From contig NC_134032.1 of assembly GCF_964204645.1 (NCBI RefSeq), positions 930,001 to 994,000 of the forward strand: a stretch of 64,000 nt of DNA, given 5' to 3'. The translations under genes were made by a program, and so were the position numbers. Position 1 is the first letter of the stretch, and each line of letters opens with the position of its first letter. Positions 1 through 64,000 of this stretch are shown here, one piece after another. The notes beneath the pieces were generated by a model. It was given only the letters and a program-made list of their open reading frames with translations. It did not search any database and was not told the origin of the DNA. This DNA comes from Tubulanus polymorphus (lineage: Eukaryota > Animalia > Nemertea).

Positions 1-558
1 TGGTGTTAGATACAATAATCTGTGTGTATGCATACAGTAGAGAAACATCCGTCCCTTTGAATCGACATCTAAACAGTTGATATATTTGTAATCTCCATCC
101 GGGAGCTGATATTTCTTCACTCGGTTTCTATCAATCAATTTGTTTACAGGGTTTTCTATTAAACGTAAAACATGAACGTCACTAAATAACTGTATATAGA
201 TATTGTGATCACGGATCACTAAGGATACACAGCCTCCAGGCAGGAGATTGATATTTTCTTCGAGGAGTTTTCTCTGATTTTTATATTTTCTCAGGATGTA
301 TTCACTGTTTTTCCACGCGAGTACATTCAGAAACCCGTTACCATCAGCAGCGAGTCCATGTATCCAACCATCAATCTCTATGTATCTCTGTTTATTATCA
401 CCATTCACACTATATATATAATCAATGGAGTTATACTGCGCACATATAACACGTGACTGTTCACCCACGTGTTCACCGGGTATTGACGTCATCAGTTCGG
501 GTCTGAAGTCTGTATCTACCTGTTTATTCAGCGTCAATGAATCGATTTTCGCTTCCAT
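1..558 (-). CDS. 5' part of an uncharacterised NHL-repeat/beta-propeller-like protein; ORF continues past the window edge
   Basis: Open frame from ATG at 558 to position 1 with no stop (186 codons; absent from the ORF track, probably because its stop lies outside the window): MEAKIDSLTLNKQ...WIHGLAADGNGFLNVLAW...CLDVDSKGRMFLYCMHTHRLLYLTP. The GLAADGNG and LDVDSKGRMFL segments resemble NHL/propeller blade motifs. Confidence 0.6.
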   Translation of the reverse strand, partial: MEAKIDSLTLNKQVDTDFRPELMTSIPGEHVGEQSRVICAQYNSIDYIYSVNGDNKQRYIEIDGWIHGLAADGNGFLNVLAWKNSEYILRKYKNQRKLLEENINLLPGGCVSLVIRDHNIYIQLFSDVHVLRLIENPVNKLIDRNRVKKYQLPDGDYKYINCLDVDSKGRMFLYCMHTHRLLYLTP

Positions 559-869
559 GTTACGAGTTTAACCCCAACACAAGTTTAAAACAAACCAACA
601 AATAACTGATGACTGATTGATGTGATCTCCTCTCCTCACCGACGACCGAGGTGAAATCTCCTCCGTTATAAAATGATCTTCTTCGGATTCACGATTAAAC
701 TGCTAACAAATAGTTCACTCAGTTGTATTCACTGCGATTAACTGATTCCTAAAATTGGCGATAAAATACCGTCAGTGTCACCGCTGCACAAGGGCGAGTA
801 CTGGATCGTAGAGCGGCTGCCGTTGAATGTGTTTGATCGGGTTTGACGAGCCGGTTTTAATTCGACACA

Positions 870-905
870 GACTCAAGATGGCGTTTCACAAGAGAGGGCG
901 CCACC
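870..905. promoter_or_regulatory. Candidate promoter elements (YY1-like AAGATGGCG and CTCF-like CAAGAGAGGGCGCCA) upstream of the left-edge gene
   Basis: The motifs lie in a CpG-richer stretch about 320 bp upstream of the ATG at 558. Motif match only. Confidence 0.3.
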
Positions 906-1378
906 AAACGACAGCTTCACAAACGTTCCACATCAGGAGCGCTCCGTCCAGGTTCGAGGTGGTACCGCTAGTAGGATGGCTTAGCGTTTGTTTTTGAATT
1001 GTTACCGGGTGGACGAATTCACGAAAATTGGCCCAGATGTTGATACAAACCTAACTATCAATTTTAGAAGCCGGGAGCCGGCGGGCTCTCCATCGGGATC
1101 CAATTTTTACGTTTCCTTGGCAATAGTTAGTTACCTAATCGTTGGTGGTAAGCTTTTTATAATCGGATGGGCTTATACCAACCAATATCCGATCGTGAAA
1201 CTAAACCACAGACAGGTTACTGACTACCATGGCAACTGAATGGAAATCCTATTATATTTCAGATGTATATAAGGAATAGGAACACGATAGGTAAAACACA
1301 ATATCCGTGTTGACGCGATGAGGAGAGAATCCCACAATGATAATAAAAAGTCCGAAAATGAAACTTCGAGATAGTAGT

Positions 1379-1424
1379 TTATTCAACGTTTCGACTATAT
1401 CCTAATAGTCATCTTCAGGAATAA
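1379..1424 (-). ncRNA. Minimal type I hammerhead ribozyme motif (PLE type)
   Basis: Reverse complement reads UUAUUC CUGAAGA U GACUAU-UAGGAU-AUAGUC GAAA CG UU GAAUAA: stem I UUAUUC/GAAUAA, 6-bp stem II, palindromic ACGU in place of stem III. Confidence 0.75.
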
Positions 1425-1831
1425 TGAGATACTACAGAAATTATGAGTAAACCTTAACAATGGTTTTTCACCCCATAATAAACTTATATCAAAATTCCTC
1501 TGTAAACTGGTTAAACTCAACACTTGATTTCCCCTTTGATTATTTGTTATTTGTTCTCTCATCAATTTCGTCTCTGACTTAACTTGTATTCACCTTTGTT
1601 TTAAGTGCCCCCTAGTTTGTCTTTCTTTTTACTACTGACTTTAAGTTTCATTTATATTTATACTCACTATTGTTGTTTATAATCACCCCTTAGTTTGCTT
1701 CCCTTTAATCTATTTTAGCGTGTAACTGTTTCTACGTTAATTTTCCTTTAGTTTGTATCATCTCTGATTACTTGAATTAGTCTCTTTGTCCCTGGATTGT
1801 ATATATATCTCATAATTTCTGTAGTATCTCA

Positions 1832-1877
1832 TTATTCCTGAAGATGACTATTAGGATATAGTCGAAACGTTGAATAA
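1832..1877 (+). ncRNA. Minimal type I hammerhead ribozyme motif (PLE type)
   Basis: TTATTC CTGAAGA T GACTAT TAGGAT ATAGTC GAAA CGTT GAATAA. Confidence 0.75.
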
Positions 1878-4800
1878 ACTACTATCTCGAAGTTTCATTT
1901 TCGGACTTTTTATTATCATTGTGGGATTCTCTCCTCAAGGAATAGGAAATTATAGAAAATTATTGAAATTTAGTCACATATTTATTCCAAAATAGATTTA
2001 GATCATTCCATACCTTCCTTGTACATGTTTTAAAAATGTATCCGTTATTTGAAACGATTAATGGAACTTGTGGTTAAGGATGCATCACAGAAAATGAAAC
2101 ACTTCCATCAATATAGCCTAACATATAGCCTTATGATGGTTATGGTTTTTAAATAACATGTCCCATTCGTTAAATTGTTTAGTCAGTATAACAAATGCGC
2201 AGAGAGAATCTGAGTGTCAGTGTTATATCGCTATCGGACACACGCCCATGCTTTTCGCAAATCTCTCAATGTTCAGTGAAATGGCGGTGCGCAGTGGGAG
2301 ACCCCTTTGGCTCAAACTCAAGCGGTTAGAGATCAGTCGTCAAGAAAGATATTCAAAAAATGTCAACGCAGGCCCTTAAAGCAAATAACATTCTTTAACC
2401 TCAGTAAAAATGGGAAATCTAGCTTTAATAACCACTTAGATATTTTAAAATCAATAAAAAACCGTAATTTTTTGACGCGCAGTTAAAATATGCAGTCCTT
2501 GGCTTCACATCGTTACTGCTCTTAATTCTTGCGATCAAAAAAATCCAAGAATCACCGGCAAATATCTGCATTTCATTTCCTTTAAAATGGTCTATGAATT
2601 AAGTTAATCAAGCAAGGGACTGCAGAGCGATTTGATATTCAATCTAAACTTATATTTTAAAAATGAGCGCAAATTATCGCAACAATGGGGACCTCGAGAG
2701 ACCGCCACAAAATGGTGCCTAGAAACTGGAAACGTCTTTATTAGGTCAGTAAACTTCTTTATTAGGTCAGTAGGTCAGTCGCGAATTAGGCGACATTGTC
2801 CATATCTTCGTCACGCCCAAAGTAACATATACGAGTAGTTTGAATTGGTCAGTAGTAGTCAGTGATGGTCAGAGATGGCCAGTTTATGAATTTGCAATAA
2901 TGAATCCTTAGTAGTCTAAAAACAAACGATGACTTGAACAATTTCCGATATTCGAAGTCAAACGTTCAGACTCGGGGATCATATCTCAATTTGGTCAGTT
3001 TCTGACCGTCCCGGTGTCACCATTGTGGTCTACAGCTGAAATGAAATATTTGTAGATAACCGACGAAGAGGCCCAAAAGCACAAGTCCCTGACTGGAAAA
3101 GGTAGTCTCTCGATGAACGAAACCAAATCGGACAGGAAAATTAATTTGGAAAAGCCACTGGTTTTTCTACGAAGCCCACGCGATGGCGTATTGGTATATC
3201 GTGTATGAAATCTTTTTAAAACACCATAATACATGAAGTGATAAGCATCATACCGCATCCCCCCCCCCGCAAAGAGGGGTTATATAGTTCAGCAAACCGC
3301 AGTTTACATTGGCCTATCTAGACTAACCTCCATCGTTCGGGCAGTCGGGCAAACCGGAAAACTCACCATAGAGTAGTTGATTGGAGCATACCGAATTGAG
3401 TGAAGATGTGGACATTCCTGACACAGATTAAAGTGCTTGATTCAATTCAATGAAAACTTTACATCTGAATCGAGTCTCGCACACCGGCGATTATGAATAA
3501 TTAATTGGGAAGTTAATTGATTGCTGCAGATTTCTAGCGAATATAACCATTACATAATCGTTATTCCCTAATGAACAAAGCCTCGGTAAAAAAAAACTCC
3601 GTTATTGTCAGGTCTAATATCTGCAATGAGGTCCTTTAATGGCTGCCTAGTAGGTTTTATATTCACCGCTCTGATCTGCTGTATACGTTACCCATGCCGG
3701 GCACTGCCGCAACAGCAGCGGCGGCAGATGTCGCTTAACCGGTCTACGGCGGGCACTGGTGCGAGATTGTCCGTTTCGGCGACCGTTACAAATTTGAAAT
3801 CACGGTTACGATGTTCGGAAGCGTGCACCTTGCGAGCGGATTGCCGTGCGATGAGCTTCACGCGTCGCGGTGCGAAATCATCCGTTTGTCAACTTTTTCG
3901 TAACAAAATTCGTTGATTTTGACGACTGCTTGTTTTGGTTCATCGAGATTTTGGAAGTAACTATACCATCAGGGGCTGAACATTATTTTTTTCATTTCTC
4001 ATATTTTAGGGGTTATATTCTAGAACATTTAGAATTTCTATTCCTATTTTCATTGATTTAGTCTACACGCACATAGGGGGGCGCTTTAATCGATGGTAAG
4101 TGGAAATGGAAAACTTCGAACGTTTCGATAGACTACGATTACTGGACCGACGGCGAACCGAATGACGACCCGAATTCGGGTCCGATCTGTTTATCCCTGT
4201 TGAACGGCGAACTGACTTGGATCGACGTGAAATGTAACAACCCTGCTGAAACATGGCCGTTCGTGTGCGAAAAAGTGCACGGTTAAAACGCCGCAATAAA
4301 CAAAGTTGTTTCCAATTTATCGCGATAACATTCATATTTCTCACGACATCGTAGAATTTATAATTCACGAATTTGAAATCGAATGTAGATATAGTCAAAT
4401 CGCTCGGCAAATTCGTTTCGCGATTTGTCGCCGCTGTCGTAATTGCCTCAAATTTTGTGAATATTTTTTCTTGCTTCGCAAAACTAAGCGCGGAGTACGC
4501 ATTGACGATACAAGCCAGTATAAAACTCTACGTACGAAGCTCGTCTTTGGTCGGAAGAGATTTAGAAAAACGAAATTTTTACTGATTTTTTTGTTGTTGA
4601 ATCGATTCAGAGCCAAACATCTTTTCCGAGGTACTTTTAGAGGTAACATCAATACATTTTTACCTCCCTAAATGCGGATGAAATATCAAGGTTCACTTAA
4701 AACTGTCCGATGTTTGTTTGAACCCTGGAATTTTTTGCCGGTCGTTTCTAATACGTAGTAACAGTGATGACCAATAGATGGCGTGTGAGTAAAAGGAATT

Positions 4801-5435
4801 GCCAGTACAGAAGAATAACATCGCCTCAAACTCGTGCGAACTGGGAACTGGTTTGTTCGGAGTATACACGATCTGGTGATGCTAATGTATAGCTTCATCA
4901 TAGGCCCGTGCCTAGCATTTCAGTTTTTTTTTAGGGGGAAGGGTGTGGGGGTTGTAGGGGGGGGGGGGTGTTGGAGGATCCTAAATAAGGAATGTTCTAT
5001 TGGATACAGCCTACGTCACATTAGTATTTGTGAGGGCACTTTTCCAAAATATCTGGGCAGCAACCTTGGTACGGGCTCTGCTACAGGCGACTGGGCCTAA
5101 CTACTTCCCGACTCGTTGTATTTGGTCTAACCCAGGTTTACACGGCTCATCTACAAACCCTCTCGTCACGTACCGTATACGTGTAGTTTATTCGAAGTAT
5201 CGTAAGATGGCGCTAGAAATTGAGAGTATATTGCGCTCGTAACTAGACATGATTTCAATAAAATGAGTATCTCTACCTGAGTGGGGAATGGGGATAGACT
5301 GGGTACTGACGTTATCTAATCCGTAACCTGCAACTAACCCAGCTAAACGATATCCTTACGTAACTGCCAATGTTCAGCATTTGTGTGCTTTTAAAGGTGG
5401 TCGTTAGTAAGCATTCCATTCTTAAAAATAATACC

Positions 5436-5675
5436 TCAGTTTGTGAAGTCCTGGACACGGAACACGGCCATGAATGGACGATCAGCTTTCGAAATTGTGC
5501 TGATGAAATGTCTAATATCTGGTGTTTGTAGTTCATTTTCGATTAAAAATGCCTCAGGTGAAGTTCTGAACACATGTGAAGTGTGGACGATCAGTTTTTG
5601 AAAGTGTGCTGATAAAATGTCTAATGTCTGGTGTTTGTAGTTCATTTTCAATTAAAAATGTCTCAGGTGAAGACA
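5436..5675. repeat. About 2 copies of the dispersed 109-bp satellite
   Basis: Same monomer as the array at 19109-20602. Confidence 0.85.
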
Positions 5676-6180
5676 CGTTTGGACCAGGGCGCGGATCAAA
5701 CCAAGCCGGTTTTGGTTTCTTTTACACTTCCCACTCTCGCTATTTCGACACAGAAGTCATAAAGGTATATTCAATCTTTATCGTGTGGTAGGTCTATAAA
5801 CGGTTTGTGGTTTTATGGCGTTTTTATTCGTCAATATAGTCACTTTTTATTTGGCTACCGTTCGGTATAAAAGCATAAAAGTGGCTTTGTAACGCGCCGC
5901 CTCCGTTTGATAGCCCAAAACCGCTTCGCGTTTCGGTGAAAGTTTTAGGATCTTTTATTGTCGTCATTGTATCCTACGCGTTTTGAAGTCGGTGTTTATC
6001 GATTTTGAGAGTCGTGAAATGAAAAGTTCTTGTGTGTTTTACTTTATTTCGTTGTTTGCCGGTCGACTTTTCTCAGAAGAATCTCTGTGACGTCATCAAC
6101 AAAATTAGAACAAAGTTACAAAAAATCTAAGCCAAATGATCAAGATTTATTTTACCCTCAAGCTAGTCAGAGATTTCTAG

Positions 6181-6970
6181 TTTCCTTGAGCTAGTGTAGT
6201 TTATTCAAAGTTTCGACTATGTCCTAATAGTCATCTTCAGGAATACTGATGTTGTCCTCATTATAACCATTGATGAAACACTCTGAGTCCGTGTTGTAAA
6301 GATAATATAAAATCCCTGCACACTAAGAATAAAAAGAGTCTGAAATGTTTCCTTGAGCTAGTGTAGTTTATCTAACGTTTCGACTATATCCCAATAGTCA
6401 TCTACAGGAATACTGATGTTGTCCTCATTATAACCATTGATGAAACACTCTGAGTCCGTGTTGTAAAGATAATATAAAATCCGTGCACACTAAGAATAAA
6501 AAGAGTCTGAAATGTTTCCTTGAGCTAGTGTAGTTTATCTAACGTTTCGACTATATCCTAATAGTCATCTTCAGGAATACTGATGTTGTCCTCATTATAA
6601 CCATTGATGAAACACTCTGAGTCCGTGTTGTAAAGATACTGTAAAATCCCTGCAAACTAAGAATAAAAAGAGTCTGAAATGTTTCCTTGAGCTAGTGTAG
6701 TTTATTCAACGTTTCGACTATATCCCAATAGTCATCTTCAGGAATACTGATGTTAGCCTCATTATAACCATTGATGAAACACTCTGAGTCCGTGTTGTAA
6801 AGATAATATAAAATCCCTGCACACTAAGAATAAAAAGAGTCTGAAATGTTTCCTTGAGCTAGTGTAGTTTATTTAACGTTTCGACTATATCCCAATAGTC
6901 ATCTTCAGGAATACTGATGTTAGCCTCATTATAACCATTGATGAAACACTCTGAGTCCGTGTTGTAAAGA
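6181..6970 (-). repeat. Tandem array of 167-bp units, each carrying a hammerhead ribozyme motif (retrozyme/PLE-like)
   Basis: Units start at 6181, 6348, 6515, 6682 and 6849. Each has GTTTCGACTAT-(6 nt)-ATAGTCATCTTCAGGAATA (one unit TCTACAG), the reverse complement of the hammerhead core. Confidence 0.85.
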
Positions 6971-7250
6971 CCCTTTAACAATTAAAATATGTTTAAGATT
7001 ATAGGAACTTTATTTTCGACAGAAACATATTTTATGATTTAATTATCTTACAGAATTTATCCTTATTTATTTGCACCGGTAAATTTAACAATATCAACTC
7101 GTTTTACTGCGGACCAGAAACGGGCGACTCGACTCTCAAGGGGGGAAATAGCATCCGATGACATCGTTTTAAGAAGACGACTTTTACTGGCTAAACCATT
7201 ATCATGAAAGATCAGATCGTAGATTTCGCGCATTCTCGCTCGAGTATCCT

Positions 7251-7342
7251 GGGCCCAGTTCCACAGTTGTGAGTGAGTGTTAACTCTGAGTTAAAGTTAG
7301 TTCATTTTCAATGAGTTATCTCAAAACTGTGAGACTGGACCC
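7251..7342. mobile_element. Short MITE with GGGCCCAGTTCCACAG terminal inverted repeats
   Basis: Related palindromic copies at 23874-23983 and 47405-47517. Confidence 0.65.
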
Positions 7343-7399
7343 TGTCTGTTTTTGTCGGCTGGAAGTCCCTCGAAGTCCCACCAGTAACAGTCGCCGTGG

Positions 7400-10300
7400 T
7401 TACGAGTAGAATTCTTTCTCGATGTCAGCGATTAGGTCCTCTTCTTCGAGGTCATATTCAACCCTTCAAATAGAAAACGACAATGAAAGCAATATAGCCG
7501 CAAAGCAGCAATAACGGATATATTTAAGGCGGCTAGAGCAGAACTGCATTCAAAGAAAGGAAGAAATATATCTTTGTTTCCGGACTATAGTTCCGACCAA
7601 CTGACATTCGGTTTCACTTAGTTCTTGGAGTAATCATTTGACAAATGATTACTCCAAGCTTAGTTCGACTATAGTCGACTAACTCGACTAGTGACGTCAT
7701 TATGGGGTCTGAATTTGAACGTTTGCAATGAAATGTCTCCGTGCGTACCTAGTCTTCGGTTCAGTGGTGTCTGCGTGGACCGGCCGAGGTTCATTATCTG
7801 CAAATAGAACAAGACTCCCGCATGAAGGTATCGGTGCACACTACCAGCGCGGATCTGGCACGATACCCGGGTTTTACGATTTACATACGAAAAATTTTCC
7901 CTTAGATTTAAAACAAAAGAATTCCCACTTGATTGATTTAACGGGAAGGGATCGTTATCGTTTTTTTTCCATATTTCGTGACTTGGCTTCGAGTTTTATT
8001 CGAAAAAAAGTTGTATCGATTTTTGGATCGAATGTCGATTTCCGAAATGCGGCAGTGAAATATTAGCAGACGACCGCGACTCGTGCACGTGATGCGTGCG
8101 TGCGTGCGGTCAACCATGTGCGTAGCTCATCGATAAAAATTATTACACGAATATCGATCGTCCACTATAAGTGACTAGTTACTTCTTATATTAGTAACCA
8201 TAGTTACATCATCCCCCATCAACAAAACCGGAGAAAGCAATGTTAGTAGAACCAGCATGTGATTAATGCACTCCAGCTATTTCACCATCGACCGCAAATA
8301 CAATACGACAATTTTTCCCTTTTTATCACGTGATCTCTCTCTTTATCTCCTAGATTTTGAATTCTTTAACCTTGTGTAGTTATTTCCAAAATATCATCGA
8401 TGTATTGAATTGGGCAGCCAGCTATCGTTAACCCCAATCAGTCGCTTGCCGGTTCAGGCTGTTTGGAAGATAGTGTGAATGAACTGGAACCGAATTTCCC
8501 AAATTATGTACTACGATCTCAAACAAAACATTCTTGACCGCCGATCACACAACTATATCTGTACTTCGATTTCCGACCTCAATTTCAAACCCCCTGCTTC
8601 GCTGCCGGCAGGTGTGGTGAGTTCGTAGGGGACATCGAATCAAGACAAATCGAACGAAATCTACCACTCAAATAAAGAACAGGGTCATCAGTCCCTGAAC
8701 AAGATCTAAAAGATTTTGAATTGGACGTTACTTCGATCTGAAGCGGCTAAAAGGTAATGGTTAGATTGGTTCTGATTTAATAAGTTTTAGATTGCAACTT
8801 AATAAGATTTAGATTGCAACAGAGTGCAACTTTTGAGATTGGATATTGGCAGTTTGTTTGAATGGTTTTATCAAACTTTCCAACAACAAACGAGTTTCGT
8901 CGTGGGTTGGGATTCAAATCCAACACAAAGTAGAAATGATCAGCATTATTTTGACGTAAAATGACCGGTATTGATATTGACTACTGATTCTTTATACATA
9001 GTGCTAATTACGCTTGTTTTCTAGTTTCTGCTCATTAATTTCGGTTGCCTTTCAATTTCGATGTTTCTATTTTTGCAAAAAAAAGTTTTGTCGTCTTTCA
9101 AAGTCAATTCGACGTCTTCGTTAGTTCACGTGCATATATCTAATTACCTGAACTCAATTCTGTAGTTGCGGGATCCATTGGGTTGGTGTTCTGTAAAATA
9201 GAAATATTCCGAGATCAGTGAACTATATTAGATTTTCAAGATAGCGGAACTGTTTGTAGGGTATGCTCGCGGAAATGTCGGGTCTTGGGAGTTTTTTTTT
9301 TGAAACTTCTAGCTTATTTGGGGTGAAAGCTAAATTATTTGCTTCTTTTTCATTTTTGCCTAAAAATCGACTAACTTTGGAAGCATTTGCATAAACTGAA
9401 CGAATACGAATGAATAAGTGTTACCAATGAGCGTATGTTTTGAAATCGATGCTTTAATTTTCTGAAGGCTGGTATCTGGGAGGACTTTTGTTAAAACGAG
9501 CGGGGATTCATTTGAATCCCCCGATCCTGTCCATACAGGCCTAGAATTAGTGAAATACAGTTAAAAAGGGTTCCCCTAAAACAACGAATACGACCTTTCA
9601 TATGAACCCGTAGATCTGGCCACAGTCACCGATGCTCGTTAATCTACATGGATCAATTTTCTTACCTGCGGTAAATTAAAAGCTTTGAATTTACCGGTGT
9701 CAAATCCTTTGATATTCTGAAAAATAGAAAATACGTTGTAAAAACATTAGTTTCATTAAACATAGTTCATCATCGAAATAATTATAGCATATTATCTAAA
9801 ATTCATACAGCGCGTTTCTCGGAGGCTCTAGCGCTCACAATAAGTTGATTAACCTACTAACAGTAAGATAAAAATAACTAAGAGCTTTACAGAATTTCTA
9901 TATTTCACTTTGCATAAGAATTTCCAAGGATTGTTGAACCACGAAATTGAAAACGGACTGAAAACGTCTTGGGAGGTGGTTAACAAGTTATTTACGTCGT
10001 TTCCGGTATCTGTAGCGGCTGTATCGCCAAACTGATCGGCGAAACAGGTGCGTGGGTAATATCGAAATGTATTTTGTGATACTAAACGTATGCATAATTT
10101 ATAGCTTGTTTGTCGCTGTCCGTCGTTTGATGAATGTTGCGATCAGACCGGAACGTCTGCGATGGTTAACCGCCCAACCAGCGAGGGATCGGAGCTTTTG
10201 GGAAAAGGGCGTGCTCGCTTGCCAGGGTTTGATTTCCGCCCGCGCCAACGCAAACCCAGGCCGCAAAACCTTCATTGGTCTATTACATTGCCCATGGTTT

Positions 10301-13201
10301 CTTGGACGGACAGGTTCCAGCGCCCACCAGTCTATATATCTAGCCAATCAGAAGCGTGATATTTATAGAGCGGTAAAAAACGTGCGCCTTGGATATTTTG
10401 CCCCCACCCCCTCCATTTCAAAATTCGTGGATCCACCTACTACACGTGTAACATTATGTGGACACGTTCCTCATAGTCTCATGTCAGTATGACCTCGGTA
10501 GACGCGGTAGAGTCTGGTTGTTTCGTTGTGTCACGCGTAAACAATCCGCGGGTGAAATAGAACCGAAGAGAGTGCGTTGGTGTGATTGCCATCAATGAAA
10601 TATTCATGCTATAGCAATTTAAACTATGTATCGATATGACCGTGCGCGTTACAGATCGTTGGGTTAGTTAATCAGCTAGGGCAAAACTTTGCACATATTT
10701 TATATGATTGTAACATAGACAAAAAGTACACGTACCCGACGAATCGATTAAGAAAATAACTGAAATTTGCAATGTGCCCTTAAAACAGTCAGTGTAAAAA
10801 ATTTGGGTCAAGATTTCTTCGAAATTTGGATACAATTTTCATGTCTTTTTGGTGAAAATAAAAATGAAATCAATCTCAAATGATTTATTTAGAGATATTC
10901 AATTAGTGTCCTTTTCCAATAGGAAAGCGCTCCTTTCTACAGCGAAAAGTGTCATTTTTCTTGAATAGAACGGTACTCTGTGAAACGAGCTCGGCACGAG
11001 CCTCTGGCTGCTCTGATCTTTCACGCTTCATTCACCGGCCATCCTCCATCTGCAGGGACTCGAACCTGATGGCATCGCTACACTCAGCCACGGCACGAAC
11101 CCCTGCATCAGTAGACCGGGTGCGCAGGTACATGCGCAGCTTTCCGAACGAAAACTGGCGGCACCAATCAGATTGCTCGTTGTATAATCGTTTCAAGGAA
11201 GAACTATAAATGGGAAAACCCGGGCTAGAATAAAACGGGATTTCTGATTGGCTAAAAATCACATCATCTGAACTGCGCATGTATCTGCGCACACGGTCGA
11301 TTATGGCAGGGTTTCGTGCCGTGGCAATCTCGATGCCATCAGGTTCGAATCCCTGCCGGGGGAGGATGTTCACCGGCCTGTTCTCATTGAACAAACAAAC
11401 CCGTGGACGGGGATGACCTCAGTAACATGTCGACGCTCCACTCAATCTGACCTACGAGCAATTATCTGGCTCGTAGATCTGACTCAATCCCTCAGATGAT
11501 GGGTGTCGTGAAGTTCATGCTGTTTATCAGTAAGATACACTCGTGTTGTTTGTCTCATTTTCACTGGTTGACTTAAAATTCATAACTGGACGAAGCGAAC
11601 ACACCTAGTATTGTCTTATTTACAACGTATATATCGAATTCACACCAGCAGCCACCACCGTTGATTATCCATATATGAGCATCCGATGAGAAATTATCGA
11701 TTTTATTGATCGTTTATCATTATTGATCGAAAATATCGATAAAGTATTTATGAAAGAGAATGCGATAGATTGTGTCGGTAACACGCGGTTACAATAATTA
11801 ACCCTCAAATTCCCAATCTCGCTATTCAATTTAAAGGTTTTGTTTTTAAACCATTGGAGAAAATGAATGAATGAATGAATGAATGAATGAATGAATAAAT
11901 GAATGAATAAATGAACGAACGAACGAACCCACTTTGTTGGGTTCGTTCTGTAGCTCAGATGAGAAGACCCACCAGGTGTGCTATATTAGTGTGCAGTTGG
12001 ACATGAGCTAGGCTTACTGTAACGCACTGTGGATTCCACTTTCGTAAGTGAGGATCCACTAGGTGTCGCTAGTGTGCAGTAGGACATTAGCTAGGGTGCA
12101 CTGAAAAATTCCACTTATGGCAAGTGAGGAGCCACCATGTGTGCTAGTGTGCAGTAGGACATCAGCTAGGGCTACCTGTTGTGCACTGTGGATTCCACTT
12201 GGATCAACTAGGTGTTGCTTATGTGCAGTAGGACACCATGCTAGGTCTACTGCGGTGCACCGTAAATTCCACTTATGGCAAGTGAGGATCCACCAGGTGT
12301 GCTAGAGTGCACTGACCATCAGGTCCGTTATTTGCCGGGATATCTCACTAGCGCTACTTACCGGCACGGTATCTATATTCCAATCCTCCGAAGCGCGATC
12401 GACAGATTTTTGATCCCGCTGATTTTTTACGTCGTTATTAGTTATCGTGTATTGTTGACGATTCATTCTCTGAGCGTATGTTTCCGGGTAGTCCGTCTGT
12501 ACTCGTCGGCGACTGTCGGCACTTTCCGCCGCCGACGATTCGGCGTATTCCGTCAATATTCGTTCCTCCTCGTGTTGCCAGTCCCATTCCGGGGTCGATG
12601 TATGTCGTGGTCCCTGGCGGCCGTTCTTATCGTCTGTTGTTATTTTCGTGTAACTATTTCGATAGTTTTTCGTCTCGACGGACGACGCATTAATACCTAG
12701 ACCCGAACTTTCCAGTTCCTTTTCTAAAATATCCAAATCGCTTTCGTATTTATTCCTATTTCCAAACGTAGCTGAACTATCCTCGTCCATCTTCGAACGC
12801 TCACGAGGGGGCACCACTGCCGTTTTTCTGTTCGTGAATCCAGAATGATCCAGCACGTGTTGCTGTTGCTGCTGTTGTTGTTTGATAGGTGGTAACTTTT
12901 TCGGCGATGTCAACAGTTTTCCGTCGTTGCTAAGCGACGACGGATCACAATCGGTATTGTTATTGACGCCGTAATTGCTGTAATTAACGTCGGTGTTGTC
13001 GGTTTCGACGTCAACAATCGATCGCGCTGCGACCGCTGTAGATATATCGTTCTTTCCACCGTCGGCCGCCAAGTCGTCCTGGTATCGTTTGGGACACGCC
13101 GCAGACGATGACGACGTATCCACACCAATTTTACGTCTGCCCTCCCCAGCAGACGTAGCAGCGGAATCAACTCCACCACTCTGACTTTGCCCCGACCCCA
13201 T
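7400..13201 (-). CDS. Five-exon gene for a ~348-aa N-myristoylated, largely disordered protein resembling cystin-1
   Basis: Exons 13201-12362, 9716-9666, 9190-9148, 7797-7749 and 7463-7400. All introns are GT-AG and phases are compatible (0,0,1,2). Protein: MGSGQS...SAGEGRRKIGV...DTVP|NIKGFDTGKFKAFNLPQ|NTNPMDPATTELSSD|NEPRPVHADTTEPKTR|VEYDLEEEDLIADIEKEFYS*. The gene model is well supported; the cystin assignment rests on short motifs. Confidence 0.75.
8430..8700. repeat. Dispersed repeat, second copy at ~51445-51720
   Basis: Shared blocks AATCAGTCGCTTGCCGGTTCAG and CACACAACTATATCTGTACTTCGATTTCCGA. Confidence 0.7.
11040..11368. mobile_element. Mutator-like MITE with 9-bp target-site duplication
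   Basis: Termini CATCCTCC...GGAGGATG with long imperfect inverted arms. TSD TTCACCGGC at 11031-11039 and 11369-11377. Second copy at 47765-48104. Confidence 0.85.
11965..12310. repeat. Degenerate tandem repeat with recurring CCAC[CT]AGGTGT(C)GCT motifs
   Basis: About five motif copies at 11969, 12056, 12132, 12205 and 12290. The same flank recurs at ~40157-40185. Confidence 0.6.
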
Positions 13202-16200
13202 AGTTTTATGAATGTACGCGAAAAATGCCAAACACCGTCAGCATTTAAACCGTATCAAGCGTTAAATAAATGAAAAAGTTTATTCATTTATGTAAATCCT
13301 ATCGAGCAAGAAGTCATATCACTAAACGACGCTTTACCGAAATTCCGTTACACTAAGCGTATCCAATATTCTCAATTTTTCACTAAATCCTTTAGAAAAG
13401 TTCCAACAACGTCATAATCGTTGGTTTTCAAACTCGAATTCCGAATAGTCAACGAGAAACGCGACACCGGTGATATCAAACACTCTTGACGACAGACTCT
13501 GGACACTCGATTTTCTCGTAAGCGTCGCAAACACGTACTCTAAACACCCCTCTAGACATAGCTCATAATCCATATACCTACAACTACTTACAAAACCGTT
13601 ACTTATAATCACTAGTAATAAACATGTATTGTATAAGCGTAGTCCAAGCGACGTTTAGGCCTGTGAGTGTGTGTGTGTGTGACGCGGAACCCATTAGCGC
13701 TGCTCGGCGGTGGCACGGCTGTGGTTTTTGCAATAATTGCGAAATAATCTTGCGTTGAATTATTTCATTCACGGAAGCGGCGCTCGCGCGCGCGCGCGGA
13801 TTTAGAGCTCTGAATAGATCTGTACACACAGAACTAAAGCCTTTAGAAAAAGGGACACATCCCGTCGAGGTTCACTACACACGTTAAGATCGCGGTATTT
13901 ACGGAAACTGTTTTATTTCATGAATAAGTCACGCCAGCCGCTCAAACACAGTCTTTTAAATCTCTCAGTCGGTTTAGTCCGTCGTCGCTCCCTAACGCAG
14001 GCCGTTGTCCGGCATCCGTTCGCTAATAGACCGTCACACTAACGCTAATTCCGCGAGATAAATCTATCACCCGTAGGTTAAGTTAATGGAATTCTAAATG
14101 AAGCCGTTGCAAAGATCGATGGGGGGCGGGCTAATGGTGTAACGCGCCGACGGCGGATTTCCCCGTTCGTGATCCCTGAAGTACCGGCGCGAATCATCAG
14201 TTCAATCGTGCTCGAAGGTCGATCTTCACATGCATAGTCTGACGCGTGCTTTCGTGACGGCCTGCGGGCCATTGAGAGTGGTAGTCACGAGATACGCGGT
14301 GACAGGGACACAAACAAATCAACGCCAGCACTCCAGTGGAGGTGTACCTGGTTGGTATATGATCCTCATGTCACGGTTTGTTGGCTGGGCGGCTTTTTGG
14401 GGATGGGGACCGGGTCCAGCTGTATTGTATGGTAACAAACCCATAACAACGACCGGGTCCGTGCGTTCTGTTATATTTTCCCTTTGGGAATCCAGCGACG
14501 AGCTGTGAACGGGACCCGGGGACCAACCGGCGATCCTGTCCCAAAAACCGAACATGCGGAAACGGTTCCCGAACACGGCCCAGCTTAGAGATGCCTTCGC
14601 TTCAAGTTCAGGACGAAATCACGTGGGCTTGTCACGATAGCTGGGGGGCCCAAAATCAAAGATTTGACCAAGTATCCGAGGTATAAAATATACAATGATT
14701 TATTTTAAAACGGACCTGCTATTTGTTTGTTATTTTGAGAGTAATGAGTCTTACTATAACGCGTATGGATGGTCGAATAACTGGTCGAAAGATCCGTTTG
14801 TTTTCAAAAATCATGGTAATTTTTACTTCCAGGCTGGTGCGATACAGACGGATTTTGCCGATTTTGTCGGATTAATCGCACGATTTAATAATCTCAAAGG
14901 CATTGAAATTTTTCTCAAACTACTCGGTCTAACGCAGAAATTCGTTATCTTTAAAAATAATCTTACTGTAACGGGTTGGATTATTAATAACAAAGTTACG
15001 AACTGTTGAAGTGACATATCTATCGACCGATCTGACGGAGAGTTGGCTGCCGTTGTCTTTTTATATATTGTACCTAGGGGATACTTACTGGGGTCAAAAT
15101 CCTTTTGTGTCGAGTACGACCTAGTGAAAGTGGTGGCCAACAAGCATAAGGTTATTGTCACTGGAGGTCCCTTTGTATCTGTGAGGGCACGAAATCTCAT
15201 GAATTCTTATCTTTTAAACCAATATCATAGTTCGTACATTTAGAATCATTGTGGTTCTTAAAGTCTTTAACAATTGAGGCAATAGTTTCATCGTAATAAA
15301 GAATTGAGCGCACTCCACGGTAAAACTAGCGCGATTTCCTCCGTCGACCGTCTAGTGCTGCCCCTATGCATAACGATAGCGGGGAAAACGTGAACTAAAA
15401 TAATACTCGCTTGCCAGAGTCTTCGAACGGCCGTAGTGGACGAACTAATTACCGATTTGCGGGCCAGATTCCGAGGAAATTCTCAAACTCTGAAAACTGC
15501 CCAGACACTATTGAACCAAACAATTTTCATATAAGAGAATAAGCATTAAAAGAGTAATTTGAATCGGGATATTTCTAGTATCGTCTGGCAGAGAGTGACA
15601 GGTGGGTGTATGTTCTCCGCTTATTTGCACGCAATTAAAATAATATCGCAGGAAAAATATGGAAAGTTTGTCAATTCAGATGATAAATAATCATTCAAAA
15701 ATGTAAATGAATAATCTAGTCTGTATATGAATATTAATTAATTGTAATAAGTAAGTGGGAATTTTAGCTAAAAAGGAATATCGTTACCTAAAGATCCAAA
15801 ATTCATAAAATATTCATAGTATCATATTTAATCAGAATTAGGCGACACAGTGGTCCGTATTGTACGTAATAAGGAAATTATATTCCGGCGGTTAATATGC
15901 TCCGCTATTTTAGTTCACAGAAATTCCGCTATCGTAATTCATAGGGGCAGGACTGTACGGTTGACATCTAGCTTAACCTCGCCATCTTACTGCGGCATGC
16001 GAGTAGTACAGCGTGGGTTTTTAACAGAATTTCGTTGTATATTGACAATTCTATCAATCTTTAAGCTTTATTTAAGAGGATCTTCTATTTAAAATGTTAT
16101 TCAAGCCATTTTCAATAGAACCTTTCTGTCAGCGGAATGTAATAGCGTAAAGCGGTAGACTCACATGCCACAGAAAGAATTTCAAGCAAATTAAATTTTA

Positions 16201-16544
16201 TTATCAAAAATGCATCAACTAATACTGCCATCAACGTTGCAGCACATGAACCATGAAACATCCTTTTTAGGTCGAGCCTTCTTGGTCAGGATTAAAATCA
16301 AGAATTTTACAAAAATAAAGAAATTTCCCTTTTCCAGTTATTTATGTCTTTGCAAAGATTTTCAACCCCGGGAGTTTTGCAGTGTATGACCGCTACCGTG
16401 GCAAGCGAGGAAATATCCGGTAAAGGAAAACACGGTAAATCCTCCGCGCGCGATAGAGAAGACCCGAGGTCGCCGACTGTCGCGAAAAATTTTTTCCGAA
16501 TTTTGAAACTTCACGTCCCTTTTTGGGCCCGAGATTGAGGGGTA

Positions 16545-19500
16545 ATGGAGAATAGAGCTTTCCCAAAACTAAAAATCAGCTCGTGCGATTTCCTCGATCG
16601 GATAGAGGGCAGAACGATCTGCGCTTCGTGTAAAAAATCTCGTAAATTCTACTGTTACAGCTGTTATAAACCGGTAATAGACCCGACCAGTGAACACGGT
16701 CGCAAAATACCCCGAGTGAAGGTAGGCGAGAATGTAGACCAGATTTTCAATACAATCGAAGTGCCTATAATGTCTATTTCAACTTGACTTGATAGTACAT
16801 CAGGGTAAGATTCAAGAATAGGGGACTACTGTCTGTCACACATGCTCTTCGTGCGACGTTTTGGTTCGTAATTTCGTTAATAATCGGTTGATCTGTAAAT
16901 ATTATGCATCAATTTGTTCAGTAAGGAATTTGCATTCAGAAATAAATCATGAACTGGCATAAATTTGTTTGTGTTTTCATCTATCAGCGATAGTTCACCC
17001 AGCATACGCTCGCGTAATGCTGAAAAACGGCTTTTATGGCCCGTCACTTGGCGCCACCTACTGCATTTTGATATGCTAATGAGCAGGTGATGACGTCACT
17101 GTAACGTTTCCGAGCGTCCGCGGAGCTGATTTTTCAGCATTACGCGAGCGTATGCTGAGTAAACTATCGCTCATAAATGAAAACAAAAACAACTTTAGTA
17201 AAAATTGTTGTTTATTTCTGAATGCAAATTCCTCACTGAACAAATTGATGCATAATAAAGGTAGATAAACCGATTATTAACGAAATTACGGACCAAAACG
17301 TCGCACGGAGAGTAGGTGTGACAGACAGTAGTGGTTAGGATTAGGGTTAGGATTAGGTTTAGAGATAGGTTTAGTTCCCTATCATTAATTACTATATACA
17401 TTACTATCATTATTATATATCATCATTATCAATTACTAATATTATTACTTAATTGATTACTATCACTACATATATATTGCTATAGTCCCCTATTCTTGAA
17501 TCGCACCGTACATCAGGTGGCTTAGCTCAGTCAGTTTTGATGGTACATATCTGATAGAAATTTATAAGGACCAGAATTTAGAAAGCACTGGCAGTCGACC
17601 TAAAACATTGAGTTTCAATCCATTCTTAACTCAATTGAAGGATATCCAAAAAGTCTTCATTGAACAGACTGGATTAACAGATTATAGTTTGTAGACTATG
17701 GGCTCATTCATTTATTACGTACGCATAAAATTTGAATTTTTCAACCCCCCTCCCCCTCTGTACGCAAAATCGGCCATTTTTTCATATACATTAAGCATTA
17801 CAGTACGCAATCGCACTGACCCCTCCCCCTCCCCTAATGCGTACGTAATAAATGAATGACCCCTATCTATAACTATGATACCAAGCCCCTGTGGTAGTAG
17901 GCCTCTGTAATCAATTTTGATTATAATTAAACCCCGTGGTTAATTAGGTTTTGAGAAACGCCCGACTTGTTTCAATCATGATTAGTGATTTAAGCGTAAT
18001 CAAGGGTTGATTACCCTTCGATTAACTCCGTTGTTTTGTAACTCCGTTGTTTTGTCCGTCGAACCTAAACTTGAATTCCTAAATTTCTTTATTTTCAGTT
18101 GCCGATTAAAATCGACATCATCAAACATCCTAAAGAAGTTGAAGGTAAGAGCACGGCTATCCATGCGGCGGTGCTCGCGCCCGATGATGTCAACATGTAT
18201 ACATATCCTTCTATTCCCGATTACGACTTCGACAAGGTACGACGCGTTTAAAACACGTTTTCGACGGGATTACTCTAAAACATGGCCCCCTTCGATCTCA
18301 ATCACCTTTTTAGTGTAAAGTGTGGACAGTCTCTGGGACCTTATGTCTATTTCAACCTGATTTGAGAGCATTCCGGGTGGCCTAGCCCGCTCATTTTTGG
18401 TAGTACATACCTGATAGAAGTCTTATTAGGAACAGAATGCATTGATCATGTGATCTCTTTCTGTACTGAAACCCTCCCTAGGAACAGAACGCATTGGCAG
18501 CTGACCTTAAATATTGTTTTTTAATCCACTTTAAACTGTATTGAAGGATATCCAAAAAATCTTCATTGAAATGGGTTCCTAAGAGAGACTCCTTGATTTG
18601 AAAGTTTAACAATATGTCTCCATACCTACCAACTGAAGTTTGGTACGTAGGCATGGAGACATATTGTTAAACTTTCAAATCATGGAGTCACATCTCTTCA
18701 TTCAACTCCTTTCAGTGAAGACTTTTTGGATATCCTTCAATACAGTTTCAAATGGATTAAAAAATGATGATTTAGGTCGACTGCCTGTCCTTTCTGGTCC
18801 TATTAAGACTTCTATTAGGTATGTACTACCAAAAATTAGCGGGCTAGGCCACCCGGAATGCTCTCAAATCAGGTTGAAATAGACATTAGGCCTATTGGGA
18901 TCGAAAGTGGTGGTAAAATCTACGAGTTTTTAGTTCATTCGTTAATTCATCATCAATTTAGAATTTCGAGATGTTATTTGTCTCCTATATTCTACAGGTG
19001 GTCGTAATTTTCCCGAGCGACAACGCCGAAACTTTGGAGCAAATAGTCGTACATTAGGCCTATTGGGGTCGAAAGTAGTGGTAAAACCAGTATTTAGTTC
19101 ATTTGTTAGTTCATTTTCAATTAGAAATGTCTCAGGTGAAGCACTGAACACATGTGAAGTGTGGACGATCAGTTTTTGAAAGTGTGCTGATAAAATGTCT
19201 AATATCTGGTGTTTGTAGTTCATTTTCAATTAAAAATGTCTCAGGTGAAGCACTGAACACATGTGAAGTGTGGACGATCAGTTTTTGAAAGTGTGCTGAT
19301 AAAATGTCTAATGTCTGGTGTTTGTAGTTCATTTTCAATTAAAAATGTCTCAGGTGAAGCACTGAACACATGTAAAGTGTGGACGATCAGTTTTTGAAAG
19401 TGTGCTGATAAAATGTCTAATATCTGGTGTTTGTAGTTCATTTTCAATTAAAAATGTCTCAGGTGAAGCACTGAACACATGTGAAGTGTGGACGATCAGT

Positions 19501-21873
19501 TTTTGAAAGTGTGCTGATAAAATGTCTAATGTCCGGTGTTTGTAGTTCATTTTCAATTAAAAATGTCTCAGGTGAAGCACTGAACACATGTAAAGTGTGG
19601 ACGATCAGTTTTTGAAAGTGTGCTGATAAAATGTCTAATGTCTGGTGTTTGTAGTTCATTTTCAATTAAAAATGTCTCAGGTGAAGCACTGAACACATGT
19701 GAAGTGTGGACGATCAGTTTTTGAAAGTGTGCTGATAAAATGTCTAATGTCTGGTGTTTGTAGTTCATTTTCAATTAAAAATGTCTCAGGTGAAGCACTG
19801 AACACATGTGAAGTGTGGACGATCAGTTTTTGAAAGTGTGCTGATAAAATGTCTAATGTCTGGTGTTTGTAGTTCATTTTCAATTAAAAATGTCTCAGGT
19901 GAAGCAGTGAACACATGTGAAGTGTGGACGATCACTTTTTTGAAAGTGTGCTGATAAAATGTCTAATATCTGGTGTTTGTAGTTCATTTTCAATTAGAAA
20001 TGTCTCAGGTGAAGCACTGAACACATGTGAAGTGTGGACGATCAGTTTTTGAAAGTGTGCTGATAAAATGTCTAATGTCTGGTGTTTGTAGTCCATTCTC
20101 TATTAGAAATGTCTCAGATGAAGCACTGAACACATGTGAAGTGTGGACGATCAGTTTTTGAAAGTGTGCTGATAAAATGTCTAATGTCTGGTGTTTGTAG
20201 TTCATTTTCAATTAAAAATGTCTCAGGTGAAGCAGTGAACACATGTGAAGTGTGGACGATCACTTTTTTGAAAGTGTGCTGATAAAATGTCTAATATCTG
20301 GTGTTTGTAGTTCATTTTCAATTAGAAATGTCTCAGGTGAAGCACTGAACACATGTGAAGTGTGGACGATCAGTTTTTGAAAGTGTGCTGATAAAATGTC
20401 TAATGTCTGGTGTTTGTAGTCCATTCTCTATTAGAAATGTCTCAGGTGAAGCACTGAACACATGTGAAGTGTGGACGATCACTTTTTTGAATTGTGCCCC
20501 GATTATGAAGTGTCCTAAAATCGGGATGATTTCCTGCAGTTCATTTTCAATTTAAAAATGTCTCAGGTGAAGTTCTGAACACATGTGAAGTGTGGACGAT
20601 CAAAAATTTGTGGATTGTGATAAAATATTGCAGCAGTTTGGGGTCCGATCCTGAGTAAGGAACTGACGATTGAGATTCATCTTCAGATTTTGTTCGTCTC
20701 TATTTTTTTCAGGTGGTCGTAATTTTTCCGAGCGAGGACGCCGAAACTTTGGAGCAAATAGTCGAACGCCTGGAGCAGCGGTCGGAGCGACAAGTTCCCG
20801 TCGAACCGGAGGACGAGAAGACGAATAAATCGAATCTCGCCGATGAAAACGACGACGATTTCAAAGCGTTGAAGCGGCCGCACGCCTCGGATTCCGACTG
20901 TCCGTCGAAACGTATTAAACTGCACCCCCGACAAGCTCCGTTCGAACGGGTCGTGTTCATCGATTCAACCTGGTATCAATCGTCAAAAATATTCAACGAC
21001 GAACGATTAAAACGTAAATGATATAAATAAAAAGTCTGTCTCATCAAACCTGCAACTTTTAAAACTTCAGGGTTTCTAGGTTCAGGGGCCAGTTTCCTAG
21101 TCGTGGCTTAGACTTAAGACCAGTCTAAGACCAACTTAGTTCTATAACCAATCTAACAACTTAGGACCTCTTTTGTCTTTTGGACTTAAGTCACGACTGT
21201 GCAACTGGCCCCATGGGCCGGTTCCATAGTCAGGGCTTAGACTTAAGACCAGTCTAAGACCATTTTAGTTCTATAACCAATCTAATAACTTAAGACCAGT
21301 CGCAAGATTTAAGACTACTTTTGGACTTAGTCTTGACTATGGAACTGGCCCCTATGGTCACTATCGTCCAAAAGTGGTCTTAAATCTTAAGACTGGTCTT
21401 AAGTTGTTAGATTGGCTATAGAACTAAGTTGGTCTTAGACTAGTCTTAAGTCCAAGCCGTGACTATGGAACCGGCCCCTGGGGTTTAACTCTAGTTGATT
21501 TGAAATCTGAATTTCGTCGATTTTAATTGTCGTTTTTTTCCCCCCAGGTTTACGCTGCATCAAAATGGACGAGCACAACACGAAATTCTGGCGAAGTCAG
21601 AAAGATCCGATGCCCGACTCGTACCTGGCGACGATCGAAGCTATCTATTATTTCGTGCGCGAGTTCCACGATCAGTTCGTCGCCGTCGCCGCGGAAACGG
21701 CAGACGGACGCGAGCTGGCGCCGTACGACCATCGCTACGACGACCTGCTGTTTTATTTCGAGTACTTCTATCAGCGAATGTCGACGCTGCACAACAACGG
21801 ACGCAAAATTCGCGCTTTCGAACGACGCGAAAATAACCGACGATCGAAAAACGCGAACGAAACCGATTCGTGA
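16545..21873 (+). CDS. DTWD1: tRNA-uridine aminocarboxypropyltransferase 1 (DTW domain-containing protein 1)
   Basis: Exons 16545-16721, 18099-18236, 20713-21013 and 21548-21873 (GT-AG, in phase). N-terminal CxxC...KFYCYSC zinc motif, [23 protein letters not shown], signature FIDSTW, FWRSQ...[11 protein letters not shown] and YDDLLFYF. Confidence 0.95.
16804..17508. mobile_element. MITE (GGTAAGATTCAAGAATAGGGGACT termini) carrying a nested ~500-bp TA-duplicating foldback element at ~16829-17327
   Basis: An uninterrupted copy at 41751-41953 shows the empty site GGGGACTA|GTGGTT. Here CTGTCTGTCACAC...GTGTGACAGACAG is inserted with TA duplicated. The outer element is flanked by GTACATCAG repeats. 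Confidence 0.8.
17700..17863. mobile_element. PIF/Harbinger (Tourist)-like MITE; second copy at ~28240-28405
   Basis: Inverted termini GGG..CATTCATTTATTACGTACGCA. 3-bp flanking repeats (TAT here, TTA at the second copy). Near-identical interiors. Confidence 0.75.
18341..18889. mobile_element. Foldback MITE (~550 bp) with ATGTCTATTT...AAATAGACAT termini
   Basis: Left and right arms are reverse complements over >200 bp. A related interrupted copy starts at ~16768. Confidence 0.75.
19109..20602. repeat. 109-bp satellite array (~13.5 copies) in DTWD1 intron 2
   Basis: Monomer GTTCATTTTCAATTAAAAATGTCTCAGGTGAAGCACTGAACACATGTGAAGTGTGGACGATCAG...TCTGGTGTTTGTA. It explains the repeated 68-aa ORFs. 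Confidence 0.95.
21085..21480. mobile_element. Cluster of three short GGGGCCAGTT/AACTGGCCCC MITEs (Harbinger-like)
   Basis: Shared interior TTAAGACCAGTCTAAGACC...CTATAACCAATCTAACAAC. More copies at 26512-26977, ~30922-31050 and 34256-34525. Confidence 0.7.
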
Positions 21874-21987
21874 AAATTAGTCCCTTTTTTACCACCCTCG
21901 ATCTTTATACAGTATATTTCGATGAAGTTTAAAATAAAAACACCTACGATTACGGGTTCGACTTAGGTTTTGTGATTGTGGTCGGAT

Positions 21988-22213
21988 TAGGCTAAACAAA
22001 AATGATACCTTGTTTCTCCGCAGCGGCCGGGTCATTTTTGTAAAATATGATAAAATTTATGAACAGTTCATTTCTATAGCGGCCGGGTCTGTAATGGTAA
22101 AATTGATCACGATTTTAAAAAAAAGTAATGTATAGGGTAGATAGGCGGCCGGCCGGGTCAACATTTAAGCTCAGCAGAGCGGAGAAACAAGGTAGCAATT
22201 TTTTTTTGCCTTA
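21988..22213. mobile_element. MITE with TAGGCTAAA...GATACCTTGTTTCTCC termini
   Basis: Inverted ends. Related copies at ~26258-26490 and ~45838-46000. Confidence 0.65.
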
Positions 22214-24456
22214 GGTGGAACTTTGTTATCGGACTCGGATTTAAGGGAACCAGTGGCGGATCCAGCCTACCACTCGAGAATTCCTGCCGCACATTTTCAA
22301 CGCAGTCAATATTTGCCTGCATGTGACTTTACACATGCTTGTCTGTCGGATTGTTTCATTATCTCCCCCTATGACGTCATTACTATACCCTACAGATTAT
22401 GAAATGGACGAATCTAGGACAATTGCCTCCACCCGGGAATAAAATCCTTTTGATTTGGATTAACACCACGTAAATACTTTACTTAGAAAATCATTTGTAT
22501 ATTATTGAATATATATTTATAAGATAGAATTACTGATGTTGCGTGCAGATCAAAAACTTGAAATCTGTCCTTGTGTAATTATAATTCACTTACCAGATTA
22601 AAGGAAACTTAATTAGTCCACTTATTAGTGCATTAGTTAACGTTGGCTGATTCATCGGAATTAGTTTTAGCGTTACTTAAGCCAATCAAAAACTTTAAAT
22701 CAGTCCTAGAGTAATTAGATAATTAGTTAGAAATTAATATCTGCGTTACTTTAAGATTAAACAATTAGTTAAACTTAATTTCCGGTAGTCCACTTATTAG
22801 CGCATTAGTTAACGTTGGCCGATTTATTGGAATTAGTTTTAGTGTTGCTTAAGCCAATCAAAAACTTTAAATCAGTCCTAGAGTAATTAGCTGCGCTAAT
22901 TAGCTAGAGTAAGTTCGCTTTGTCTAATTAATTAGAAGTAAATATCTGTGTTACTTTAAGATTAAAACGATTTAATTTGGGGGACAATTGTCCCGATACC
23001 GAAATGGACCATTGCTGGGAAGATGGCTGCCTTCATAAATCCCCCTTATATCATCAAATACCCCCTGTAGATAATTGCAGAGGAGGCTGCCTCGACAAAT
23101 CCCCCTATGACATCATGAAATTGGCTGCATAGACCCTTCAAGAAAAGAATGTCGAGCAGAGACATTATCACTCGCAAAGAAAAATTGTTGTTCTCCATAT
23201 CATGTCATTGTTTACAATCATACAGTAGAAATGGCTGCTTCCATAAATCCCCCTATGACATCATCAATTCACTTCTGCAGTAAATACCTGTAATGTAACC
23301 AATAGACCGCAGGGGCGGAAGAATTCTCGATTAGATTGTCAGAAAATCAGGGCTGCTAACCCGGCCCCCACGCAGACAGGGACAGAAGGATATCTGATGA
23401 GGAACTTCGGATTTTTTCAAAATCAAAAGACGAAAAAAGCAATTTCCTTTTCCAAACCATTTTATTTTTCAACAAAAACCCGACCGATTTTTGAGTTCCG
23501 ATGCAACGAACAGATTACGTGTAGCATCGAGACATGACGCCAAATTAAGATCGGCGCCCTCTTTTATCGACTCTCTGAACAAAAAATACATTACGCGATG
23601 TACATTCAGATATTCAGCGCACTGTGGCATGTGTAGCAGACGCAATGAAAGAAAAATTCTCCTTTAAGCAATCGAAAAATTGGGTGACAAGAAAAAGATT
23701 TCTTCATTTCATACATCGTTTAAAATGTACAGAAGAATTTAACGAATCCTTGTCAGCGCGAAAATCGACTCCTTTATGCTCAAATTTAACTCAAAACCAG
23801 CTATTTAGTCTTTGAGTTCTAATAACAAGAAACTCATGACGATCACAGTTTAATGAGCGAAATTTGACAACTAGGGTCCAGTTCCACAGTTCTGAGTTAA
23901 GATTTGACTCAGGGTTAAAACATTGAAAATGAACTAACTTTAACTCAGAGTTAACTCTAACTCACAACTGTGGAACTGGGTCCAGTTCATTTGTAACAAG
24001 ATTTTGACCCAGAACTGCGGAGTCCAGGAGCCAGTTTTGGAACCAGTTGTTACTGTGATAATTGGGCTCAAAATCCTACGCCTAAAGCACTCTGGGCTAA
24101 AGGAGAATTGTTATCAATAACCGTCCAACATATCATATTTATAGGGGTCGGTCTCATCGAACCCGAGTAAGATGCAGTCTGCTGTAGTTCCTAACTTTTA
24201 CTTAGTACATGACACCAACGCGGGGTAATGATTTTACCAGTCTCAATTTTACCGCAGTATCAGACAGAATGAAGTACAATTCACAGATTCTTCAATTCAC
24301 ACATTCAGAATCGAATTTTTGCCCCCATCCATGATAAGAATTTTTCTGCATTTTTCTATCAGATTGAGTTGCATCCGAAAAACGATATAATATTACATTA
24401 AAAAAAAAAAATCGACGAAAATACCATCTTCGCGAAATTCAAATCTATCGAAATAT

Positions 24457-27400
24457 TTAACCTAAAGTTTCCGCCTGTCGCACGCGTAACACGACCGGTA
24501 CAGACGTGCACGGTATCATTCCTTTCTCCGTGACGACCATCGTGACGAACTCGGGCGGCGTAACGTCGTACGCCAGGTTCAACAGGTGCAGGTTGGCGTC
24601 GTCTTTCCAGTGCGATAGCGAATTCGTTTTCCGCTGCGTGTCGACGAGGTCGTTCGGGTCGCCTGAAAAAAATAAAACACGAAACCGATTAATGAGAAAG
24701 TTTTCGTCGGTATTCTGCGCGAATAACTTTTAATAAAATTTTAGGATCGTTTTCGAAGAATTCTTCCTCAGCGGGGATTTCAAAGTCGATGGCGTCGCTC
24801 CAGCCCCGTTACAAACCCCTGCCTGATAAACCCCAGCGCGTATGTACTAATGTCTATTTATCAATTGATGAGACCTGTTTTTCTGGGATATTTTGCTTAC
24901 TTTTTGGGGTACATACCTCATTTACATCTTAACAGAATGCCAAAAATCGCGGACAACAACTGAATATCCGATATTATTCCAGTTCCGTACCAATTAGAAG
25001 GATTGCTAAAAAGTCTCCTTTAATTCAGTTGTATGGGAGAGAAAATCCTCCATTTTGTGAAATTTCTTGGATTTGAACATTATTGTTAACATGCCTACGA
25101 AATGAGGTCTCATCCATTAATAAATAGACATTAGCCCGTGAAGCCATGAGGTCATTATAAACAGCTACAGTCAAAGCCTGTCACCGTCATAACGGACTTT
25201 GTAATAACAAACCACATTAGCCTGGGTTATTCCATTTATTACTGCGAATTTTCCTCAGCAATCTTGTGATGCCATCAGGTTCGAATCCCTGCCGAGGGGG
25301 GGGGACGCTTTGAAGTGGATTCTATTTTGCGAATCCAAGTATCACCAAACTGGACCTAACTGAGTATACCTCATTACTTAGTAGCGGAGGACATGATGAA
25401 TAATTGCGTTTGATTATTAATAAGTGTGTAATCACACCCAGAGACCCCCTAAATCTGCCCCTCCCCCCCGGAGACCCGTACTCACCTAATTCATTGGATA
25501 CGAACGAATCGGTTTGAACTCGTTCGCAGAATTTATACGTCTCGCAGCAGACGATCACCGGAACGTTGTACGACTTGGCGACGAGCGAGATCTGCGACGT
25601 ACCGACGCGTGACATCACGTAGCCGTTAGCCAATAACGCGTGAGCGCCGAGAAATACTTTAGTGGCCTGAAAAATGATAGCATAGCACGTTACAGACGCT
25701 CCACATTCTGCTGAGTCATTCAGTTAATTCTATATTTTTGTTATGGTACTTTTGTTTTGATATGGTGCTAGCGTTAACCCTTTCAGTGCTGACTAATCAA
25801 TACCCTATAGTGCTGGAGATAATTTGAAAATTCTGAAAAATTCCGCCCTAGTGTGTTGAATAAAGGGAATACCACTATAGTGAGTCTACACCGCGGTGCG
25901 GTGTATCGTTAGTTACTAGTATTTCACTATGTTTAACAGGTGCTGCTATCTTTCATGAGATAAAAACTAATTACCAATTACACCAATACACCGCAGTGTA
26001 CTAGCAAAATCTATCACTGATTCATACATCCCACTGCGGTGTAGACGCACTGAAAGGGTTAACTGTTCAATTTTCTTGATTTTTGTTAGGCCTGCATAGA
26101 TTGTACATATGTTTACCTATTCTTTGCAAATAAATATAGTGAAATGAATTGAAATTGCTAAGTTTTTAGTCACACCATTCAACATTTCTATTTATTCAGT
26201 GAGGAGATTTATTCGTTTATTACTTCTCGTCGGAAATGAGAAACTAAGTATATTTCTAAGGCTGAAAAAATTGATACCTTGTTATTCCTTTCTACTGAGC
26301 TTAAAAGTTGACCCGGTCGCCTATCTACCCAGTACTTTACTTAGTCAAGCTTACAATAACAGACCCGGCAGTTAAAGAAACCAACTGATTATAAATTCTA
26401 ACGCAGCAGTTTTCAAAATGACCCGGCCGATTAGGAGAAACAAGGTATCATTTAATATTAGCCATATATTTGCCTTTCTATTTTAGCCTAACCAAATTTA
26501 GACTGATAATCTGGGGCCAGTTGCATAGTCGAGGCTTAGACTTACTTAAGACCAGTCTAAGACTATTTTCATTCTATAGCCAATCTAACAACTTCAGATC
26601 AGTCTTAAGATTCGAGACCACTGTTGGACTTAACCTCTTCGCTATCATGCGTGACGTATATTTGAATATATTCATTTACTACAATTGCTGGTGCGGTGAG
26701 TCACTACGCAGCTGGTGTATAGACGTACTAAATGATCGTCCGCTTCAGTTTAGTTACACCGTTTACTCATAGATGGCGAATCTGTGCCTCAAATACTGAA
26801 CTGAATCGAAAATAAATATGAATATGGGAAAAATGCTCTGGTGAGGGGCGTTACATCAACTATGGTAGCGAAGAGGTTAAGACTATTTCCGTTCTATAGC
26901 CAATCTAACAACTCGAGATCAGTCTTAAAATTCGAGACCATTTTTGGACGCAAGTCATAACCGTGAAACTGGGCCCGGAATCAAAGTCCTCGATCGAGAC
27001 CATGATGTAGATATATACCGACTTACTTCTTGCATTACGTAAGAGGCAGCGTTGATGAGAACGTATGAACAGTTGATGCCGTGTTTCACTAATCTGCGCA
27101 GCTGTTCCTTGCCTTCGAATTTCGGCCGTCCGTCGACGACGATCACGCGGAACTTTTTACCGCTGTTCGACGCGTCGCACAAAACCTTCTTGATGACGGA
27201 CGAACTACAAAACAAATCGGTCAGAAAAACGTAGCTGTCAATCAATCCGTTTCTGTAGCCCCACCCCCTCGGAAGTCTGGACGAACGAAAACATTTTTCA
27301 CAAACGTTGAATGTACGTCTAAAATTCACGGTTCCAACACGACTTCCGAATTCGTTTTCAAAGTGTCCGTTGTGGTGATTTCAAAACACGCAAAGGTACC

Positions 27401-30400
27401 GATATAAATACGAAAATTTAGATATTCGATATATTCGATGTATTCGACTCCCCCTGGTGGTGAGAACTAAACTATCATACGGCGGTCGAGAAGTGAAAAC
27501 TTAATCGAAATCTAGAGGCGAATTTATCGCGTCAAATTAAATCCGATTTCGAGTAAAAATCGTTTTTATCCTGGCATAATCAAATTTGATTTGGTCTAAT
27601 TTTTTAATTTTAACTCGGTTTCAAATTCAAATCGATTTGTCAAATCATCAAATCACCTCCGGAGGTGATTTGATACGATTTGAAGATGGTGGACTCAGAA
27701 ATTTTTTTTCTTAAAAAAACTGATATAAAATGGTCAAAACTGAAAGAGACACTGAAACTCGTTCGTAGGAAATAATATTTAAAAAACCAGGGCAGTATAT
27801 TTTCTAGTCAGCCGTTTGGATCAAGGCGTCAAATTCATCTTGTTGTGCAAATCTTATTTCAATAGATTACACGTGACTAACAAATTACGATTAGGAAAAT
27901 CAGATCTGATTTGACGAGATAAATTCGCCTTCGATCTCGGGGGGTTTTGTAATAGAAAACTTGGTCAAAGGCCTAGGTTCACTCACCAGCCGTAGACGAG
28001 TATCACATCACCGTCCTCTATTTTTTCGATACAAGATTTTGAAATGGCTTCTCCGGCCAACAGAATCTTCTCTTGCAGGAAATTATTCAAACACTCGTAC
28101 AGTCGACGTTTAGCCTGAAATAAGATTAAATTAATATCTACACAATCCACAATAATCGAACAACGATACTTCAACAAACCTACGATCATTTTATGACCAT
28201 CTGAGTTCGAAACGGAATCTAACAAGAAGATTTTAGTTAGGGATCATTCATTTATTACGTACGCATAAAATTTGAATTTTTCAACCCCCCCTCCCCCTCT
28301 GTACGCAAAATCAGCCATTTTTTCATATACATTAAGCATTACAGTACGCAATCGCACTGACCCCTCCCCTCTCCCCTAATGCGTACGTAATAAATGAATG
28401 ATCCCTTAGTTACCTAATCATCGGTGGTAAGCTTTTTATAATCGAATGGGCTTACACCAATGAATGTGGTTTGTGATAATATTACCAAAGCCCTTATACA
28501 AACGCCCGATGTCGATTGTGAACATACGCAATCGTGAAACTAAATCACAGACAGGTTACTGACTAGTAAGATATCAGACCACTCCTGAACTGAAGTCACG
28601 ACTGTGCAAACGGGCTGTAGAATAGCTCAGTTGATTTACTAACCCTCTCCCCCTCGTACCATCTCGGTACTTATTTCATTGAATTCCCGTCAAAACCTGT
28701 TTATCACGAACAACACTTTCTCTTTCGGCCGTCCACAAGATTCCAATAAACGAATTTCCACAGTACATTATTCCCTCGACACAAATGTACTATTTAAACG
28801 CTCGCTTATGGAATTCGAGTGCAAGTTCAGTGGATTCGAGGGTAATTTTCACGGTACTTCGGTGACTTTAATTTTCAATTATTTTCTGGGACTGTTGCCG
28901 AGACTCACCTCCGTATCGGACATATTCGCCGGCGTGTGAGTAATGTGCCATTTGATGTACTTGATCGCGGTTCCCATACTGACCGATAGGGGACGACACT
29001 GGTTTATAAAACTGAAAAGTCGAAACGGAAACGTATTAAAGGATATTTCAGAACCGTTTCAAATATCAGGACCTCAGAAAATCAATCGACGCGCTAGACA
29101 TATTAGGACATTTTCACTAAGTATTCATTCACACTTCACGTGCGTTCAAGACTTCACACGAGACATCTATAATCGAAAATGAACTACAAACACCAGACAT
29201 TAAACATGTCATCAGCACACTTTAACCCTTTCAGTGCGTCTACACCGCACCGCGGTGTATGAATCGGTGATGGATTTTGCTAGTACATCGCACTGCGGTG
29301 TATTGATGTAATTAGTAATTATCTCTCTTGAAAAATGGCAACTGTCAAACATAGTGAAATACTAGTAACTAACGATACACCGCACCGCGGTGTAGACGCA
29401 CTATAATGCTTTTCCCATTATTCAACACACTACGGTGGAATTTTCCCAAATTTTCACATTTTCTCCAGCACTATAGGGTATTAATTAGTCAGCACGGAAA
29501 GGGTTAAAAGTATTGTATTGTCCATACTTCATACATACAGATGAGTGTTGCACACTTTATACAAAACGATGATTGACCTTTTAAAGGTTTCAATTGTTTC
29601 TAAAGTCCATCGTCCCAAGATTTCAATTCGGATCTCACCTGATGTTAGGTTTGAGTTTAGCCTCGAGATCTCTGGCGAGCTCTTTTTGCGGAGGCGTCGA
29701 GTAGTCGGCTATGTATTGTTTGATAGCTCCCAGTAATGCTATACACCTGGCGTTCGAACCGCAGATAACGCCCTCCGCGTACTGAACTCCGAGTTTTAAA
29801 AACGCCGGATGAATTCCTCCGGATGCGAACCTACCGAGAATACAGAAATAGAAATACATCGGTTACGCTAAAAAAAAATTCATTCATTTTTCATCGAATC
29901 GCGCACTGATAAAGAACCAAACAAATCATTCAAAAGCATTATCTAAACTCGCTAAGTTTTCCAGATTTTTGGTAAAATCTGTCAAATTTCCCGCGTTTAA
30001 CCCGTCCAATTTTTCTAGATTTTCCTGATTCCCTTCCGGATAAATTTGTCAAATTCCGTGAGTTAACCCCAATCTTTTTCGAAATTTTTTCCGATTCCCC
30101 GAGTTTTCCACAGATCAGTGGCGCCACCCCGTTTTATCCGACCCCGCCCCGCGTATTCAGAAATCGATCTTTCACGTACGATAGTCCTTGCGTGATTTTA
30201 TGGGCCTTGTCGTACTGATGGAGGTGGCTGAACAGACCGACTTTCTTCTGCGTCGTCTGCCTCAACGGTATGTCCTGACGCTGTAGTTTTTTCGCGAGAC
30301 GTTTCTGACTGTCGACGTCGTCGGCCCGCATCAGATCGGGAACTCGCTTCTCCGATTTCTGCTGCTTCGGCGTTCCTGAGAGAAGATAGAAGATGTGCAA

Positions 30401-31748
30401 TAACTTTAGACAGACACAATAATACAAGAAGAGAGGAAACGTCAAACGTCCCATTTAGTCCCACATCTCTCCTTGGTCCCACAATTTCTTTCACACCTCA
30501 TTGGTCCCACAAATCCCATAATTCATCCCACGTTCCATTTAGTCCCACATCTCCATGATCCCACAATTTCTTTCACATCTCATTAGTCCCACATCTTGTA
30601 AGTCTCCCACATCCCATAATTCATTCCACGTCCCATTAGTCCCACATCTCCTTGGTCCCACAATTTATCTAACTTGATTATCTAAGTTCATTACACACAT
30701 TCACCAAGGGTCGGGGTATTAGATCGTCACAGTTGAAATTGACTCAATAATATACCTACCAGCCGGCGGCCCATCTTTCTTGGCTTGTTTGGCCGCTCGC
30801 TGGGCTTCCTAAAAGTAAAATAGCGAAACTCTACAAAGCCAGGTCAAAAATTTGAAATGAGGGATAACGTTGATGATGACGCCCGGTGGCTGGTATTATA
30901 GATTGATATCTACTTTAAACCCAGGGCCAGTCGCATCTAGTCACATGAGACCAATCTCAGACCAGCTTAGTTCTATCTTGGAGTATTACTCCAAGGTTCT
31001 ATAGCCAATCTAACAACTTAAAACCAGTTTGAAGATTTAAGACCACTCTTACAGATCAGTCATTCCTGGATATAAGGAGTTTTAAAAGCAGAAATATTTC
31101 ATAATAACTTTGAATAACGGGAAAGCCACTATAGTGCGTCTACACCGCGGTGCAGTGTATCGTTAGGTACTAATATTTCTCTATGTTTGACTGGTGCTAC
31201 CATTTTTCAATAGAAATAATTACTAATTAAATCAATACACCGCAGTGCGGTGTACTAGCAAAATCCATCACTGATTTATACAGCGCACTGTGGTGTAGAT
31301 GCACTGAAAGGGTTAAACTCTGTTTCTAATTCAGTAACCGCATAATACGGTAACAAAAAGCTCCTGGCTTCAACTGCACTGATTTAGGCGTAGTCTAAAT
31401 GTACATCATCTAAAGCCACTAACGGCCTATTCCTCAAAATTGAAGGAGTTTTAAAGGGTTTTTTCAGACATTTCGCTCGAACCAAGCAGTTTCAAGGGGG
31501 ATATCTTCAAAAGCGTTTTGCGTTTAGAAGGAGATTTTAAAGAATCAAGGCGTCGTAGAAAGCCTGTAATAAAACCGGGACCAGGTTAGGGATGAGTTTG
31601 GCTACTGCATCAAATCATAGTTAAGAGCGCCATGCCCGAGGTTGCCGTGAGAGTGATATCTATTTTAAGACACTGCGGTATTGATAATATGTTTTATTCA
31701 ATGTCGTTACGCCGCGAGGCTCGACGACAAATTAATGTAACGATTATT

Positions 31749-31826
<78 letters not shown>

Positions 31827-34800
31827 AGAAGTGAGAGAGAACTACCGTAAACCAGTAAGAAAAAAAAAAAATTTGCTGGCACCGTTACAGAAACCGAATG
31901 CGATACGTGTCAGCTGAGGATCGATTGAAAACTTTCATGTGCTAATACGTTAAATGCGCCAATGTCGATTCGGTTTCATTGTTGCGAAACATTTGTTCGA
32001 AGTTGCGCAATTGCAAAAAAAAAACTCTGTCACCTGAATCAACTCAAAATGTGGCGCGAGGTTTTTATTTGACTTTTGCAAGTTCACAGTCGGCGTCGTT
32101 ATTGAGTAGTGAGGCCTATATAAGAGTTTAATGGAGGTGGTGAGGGAATGAGGTCGGGATGAGAGGACTAAAGGTGACATAGACGTTTAAGAGAGGGAGA
32201 GTGAGGGTCAAGATACAGATAGCACTAGAAGAGAGTGGAGAGGGAGGAGTGGGGTTAGAGAGACAGCAAGGAAAGAGAGAGAGAGGAGAGTGGGGTTAGA
32301 GAGACAGCATGGAAAGAAGAGAGAGAGTGGAGAGGGAGGAGTGGGGTTAGAGAGACAGCAAGGAAAGAGAGAGAGAGGAGAATGGGGTTAGAGAGACAGC
32401 ATGGAAAGAAGAGAGAGAGTGGAGAGGGAGGAGTGGGGTTAGAGAGACAGCATGGAAAGAGAGAGAGAGTGGAGAGGGAGGAGTGGGGTTAGAGAGACAG
32501 CAAGGAAAGAGAGAGAGAGGAGAGTGGAGAGTGGGGTTAGAGAGACAGCATGGAAAGAAGAGAGAGAGTGGAGAGGGAGGAGTGGGGTTAGAGAGACAGC
32601 ATGAAAAGAGAGAGGGAGGAGAGTGGAGAGTGGGGTTAGAGAGACAGCATGGAAAGAGAGAGAGAGGAGAGTGGGGTTAGAGAGACAGCATGGAAAGAAG
32701 AGAGAGAGTGGAGAGGGAGGAGTGGGGTTAGAGAGACAGCAAGGAAAGAGAGAGAGAGGAGAGTGGGGTTAGAGAGACAGCATGGAAAGAAGAGAGAGAG
32801 TGGAGAGGGAGGAGTGGGGTTAGAGAGACAGCAAGGAAAGAGAGAGAGAGGAGAGTGGGGTTAGAGAGACAGCATGGAAAGAAGAGAGAGAGTGGAGAGG
32901 GAGGAGTGGGGTTAGAGAGACAGCATGGAAAGAAGAGAGAGAGTGGAGAGGGAGGAGTGGGGTTAGAGAGACAGCATGAAAAGAGAGAGGGAGGAGAGTG
33001 GAGAGTGGGGTTAGAGAGACAGCATGGAAAGAGAGAGGGAGGAGAGTGGAGAGTGGGGTTAGAGAGACAGCATGGAAAGAGAGAGGGAGGAGAGTGGAGA
33101 GTGGGGTTAGAGAGACAGCATGGAAAGAGAGAGGGAGGAGAGAGGAGAGTGGGGTTAGAGAGACAGCATGGAAAGAGAGAGAGAGGAGAGTGGGGTTAGA
33201 GAGACAGCATGGAAAGAGAGAGAGTGGAGAGGGAGGAGTGGGGTTAGAGAGACAGCATGGAAAGAGAGAGGAGAGAGTGGAGAGGGAGGAGTGGGGTTAG
33301 AGAGACAGCATGGAAAGAGAGAGGAGAGTGGAGAGGGAGGAGTGGGGTTAGAGAGACAGCATGGAAAGAGAGAGGGAGGAGAGTGGAGAGGGAGGAGTGG
33401 GGTTAGAGAGACAGCATGGAAAGAGAGCGGAAGGAGAGTGGAGAGGGAGGAGTGGGGTTAGAGAGACAGCATGGAAAGAGAGAGGAAGGAGAGTGGAGAG
33501 GGAGGAGTGGGGTTAGAGAGACAGCATGGAAAGAGAGAGGAGAGAGAGAAGAGAGGGAGGAGTGGGGTTAGAGAGACAGCATGGAAAGAGAGAGGGAGGA
33601 GAGTGGAGAGGGAGGAGTGGGGTTAGAGAGACAGCATGGAAAGAGAGAGGAGAGAGAGAAGAGAGGGAGGAGTGGGGTTAGAGAGACAGCATGGAAAGAG
33701 AGAGGGAGGAGAGTGGAGAGGGAGGAGTGGGGTTAGAGAGACAGCATGGAAAGAAGAGAGTAAGAGTGAATGGAAGTAAGAGAATGCGGAGAGAGGGGAT
33801 GGGAGGCCGTAAAATTATGGGAGGCCGTAAAGGGGAGGTATCACCTCTTTAAAATAGAGGTCGGTTTTGGCAGCCGCGATGTCAGGAGTTAAAAATAGAC
33901 TGACTTTAACAAACGCACACCCAAGGCGTGCGATATATTTGAATCAATAAACCTTGAACTATCGACACGTATGTGCGTACGTGCATGCATGGTATGTGTC
34001 GCAATCGATGTAAGATCAACGCTTGTTTCCTGCCCAGAGGATATACAGCCGCGTACGCCCCCTTGCGAGAAACCTGCGAACTACGACGGAATTTCATACA
34101 TCGAATATCGCTTCACACCAAAAAGATACACGAGCAAATTTCGATTTATAATCGTAATCTATTGGACCAATCGACCTGTAACGTAACAGTATCGCAACTG
34201 TTTTTTTAGATCTTTTCTGTTAGGCTTACACTTTGTTAAACCCATGCTGACTACAGGGGCCAGTTGCACAGTCGTGACTTAAGTCCAAAAATGGTCTGGT
34301 CTTAAGTTGTTAGATTGGCTATAGAACTAAGATATTTTCTAGACTGGTCTTAAAGTCTAACCAATGACTATGCAACCGGCTTCAGGGGGCTGGTTGCACA
34401 GTCGTAACTTAAGCCCAAAATTGGTCTGAAATCTTAAGACTGGTTTTAAATTGTTAGATTGGCTATAGAACTAAGTTGGTCTTAGACTGGTCTTAAATCT
34501 AAGCCATGACTATGCAACTGGCCCCAGGTCTAACACGCGTATACGGGCTCCCTACAGATCGGTCGGTCGGTTCGGGATAAAATCTAAAGTCCAAATGAAG
34601 TCTCACCTCGTAACAGTACTTTTCCACTTACTTTCGCTTAGTTTGACAATCCAGAGGAGCGCTTTTGAATTATGTTTATTGAATAACGGCGCTTTATAAC
34701 GGCACATTATTATCATTATCATTCTGTTTAGAAGGAGGTTTTAAGGAATCGAGGGGTCGTAAGGACGCCATCTTCACCCGTCGACAATTCTAACCCGCTA

Positions 34801-35568
34801 AAGCCGTTCCCCGAACCCCTTGTCCTCGCGAGTCGTCAGGGCCGTTACCAGCCGACCAGAATCCAGTCGGGACCAATCACAGCGCTTGTAACAAACGACA
34901 TTAGGCTTCTGTCGGATTTCTCGTTAAATGGACTGATAAAAGAAGCCGCCCAATGGATGGTATTCAGCTAGTACATCGTACAAGGTAGCAGTGATTTTAT
35001 AGCACGAAAGATAAATGTCGCCTACCTGCAACGCTCTGCGTTCGGCCTTCATCTGGGCCTTTGATTTCTGAGGGGTATCCGCCGTCTGACCTTCACCTTG
35101 ACTCGATCCGTCTGCTGGCGCTATCGTTTTGCCGCCGTCTGTCGACAACTTTTTCGTCGACGCGTTCAAATTCTGCGAGCAAATTTATCGTAATCATATT
35201 TTCAGAACATGCGTTAAGAGACCGTTTAGCTAAAAATCGCCACAAATCTTTTGCAATTTCTAATAAATATCTCGACGAAAAGCTTCGGGTGAAATTTCTT
35301 TAAAAAAAATTTTCTAGAGAAATCCCAAGTAAAAAAACTTTTATATATAAACTATATAAAAAGTACAAACGATACTTACTTGGTCGGATTGAGTATTCTT
35401 CGGTTGCTTTTTATTTTTTGCTTGCTGTTTTTTGCCGCTGGTCGCGTTCTGCTGCTGCTGCTGCGCCCCGGGCGTTTTCTGATTCTTCTGCTGCAGCTGC
35501 GGCGGAGACGACGCATCCGTCTTCACCGATGCGACGACGTTGTGGTCGTGTTGGTTACTATTCGACAT
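24457..35568 (-). CDS. EIF2B4: Translation initiation factor eIF2B subunit delta
   Basis: Exons 35568(ATG; acceptor at 35597)-35380, 35172-35026, 30808-30760, 30375-30180, 29830-29639, 29011-28909, 28114-27987, 27204-27027, 25666-25486 and 24662-24457, all in phase. Motifs [36 protein letters not shown]...[67 protein letters not shown] and [10 protein letters not shown]...[10 protein letters not shown]. The start codon is tentative. Confidence 0.95.
24845..25134. mobile_element. Internally deleted copy of the foldback MITE seen at 41177-41728
   Basis: CTAATGTCTATTTAT...ATAAATAGACATTAG termini; the arm sequence is shared with the longer copy. Confidence 0.75.
25774..26062. mobile_element. piggyBac-like MITE (~285 bp, TTAA target site)
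   Basis: TTAA-CCCTTTCAGTGC...GCACTGAAAGGG-TTAA. Other copies at 29222-29507, ~31110-31316 (partial), 36382-36670, 43250-43550 and 46124-46456. Confidence 0.85.
26630..26880. mobile_element. Second piggyBac-like MITE, nested in a Harbinger-like MITE
   Basis: TTAA-CCTCTTCGCTA...TAGCGAAGAGG-TTAA. Confidence 0.75.
29222..29507. mobile_element. piggyBac-like MITE inserted into a 109-bp satellite monomer
   Basis: TTAA-flanked copy. Satellite sequence runs up to 29221 and resumes in degenerate form after 29507. Confidence 0.8.
31752..31823. repeat. (TA)n microsatellite
   Basis: About 36 TA units. Confidence 0.95.
32230..33755. repeat. Purine-rich variable-unit minisatellite in an EIF2B4 intron
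   Basis: Core GAGTGGGGTTAGAGAGACAGCATGGAAAGAGAGAG repeated about 30 times with variable GA-rich spacers. Confidence 0.95.
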
Positions 35569-36381
35569 CCCGACACCAGTCAGCGTTTGGTCGTCGACTG
35601 CGGAAAACGGAACCATACATTTCACCGACGATGAAAGCATTTTTTTTCTGAGCGGGGAAAAATTCGCGAAGAACAAAAAAAAGGAGGCGAATTTCGAGTC
35701 TTTTAAAACGCTTCGAATATTCGTAAATTTCTAAATCAGTAAGCAATTAAAAAAGCGTAGCTCAGTAAGTTAAAGCGTGATGCTCCGCTATCGAGAAACA
35801 AGCGGGTTTGATCCTGCTGGTGCAACACTTTAAATACCGCGATCCAATAGACAGGTTAAATGAACAATCCGATCGGGTTCAGTCTCTGGGAAACCAAGAT
35901 CCAAGCGACGTAGAGCCGATACAAACCAAACAACAGTTTTGAGATATCGATATCAGTTGAAATGGCTAATTAGTCCGAGTTAATTAGAAGAGCGCGATTA
36001 TATTAATTAGCCGATAATCCAATTAATAGCCAGTGCGAGTAGATATGTATGTTTACAAGCCGGTATGCATTACGTTGAGATCGGTTTGGGATCGAACAAC
36101 TGAATGCATCGTCCCCGTAACTATCATCTACCAGCAGACGTGAAAACACGATCGACCAATCACGCAACGGTAATCTCAACCGACGCCCATATTCAATCAG
36201 AGTCATTCATTCAATACGCAACTGAATGGAATCCATTCACTCAAATCTAGGCTGAATGGAAATTCTTTTTTCGCGGGGTTCTAGAATGTTCCGCCCGATG
36301 ATTTCATTTGGCCGAAAAGGGGGCCCGAATTTTAGAAAATATCTCAAGCCCTTAATTTTACCGTTCAACATTATATTTGGT

Positions 36382-36670
36382 TTAACCCTTTCAGTGCGTC
36401 TACACCGCAGTGTGGTGTACGAATCAGTGATGGATTTTGCTAGTACACCGCACTGCGATGTATTGATTTAATTAGTAATTATCTCTATTGAAAGATGGCA
36501 GCACCTGTCAAACATAGTGAAATATTAGTAACTAACGATACACTGCACCGCGGTGTAGACGCACTATAGTGGTATTCCCGTTACTCAACACACTAGGGTG
36601 GAATTTTTCAGAATTTTCAAATTATCTCCAGCACTGTAGGGTATTAATTAGTCAGCACTGAAAGGGTTAA
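36382..36670. mobile_element. piggyBac-like MITE
   Basis: TTAA-CCCTTTCAGTGC...GCACTGAAAGGG-TTAA. Confidence 0.85.
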
Positions 36671-37694
36671 GGTATCATGATGCAATCTAATTAATAACAA
36701 GAAGCTTACTATGTACATAGACCCGGCTTAACCACCGGACCAATTCAATCCGAATTTTAATCTAATTCCCGGTTAAGATCAGTTTAATCCAGATTTCGCA
36801 CTAATCTCGATTAATCTAGACATTAGTTAAGGACCTAACCCTGATTCCTACACAACTCGTGTAAAATATGATATTTAATCGGTAAACAACAGAAGGGCGA
36901 TTACAAAATTTGGGGGAAGCACATCGCAATATGGCATTGTCCACATAGCTTTAGCTGGAATGGATCTCGGCTAATATCAGGGGACAATAGATAGTAGTGT
37001 TAGATGTGAAAAACACTTAAGCGTTTTAGGCCAGGATCAAAGGCCCCAGTCGAAATTTTAGCACGGTTCAAATTATCGGGTGTGAATTGTAACCGGTTTA
37101 CGTGTGAACCTCACAGTCTATAAACTAGCCACAGCTGAATTTGATTGCGATATAAAGCCCTACTAGTACATTCACATACTGGCTAGGACTTTCCCGAGAT
37201 ATGAGTGATTTCTAAAATCCACGAAAGAATTGAGGGCTTCAAAAATAACTCTTCTATTTTAAGCGGTCCAGTAATGTACGCAAAAAGCCAGATCATAATT
37301 TACTCTTATCAGCAACAAGGCAAGGGTAGAACTTTAGCTGCACACCAGCTACAGCGCGTAATAGTGTAATTGTATCTAGAACATGGCCTCGCCCTTCCCG
37401 TAACACTTCCTCAAGGTTCAGATTTACTCAAACGTCAGCAATTTATCCATATATGGATTTGTTTCATGGAGAGTAACGCGATGAACCGCGCGCCTCATGA
37501 ATATTCATGAGTCGTCGGATAGCGTTTGCAAGCGGCGCGCATTTTAGTTTGATCACGTCGATAGGAAAATGAATGAAGCCGATCTTATACGTTTGGCTTG
37601 AGGCTTGAGAAAGTTCGGGAGGTTTTGGATAATGAACTTGGCTCTTAATGTATGGACCAAGAACGCTTTGAAAACATCACATTTTATCGCAACT

Positions 37695-38160
37695 TTTTTC
37701 AAAAACTGATCGTCCACACTTCACATGTGTTCAGTGCTTCACCTGAGACATTTCTAATTGAAAATGAACTACAAACACCAGATATTAGACATTTTATCAG
37801 CACACTTTCAAAAACTGATCGTCCACATTTCACATGTGTTCAGGACTTCACCTGAGACATTTCTTATTGAAACTGAACTACAAACACCAGATATTAGACA
37901 GTTTATCAGCACACTTTCAAAAACTGATCATCCACACTTCACATGTGTTCAGTGCTTCACCTGAGACATTTTCAATTGAAAATGAACTACAAACACCTGA
38001 CATTAGACATTTTATCAGCACACTTTCATAAACTGATCGTCCACACTTTCAAAAACTGTGTTCAGAACTTCACCCGAGACATTTTCAATTGAAAATGAAC
38101 CACAAACACCAGAAGATGGACATTTCATCAGCATTCTTTTGAAAAGTGATCGTCCACACT
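37695..38160. repeat. 109-bp satellite, about 4 copies, opposite orientation
   Basis: Reverse complement of the 19109-20602 monomer. Confidence 0.9.
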
Positions 38161-39344
38161 TAAAATACCAATTATAGGCCTATACCAATAGATGGTGAAT
38201 GATTGAGTTGGTTGACCGATTCAAAAATAAATGCACTATATTCATGGAATATTTATGGAAGACAATGACCTCGATGTTAAAACTGCTGCATGTCATCGCA
38301 GAAACGCGAACCCGTCTCAGTACTGCAGCAGCTATCTGTGCAAAACTGTGTAGGCAGTTTAAGGTGTGGTTGCGTTCAGAGATCAAACAACTCTAGAACA
38401 ATCATCTAAAAGTAAAACCCCGAGGGTTCTGCGTTCATTTTCGCTTTGAAATTGATTTTATCTCGTGACACCATTAAAACGGAACACTGTGATATCACTT
38501 CAGAACTGGGTTACGTGTTACTTTTCTAGACCTTCCAATGGGATACCGGCGAGGCTACCGAGGGAAGCGAGGATTCAGCGATAATCCGCCAGGTGTCGCT
38601 AGTGGTACTGGGTTACCGCCCTTCAATTTCTTCTACATTTCAATAAACTTCGAGTCAAATTTTCTGTTTAGTAAATCAATTTTCAGTGAAATCAATACGA
38701 CACACTGAGTGAGAAAGGAAATTTTATATCTATTCGATGACTCGTTTGATAATTTCCGGATTTGGAAGCCTAAAAATGATGTTCAAATTTCATCGAAAAT
38801 GAACTGATTTTCACCACGAGTAACCCGGTGTTTAGTTGCGCCATCTGGTGTTGCCGGTATTCAATTCGGACTGTGCGAAAATTGAAACTAATCGGCCTAC
38901 ATTACGATAAGCTAGGAATTAAGCTCTACGTTAAAAAAGGCCAAGTAGGCTTTATGCAAAACGGCACAAACTGAAACTGGATCCAGAACTCATAGTTCAC
39001 AGTTCCGGGTTCATAGTCTCCATGACCAGTCTCATTCCGTGACTTTCAAGCACCTTTTTGCCCCCAATTCAAAGAACCGATTCGTTGATCAAATTGACAG
39101 TAATAGATCACAATTAACTGACACCTGACTATTAAATATATTTTATCAAAATACTTTGAAATATATTTGATACAGAAATATTAGGTTCTCCAATGCTACT
39201 AATACTGAAACCTCGATGGCATATCTTATACCTGGCCTCCTTACATCTTTACATATATCGACCCATCGGCTATAATCGTCACGCAGAATCATGAAATCTA
39301 CATTTTCCAGGCATTCTTGTAATAAGCAGATTTCAAGAGCTGTA

Positions 39345-39853
39345 TCACGATTGCTGTATCACGACTATTTCTACGTTAATTTTTCCTTTAGTTTGTATCA
39401 TCTCTGATTTCTTGAATTAGTCTCTTTGTCTTTGGATTGTATATATATCTCATAATTTCTGTAGTATCTCATTATTCCTGAAGATGACTATTAGGATATA
39501 GTCGAAACGTTGAATAAACTACACTAGCTCAAGGAATACAGTATTCCTGAAGATGACTATTAGGATATAGTGGAAACGTTGAATAAACTACACTAGCTCA
39601 AGGAATACAGTATTCCTGAAGATGACTATTAGGATATAGTCGAAACGTTGAATAAACTACACTAGCTCAAGGAATACAGTATTCCTGAAGATGACTATTA
39701 GGATATAGTCAAAACCTTGAATAAACTACACTAGCTCAAGGAATACAGTATTCCTGAAGATGACTATTAGGATATAGTCGAAACGTTGAAATAAACTACT
39801 ATCTCGAAGTTTCATTTTCGGACTTTTTATTATCATTGTGGGATTCTCTCCTC
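39345..39853 (+). mobile_element. PLE-derived insertion containing five tandem hammerhead motifs at a 69-bp period
   Basis: 13-bp direct repeat TTCAAGAGCTGTA at 39332-39344 and 39854-39866. CTGAAGA cores at 39478, 39547, 39616, 39685 and 39754. Ends match ~1728-1936. Confidence 0.85.
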
Positions 39854-41176
39854 TTCAAGAGCTGTAACAGTGAACTTGTAACTTTGACCTGCAGATGATA
39901 ACTAATGACTGATCTAGTAAAAAGCCATTTGAAAATTTGTTTCAGCAATAATTAAATTAGTATGTTATCATAGTAGTACATATAATTAGAAACAACTGTA
40001 ATTGATTACCAGTAGATACTAGCAGTTGTTTCTTCATCAGAAGAGCCAAGAGAACAAAAGCAGGCCGCCCATTTGTTTGAGTTTGACTTTATCTGCCGTC
40101 TAAATTGGGGCCTGAAGAAATCAAGTATCAACCAGGCGCATTATAATAGTCCGGGTGGCAAGTGAGGATCCACCAGGTGTCACTATAGTGTGCAATTCGA
40201 TATCAACTACTGCAAATTGGTTTCAGTTGAAACCAGTTTTTTTAAAAATCATGGTCTCTGGCTGGTGCAATACAAACAGACTTCGCCGCTTAGGCTATTG
40301 GCTTTTTCGCACAATCTAAATTCAACGACCCTAACCAGATTCAAAACTTCAATAATCTACTCGATCTAGCCTCTAGGTTACTAGAAATCTATCTTAATTC
40401 TAGGTCAGAATTCTTTTCGCAACAGACCCCTGTCTGATTTTTATGCAATAGAATTTCATTTATTCATTCTCATTTCTCGATCTCTGGCCAACAACAATCA
40501 AACATGGCCAAATTAAATTGACTGAGTCTGACCCTGACATGGAACCTCGAAAACACACAACTTATTGACACTTATTATAATTAAGCGCACAGCGTCAACT
40601 AAATTTCGACATGTATTTATTGATTACCTTGAAACTGTTTAATTAATTCCCACTGGTCTTAAACTGTTAAAACACCACCAATATGTTGTAATCAGACCGC
40701 ACACCACAATTCAATCAAATTATATTGTCCGACCGTCAGCTGGCGCCGTCTATGTATTTGAAATATTTTAACATCCAATTCCGTATTTTAGTTTACGGTG
40801 GCCACTAATGCTCGGTTGGGGATCTATTGAATTTCCTAATCCGTATTTTACTGTACGGTGTCCACTAATGATCGGTTGTGGACTTATGGCAATAAAGCCG
40901 TTAGCCGAAGTTTAGTGATTTTTTCCCTTAAAAAGCCGTCAATCTGTCAAAATTTTGATTGTTCCGCTGAATTTGCTTTTTTTCACCGATCAAAATTAAC
41001 TGCAGCTGATTCTGAGTGTAAAACGCCGCTGCTTCCACACGGGTCGATGTTGTTCTGAAGCCTGAAGGCTGGAGTTACCGCAAATATTGGTGGGCCTTTT
41101 TTTTTAGTAAATTTCTGTGGTTTTCTGACTCTCTAAGTCTCATCTAAATGTCTGATTTTTCGTTGAATATTAAACT

Positions 41177-41728
41177 TACTAATGTCTATTTATTAATGGA
41201 TGAGACCTGTTTTTCTGGGATATTTTGCTTACTTTTTGGGGTACATACCTCATTTATGTCTTAACAGAATGCCAAAAATCGCGGACAACAACTGAATATC
41301 CGATATATTTCCAGTTCTGTACCAATTAGATGGATTGGCAAAAAGACTCCTTAAGTCCAATTGAATGAGAGAGAAAATCCTCCATTTTGTGAAATTTCTT
41401 GAATTTTTACATTGTCACCATGCCTACGAAATGAAGTTATTTTTCTTGTGGGGTCTCAACAACTAAATCAGGGTGGCGTAGGCATGGTAACAATGTTCAA
41501 ATCCAAGAAATTTGACAAAATGGAGGATTTTCTCTCTCATTCAACTGGACTTAAGCAGTCTTTTTGCCAATTCATCTAATTGGTACAGAACTGGAAATAT
41601 ATCGGATATTCAGTTGTTGTCCGCGACTTTTGGCATTCTGTTAAGACATAAATGAGGTATGTACCCCAAAAAGTAAGCAAAATATCCAAGAAAAACAGGT
41701 CTCATCAATTAATAAATAGACATTAGTA
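41177..41728. mobile_element. Near-perfect ~550-bp foldback MITE
   Basis: TACTAATGTCTATTTATTAAT...ATTAATAAATAGACATTAGTA, with ~250-bp arms. Confidence 0.85.
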
Positions 41729-41750
41729 GTTTGTTCTTCATTCACTTCTT

Positions 41751-41953
41751 GGTAAGATTCAAGAATAGGGGACTAGTGGTTAGGATTAGGGTTAGGATTA
41801 GGTTTAGAGATAGGTTTAGTTCCCTAATCATCATTAATTACTATATACATTACTATCATTATATATCATCATTATCAATTACTAATATTATTACTTAATT
41901 GATTACTATCACTACATACATATTGCTATAGTGCCCTATTCTTGAATCGCACC
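41751..41953. mobile_element. Uninterrupted copy of the MITE at 16804-17508
   Basis: GGTAAGATTCAAGAATAGGG...CCCTATTCTTGAATCGCACC. Confidence 0.75.
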
Positions 41954-42385
41954 CAATTCTTAAAAGAATGATAGGCCTTCTTGCTAAAGTCTATTTATTT
42001 TTTCGATTGGCGCCGATCTTTTAGGGATATTTCGCCTAATATTCCGCACGCATCCCTCAAATAGGTGTCAATCGAAGTAAGAGCAGGTACAGTTGTGCAG
42101 TCCAGATAAATCATCGTTTGTATCCATATATCACTGTTTTGAAGGATTGATGATTATTCTCGAAAATTGAGCTTTAAATCGGCAAGATAGACCGAAGTAG
42201 TAATAGAAATAATCTTTGGCTGATGATGCGACGCCTAATTATTATTAGTAGCAGTCGCTATGTGTGGCGATCCTGTTTTGCAATGATGAAATTATTTCTG
42301 GATTAGGTGGTAGGCGTACACAGTGGTAGGGCCTCAGGCCTATATAAATTCCATGCCAAATTTTCTCCCAAGTGGTGCACCTTGC

Positions 42386-42610
42386 AGCGAAATATCAGCT
42401 GCCATTCTTAGATCATCGAAATATCAGCTGCCATTCTTAGATCAGCGAAATATCAGCTGCCATTCTTAAATCAGCGAAATATCAGCTGCCATTCTTAAAT
42501 CAGCGAAATATCAGCTGCCATTCTTAAATCAGTGAAATATCAGCTGCCATTCTTAAATCAGCGAAATATCAGCTGCCATTCTTAAATCAGCGAAATATCA
42601 GCTGCCATTG
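42386..42610. repeat. 29-bp minisatellite (~8 copies)
   Basis: Unit GCGAAATATCAGCTGCCATTCTTAAATCA. Confidence 0.95.
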
Positions 42611-42671
42611 TTAATAAGATGCGTTGACAGGATTGAATTTAATGAACGTGTGTTTTGTCTCTAATCCGCAG

Positions 42672-45600
42672 CTGCGCGCACAGTATCAGCTGCACAGTGG
42701 AGGACGACGATAATTCATCAGGTGCCGATTCTGGAGTCTACGAAGACGAAGATGTTACAGCCCCGACACCGGACGTCCCGCTACCCCAGGCCGGGGGGCC
42801 GCCCGCTGCGGTGACGTATCATCATCACCAGCAGCAGCAGCAGCAACAAGACGAGAGGATGGAGGTGGAAGAAGATGGTATGTCTCTGGTTACTGGGTTA
42901 CTGAAAATAGTTCCTCTTCGTTGGTTCTCAGACTTCTGTGAGACCTTAATTCTTGTAGACCTACTGTCTGTCTTTCTGTCTGTCTGTCTTTCTGTCTGTC
43001 TGTCTGTTTGGCTGTCTGTCTGGCTGTCTTTCAGCTACCTATGCAGCTGTCAATCTGCTGTCTGTACCCACCCCCTCAGACAATCAGTTTTTGTTTGTGT
43101 GGCTATAGCCTGTTGATAAATTGTGTAAGGGTGCATCGTTTGGGTGTAGCATTGCGAACTAGGTCAAGATGGCGAATGTCTGTCAAATTCATTGCCATTG
43201 AAAAATGATCTGTCTGATTTTTACAATAGTGTCGAATCACATTTTTGAATTAACCCTTTCAGTGCCGACTAATTAATACCCTATAGTGCTGGAGATGATT
43301 TGAAAATTCTGAAAAATTCCACCCTAGTGTGTTGAATAACGGGAATAGCACTATAGTGCATCTACACCGCGGCGCGATGTATCGTTAGTTACTAATATTA
43401 CACTATGTTTGACAGGTGCTGCCATCTTTCAAGAGAGATAATTACTAATTACATCAATATACACCAATCTACAATCTATAATATACAAATATACAAATCT
43501 ATCCCTGATTTATACACCGCACTGCGATGTAGACACACTGAAAGGGTTAACAGTCAACAGTCCTGCGCATTAAGCTCAATTGGTTGAGCGGAGGACTTGG
43601 AACCAAGAGGTCCCTGTTTCGAAACCACCTCTGGCGTTGGCTGTTGAGACACCTACATGGACTAGCCCTGCTGATTTAGTCAGGTTGTTAGTCATAACAA
43701 CCTATAAAAAGGCCCTGGTCGTCTCTTAAGACCCACACTAGGGTTACACTACTGCTACTCGGGGACGTAAAACTCTACTTCTCGTTTCTGCAGATGATTC
43801 CGGGGATGATGTGGAATTCGAGGTCGGTGCTGCAGCGGCGGCGGGAGGCGGCGGCGGAAGCCGGGCGGGCGCGACGCGGTATTCGTTTTACGCCCAGCAG
43901 ATTTCGCTCGCCGAATTCGAGGAGGAAGGCCGAGTTTTAACGAAGGCGGCCGTCGCCGAACTTATGCAAACGGAACAATATCAGAAAATGGTCAATACCT
44001 GTTCCAGGTACGTTATCATCGCTCGATACGGGATCAGTAAAATACTCCGTTCTAATCGGTCTGAAGTTAGGATTCGAGTTTAGACTGGTCTTTAGTTGTT
44101 AGATTGGCTATAGAACCAAAATGAGCTTAGACTGGTCTTAAGTTGTTAGATCGGTTATAGAACCAAAATGAGTTTAGACTGGTCTTAAGTTGTTAGATTG
44201 GTTATAGAACCAAAATGAGCTTAGACTGGTCTTAAGTTGTTAGATTGGCTATAGAACCAAAATGAGCTTAGACTGGTCTTAAGTTGTTAGATTGGCTATA
44301 GAACCAAAATGAGCTTAGACTGGTCTTAAGTTGTTAGATTGGTTATAGAACCAAAATGAGCTTAGACTGGTCTTAAGTTGTTAGATTGGCTATAGAACCA
44401 AAATGAGCTTAGACTGGTCTTAAGTTGTTAGATTGGTTATAGAACCAAAATGAGCTTAGACTGGTCTTAAGTTGTTAGATTGGTTATAGAACCAAAATGA
44501 GCTTAGACTGGTCTTTAGTTGTTAGATTGGTTATAGAACCAAAATGAGCTTAGACTGGTCTTAAGTTGTTAGATTGGCTATAGAACCAAAATGAGCTTAG
44601 ACTGGTCTTAAGTTGTTAGATTGGCTATAGAACCAAAATGAGCTTAGACTGGTCTTAAGTTGTAAGATTGGTTATAGAACCAAAATGAGCTTAGACTGGT
44701 CTTAAGTTGTAAGATTGGTTATAGAACCAAAATGAGCTTAGACTGGTCTTAAGTTGTAAGATTGTTTATAGAACTAAATTGAGCTTAGATTGGTCTTAAG
44801 TTGTCAGATTGGCTATAGAACTAACTAAGTTGGTCTTAGACTGGTCTTAAGTTGTTAGATTGGTTATAGAACTAAAATGAGCTTAGACTGGTCTTTAGTT
44901 GTTATTTGGTTATAGAACCAAAATGAATTGAGACTGGTCTTAAGTTGTTAGATTGGCTATAGAACCAAAATGAGCTAAGACTGGTCTTAAGTTGTTAGAT
45001 TGGCTATAGAACCAAAATGAGCTAAGACTGGTCTTAAGTTGTTAGATTGGCTATAGAACCAAAATGAGCTTAGACTGGTCTTTAGTTGTTATTTGGTTAT
45101 AGAACCAAAATGAATTGAGACTGGTCTTAAGTTGTTAGATTGGCTATAGAACCAAAATGAGCTAAGACTGGTCTTAAGTTGTTAGATTGGCTATAGAACC
45201 AAAATGAGCTAAGACTGGTCTTAAGTTGTTAGATTGGCTATAGAACCAAAATGAGCTAAGACTGGTCTTAAATTGTGAGATGAACTCACAAATCCTAAAA
45301 TTACCCGATCTCTTAGTCTAAATAGTACTGAGTTAGGTACTGAGTTAACTTTAGGACCAAAATAACTGAAAGCCTCTTCTCTCATGAGACCCAGTTTTAT
45401 AACCGTGTATTTGAAATCGAACTTGCTGATATTTTGTAGTTGCCACGCGTGTTGGTTGTATCAACAGATAACTGCTGATTGCAGAGAATGCGGAGGTTTC
45501 GCCATTCAGAGACCCTGTCCCGTCTGTGATGGTCGATGTATGCAAACTTGGACGCGAGATCCGAAAATGGTAAGCTATCCCCCGTTTGAAAAATACTTTC

Positions 45601-46706
45601 TCGATTTCTGGGTAGGGAATGAACTACCAGAACCTAGTTAACATGGGCATCCCCAGGATTTTTAATGGGTGGTTGAACTTCCCTTCAAAAAGGGCTGAAT
45701 CAATATTTAATCGATAAGATTTTTTATTTTGATTTTTAACAATCAATCTAGACCTTAAAAGGCCTTACAATTAATATGTACATAATGCTTGTTTGATATA
45801 GGTTTAAGCTGTTTAAGCTACTCTGAAATATACTATTTTAGGCTAAAAAGTGATACCTTGTTTCTCCAAATCGGCTGGGTCACTTTCTAAACTGCAGTAG
45901 ATTTTGTAATCAGTTGATTTCTATAGCCCACTGGGTCTGCTATTGCTATGGCTCGATCATGAATTTCAAAAAGTAATGTACAAGGTAGATAGGCGGCCTT
46001 ATAAGCACAGCTAAAATGATAGTATTTATTTCTTATATACAGTTAGTTCCATATACATTTCATAAGCACTAGCGAAAATGCAGTCTCTGATTCAAACGTG
46101 GGTTCAATGCGATGTGTTCCTTCTTAACCCTTTCAGTGCTGACTAATAAATACCCTATAGTGCTGGAGATAATTTGAAAATTTGGAAAATTTTCCACCCT
46201 AGTGTGTTGAATAACGGGAATAGCACTATAGTGTGTCTACACCGCAGTGCGGTGTATCGTTAGTTACTAGTATTTCACTATGTTTGACAGGTGCTGCCAT
46301 CTTTCAATAGAGATAAAAACTAATTACTAATTGCCATCTTTCAATAGAGGTAAAAACTAATTACTGATTACATCAATACACCGCAGTGCGGTTACTAGCA
46401 AAATCCATCACTGATTCATACACCGCACTGCGGAGTAGACGCACTGAAAGGGTTAAAGAAGAGTTTCTTAAACACAGGTTTTGTGTTGAGCTCTGCATTG
46501 AGCCATTCTAAGCTCGAGGCGGGTTGAAGTTTTATCTCGATAATACTGTCGCCTTTTTTTTCCAGACCCATTCATTCCAGAAAGCTCATTGGAACGGCAA
46601 GTGCGCTTTGCCTCACGAACAACAGATGGCGCTGCTGTTCCAGAAGTGCGTCGAGTCCGACGAGGACACGATCGTCAACGGAATGGAGGATTTGCACACC
46701 AGTTAG
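42672..46706 (+). CDS. Protein pinocchio-like (Cys-rich zinc-binding domain); first exon and start codon not located
   Basis: In-phase exons 42672-42877, 43794-44007, 45440-45569 and 46566-46706. NTCSSCHACW...DCRECGGFAIQRPCPVCDGRCMQTWTRDPKMTHSFQKAHWNGKC matches the pinocchio pattern CxxCxxxW...DCxECGG...RPCPxCDGxC...W.RD..MSH....A.W.G.C as I recall it. Confidence 0.8.
43250..43550. mobile_element. piggyBac-like MITE
   Basis: TTAA-CCCTTTCAGTG...CACTGAAAGGG-TTAA. Confidence 0.85.
43565..43780 (+). mobile_element. tRNA-derived SINE
   Basis: A-box-like AGCTCAATTGGTTGAGCG and B-box-like GTTTCGAAACC, no intact cloverleaf, and a 3' tail ending GGGGACGTAAAACTC. Confidence 0.55.
44079..45271. repeat. 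47-bp satellite (~25 copies) derived from the interior of the GGGGCCAGTT MITE
   Basis: Unit AGACTGGTCTTAAGTTGTTAGATTGGCTATAGAACCAAAATGAGCTT. The same sequence occurs once inside the MITEs at ~21390-21450 and ~34437-34497. Confidence 0.9.
46124..46456. mobile_element. piggyBac-like MITE with a short internal duplication
   Basis: TTAA termini; TGCCATCTTTCAATAGAG.TAAAAACTAATTACT is duplicated. Confidence 0.85.
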
Positions 46707-46895
46707 AATCAGTCGTCGCGTCGAGAAAAACTAAACGATATCATCGAGCGAATTGTGCATATCATCATCCGTAGTCACGAATCATGGAACTAGAATCGTG
46801 AATTTACGTTCGCATTTTTACACAGCAGTGGGAAATACAGTAGACTACGCGTAGCGAGAATGAAAAAACAGTACAAGGAAAATGTAACTGAAGCT

Positions 46896-47326
46896 CAGGC
46901 GCGGATCCAGGGCCATTCGGTGACTACAGCACAGTGAAAAAAAGGCACCAACTTTGAAAAGGGCCAGTATTGATGCCCGGCGAGCGAGTTAGAGTTTGAG
47001 TGCCATTTATTGGTATCATGCCACTTAATTTGTCTTAACATTCAATTTGCTTATGCACTTTTTCGATTAAATCTATAGAGTCTCTTTTAGAATAGTGCCC
47101 TTTTGAGTAAAAAAAAAATGCCGTCGATTGCCTTTTATGATTTTGGTCAATTTATTTTCATTCACATTTTGCTTTAGTCCTAGTACAGAAAGGCAGTTAT
47201 TTTTTATGGCGCACAAATTGTGTGCCTTTTTATCTACTTTTTTCCCGAAACAAAAATTTTTCGAGGGCATTTGAAAACTGCGACTACCGCACGTGCTGCA
47301 TGTGCGATAGTCTGGATCCGCGCCTG
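46896..47326. mobile_element. Non-autonomous DNA transposon with CAGGCGCGGATCCAG TIRs
   Basis: Perfect 15-bp inverted termini flanked by AAGCT direct repeats. Confidence 0.75.
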
Positions 47327-47764
47327 AAGCTAGTATAACGGTATAACTCGTTTAATTCCGATCGTTTTTATATTCGGATTTTCACTTATTTCGGACTAAA
47401 ACTCCAGGACTCAGTTCCACAGTTGTGAGTTGGAGTTAACTCTGAGTTAAAATTAGTTCATTTTGGATGAGTTAACTCTTGAGTTAAATCTTAACTCACA
47501 ACTGTGGAACTGGGCCCAGTCTCTTCTAGTTTCGATTCAAATGAGAGAGCGCTTAATTCGGATTTTGTTTAATTCGGATAAAATGTTCCGGTCCCGGGTG
47601 ATCCGAATGAAGCGAGTTCTACTATATTCAGTGATCTGTCCGAACCAGTAGCATAATGAACAGGTTTTCCGCCCCTTGTGTTTGTTAACGTGAAGAAATC
47701 GGAAAATCTTTACCGGTATTTGTCTAAACTGGAAATATTTTGCGGGTCCCGGCACTACCATACC

Positions 47765-48104
47765 CATCCTCCCCCGGCAGGGATTCGAACCTGATGGCAT
47801 CGAGATTGCCACGGCACGAAACCCTGCCATAATCGACCGTGTGCGCAGATACATGCGCAGTTCAGATGATGTGATTTTTAGCCAATCAGAAATCCCGTTT
47901 TATTTTAGCCCGGGGTTTTCCCATTTATAGTTCTTCCTTGAAATTTGCCTCAACGATTATACAACGAGCAATCTGATTGGTGCCGCCAGTTTCCGTTCGG
48001 TAAGCTGCGCATGTACCTGCGCACCCGGTCTACTGATGCAGGGGTTCGTGCCGTGGCTGAGTGTAGCGATGCCATCAGGTTCGAGTCCCTGCAGAGGGAG
48101 GATG
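47765..48104. mobile_element. Mutator-like MITE with 9-bp TSD (inverted relative to the 11040-11368 copy)
   Basis: TSD TACCATACC at 47756-47764 and 48105-48113. Confidence 0.85.
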
Positions 48105-48334
48105 TACCATACCGCTATAGGCGGAGTCTACTATAGTATTTATACGGATGACGACCCATTATCGAACTAGCCTAATACCAGGTTATTTCCGAGAATCAAG
48201 TATTATGGTTATGAACTTATCGAATTTAACGCCTGATATATCTCCATACGTACTCGGGCCCGGATCCAGACGCAAATTTAGAAGGACTTGTTGTCACATC
48301 TCAAAAGAGCACTTTGTCGTCCACGAAGGCAATG

Positions 48335-48506
48335 CAGTGGAACCTAGTTACGGCGAACTTCACCGGACCAGAAAAGAAAATCTGTTCGTTATAAACCGAT
48401 AGTTCGTTATCCAGTATGAAATTAAATTTTCTTATGGGACAAAATTCTATATTTGTAATATCCTTTGAATTGTTGTATCGGAGTTCGTTGTAACGGGGTT
48501 CCACTG
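48335..48506. mobile_element. Tc1/mariner-like MITE
   Basis: CAGTGGAACC...GGTTCCACTG termini followed by TA. Confidence 0.6.
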
Positions 48507-49535
48507 TACTAGGGATGCATTGAAATGCACCTGTTATTTTTGTTCACAAAATAGAAAAGGACGAAATATTAGAAATATTTCATGTACTTGTACAAGTCTC
48601 ACAAGTTCTGCTGGATCTGTCTCTGGTGCGGTCTATACCATCGAATACCGTAGTCGCTGCTGTAGGACCTGACTGGAATTCCAATTTATCCAAGGCGCTT
48701 TGAGGTGAAACTTTTTTTGACGGTGGTTAATGTCCTATTGTAGACCAGCGCGCACCTGTCGATCCTCACGATGAAATCGATGATGAATAAACATAATTTA
48801 TGCATAGAACAAAGAAAAAATCTAAAATAAATTTTTTATTTGTTAACTATACTGAGATTTATATCGGTTCACTATAGTCAACAAAGAAACACGTTTCTGA
48901 TTTATGTCGAATTCGAAATGAAGCTGTTAGAATATTTTGTTACGTTGAATTATGATGTCAAACCTCCCCTCATGATGATCTGTATTTGTCCTTAAAAAAA
49001 CGTGCGTGTTTCAAACACAAACGTCGATAGTATCAGGGCGCCAATACAGCGCCAACTAGAACAATGTGTAATTATGATTATGTCTTATTGATTGGTTAAT
49101 AATTATGGTAATAATCGAATTATTTGTTTGCCAATGAAATATTGAAATATATGTATGATATTGTAAATCTAGTGGCTCGTTATCTCATGGTTCGGGGCAA
49201 TTTTTACGTGTCTGCTACATTTTGAAAAGAAATTGTTCAAGTCTTCGGTATTCGTTCATTTTCCCTCCGGTTATTTTCCCTCCAGTCATGATCCCTTAGT
49301 CATTAACCCTCTGATCGTTTTCCCTCCAAAGAATATAATGTTATAAAAAGAAGGGACTTTTGTAGGGTTCACTTTTCTAAAATTGATAGCAGAAAGAATG
49401 TCCTATTTCAGTATGTATAAGGCAACTTATGGATTCATGGAGAAATGCTCATTTTAGTAAGATAAAATCCCACTATTTACAGATTAAAAGAATTTAAAAA
49501 CCAGAATTTATTTATTAAATCTAAAATATATAAAA

Positions 49536-49581
49536 GACACAACGTTTCGATCTCACCCTAGAGATCATCATCAGGTGACGG
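49536..49581 (-). ncRNA. Minimal hammerhead ribozyme motif of a second PLE family
   Basis: Reverse complement reads CAC CUGAUGA U GAUCUC-UAGGGU-GAGAUC GAAA CGUU GUG. It sits between inverted ~50-bp arms (~49458-49508 and ~49588-49639). Confidence 0.7.
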
Positions 49582-52166
49582 TCGTCAATTCTGGTTTTTA
49601 AATTCTTTTTAATCTGTAAATAGTGGGATTTTATCTTATTATCCGTTCACCACGATTGAGTGCGGTCATCGTTCTATTCTGTTTAGTTTTAGAAAGAATA
49701 ACTGCGGTCAAAAAAGCGTTAATACATTGAATAATTAAATCCTTCGATCTAAGAAACAATGAGGATTAATTAGATTAAAGGTTTTATTAAATCATGGACG
49801 TATAAACTAGTCTATACGTCCATGATTAAATAAAGCAAATTGCATTGCTATTGAGTCAGGTGAGTCAGGTGGAACTTGAATTTAGCTCACATGCTTAGGC
49901 AACATTATATTATACTAGACATTCTGTTAATGTCCATCTATCAAAAATGAATTTTCGTAATCAAATCATTTATTTCCACTTATTTCATTAATGATATTAA
50001 TTTGAACACTTGGAGGGAAAATTTATGTTTTGGAGGGAAAGTAACTGAATGGATAATGATTGAGGGATTTTGTGTGGAGGGAAAATGGCCGGAGGGAAAA
50101 TGACAGTGAATCCTTTATTTCTGCGTGCTTTCCACAAAAAATGCTTATTTTTGACTTTGTTGAGAAGTTTCGTCTGATATATCAAAATTATTGTCATTTC
50201 TTGGTGATACCAAAAATTTAGTCATCAAAAGCCAGGTACACATCACTTTTGGGCAATTAACTTGTCAGATGACATAAGTGAAATTTATTGGTTACTACAT
50301 TTACGTACTGACCTGTACCCGTCCCTGCCAAATTTTGGACACCATAAAGAAATGTATATTTTTGGCCTTATTTGACTACAGAATTATGCATTTAATTTCA
50401 AAAAGACATGTACAATAATTGTACATGTAAATTATCTTATTATATTTCTCATCACGTCACTGTTTTGGGGCTGGCCAGGTTGGGACCGGGATCCCCTACC
50501 CCTCTGAGACCCCTCTGAGAGTCCCTCGGTCGTTTCCCGATGATGGCGATTTATTGACTGGAATACTGTCCTCACCAGCCGTTATTGGACCACGCGACCT
50601 AGTTTAACTGTTCCCGCGGAAACCACCTACAACACTAGGCTGGCTACATCTTCACCCGTCAAGGGATTCGAACCCACTAAACCCGCCAAAGCTGTTCGCC
50701 GAACCCCTTGACCTCACGAGTCGTCGGTGTCGTTACTAGCCGACCAGAATCCGGTCGTACCAATCACAGCGCTTGTAACAAACGACTCTAGGCTTCTATT
50801 GGTTTTCTCGTTAAATGGACCAATCAGCGAACGTTTTACCGAACAAGGAAGTATTTCGCAAATCGATATATGACGTCATGCGCAACAGCGCCAGTAATGA
50901 AATCACGCTTCGCGAGGCCAGGGGGCTGGTGGAAATGAGTTCGGGAGTTATACCTGACCCCTGGCAAGCGAGGATGGGCTGGCTACAATCGTCCAACAAA
51001 CTGCTAATCATTTTGGCACATCTAGTGTCTCCACTCACTACACGTAAACGCTGTCAAAAATTAAGTATGTCCTAGATTTAAAAATTCAATGATTCTGATA
51101 GATTACGCATGCGCATAAACGGCAAAGGAAAACAGTTTTGGGCGGGTTGATTAAGTTGGCATAGTGTAGTCTAACAAAGCCAGGGCGATCTGCCCTAATA
51201 TAGCCCGCTGAGAACTTTGTTTTGTTTTTGGCCTTACGTCACTTGCACGTGTCCGCTCAATTTCCATTCGTCGGGGACTCGATCTGACGTGTACTTTTTG
51301 TGGGTACACCCATCACGGACGTCACTTCATCCACTAAGGATTAAAGAAAAAATATATATATAAATGGACAAAATGATCTTCAACCTTGTAATATAGCTAT
51401 TTCCAGAATCTCATTGTATTAGATGAGGCAGCCAGAAAAATTCACCCGAATCAGTCGCTTGCCGGTTCAGACTGAATGGAAGATTGTTTGAATGAACCGG
51501 AACCGCAATTTCCAATTATGTACTTCGATTTAAAAATATTCTGTTAACTCGACCGCTGATCACACAACTATATCTGTACTTCGATTTCCGATTTCAAAAT
51601 CAAACCGCCTGTTTCGCTGCCGGCGGGTGTGGTGGGTCTGTAAGGGACGCTCAATCCAAAAATCAAACAAAATTTACCAGCCCAATAAATAAATAATGGG
51701 GACAATCCCTATTCTAAGATCAAGGATTGGGTGCCGAGCGTTAATAAACCTGCTATTGGTACTGAAAAACTGTGCGCCAAAACAAACATATGGTGATAAC
51801 CCTATGAATGAAATATGCAGATCAAATTGCCATTGAATTAAGTAGGATCATTTAATAATGTGATATTGAATAATGAATATCGCCATGTATATGCGCTACT
51901 GAAGATCTGAATCCGTGAATGCAGGTAACAGATGAAGTAATTAAGCCGAGCTGTTTAATTGCCCGTTGATGCGTATTAATATCACCCTGTGTCTGAGCAT
52001 AGTTTAAAATAAATGTAATATATATATATATATATATATATAATTCCCCACGCGCCCGCGGGAGTCGGAACTTCTCATCTTCTATGTGGTAGATTTCCAG
52101 AATCAAGTGACGTTTCAAAGACAAGCTATAAGTAGGTCAGCGATCACGTGGCCACCTTCGCGAACG

Positions 52167-53495
52167 ATGCTTCATGAATTGAACGTTAACAACGAGAAGG
52201 ATGAAGATTCTGTTGAAGATAAGGGTTACGGCAGTATGGACTCATTCTGCAGTGCAGAAGACGCCATGTCTAGTTCGTGTAGCCTTCGTTGTCAGCACAG
52301 GCCCAGCCCTATAGCTATCGTTTGTATCGTGAGTACAGCGTCGCTGATAATCGAAGTAACGCGAAGCGCTGTAATCACCGTCACTTCCGAGATCCTTCAC
52401 GATGTTGAAAACGATACCGCAGAAGATCACCGGATCGCTTTCAAAATAGCGACTACCCAATCCGCGTATAACTTCGGCCTGATTTTCGGAAACGTCCTGT
52501 GCGCGCGAGTGGCGTACAGTCGCGGACATTTATACCCGTTTTGGTTTGGACTACTGACCGGACTCGGCGCTACTTCCATATCGGCGTTTGCGTCCGCGTG
52601 GTGGGTTCTGGCGTTAGCGAATTTACTCGTCGGACTTTCAATTGCGTTTGTTGCCAATGCCGGTTCGACGATGGTCGCTATCGCTTTCGACGATGAAGAT
52701 GATAGGGCCAAAGCCCTAGCCGCCATATACAGTTGCCGATACGGTGGCACTTTATTCGGTTACGCGGGCTGTTTGTACGTGGTGAAATGGACCGGGCGCG
52801 TGGCTCCATTTTGGGCCCTCTTCGCCGCTTTAGTCGTCACGATCGCTATTCGAGGTTTCACGAATATTGAAAATAACCGCGACGAAAATTCAATAAATAA
52901 ACCTTTTCAACTCAGCGTCGTGAAATCGATGCTTACCGATGCCCAGACGTTAGTGTTATTTGGCTTTAACGCAATGGACGCAGTCTCTAACAGTATTTAC
53001 TACAGTTTAGTACCGTTGTGGATTATAGAACACATCAGCGCTAAACATTGGCAACTAGCGACTATAAGACTATCGTCGGCGACTCTTTTCGTTTTCAGTA
53101 CAAACGTCTTCGGATTTTTTGTGTCGAAAACTAGAAGCTATCGATGGATTTATACTTTTATTAGTTTCATGCTGGTGGCTGTATCGTTCATTATCTATTC
53201 GTTTATTCGGAATATCTGGCAGGCGTTCGGCCCGGCTTGCGTATGCACGTTAGCGTTCAGTTGGTTCGGCGCTTTCATTCACTCGTGGCTGTCGGATGTG
53301 GCCGAAAAGAAATTCGACGAAAATTACGCGACGATGTTCGCTATCGATGTTGTCTTCTGTCGTACGGTCTCAATTGTACTAACATTATGTACAGGTTTCG
53401 TGCAGCCTTATGTCGGATACCCGGCAATATTTATAGGTCTCGGTATTGTGGATTTCATCTATTCGTTCAGCTCCTATAGTTTACGAGGTATATGA
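52167..53495 (+). CDS. Intronless divergent SLC18 (vesicular amine transporter-like) MFS transporter
   Basis: About 12 hydrophobic segments. VMAT-like blocks by recalled alignment: DDEDDRAKALA (cf. DDEERGNAMG), GRVAPF (GKTAPF), MLTDAQTL (LLKDPYIL), VPLWIIEHISAKHWQLA (LPIWMMETMCSRKWQLG), YATMFAIDV (YGSVYAIADV), GYPAIFIGLGIVD (GFPWLMTIIGIID). The first ATG is at 52167; the open frame begins at 52086. Confidence 0.8.
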   Translation: MLHELNVNNEKDEDSVEDKGYGSMDSFCSAEDAMSSSCSLRCQHRPSPIAIVCIVSTASLIIEVTRSAVITVTSEILHDVENDTAEDHRIAFKIATTQSAYNFGLIFGNVLCARVAYSRGHLYPFWFGLLTGLGATSISAFASAWWVLALANLLVGLSIAFVANAGSTMVAIAFDDEDDRAKALAAIYSCRYGGTLFGYAGCLYVVKWTGRVAPFWALFAALVVTIAIRGFTNIENNRDENSINKPFQLSVVKSMLTDAQTLVLFGFNAMDAVSNSIYYSLVPLWIIEHISAKHWQLATIRLSSATLFVFSTNVFGFFVSKTRSYRWIYTFISFMLVAVSFIIYSFIRNIWQAFGPACVCTLAFSWFGAFIHSWLSDVAEKKFDENYATMFAIDVVFCRTVSIVLTLCTGFVQPYVGYPAIFIGLGIVDFIYSFSSYSLRGI

Positions 53496-53979
53496 TATGA
53501 TATGATATGGTATATAGGCGGATCTTGTCTTGGGGAGGGGCGCCCAGTTAGAGATTTATGTAAAACACCTGGGCGAACTTCAGTTTTCGTTTTTAGTGGG
53601 CTTGGTCGCATCACCTACTATAGTTCGGTCGTAACGTATTTCACAGTGTCGGCCATATTGTAAATATCGCTCAATCCCGTGGTCGACCATTTCCGGACCG
53701 ACTAACGGACATTCGGTTTCAGATCATTTAGCTCGACTATAGTCCAATAACCGAAGTTTGCCCTGGTTGCGCAGATTCTGTTAGCGCCATAGGCGCACGA
53801 AACACAGGGCGGGGGATACGGAGTCATCCCCCGGAAAATTTTGAATTTTTTATCATCTAACATCGCGATTGCGTCGTGTAGTTGATATATCTTACGTATC
53901 TTATCATCGTATCTTACGTATCTTACTTATCATTATCTTCTCGCTCTGAACAAAAAATATCTCAGTCTTATAGTATAGA

Positions 53980-54455
53980 CTAGATAGTAATACCCGTGGA
54001 AACTACGGGTGATTTCCTTTGGCCCAGAACTCCAAACTGTTCAATTTATTCGCAATGGAATTAAGTCGGGCCGTTTAAAATCTGTGTCCATGCCCGTGGA
54101 GACCCTATGAGCTTTCATGACCTGTCCCCGTGGACTGGGAACTGTCGGAGGCAAACAAAATATGAACGGGGCTACGCGGGACTTGAACTCCTGACCCATC
54201 AGCTGTAAGTCTTGTACTCTACTAACTGGGCCTTTGAAACAGTATAACGGAGTGATATTGTAGAATTGTTTTGGTGCAGTAAGAGTCTATAATTAGAAAT
54301 CCTGCTTACCGATTGGCTGAAATTTTGGCTGCCTCCGTTTGGCCCCCTATAAATATCTTCACACCCGTTTATACCCGTTGCATTAGTTTATACAATGATT
54401 GACTACCACACAAAATTTCAAGGCCCAATTCTTCTCCACGGCGACGCTATATATA

Positions 54456-54460
<5 letters not shown>
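53980..54460 (-). mobile_element. Non-autonomous Helitron-like element containing a tRNA-derived segment (54167-54232)
   Basis: The minus strand ends with hairpin CCCGT-AGTTTCC-ACGGG, ~10 nt, then CTAG|T. The other end runs into a (TA)n tract. Interior A/B-box-like GCCCAGTTAGTAGAG...GAGTTCAAGTCCC. Confidence 0.6.
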
Positions 54461-54517
<57 letters not shown>

Positions 54518-54743
54518 ATCTTCCTAACCCTAAACCCTTGATTTAATGTGAGTTTTGCTTTGCCTATCGACCTTTCTGATAGTACCTCAGCTAAACGTTA
54601 GCTCGTTGATGTCCCAGCTCTTATGGACTTGTCAGAATTATTCGTCAATTTTTGCAAACCAAGACGATTTTTGTCTCCAATCACATTTTGTTCTAGAATT
54701 TAAGAAGAATCAATATAGAATCTTGAGACACGCGCATTTTTCA

Positions 54744-55859
54744 TTACTCGTAATGATTCGTTTTATTGCGACAGAAATCTATTAGCTGTTTACGAAAGCG
54801 ACGCCTCGACGCGCAATAAATGATGAAATTACAAGATGCCGCAATCATTCTGACCATATTTTGAAATTGGTTCATTATCGTCGCGAACGAACCTCTGCCG
54901 ATCTTCCCGTTCAGAGTCGACCTAAGGTTATCTATCGCTGATCTGAGGTCGAAAGCTTTTTTAACCGAATACAGGCATGAAATGAGCACCAAGGCCAGAG
55001 TTAAACTACGCTCACTGCTGCTGCTGCTGTTAGAAGGTCGATTATTTGTAGACATTGTTTCTCTCGCCGCCCCTGCGCGCCTCAACGTGAAAATCAATCG
55101 GACAGTTATCAGAACCACGGTCACCGTCGGGATTATTGTGAATAAAGGACCGTTTACAAAAACGTCATAGTATTTCAAATTAATGTTTTAACCGAATGCA
55201 GTCAACTTCTGCGTCCATCTCTCGTGTCCAGTGCACGGATTAATGGAACGACGAGTATCATATTTGAAATACTGTTTTGACTTATTCCCAATTGAAAGTA
55301 TCGACACAAAAATAATGCATATATAGCTTTTATTCATGCTTATCATTCTAGCCGCTTTCAGAGGCCAGCAAACAACGATATATCTGTCTACAGCTATTAG
55401 CAATGTAATCAGATCGCTAACGTCCGAGGCCAGAAGTCGAATGTTTTGGGTGTACGAATACATGCGCTTCATAACGTGGTTTCTTTCAGCGGTCATGTCC
55501 AGTAACAACGTGTGACTGTAGAGCCGATACTGAAAGTCAAATACGGTATAAGACACACAAATAAACATGTCCGCGACGGCTAAACATCTCAAATAGAATA
55601 TGCTGGTGTTGTTCGAGCGCTCACGCGTGAGGACGAGTAATGATAGCAAATTTGCACCGAAACCGAAGATAGCGAAACTGAAAATAACGCAAGTCGTTAC
55701 TCGTAATAATAGATTCACGTGAAACGGTTTGTAATCGGCGTGATGGATGTATTTACACCGCGGATGAGGTTTAAACCCCGCCTTCTCGGCGGTGGTTGCC
55801 GGGTCCGTTCCGTTTAGCGGGAACCAATCGCTAGCGAATACACTTCCCGAAGCCATCAT
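54744..55859 (-). pseudogene. Intronless rhodopsin-class GPCR (FMRFamide-receptor-like orphan) with one in-frame nonsense codon
   Basis: ORFs 55859-55188 and 55178-54744 share a frame, joined by GGT TAA AAC ATT AAT TTG. Motifs GANLLSLLVL, YLRCLAVAD, AVDRYIVVCWPL and CNFIIYCASRRRFRKQL. Confidence 0.8.
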
Positions 55860-56206
55860 TCACGCGCAGGCGGTCGCTGATTGATGATCGAGAATCAATC
55901 GGTTTTACCTATACCAAATTTATATCTGACAGCAGATAAACTTGATGAGCGAATGTCGGACGACGACCAGCCCAAGCGGCGGACGCGAATACGCACTGAA
56001 GCTGACACAAGAATTCTACGCGCGTAGAACCTGCTATATTTTTAGGACGGCTATACGATTACCAATTACATGTACGTGGCGAAACTGAACCGTTAATGAG
56101 CGATGGATTTACGTAAGTTGTTCGTATCGTCTACTGCAAAATATGATATCATGTTTAAAAACGTGAGTATAGCGTAGCAATAGAGGGGTTCTGGTTCCGC
56201 TAACTT

Positions 56207-56372
56207 GGGCTAACTATTGGGCTTACCATGGGCTAACTATTGGGCTTACCATGGGCTAACTATTGGGCTTACCATGGGCTAACTATTGGGCTTACCATGG
56301 GCTAACTATTGGGCTTACCATGGACTTACCATGGGCTAACTATTAGGCTTACCATGGGCTAACCACGGGCTA
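56207..56372. repeat. 23-bp minisatellite
   Basis: Unit GGGCTAACTATTGGGCTTACCAT, about 6 copies. Confidence 0.9.
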
Positions 56373-56772
56373 ACTTTGCCTAATTATTGGGCTAGCTTCT
56401 GAGCTAATTGATGCTAACTATTTAGCAACTTCCGATTTTGTTGATTTAACACGCAGATTTAAAGATAAATTTTATTTCTTTGTCGTTTTATCTGTAGGGA
56501 GGTAAATTCGTTTTAATTGTGCAGGTTTCAGTCATATGAAATAGTCAAACCTGCGAGTTTTGCAGTAACGAGGATCCATTATTGCGGGTATCAGAATGGA
56601 ATCAAAACACTTCCAAGTGCCTTATAGTGATCACTTTTATAAGTCAGCTGATCGAATTCTAAATAAATGTCAGGCGTGCAGTTCATTTCTTATCTTTTGA
56701 TTTCTAATCTAATTTTCTGGTATGAAGTCTTAATGATCGAAAATTGAAATTAATGGTGATAAAGTGTCAAGT

Positions 56773-57845
56773 GTTAGAGGGGTAGCAGGGTCCAGGCTGC
56801 AGTTTGAGTGTAGCAGGGTCCAGGCTGCAGTTTGAGTGTAGCAGGGTCCAGGCTGCAGTTTGAGTGTAGCAGGGTCCAGGCTGCAGTTTGAGTGTAGCAG
56901 GGTCCAGGCTGCAGTTTGAGTGTAGCAGGGTCCAGGCTGCAGTTTGAGGGGTAGCAGGGTCCAGGCTGCAGTTTGAGTGTAGCAGGGTCCAGGCTGCAGT
57001 TTGAGGGGTAGCAGGGTCCAGGCTGCAGTTTGAGTGTAGCAGGGTCCAGGCTGCAGTTTGAGTGTAGCAGGGTCCAGGCTACAGTTTGAGGGGTAGCAGG
57101 GTCCAGGCTGCAGTTTGAGTGTAGCAGGGTCCAGGCTGCAGTTTGAGGGGTAGCAGGGTCCAGGCTGCAGTTTGAGTGTAGCAGGGTCCAGGCTGCAGTT
57201 TGAGTGTAGCAGGGTCCAGGCTGCAGTTTGAGGGGTAGCAGGGTCCAGGCTGCAGTTTGAGGGTCCAGGCTGCAGTTTGAGTGTAGCAGGGTCCAGGCTG
57301 CAGTTTGAGGGGTAGCAGGGTCCAGACTGCAGTTTGAGTGTAGCAGGGTCCAGGCTGCAGTTAGAGGGGTAGCAGGGTCCAGGCTGCAGTTTGAGGGGTA
57401 GCAGGGTCCAGGCTGCAGTTTGAGTGTAGCAGGGTCCAGGCTGCAGTTTGAGTGTAGCAGGGTCCAGGCTGCAGTTTGAGTGTAGCGGGGTCCAGGCTGC
57501 AGTTTGAGTGTAGCGGGGTCCAGGCTGCAGTTTGAGTGTAGCGGGGTCCAGGCTGCAGTTTGAGTGTAGCGGGGTCCAGCCTGCAGTTTGAGTGTAGCGG
57601 GGTCCAGGCTGCAGTTTGAGTGTAGCAGGGTCCAGGCTGCAGTTTGAGTGTAGCAGGGTCCAGGCTGCAGTTTGAGTGTAGCAGGGTCCAGGCTGCAGTT
57701 TGAGTGTAGCAGGGTCCAGCCTGCAGTTTGAGTGTAGCAAGGTCCAGGCTGCAGTTTGAGTGTAGCAGGGTCCAGGCTGCAGTTAGAGGGGTAGCAGGGT
57801 CCAGGCTGCAGTTTTAGTGTAGCAGGGTCCAGGCTGCAGTTTGAT
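56773..57845. repeat. 28-bp minisatellite (~38 copies)
   Basis: Unit GTGTAGCAGGGTCCAGGCTGCAGTTTGA. It explains the 336-aa and 359-aa repetitive ORFs. Confidence 0.95.
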
Positions 57846-58518
57846 GCCAGCATTAATTCATAAAACGGTTTAGAATCGATTCAAACTCGTTGTCTGTAGT
57901 CTATATATAATACTGATCGCTATAGCGACTATGATGTCTGAATCCTATCAGTTACAACCAACATTTCATCATAGTTGGTTTTGGCAAATTCTCACACTTT
58001 CGTTGATCCCAAAAATTAGCTGCCAACCCAAATTAAGCGATACAAAATTCTGAAATCTGATTGATTCAGCTCGCTCGTGATTCGGCCGCGTCCTTTTTAG
58101 TTTTTTAATCACATCCATTCAAATCCAATATATCCATAATAAATTAATTACAACAGATGATTTTATGACAATCAATTCAATTTATTAGAATTCAAATAAA
58201 CATAATATTTACAAAATTTATCATGCGTTAAGATAACCTTGCACATGTTCATGAATCCTCGATCTCCTGACATCATCATCAGTGCCCTACAAAAATTGAA
58301 AATTGAAAAACTAAAATCACGATGATGCTGAAACTGTCCATTAAACGAAAGTTGGGTGTGACTGGTGGGAATTCCCCCCATCTGTTATTGCAGCCGAACC
58401 CAAGCGGCGGATTAAGAGGAGACGCTGGAATCGTGCCTTTCTTTGTCCAGCGTAGACTAGGTGGGGCCTTATAATACCAGTCAATTGATATCATTACGAT
58501 TGCCTGTTGTTATTTGCT

Positions 58519-59074
58519 TTAAATTATTTTTGTTTTTCATACACACCAGTGGGGCCGAAGTAGTAACTGCGGAGCAACGGTTTATAAGACGCACATGCTT
58601 GCCCCAGTTCCCGAGTCTAGTTGGGAGGTACCAGCTCACTAAAAAATGAAGATATCAACGTCTGCAATAAATTTGATGGTAGATAAATTTTTAGGAAGGT
58701 TATTAAATTATTTTTGTTTTTGATACACACCAGTGGGGCCGAAGTGTAGTAACTGCGGAGCAACGGTTTATAAGACGCACATGCTTGCCCCAGTTCCCGA
58801 GTCTAGTTGGGAGGTACCAGCTCGCTAAAAAATGAAGATATCAACGTCTGCAATAAATTTGATGGTAGATAAATTTTTAGGAAGGTTATTAAATTATTTT
58901 TGTTTTTGATACACACCAGCGGGGCCGAAGTGTAGTAACTGCGGAGCAACGGTTTATAAGACGCACATGCTTGCCCCAGTTCCCGAGTCTAGTTGGGAGG
59001 TACCAGCTCACTAAAAAATGAAGATATCAACGTCTGCAATAAATTTGATGGTAGATAAATTTTTAGGAAGGTTA
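58519..59074. repeat. Three tandem ~185-bp units
   Basis: Near-identical units starting at about 58519, 58703 and 58889. Confidence 0.9.
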
Positions 59075-59399
59075 CTAATGTTTTATGAACTTTTATTCGT
59101 CATATAAACATTAGTGATTTTCTATGAATAATTTGTTTTATTGTAATTTTCCTACATTTCATATACTTCAGACACAATGGTAAGATGAAGAGGGATACTT
59201 TCCCGATTTACAAGTAGAAGATACGCTTTATATGACATGTTTGCACTGCATGATCCTCTGACATACGATTACAACTGATACAGAGGATAGTATTTATTTA
59301 GTATCTAAGTCATTATTCAGTTTTCATTACAAACATATTATACTATATTTCCGTATGTTAATTATATCAAAAGCAATATTGTCTTTATCTCTTTAATCC

Positions 59400-59640
59400 T
59401 AACCTTATACACTTCACTCGGCACTGGTCATTCGGACTTTGTCCTACTGACGTCTGGCCATTGTCTAGTGGAGCAATATAAATTCATGTCTCTCTATTCC
59501 TCGCTCTCTTTCTCTTTGGCTCTCGTTCTCTCTCTGAGCTCTTTTATCTTTGACTCGTTTCAACAATAAATCAAGCTTTAAATTATTTCAATATCGTTTG
59601 TGTTTGGTGACTATTCTGAGCTAGTTCCAGGTATCACAAC
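59400..59640 (+). mobile_element. LTR-like segment
   Basis: TATAAA, a CT-rich tract, AATAAA and an end ...GGTATCACAAC, in the order typical of Gypsy LTRs and upstream of a gag remnant. No second LTR or primer-binding site was seen. Confidence 0.35.
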
Positions 59641-60129
59641 GACGCAGACCGGTTCCAGCAGCTCGAGTTGTTCGTGCTGGTGTTCAGTGGTGCCTGGTTC
59701 ACCAATAGGTATTTGTCAATTCGACATAGAGCAACCGGTAGATCTGTCCATAACTGCATCTTTTGCAGACAGACCATTAGCAGTTGATACGCCTGTAGCA
59801 GGCAGACCTTTGGGCACACCAATCCAAGATTTTCCACTGGACCTGTCCTTAGGTACATCGGCGGTTGACCAGCTATTGGATCTGACGCCCAGCGGGTGTT
59901 TAGACCAATTGTTGGAAAGTCAGTCGGACCTTAGCCCCTGTGCATCATGGACTATTGAAAGGATTGACGATATTCTTTAGTCATCATCAACCGAAGAGTT
60001 GACTGGGGAAAACGTCGCTCGCATTTGGGAAAATGTGCTTTGTTGGGCTGATCATCAGGATCAGATTTAATATTTCAAATAGTATTTATTGTAGGGATCA
60101 CTTAATTTGAATTACTCTGGATCAACAAT

Positions 60130-60375
60130 ATGATGACAACTAGAAGTGGGACGGCGTATGGGCAGGACAGTGCGGGTGGTTTACAGGGTCAAACCACTAC
60201 GGAGGGGGGACCCACAGGGTCGGCCCCCGGTTAGCGATGACACGGTTCTGGAGGCCCTCTCTGGTATACGCGAACAGGTAGATACGGCCACCGCTTTTAT
60301 GAAATTTCTCCATGCTCCCCAAATTTACGGGACGGGACGATCAGCGCGTCTCCGATTGGTTCAGAGGGTTTAGGC
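60130..60375 (+). pseudogene. Frameshifted Ty3/Gypsy gag 5' remnant
   Basis: MMTTRSGTAYG...[frameshift]VSDDTVLEALSGIREQVDTATAFM[frameshift]SMLPKFTGRDDQRVSDWFRGF. It is paralogous to the gag fragment in the downstream array. Confidence 0.7.
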
Positions 60376-60644
60376 TGTTCGTGTTGGATATCAAATCATC
60401 GCAGGTGATCAATAACGATTACTGGATTGCAAACGTAGGTAAAATTCCACATTCAATGATTCATTTAATTCGTGAAGAAGAATTCACGATTGATTTATAT
60501 TACTTATCTTATGTCGCGATACATCATAGGACGATTCACACTGTAGAGTTTATGAATAGTTGTTTTTAAACCCAACTTCGTACAATACCATTATAGTTTA
60601 TAAATGTTAGCTACGCATTTTGTAATTTTGGATAAATACATCTC

Positions 60645-63600
60645 GGGGACCATCAGCTCTCAGCGACGATGTGTATAAGATTACGCTTTCTGTACGAAGT
60701 GGAAAGAAGATGCTCTCATCATATCCAGTTACTTCTGGTGACAAAAAATATGATGCTGTGCGCAAAAATGCAGCGAATAAGTTGTCTTCGAAAGCATACA
60801 CACGTCAAAACATAAACAACAAAAATGAAATCGTATTCCAAAAACAAGAAAAATTGTTCCCAAATCTTCAGCCATTGCCTCAATTATTGTTTCAAGAAGG
60901 CGAGCCATATGTTTGTTTTTATGAAAAGAAAATTCACTCTGTAAGTACAATTTGCTTATTCATATTGATACACGGATGTTTGTATCAATAACTGCAATCG
61001 ATTGCAAAATTGTAGCTAATGACATGTCGGAGTCGGACCCAAGGGGAACCGGGTACGGCTGCGGATAGTTCGGTCAGCAATGACACAGTCATGCGGGCAC
61101 TGACCGGCCTACAAGAGCAGATGGGCTCAGCAGCAGCGTTTATTGATTATAGCCTGCTTCCAAAATTCACAGGCCGGGACAATCAAGATGTGGATGAATG
61201 GTTCAGGGGGTTTGATAGGCTCGCTGACCTCAGAGGCTGGACTGCTGCGGTAAAAAAAAAAACAACAGATTTTCTGGTTTCTGTCCGGACCAGCTTTCGT
61301 CCTGTTCAACGATCTGCGCATCGACCAAGAGACTGATGCGGCTGGTCACCGTAAAATGGCCCCGTGGGATGATATTGTGCTGCTTTCAAAAAACAGTTTA
61401 GCCCGACAACTTGGGCCATAGTCAGAGAATCTGCCCTGACAACTATGAAACAGGTGAGGGGCAACCGAAGTCCTGGACCGGAGCATACTGGTCGTGGAGA
61501 GAGAGGTGGCGCCGCCGGTAAAGAGTAGAAAAATCCTTTATCTATTTATAATTATTTCTCTTCTATTCCAGAGATCCCGCAAGAGATATTCAACCGACGA
61601 GGTGGACATCATTCGGGTAGCATTCGCGGAGGAGTACGCGAGTCCTGCCCAAATTAAAGAGGCGTTAGGGGGGACCATCAGCTCTCAGCGACGATGTGTA
61701 TGAGATTACGCACTCCCTACTCAGTGGAAAGAAGATGCTCTCATCATATCCAGTTACTTCTGGTGACAAAAAATATGATGCTGTGCGCAAAAATGCAGCG
61801 AATAAGTTGTCTTCGAAAGCATACACACGTCAAAACATAAACAACAAAAATGAAATCGTATTCCAAAAAACAAGAAAAATTGTTCCCAAATCTTCGGCCA
61901 TTGCCTCAATTATTGTTTCAAGAAGGCGAGCCATATGTTTGTTTTTATGAAAAGAAAATTCACTCTGTAAGTACAATTTGCTTATTCATATTGATACACG
62001 GATGTTTGTATCAATAACTGCAATCGATTGCAAAATTGTAGCTAATGACATGTCGGAGTCGGACCCAAGGGGAACCGGGTACGGCTGCGGATAGTTCGGT
62101 CAGCAATGACACAGTCATGCGGGCGCTGACCGGCCTACAAGAGCAGATGGGCTCAGCAGCAGCGTTTATTGATTATAGCCTGCTTCCAAAATTCACAGGC
62201 CGGGACAATCAAGATGTGGATGAATGGTTCAGGGGGTTTGATAGGCTCGCTGACCTCAGAGGCTGGACTGCTGCGGTAAAAAAAAAAACAACAGATTTTC
62301 TGGTTTCTGTCCGGACCAGCTTTCGTCCTGTTCAACGATCTGCGCATCGACCAAGAGACTGATGCGGCTGGTCACCGTATAATGGCCCCGTGGGATGATA
62401 TTGTGCTGCTTTCAAAAAACAGTTTAGCCCGACAACTTGGGCCATAGTCAGAGAATCTGCCCTGACAACTATGAAACAGGGGAGGGGCAACCGAAGTCCT
62501 GGACCGGAGCATACTGGTCGTGGAGCGAGAGGTGGCGCCACCGGTAAAGAGTAGAAAAATCCTTTATCTATTTATAATTATTTCTCTTCTATTCCAGAGA
62601 TCCCGCAAGAGATATTCAACCTACGAGGTGGACATCATTCGGGCAGCATTCGCGGAGGAGTACGCGAGTCCTGCCCAAATTAAAGAGGCGTTAGGGGGGA
62701 CTATCAGCTCTCAGCGACGATGTGTATGAGATCACGCTTTCTGTACTCAGTGGAAAGAAGATGCTCTCATCATATCCAGTTACTTCTGGTGACAAAAAAT
62801 ATGATGCTGTGCGCAAAAATGCAGCGAATAAGTTGTCTTCGAAAGCATTCACACGTCAAAACATAAACAACAAAAATGAAATCCTGTTCCAAAAAAACGT
62901 GAAAAATTGTTCCCAAATCTTCAGCCATTGCCTCAATTATTGTTTCAAGAAGGCGAGCCATATGTTTGTTTTTATGAAAAGAAAATTCACTCTGTAAGTA
63001 CAATTTGCTTATTCATATTGATACACGGATGTTTGTATCAATAACTGCAATCGATTGCAAAATTGTAGCTAATGACATGTCGGAGTTGGACCCAAGGGGA
63101 ACCGGGTACGGCTGCGGATACTTCGGTCAGCAATGACACAGTCATGCGGGCGCTGACCGGCCTACAAGAGCAGATGGGCTCAGCAGCAGCGTTTATTGAT
63201 TATAGCCTGCTTCCAAAATTCACAGGCCGGGACAATCAAGATGTGGATGAATGGTTCAGGGGGTTTGATAGGCTCGCTGACCTCAGAGGCTGGACTGCTG
63301 CGGTAAAAAAAAAAAAACAACAGATTTTCTGGTTTCTGTCCGGACCAGCTTTCGTCCTGTTCAACGATCTGCGCATCGACCAAGAGACTGATGCGGCTGG
63401 TCACCGTATAATGGCCCCGTGGGATGATAATGTGCTGCTTTCAAAAAACAGTTTAGCCCGACAACTTGGGCCATAGTCAGGGAATCTGCCCTGACAACTA
63501 TGAAACAGGGGGGGGGGGGGCAACCGAAGTCCTGGACCGGAGCATACCGGTCGTGGAGCGAGAGGTGGCGCCGCCGGTAAAGAGTGCCGTATAGAAAAAT

Positions 63601-64000
63601 CCTTTATCTATTTATTATTATTTCTCTTCTATTCCAGAGATCCCGCACGAGATATTCAACCGACGAGGTGGACATCATTCGGGCAGCATTCGCGGAGGAG
63701 AACGCGAGTCCTGCCCAAATTAAAGAGGCGTTAGGGGGGACCATCAGCTCTCAGCGACGATGTGTATGAGATTACGCTTTCCCTACTCAGTGGAAAGAAG
63801 ATGCTCTCATCATATCCAGTTACTTCTGGTGACAAAAAATATGAAGCTGTGCGCAAAAATGCAGCGAATAAGTTGTCTTCGAAAGCATACACACGTCAAA
63901 ACATAAACAACAAAAATGAAATCGTATTCCAAAAAATGAGAAAAATTGTTCCCAAATCTTCGGCCATTGCCTCAATTATTGTTTCAAGAAGGCGAGCCAT
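60645..64000 (+). repeat. ~1.03-kb tandem array (>3 units, runs off the window) containing a Gypsy gag fragment and an unrelated intron-containing coding fragment
   Basis: Periods of 1025, 1026 and 1040 bp. gag ORFs start at 61019, 62045 and 63072 (LPKFTGRDNQDVDEWFRGFDRLADLRGWT...FLSGPAFVLF). Confidence 0.9.

Follow-up and report, generated by a model that had tools for sequence, protein, structure and literature searches.

A predicted five-exon gene of Tubulanus polymorphus and its possible distant relationship to vertebrate cystin-1

The window considered here is a stretch of 64,000 nucleotides from the nemertean Tubulanus polymorphus (NC_134032.1, positions 930,001 to 994,000 of the forward strand), and all positions are counted from its first letter. 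A gene is predicted on its minus strand with five coding exons of 840 + 51 + 43 + 49 + 64 nt. The coding total of 1047 nt corresponds to 348 amino acids plus stop, the protein ends in VEYDLEEEDLIADIEKEFYS, and GT-AG borders together with a consistent phase were found at all introns of this five-exon model. A preliminary description of this DNA had proposed a strong donor in a long open reading frame, followed by four small exons in consistent phase. This donor is present, and the coordinates of all four small exons proved to be correct. The features of the locus are given below, with a slash at each exon border.

13201, minus strand: start codon ATG, with A at -3 and G at +4.
12362..13201, minus strand: coding exon 1, 280 codons, beginning MGSGQS and ending in phase 0 at the donor CCG/GTAAGT.
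9717..12361, minus strand: intron 1, 2,645 nt.
12033-12171: 75-nt tandem repeat within intron 1.
11862-11927: (AATG)n microsatellite within intron 1.
11040..11368, strand unassigned: MITE-like element of about 330 bp within intron 1.
9666..9716, minus strand: exon 2, 51 nt, phase 0-0, encoding NIKGFDTGKFKAFNLPQ; acceptor ttTTCTATTTttcag/ (12/14 pyrimidines), donor CAG/GTAAGA (6/7).
9148..9190, minus strand: exon 3, 43 nt, phase 0-1, encoding NTNPMDPATTELSS plus one base; acceptor TTCTATTTtacag/, donor CAG/GTAATT.
7749..7797, minus strand: exon 4, 49 nt, phase 1-2, encoding (D)NEPRPVHADTTEPKT plus two bases; acceptor TTCTATTTgcag/, donor TAG/GTACGC (4/7, the weakest site of the whole model).
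7400..7463, minus strand: coding part of exon 5, 64 nt, encoding (R)VEYDLEEEDLIADIEKEFYS and the TAA stop; acceptor TTCTATTTgaag/.
7071-7066 and 7014-7009, minus strand: two AATAAA poly(A) signals, 330-390 nt past the stop.

By direct reading, the poly(A) signals sit just ahead of a 167-bp tandem array. The MITE-like element is present in more than 40 copies across the chromosomes, with 95-99% identity, and also matches itself in reverse. Scans of the locus for tRNAs and Rfam families gave no matches.

The splice signals of the model stand out from their surroundings. On the minus strand from 7300 to 12400, three of the 281 GT sites match CAG/GTAAGT at 6/7 positions or better, and these three coincide with the donors that close exons 1, 2 and 3. 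The 8-mer TTCTATTT lies just before the AG in 4/4 acceptors, about 0.1 copies being expected. It is also found at real acceptors elsewhere in the genome, for example at that of a kinase HRDL exon. An origin of this 8-mer from a repeat element was considered and rejected, because the similarity stops at the 8-mer.

The coding signal is strongest in exon 1, where codon usage reaches a log-odds score of +57 bits in the own frame and is positive in 7/7 blocks of 40 codons; the other five frames are all negative, and agreement with the usage of kinase exons is confined to the correct frame. Taken jointly, the four small exons score higher in codon usage than 98.5% of random sets, each composed of four open AG..GT segments (P ~0.015). 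Exon 5 has a log-odds score of +10.4 bits, with its other two frames closed, and exons 2-4 are individually near zero, exon 3 being slightly negative. By criteria that are blind to any motif, the completion with exons 4 and 5 ranks first of 8,544 alternatives; the runner-up is 3.3 bits behind and shares exon 5 as its terminal exon. These ab initio tests (donors, acceptor 8-mer, codon usage and completion rank) are independent of the earlier proposal of a hidden five-exon gene and agree with it. They make a chance arrangement unlikely, and the predicted single-copy gene with five coding exons on the minus strand is very probably genuine.

Judged from its sequence, the 348-residue protein is predicted to be acidic and largely disordered, with a body without fold. 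For the exon 1 product, helices are predicted at residues 151-165, 208-237 and 242-263, the rest is mostly disordered, and the AF2 mean pLDDT is 46; the composition is of low complexity, rich in S, D, T and N, with a run of eight Q. The N-terminus MGSGQSQ fits the PROSITE-type pattern G-{EDRKHPFYW}-x(2)-[STAGCN]-{P} at residue 2; Gly2 is in a canonical N-myristoylation context, and its lipidation is predicted. The second N-terminal element of the preliminary description, SAGEGRRKIGV, was likewise recovered and occupies residues 17-27. The pattern A.EG occurs once, at residue 18 (AGEGR), and A.EGG is found zero times. No positive charge is present across residues 7-21; basic residues begin with R22, R23 and K24. 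At the other end of the protein, a terminal exon of its own encodes a 20-residue acidic amphipathic C-terminal segment.

All similarity searches were performed with the exons one by one, as separate queries. No homologue of the exon 1 product was detected in protein sets of 5.8 billion and 1.84 billion sequences, and a homologue search with the whole product and with its residues 1-45 gave no matches at E<=10. An exhaustive phmmer comparison of the exon 1 product with 1.84 billion representative proteins revealed no credible relative; the sole match, a tandem-repeat protein of 1,386 aa, was rejected as spurious because its score adds up 14 weak repeats. Pfam yielded no match for the exon 1 product and the 20-aa terminal peptide even at E<=10, and the ESM Atlas feature search no usable match for the exon 1 product as a whole or for its residues 140-280. 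The terminal peptide had no match among PDB sequences, and a BLASTP comparison between exons 5 and 1 detected no internal repeat. Searches for paralogues in the worm's own genome with exon 1 and exon 5 found the locus alone. A degenerate DNA pattern for the C-terminal motif recovered this locus and no other place in the genome above the control level; its one match with a single mismatch, on C2, was at that level.

Microsynteny with human CYS1 is absent, as the worm counterparts of its immediate human neighbours are located on other chromosomes, RRM2 and ODC1 on C2 and GRHL on C6. The gene for eIF2B delta lies 12 kb from the predicted gene, inside the window, and lipin at C8:626 kb, at a distance of 310 kb; the human counterparts of both are on 2p, where CYS1 is located. 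An old linkage on 2p had been suggested beforehand on the basis of the eIF2B neighbour, which is indeed present and to which lipin can be added. However, seven other 2p genes map to worm C1, C2, C5 and C6, and the macrosynteny with human 2p is weak.

CYS1, with mouse Cys1 as the cpk gene product, is a polycystic kidney disease gene in human and mouse, and the protein sequence of cystin-1 is poorly conserved. In human cystin, a polybasic region beside the myristoyl group is regarded as a functional part of the protein (myristoyl-electrostatic switch). The human C-terminus, in the form that we take it to have, follows YDxxEExLxAxIExE[YF]xx, as does that of the worm. Aligned by hand, the worm and this presumed human C-terminus share 9/20 identities and 4 conservative pairs end to end, and the BLOSUM62 raw score, again by hand and for the presumed sequence, is 52, approximately 6 SD over the composition-matched expectation. 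The N-terminal residues 1-44 of human CYS1 are published; they begin MGSGSS, in agreement with the preliminary description, and contain AALEGGTRRRVPV at residues 28-40 (PMC11240719 Table 2), and residues 10-17 of human cystin are RTLRRRRS (PMC11240719). Ciliary targeting of cystin needs myristoylation plus the AxEGG motif (PMC10929748), and in mouse cystin a C-terminal stretch of 25 aa forms a functional, autonomous necdin-binding module (PMC3859662). Exon 1 of human CYS1 comprises 318 nt of coding sequence, ends in phase 0 and is followed by a 53-bp exon 2 (PMC8440558).

The most economical account, which we regard as plausible though not provable, is that the worm gene is related to vertebrate cystin-1 and has diverged strongly from it. 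Its protein would be myristoylated co-translationally, and a lipid-binding chaperone of the UNC119 type may carry it to a membrane, that of the cilium being the most likely candidate, and hold it there. The AGEG-RRK element near residue 20 would probably help in this, and a partner might dock on the C-terminal helix; if cystin is taken as the model, this partner would be a protein of the MAGE family. The islands that would have survived, in the same order, are the lipidation site, the AxEG-basic element and the C-terminal YDxxEExLxAxIExE[YF] peptide; divergence from cystin-1 would have left the worm protein with the polybasic switch missing and a much longer linker. The wider claim that cystin-1 is not a vertebrate invention and that the worm gene is its first protostome orthologue is put forward a little more tentatively.

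It is also possible, if rather doubtful, that this real spliced gene is a nemertean orphan, and that its likeness to cystin-1 has arisen by chance or by convergence in short linear motifs, namely an N-myristoylation site of a generic kind, an N-terminus rich in G, A and S, and a C-terminal helix that is acidic and amphipathic. Even so, the product would be a disordered adaptor with a lipid anchor, but it would have no kinship with cystin and need not be ciliary. Such an origin fits the searches with exon 1 (Pfam, ESM Atlas, 1.84 billion proteins), which yield no relative, the lack of a paralogue in the own genome and of CYS1 microsynteny, and AxEGG and polybasic features that are not strictly present; moreover, cystin-1 was picked for comparison post hoc. 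However, once motif-blind criteria have fixed the terminal exon, chance hardly accounts for three or four islands that keep their order and of which two occupy the extreme ends of the protein. The N-terminal half of the cystin comparison was verified (PMC11240719).

The remaining explanations concern the gene model itself. It is unlikely that exon 1 is real and the 3' part of the model wrong, with read-through of the donor or other downstream exons and an acidic C-terminal peptide that is not included. Read-through would reach an in-frame stop at 12302-12304 and give 299 aa ending VSSASEISRQITDLMVSAL. The weak exon 4 donor (4/7), the AAG at the exon 5 acceptor, the individual codon scores of exons 2-4 near zero and a runner-up just 3.3 bits lower speak for such an error, whereas the position of GTAAGT 19 codons ahead of the end of the open reading frame, the score of 0.2 bits for these 19 read-through codons and the lack of an AATAAA within ~600 nt of the read-through stop speak against it. 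Furthermore, apart from the exon 1 donor, no GT site in the region scores as high as those that close exons 2 and 3, and each of these two follows a strong acceptor at a distance of 43-51 nt in matching phase. One 8-mer is common to all four acceptors, and exon 5 is the terminal exon of the two best completions alike. That no functional gene exists at all, the locus being a chance open reading frame, a pseudogene in decay or part of a mobile element, is highly improbable. The orphan status, the low-complexity composition and the lack of detected homologues would agree with it, but an open stretch of 311 codons is expected only ~2e-4 times per window at roughly 45% GC, its codon usage resembles that of kinase exons in no frame but the correct one, it is single-copy in the genome and its splice signals are organised.

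Should the worm gene be a relative of cystin-1, the origin of CYS1 would predate the protostome-deuterostome split. An irreducible cystin core could then be defined, consisting of the myristoylated Gly2, the AxEG with a basic/hydrophobic tail, an amphipathic helix and the YDxxEExLxAxIExE[YF] docking peptide, and the polybasic switch would be a later vertebrate addition. The residues under long-term constraint would thereby be pinpointed, which might become useful for reading patient variants. Such a relationship would further suggest that the original C-terminal partner was a single ancestral MAGE protein and not mammalian necdin. Apart from its ancestry, the case shows how one long disordered exon and four micro-exons can escape annotation based on open reading frames, and it documents an unusual acceptor 8-mer, TTCTATTT, common to all introns of one gene.

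In comparison with cystin-1, several differences are obvious. The worm protein is about 2.2 times longer (348 aa vs 145-158 aa), has four coding exons after the first, where cystin-1 has two, lacks a polybasic stretch after the lipidation site and is acidic in its N-terminal third, where the human protein is basic; a search with worm exon 1 detects no homology at the sequence level. The last intron lies 1 codon ahead of the C-terminal motif in the worm vs ~14 codons in human, as derived from PMC8440558 and a human length that we take to be 158 aa. The AxEGG-type motif of the preliminary description holds in part: the second G is missing in the worm (AGEGR), so that the strict motif is absent, but the following RRKIGV resembles the basic/hydrophobic tail RRRVPV of human cystin, and the element is thus partly present.

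On the other hand, both proteins share the MGSGxS start with a myristoylatable Gly2, the lipidation of which is predicted in the worm. By eye, MGSG-S-S is followed in both by A-x-E-G and, after a gap of 2 residues, by RR[KR][VI]xV, the latter two inside the first 40 residues. Both have an intrinsically disordered body, and a large first coding exon that ends in phase 0 and is followed by very small exons, the last being a generic likeness. In cystin the functional weight is on the last ~25 residues, and the worm protein has an acidic C-terminal peptide at this place, for which partner binding may be assumed by analogy. Other N-myristoylated cargo of UNC119-type chaperones (for example NPHP3 and transducin alpha; see also PMC11240719) has folded domains and belongs to recognisable families, whereas the worm protein has neither; common to both are Gly2, Ser6 and, at positions 3-5, residues that are small and without charge. 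Candidate partner families are encoded in the worm genome, with two GMP_PDE_delta genes (UNC119/PDE6D-type) and one MAGE gene.

Reading the minus strand and translating each piece, we reproduced every detail of the five-exon layout, coordinates and residues that the preliminary description had proposed for an invertebrate gene resembling cystin-1 (CYS1), a vertebrate ciliary kidney-disease protein. The window spans G000:C8:930001-994000. The predicted cystin-like gene lies on the minus strand and comprises the following features (window positions):

12302-13231, minus strand: ORF of 309 codons, containing the ATG at 13201
13201, minus strand: start ATG, with A at -3 and G at +4
last base 12362, minus strand: coding part of exon 1, 280 codons, donor CCG/GTAAGT, phase 0
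9716-9666, minus strand: exon 2, 51 nt, AG/GT borders
9190-9148, minus strand: exon 3, 43 nt, AG/GT borders
7797-7749, minus strand: exon 4, 49 nt, AG/GT borders, donor TAG/GTACGC
7463-7400, minus strand: exon 5, 64 nt, ending (R)VEYDLEEEDLIADIEKEFYS-TAA
330-390 nt past the stop, minus strand: two AATAAA signals

The frame is open throughout the small exons (phases 0, 1 and 2), and the coding total of the five predicted exons is 1047 nt, corresponding to 348 residues. Translation of exon 1 gives an N-terminus that starts with MGSGQSQSGG and continues to SAGEGRRKIGV. A search of the worm's own genome (268 Mb, 77 contigs) revealed a single copy. That the predicted gene is real can be stated with high confidence, and the complete five-exon chain is probably correct.

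The splice signals are a stronger argument than codon usage for a gene model that is more than chance. Exactly three of the 281 GT dinucleotides on the minus strand between 7300 and 12400 agree with CAG/GTAAGT at six of the seven flexible positions, namely the exon 1, exon 2 and exon 3 donors; in the whole 64-kb window only nine such sites exist on both strands. All four introns share the acceptor 8-mer TTCTATTT, which ends 2-5 nt before the exon (minus strand, 9729, 9203, 7809 and 7475). About five occurrences of this 8-mer with an AG no more than 4 nt downstream were found in 256 kb of other loci, so that roughly 0.1 would be expected in the cystin-like gene, where four are seen; the enrichment at its acceptors is about 30-fold. 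One of these five or so is located at a demonstrable acceptor before a kinase HRDL exon, and the introns of RRM2 in the same genome do not contain the 8-mer. An origin from a repeat element was ruled out, since the flanking similarity stops at the borders of the 8-mer. It could be the site of a gene-specific splicing regulator or a preferred variant of the 3' splice site. The RRM2 gene itself (G000:C2:26233800-26234840) has very short introns (65-85 nt), whose donors are GTAAGT/GTATG and whose CAG acceptors are Y-rich, and is a useful splice-signal reference for the T. polymorphus genome.

For the 3' end of the model, 8,544 frame completions after exon 3 were enumerated, consisting of one terminal exon or of one internal and one terminal exon, and were ranked by site strength and codon usage only. 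Exons 4 and 5 took rank one in this motif-blind comparison, and the second-best completion ends in the same exon 5. The model is weakest at the donor of exon 4 (4/7) and at the acceptor of exon 5, which is AAG.

Codon usage was scored with a log-odds table, for which 20 kinase-domain exons of the worm genome, all uninterrupted, served as the training set. Exon 1 reaches +57 bits in its own frame, compared to -36 to -102 bits in the five other frames, and all seven of its 40-codon blocks are positive; the 19 codons from the donor to the ORF stop score 0.2 bits. Exons 2 to 5 obtain +1.4, -2.7, +1.9 and +10.4 bits, respectively, and the mean of these four small exons exceeds that of 98.5% of random four-segment sets drawn from open AG..GT segments of the window.

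Intron 1 harbours several repeats:

11040-11368: MITE-like element of about 330 bp
11862-11927: (AATG)16 microsatellite
12033-12171: 75-nt tandem repeat in 1.9 copies; further, degenerate copies extend to about 12300

The MITE-like element is present in more than 40 copies of 95-99% identity on all large contigs and matches its own reverse at about 68%, which points to a recently active element with terminal inverted repeats. A tandem array of approximately 167-bp units (6181-6970) begins directly past the poly(A) signals. An Rfam scan of window positions 6000-13600 at gathering thresholds yielded no family match.

The exon 1 product is acidic (net charge -10), rich in S, D, T and N and 26% hydrophobic. 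Its single-sequence AlphaFold model has a mean pLDDT of 46 and contains only three helices (151-165, 208-237 and 242-263), none of them with a pLDDT as high as 90. No family was found for it in Pfam and no match in the ESM Atlas, and a word-indexed search of 5.8 billion proteins returned nothing for exon 1, nor for residues 1-45 at E<=10. The sole phmmer match in an exhaustive search of 1.84 billion representatives was a tandem-repeat artefact. The terminal peptide had no match in a PDB sequence search. A degenerate DNA pattern of the C-terminal motif picked out a locus on C2 (L039:1441-1563; G000:C2:19577631-19577753, plus strand), where a short open stretch ends in SEDEILIAKIEWEFNELFINFSA and a stop, with AATAAA 70 nt on. 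The motif L-I-A-x-I-E-x-E-F is common to this stretch and the C-terminal peptide of the cystin-like gene; the pattern matched no more often than its reversed control, and the likeness is probably due to chance.

Old linkage on human 2p had also been suggested, as a weak argument. The window contains the following neighbours:

20674-21870, plus strand: gene for a DTW-domain protein
24460-27329, minus strand: eIF2B delta, 12 kb upstream of the cystin-like gene
52044-53492, plus strand: gene for an MFS transporter, a single exon of 483 codons
55191-55859, minus strand: gene for a rhodopsin-type GPCR

Lipin is located at C8:626 kb, 310 kb from the cystin-like gene, and the human counterparts of eIF2B delta and lipin both lie on 2p. 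As an argument, the linkage is correct but worth little: RRM2 and ODC1, which flank human CYS1, are on worm C2 and GRHL, which also flanks it, is on C6, while of other human-2p genes NBAS and KIDINS220 are on C5 and BIRC6 on C1. NUC153 genes, which also belong to this 2p set, occur on C1 and C5. The content of human 2p is therefore scattered over at least five worm chromosomes.

The strongest point of the preliminary description is the C-terminal likeness to a presumed human string. Compared by hand in end-to-end register, the worm peptide and what we take to be the human cystin-1 C-terminus share 9 of 20 identities and four conservative pairs. The BLOSUM62 raw score against this presumed string is 52, or about 27 bits ungapped by hand calculation, and lies about 6 SD above our hand-calculated expectation for the shuffled worm peptide. 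Since the terminal exon was fixed by motif-blind criteria, a chance match is unlikely if the presumed string is right, and divergent homology or short-motif convergence then remain as explanations. Judged from sequence, the worm protein may be a divergent cystin-1 relative, a reading we favour tentatively; that it is the product of an orphan gene, its cystin motifs being convergent or coincidental, is a rather doubtful but still sizeable possibility.

The N-terminus of the protein offers a canonical context for myristoylation, the body is disordered, and the acidic, amphipathic peptide at the C-terminus has an exon to itself. The protein would be myristoylated and shuttled by a lipid-binding chaperone of the UNC119/PDE6D type, of which T. 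polymorphus has two genes (C2:3.74 Mb and C7:16.45 Mb), to a membrane, most likely the cilium. Its C-terminal helix may be offered to a binding partner, for which the only MAGE homologue encoded in the genome (C3:5.36 Mb) is a possible candidate.

Ciliary targeting of cystin requires G2 myristoylation and the AxEGG element, residues 28-35 (PMC10929748; PMC8440558). In yeast two-hybrid assays, mouse cystin needs its last 25 residues to bind necdin, and these residues also suffice for the binding (PMC3859662). The claimed MGSGSS start of human cystin-1 is borne out by its printed residues 1-44 (PMC11240719, Table 2), which start with MGSGSSRSS and include the polybasic RTLRRRRS and AALEGGTRRRVPV. 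The two N-termini have in common MGSG-S-S, A-x-E-G and, beyond a gap of two residues, RR[KR][VI]xV. The proposed AxEGG-like motif holds to this extent, whereas the strict AxEGG is replaced by AGEGR in the worm; residues 7-21 of the worm protein carry no positive charge, in contrast to the human polybasic stretch. Because of these two departures, we file the gene as cystin-like and not as a proven cystin member. The exon arrangement resembles human CYS1, in which an exon 1 of 318 coding nt, ending in phase 0, precedes an exon 2 of 53 bp (PMC8440558): in worm and human alike, one large exon is followed by tiny ones.
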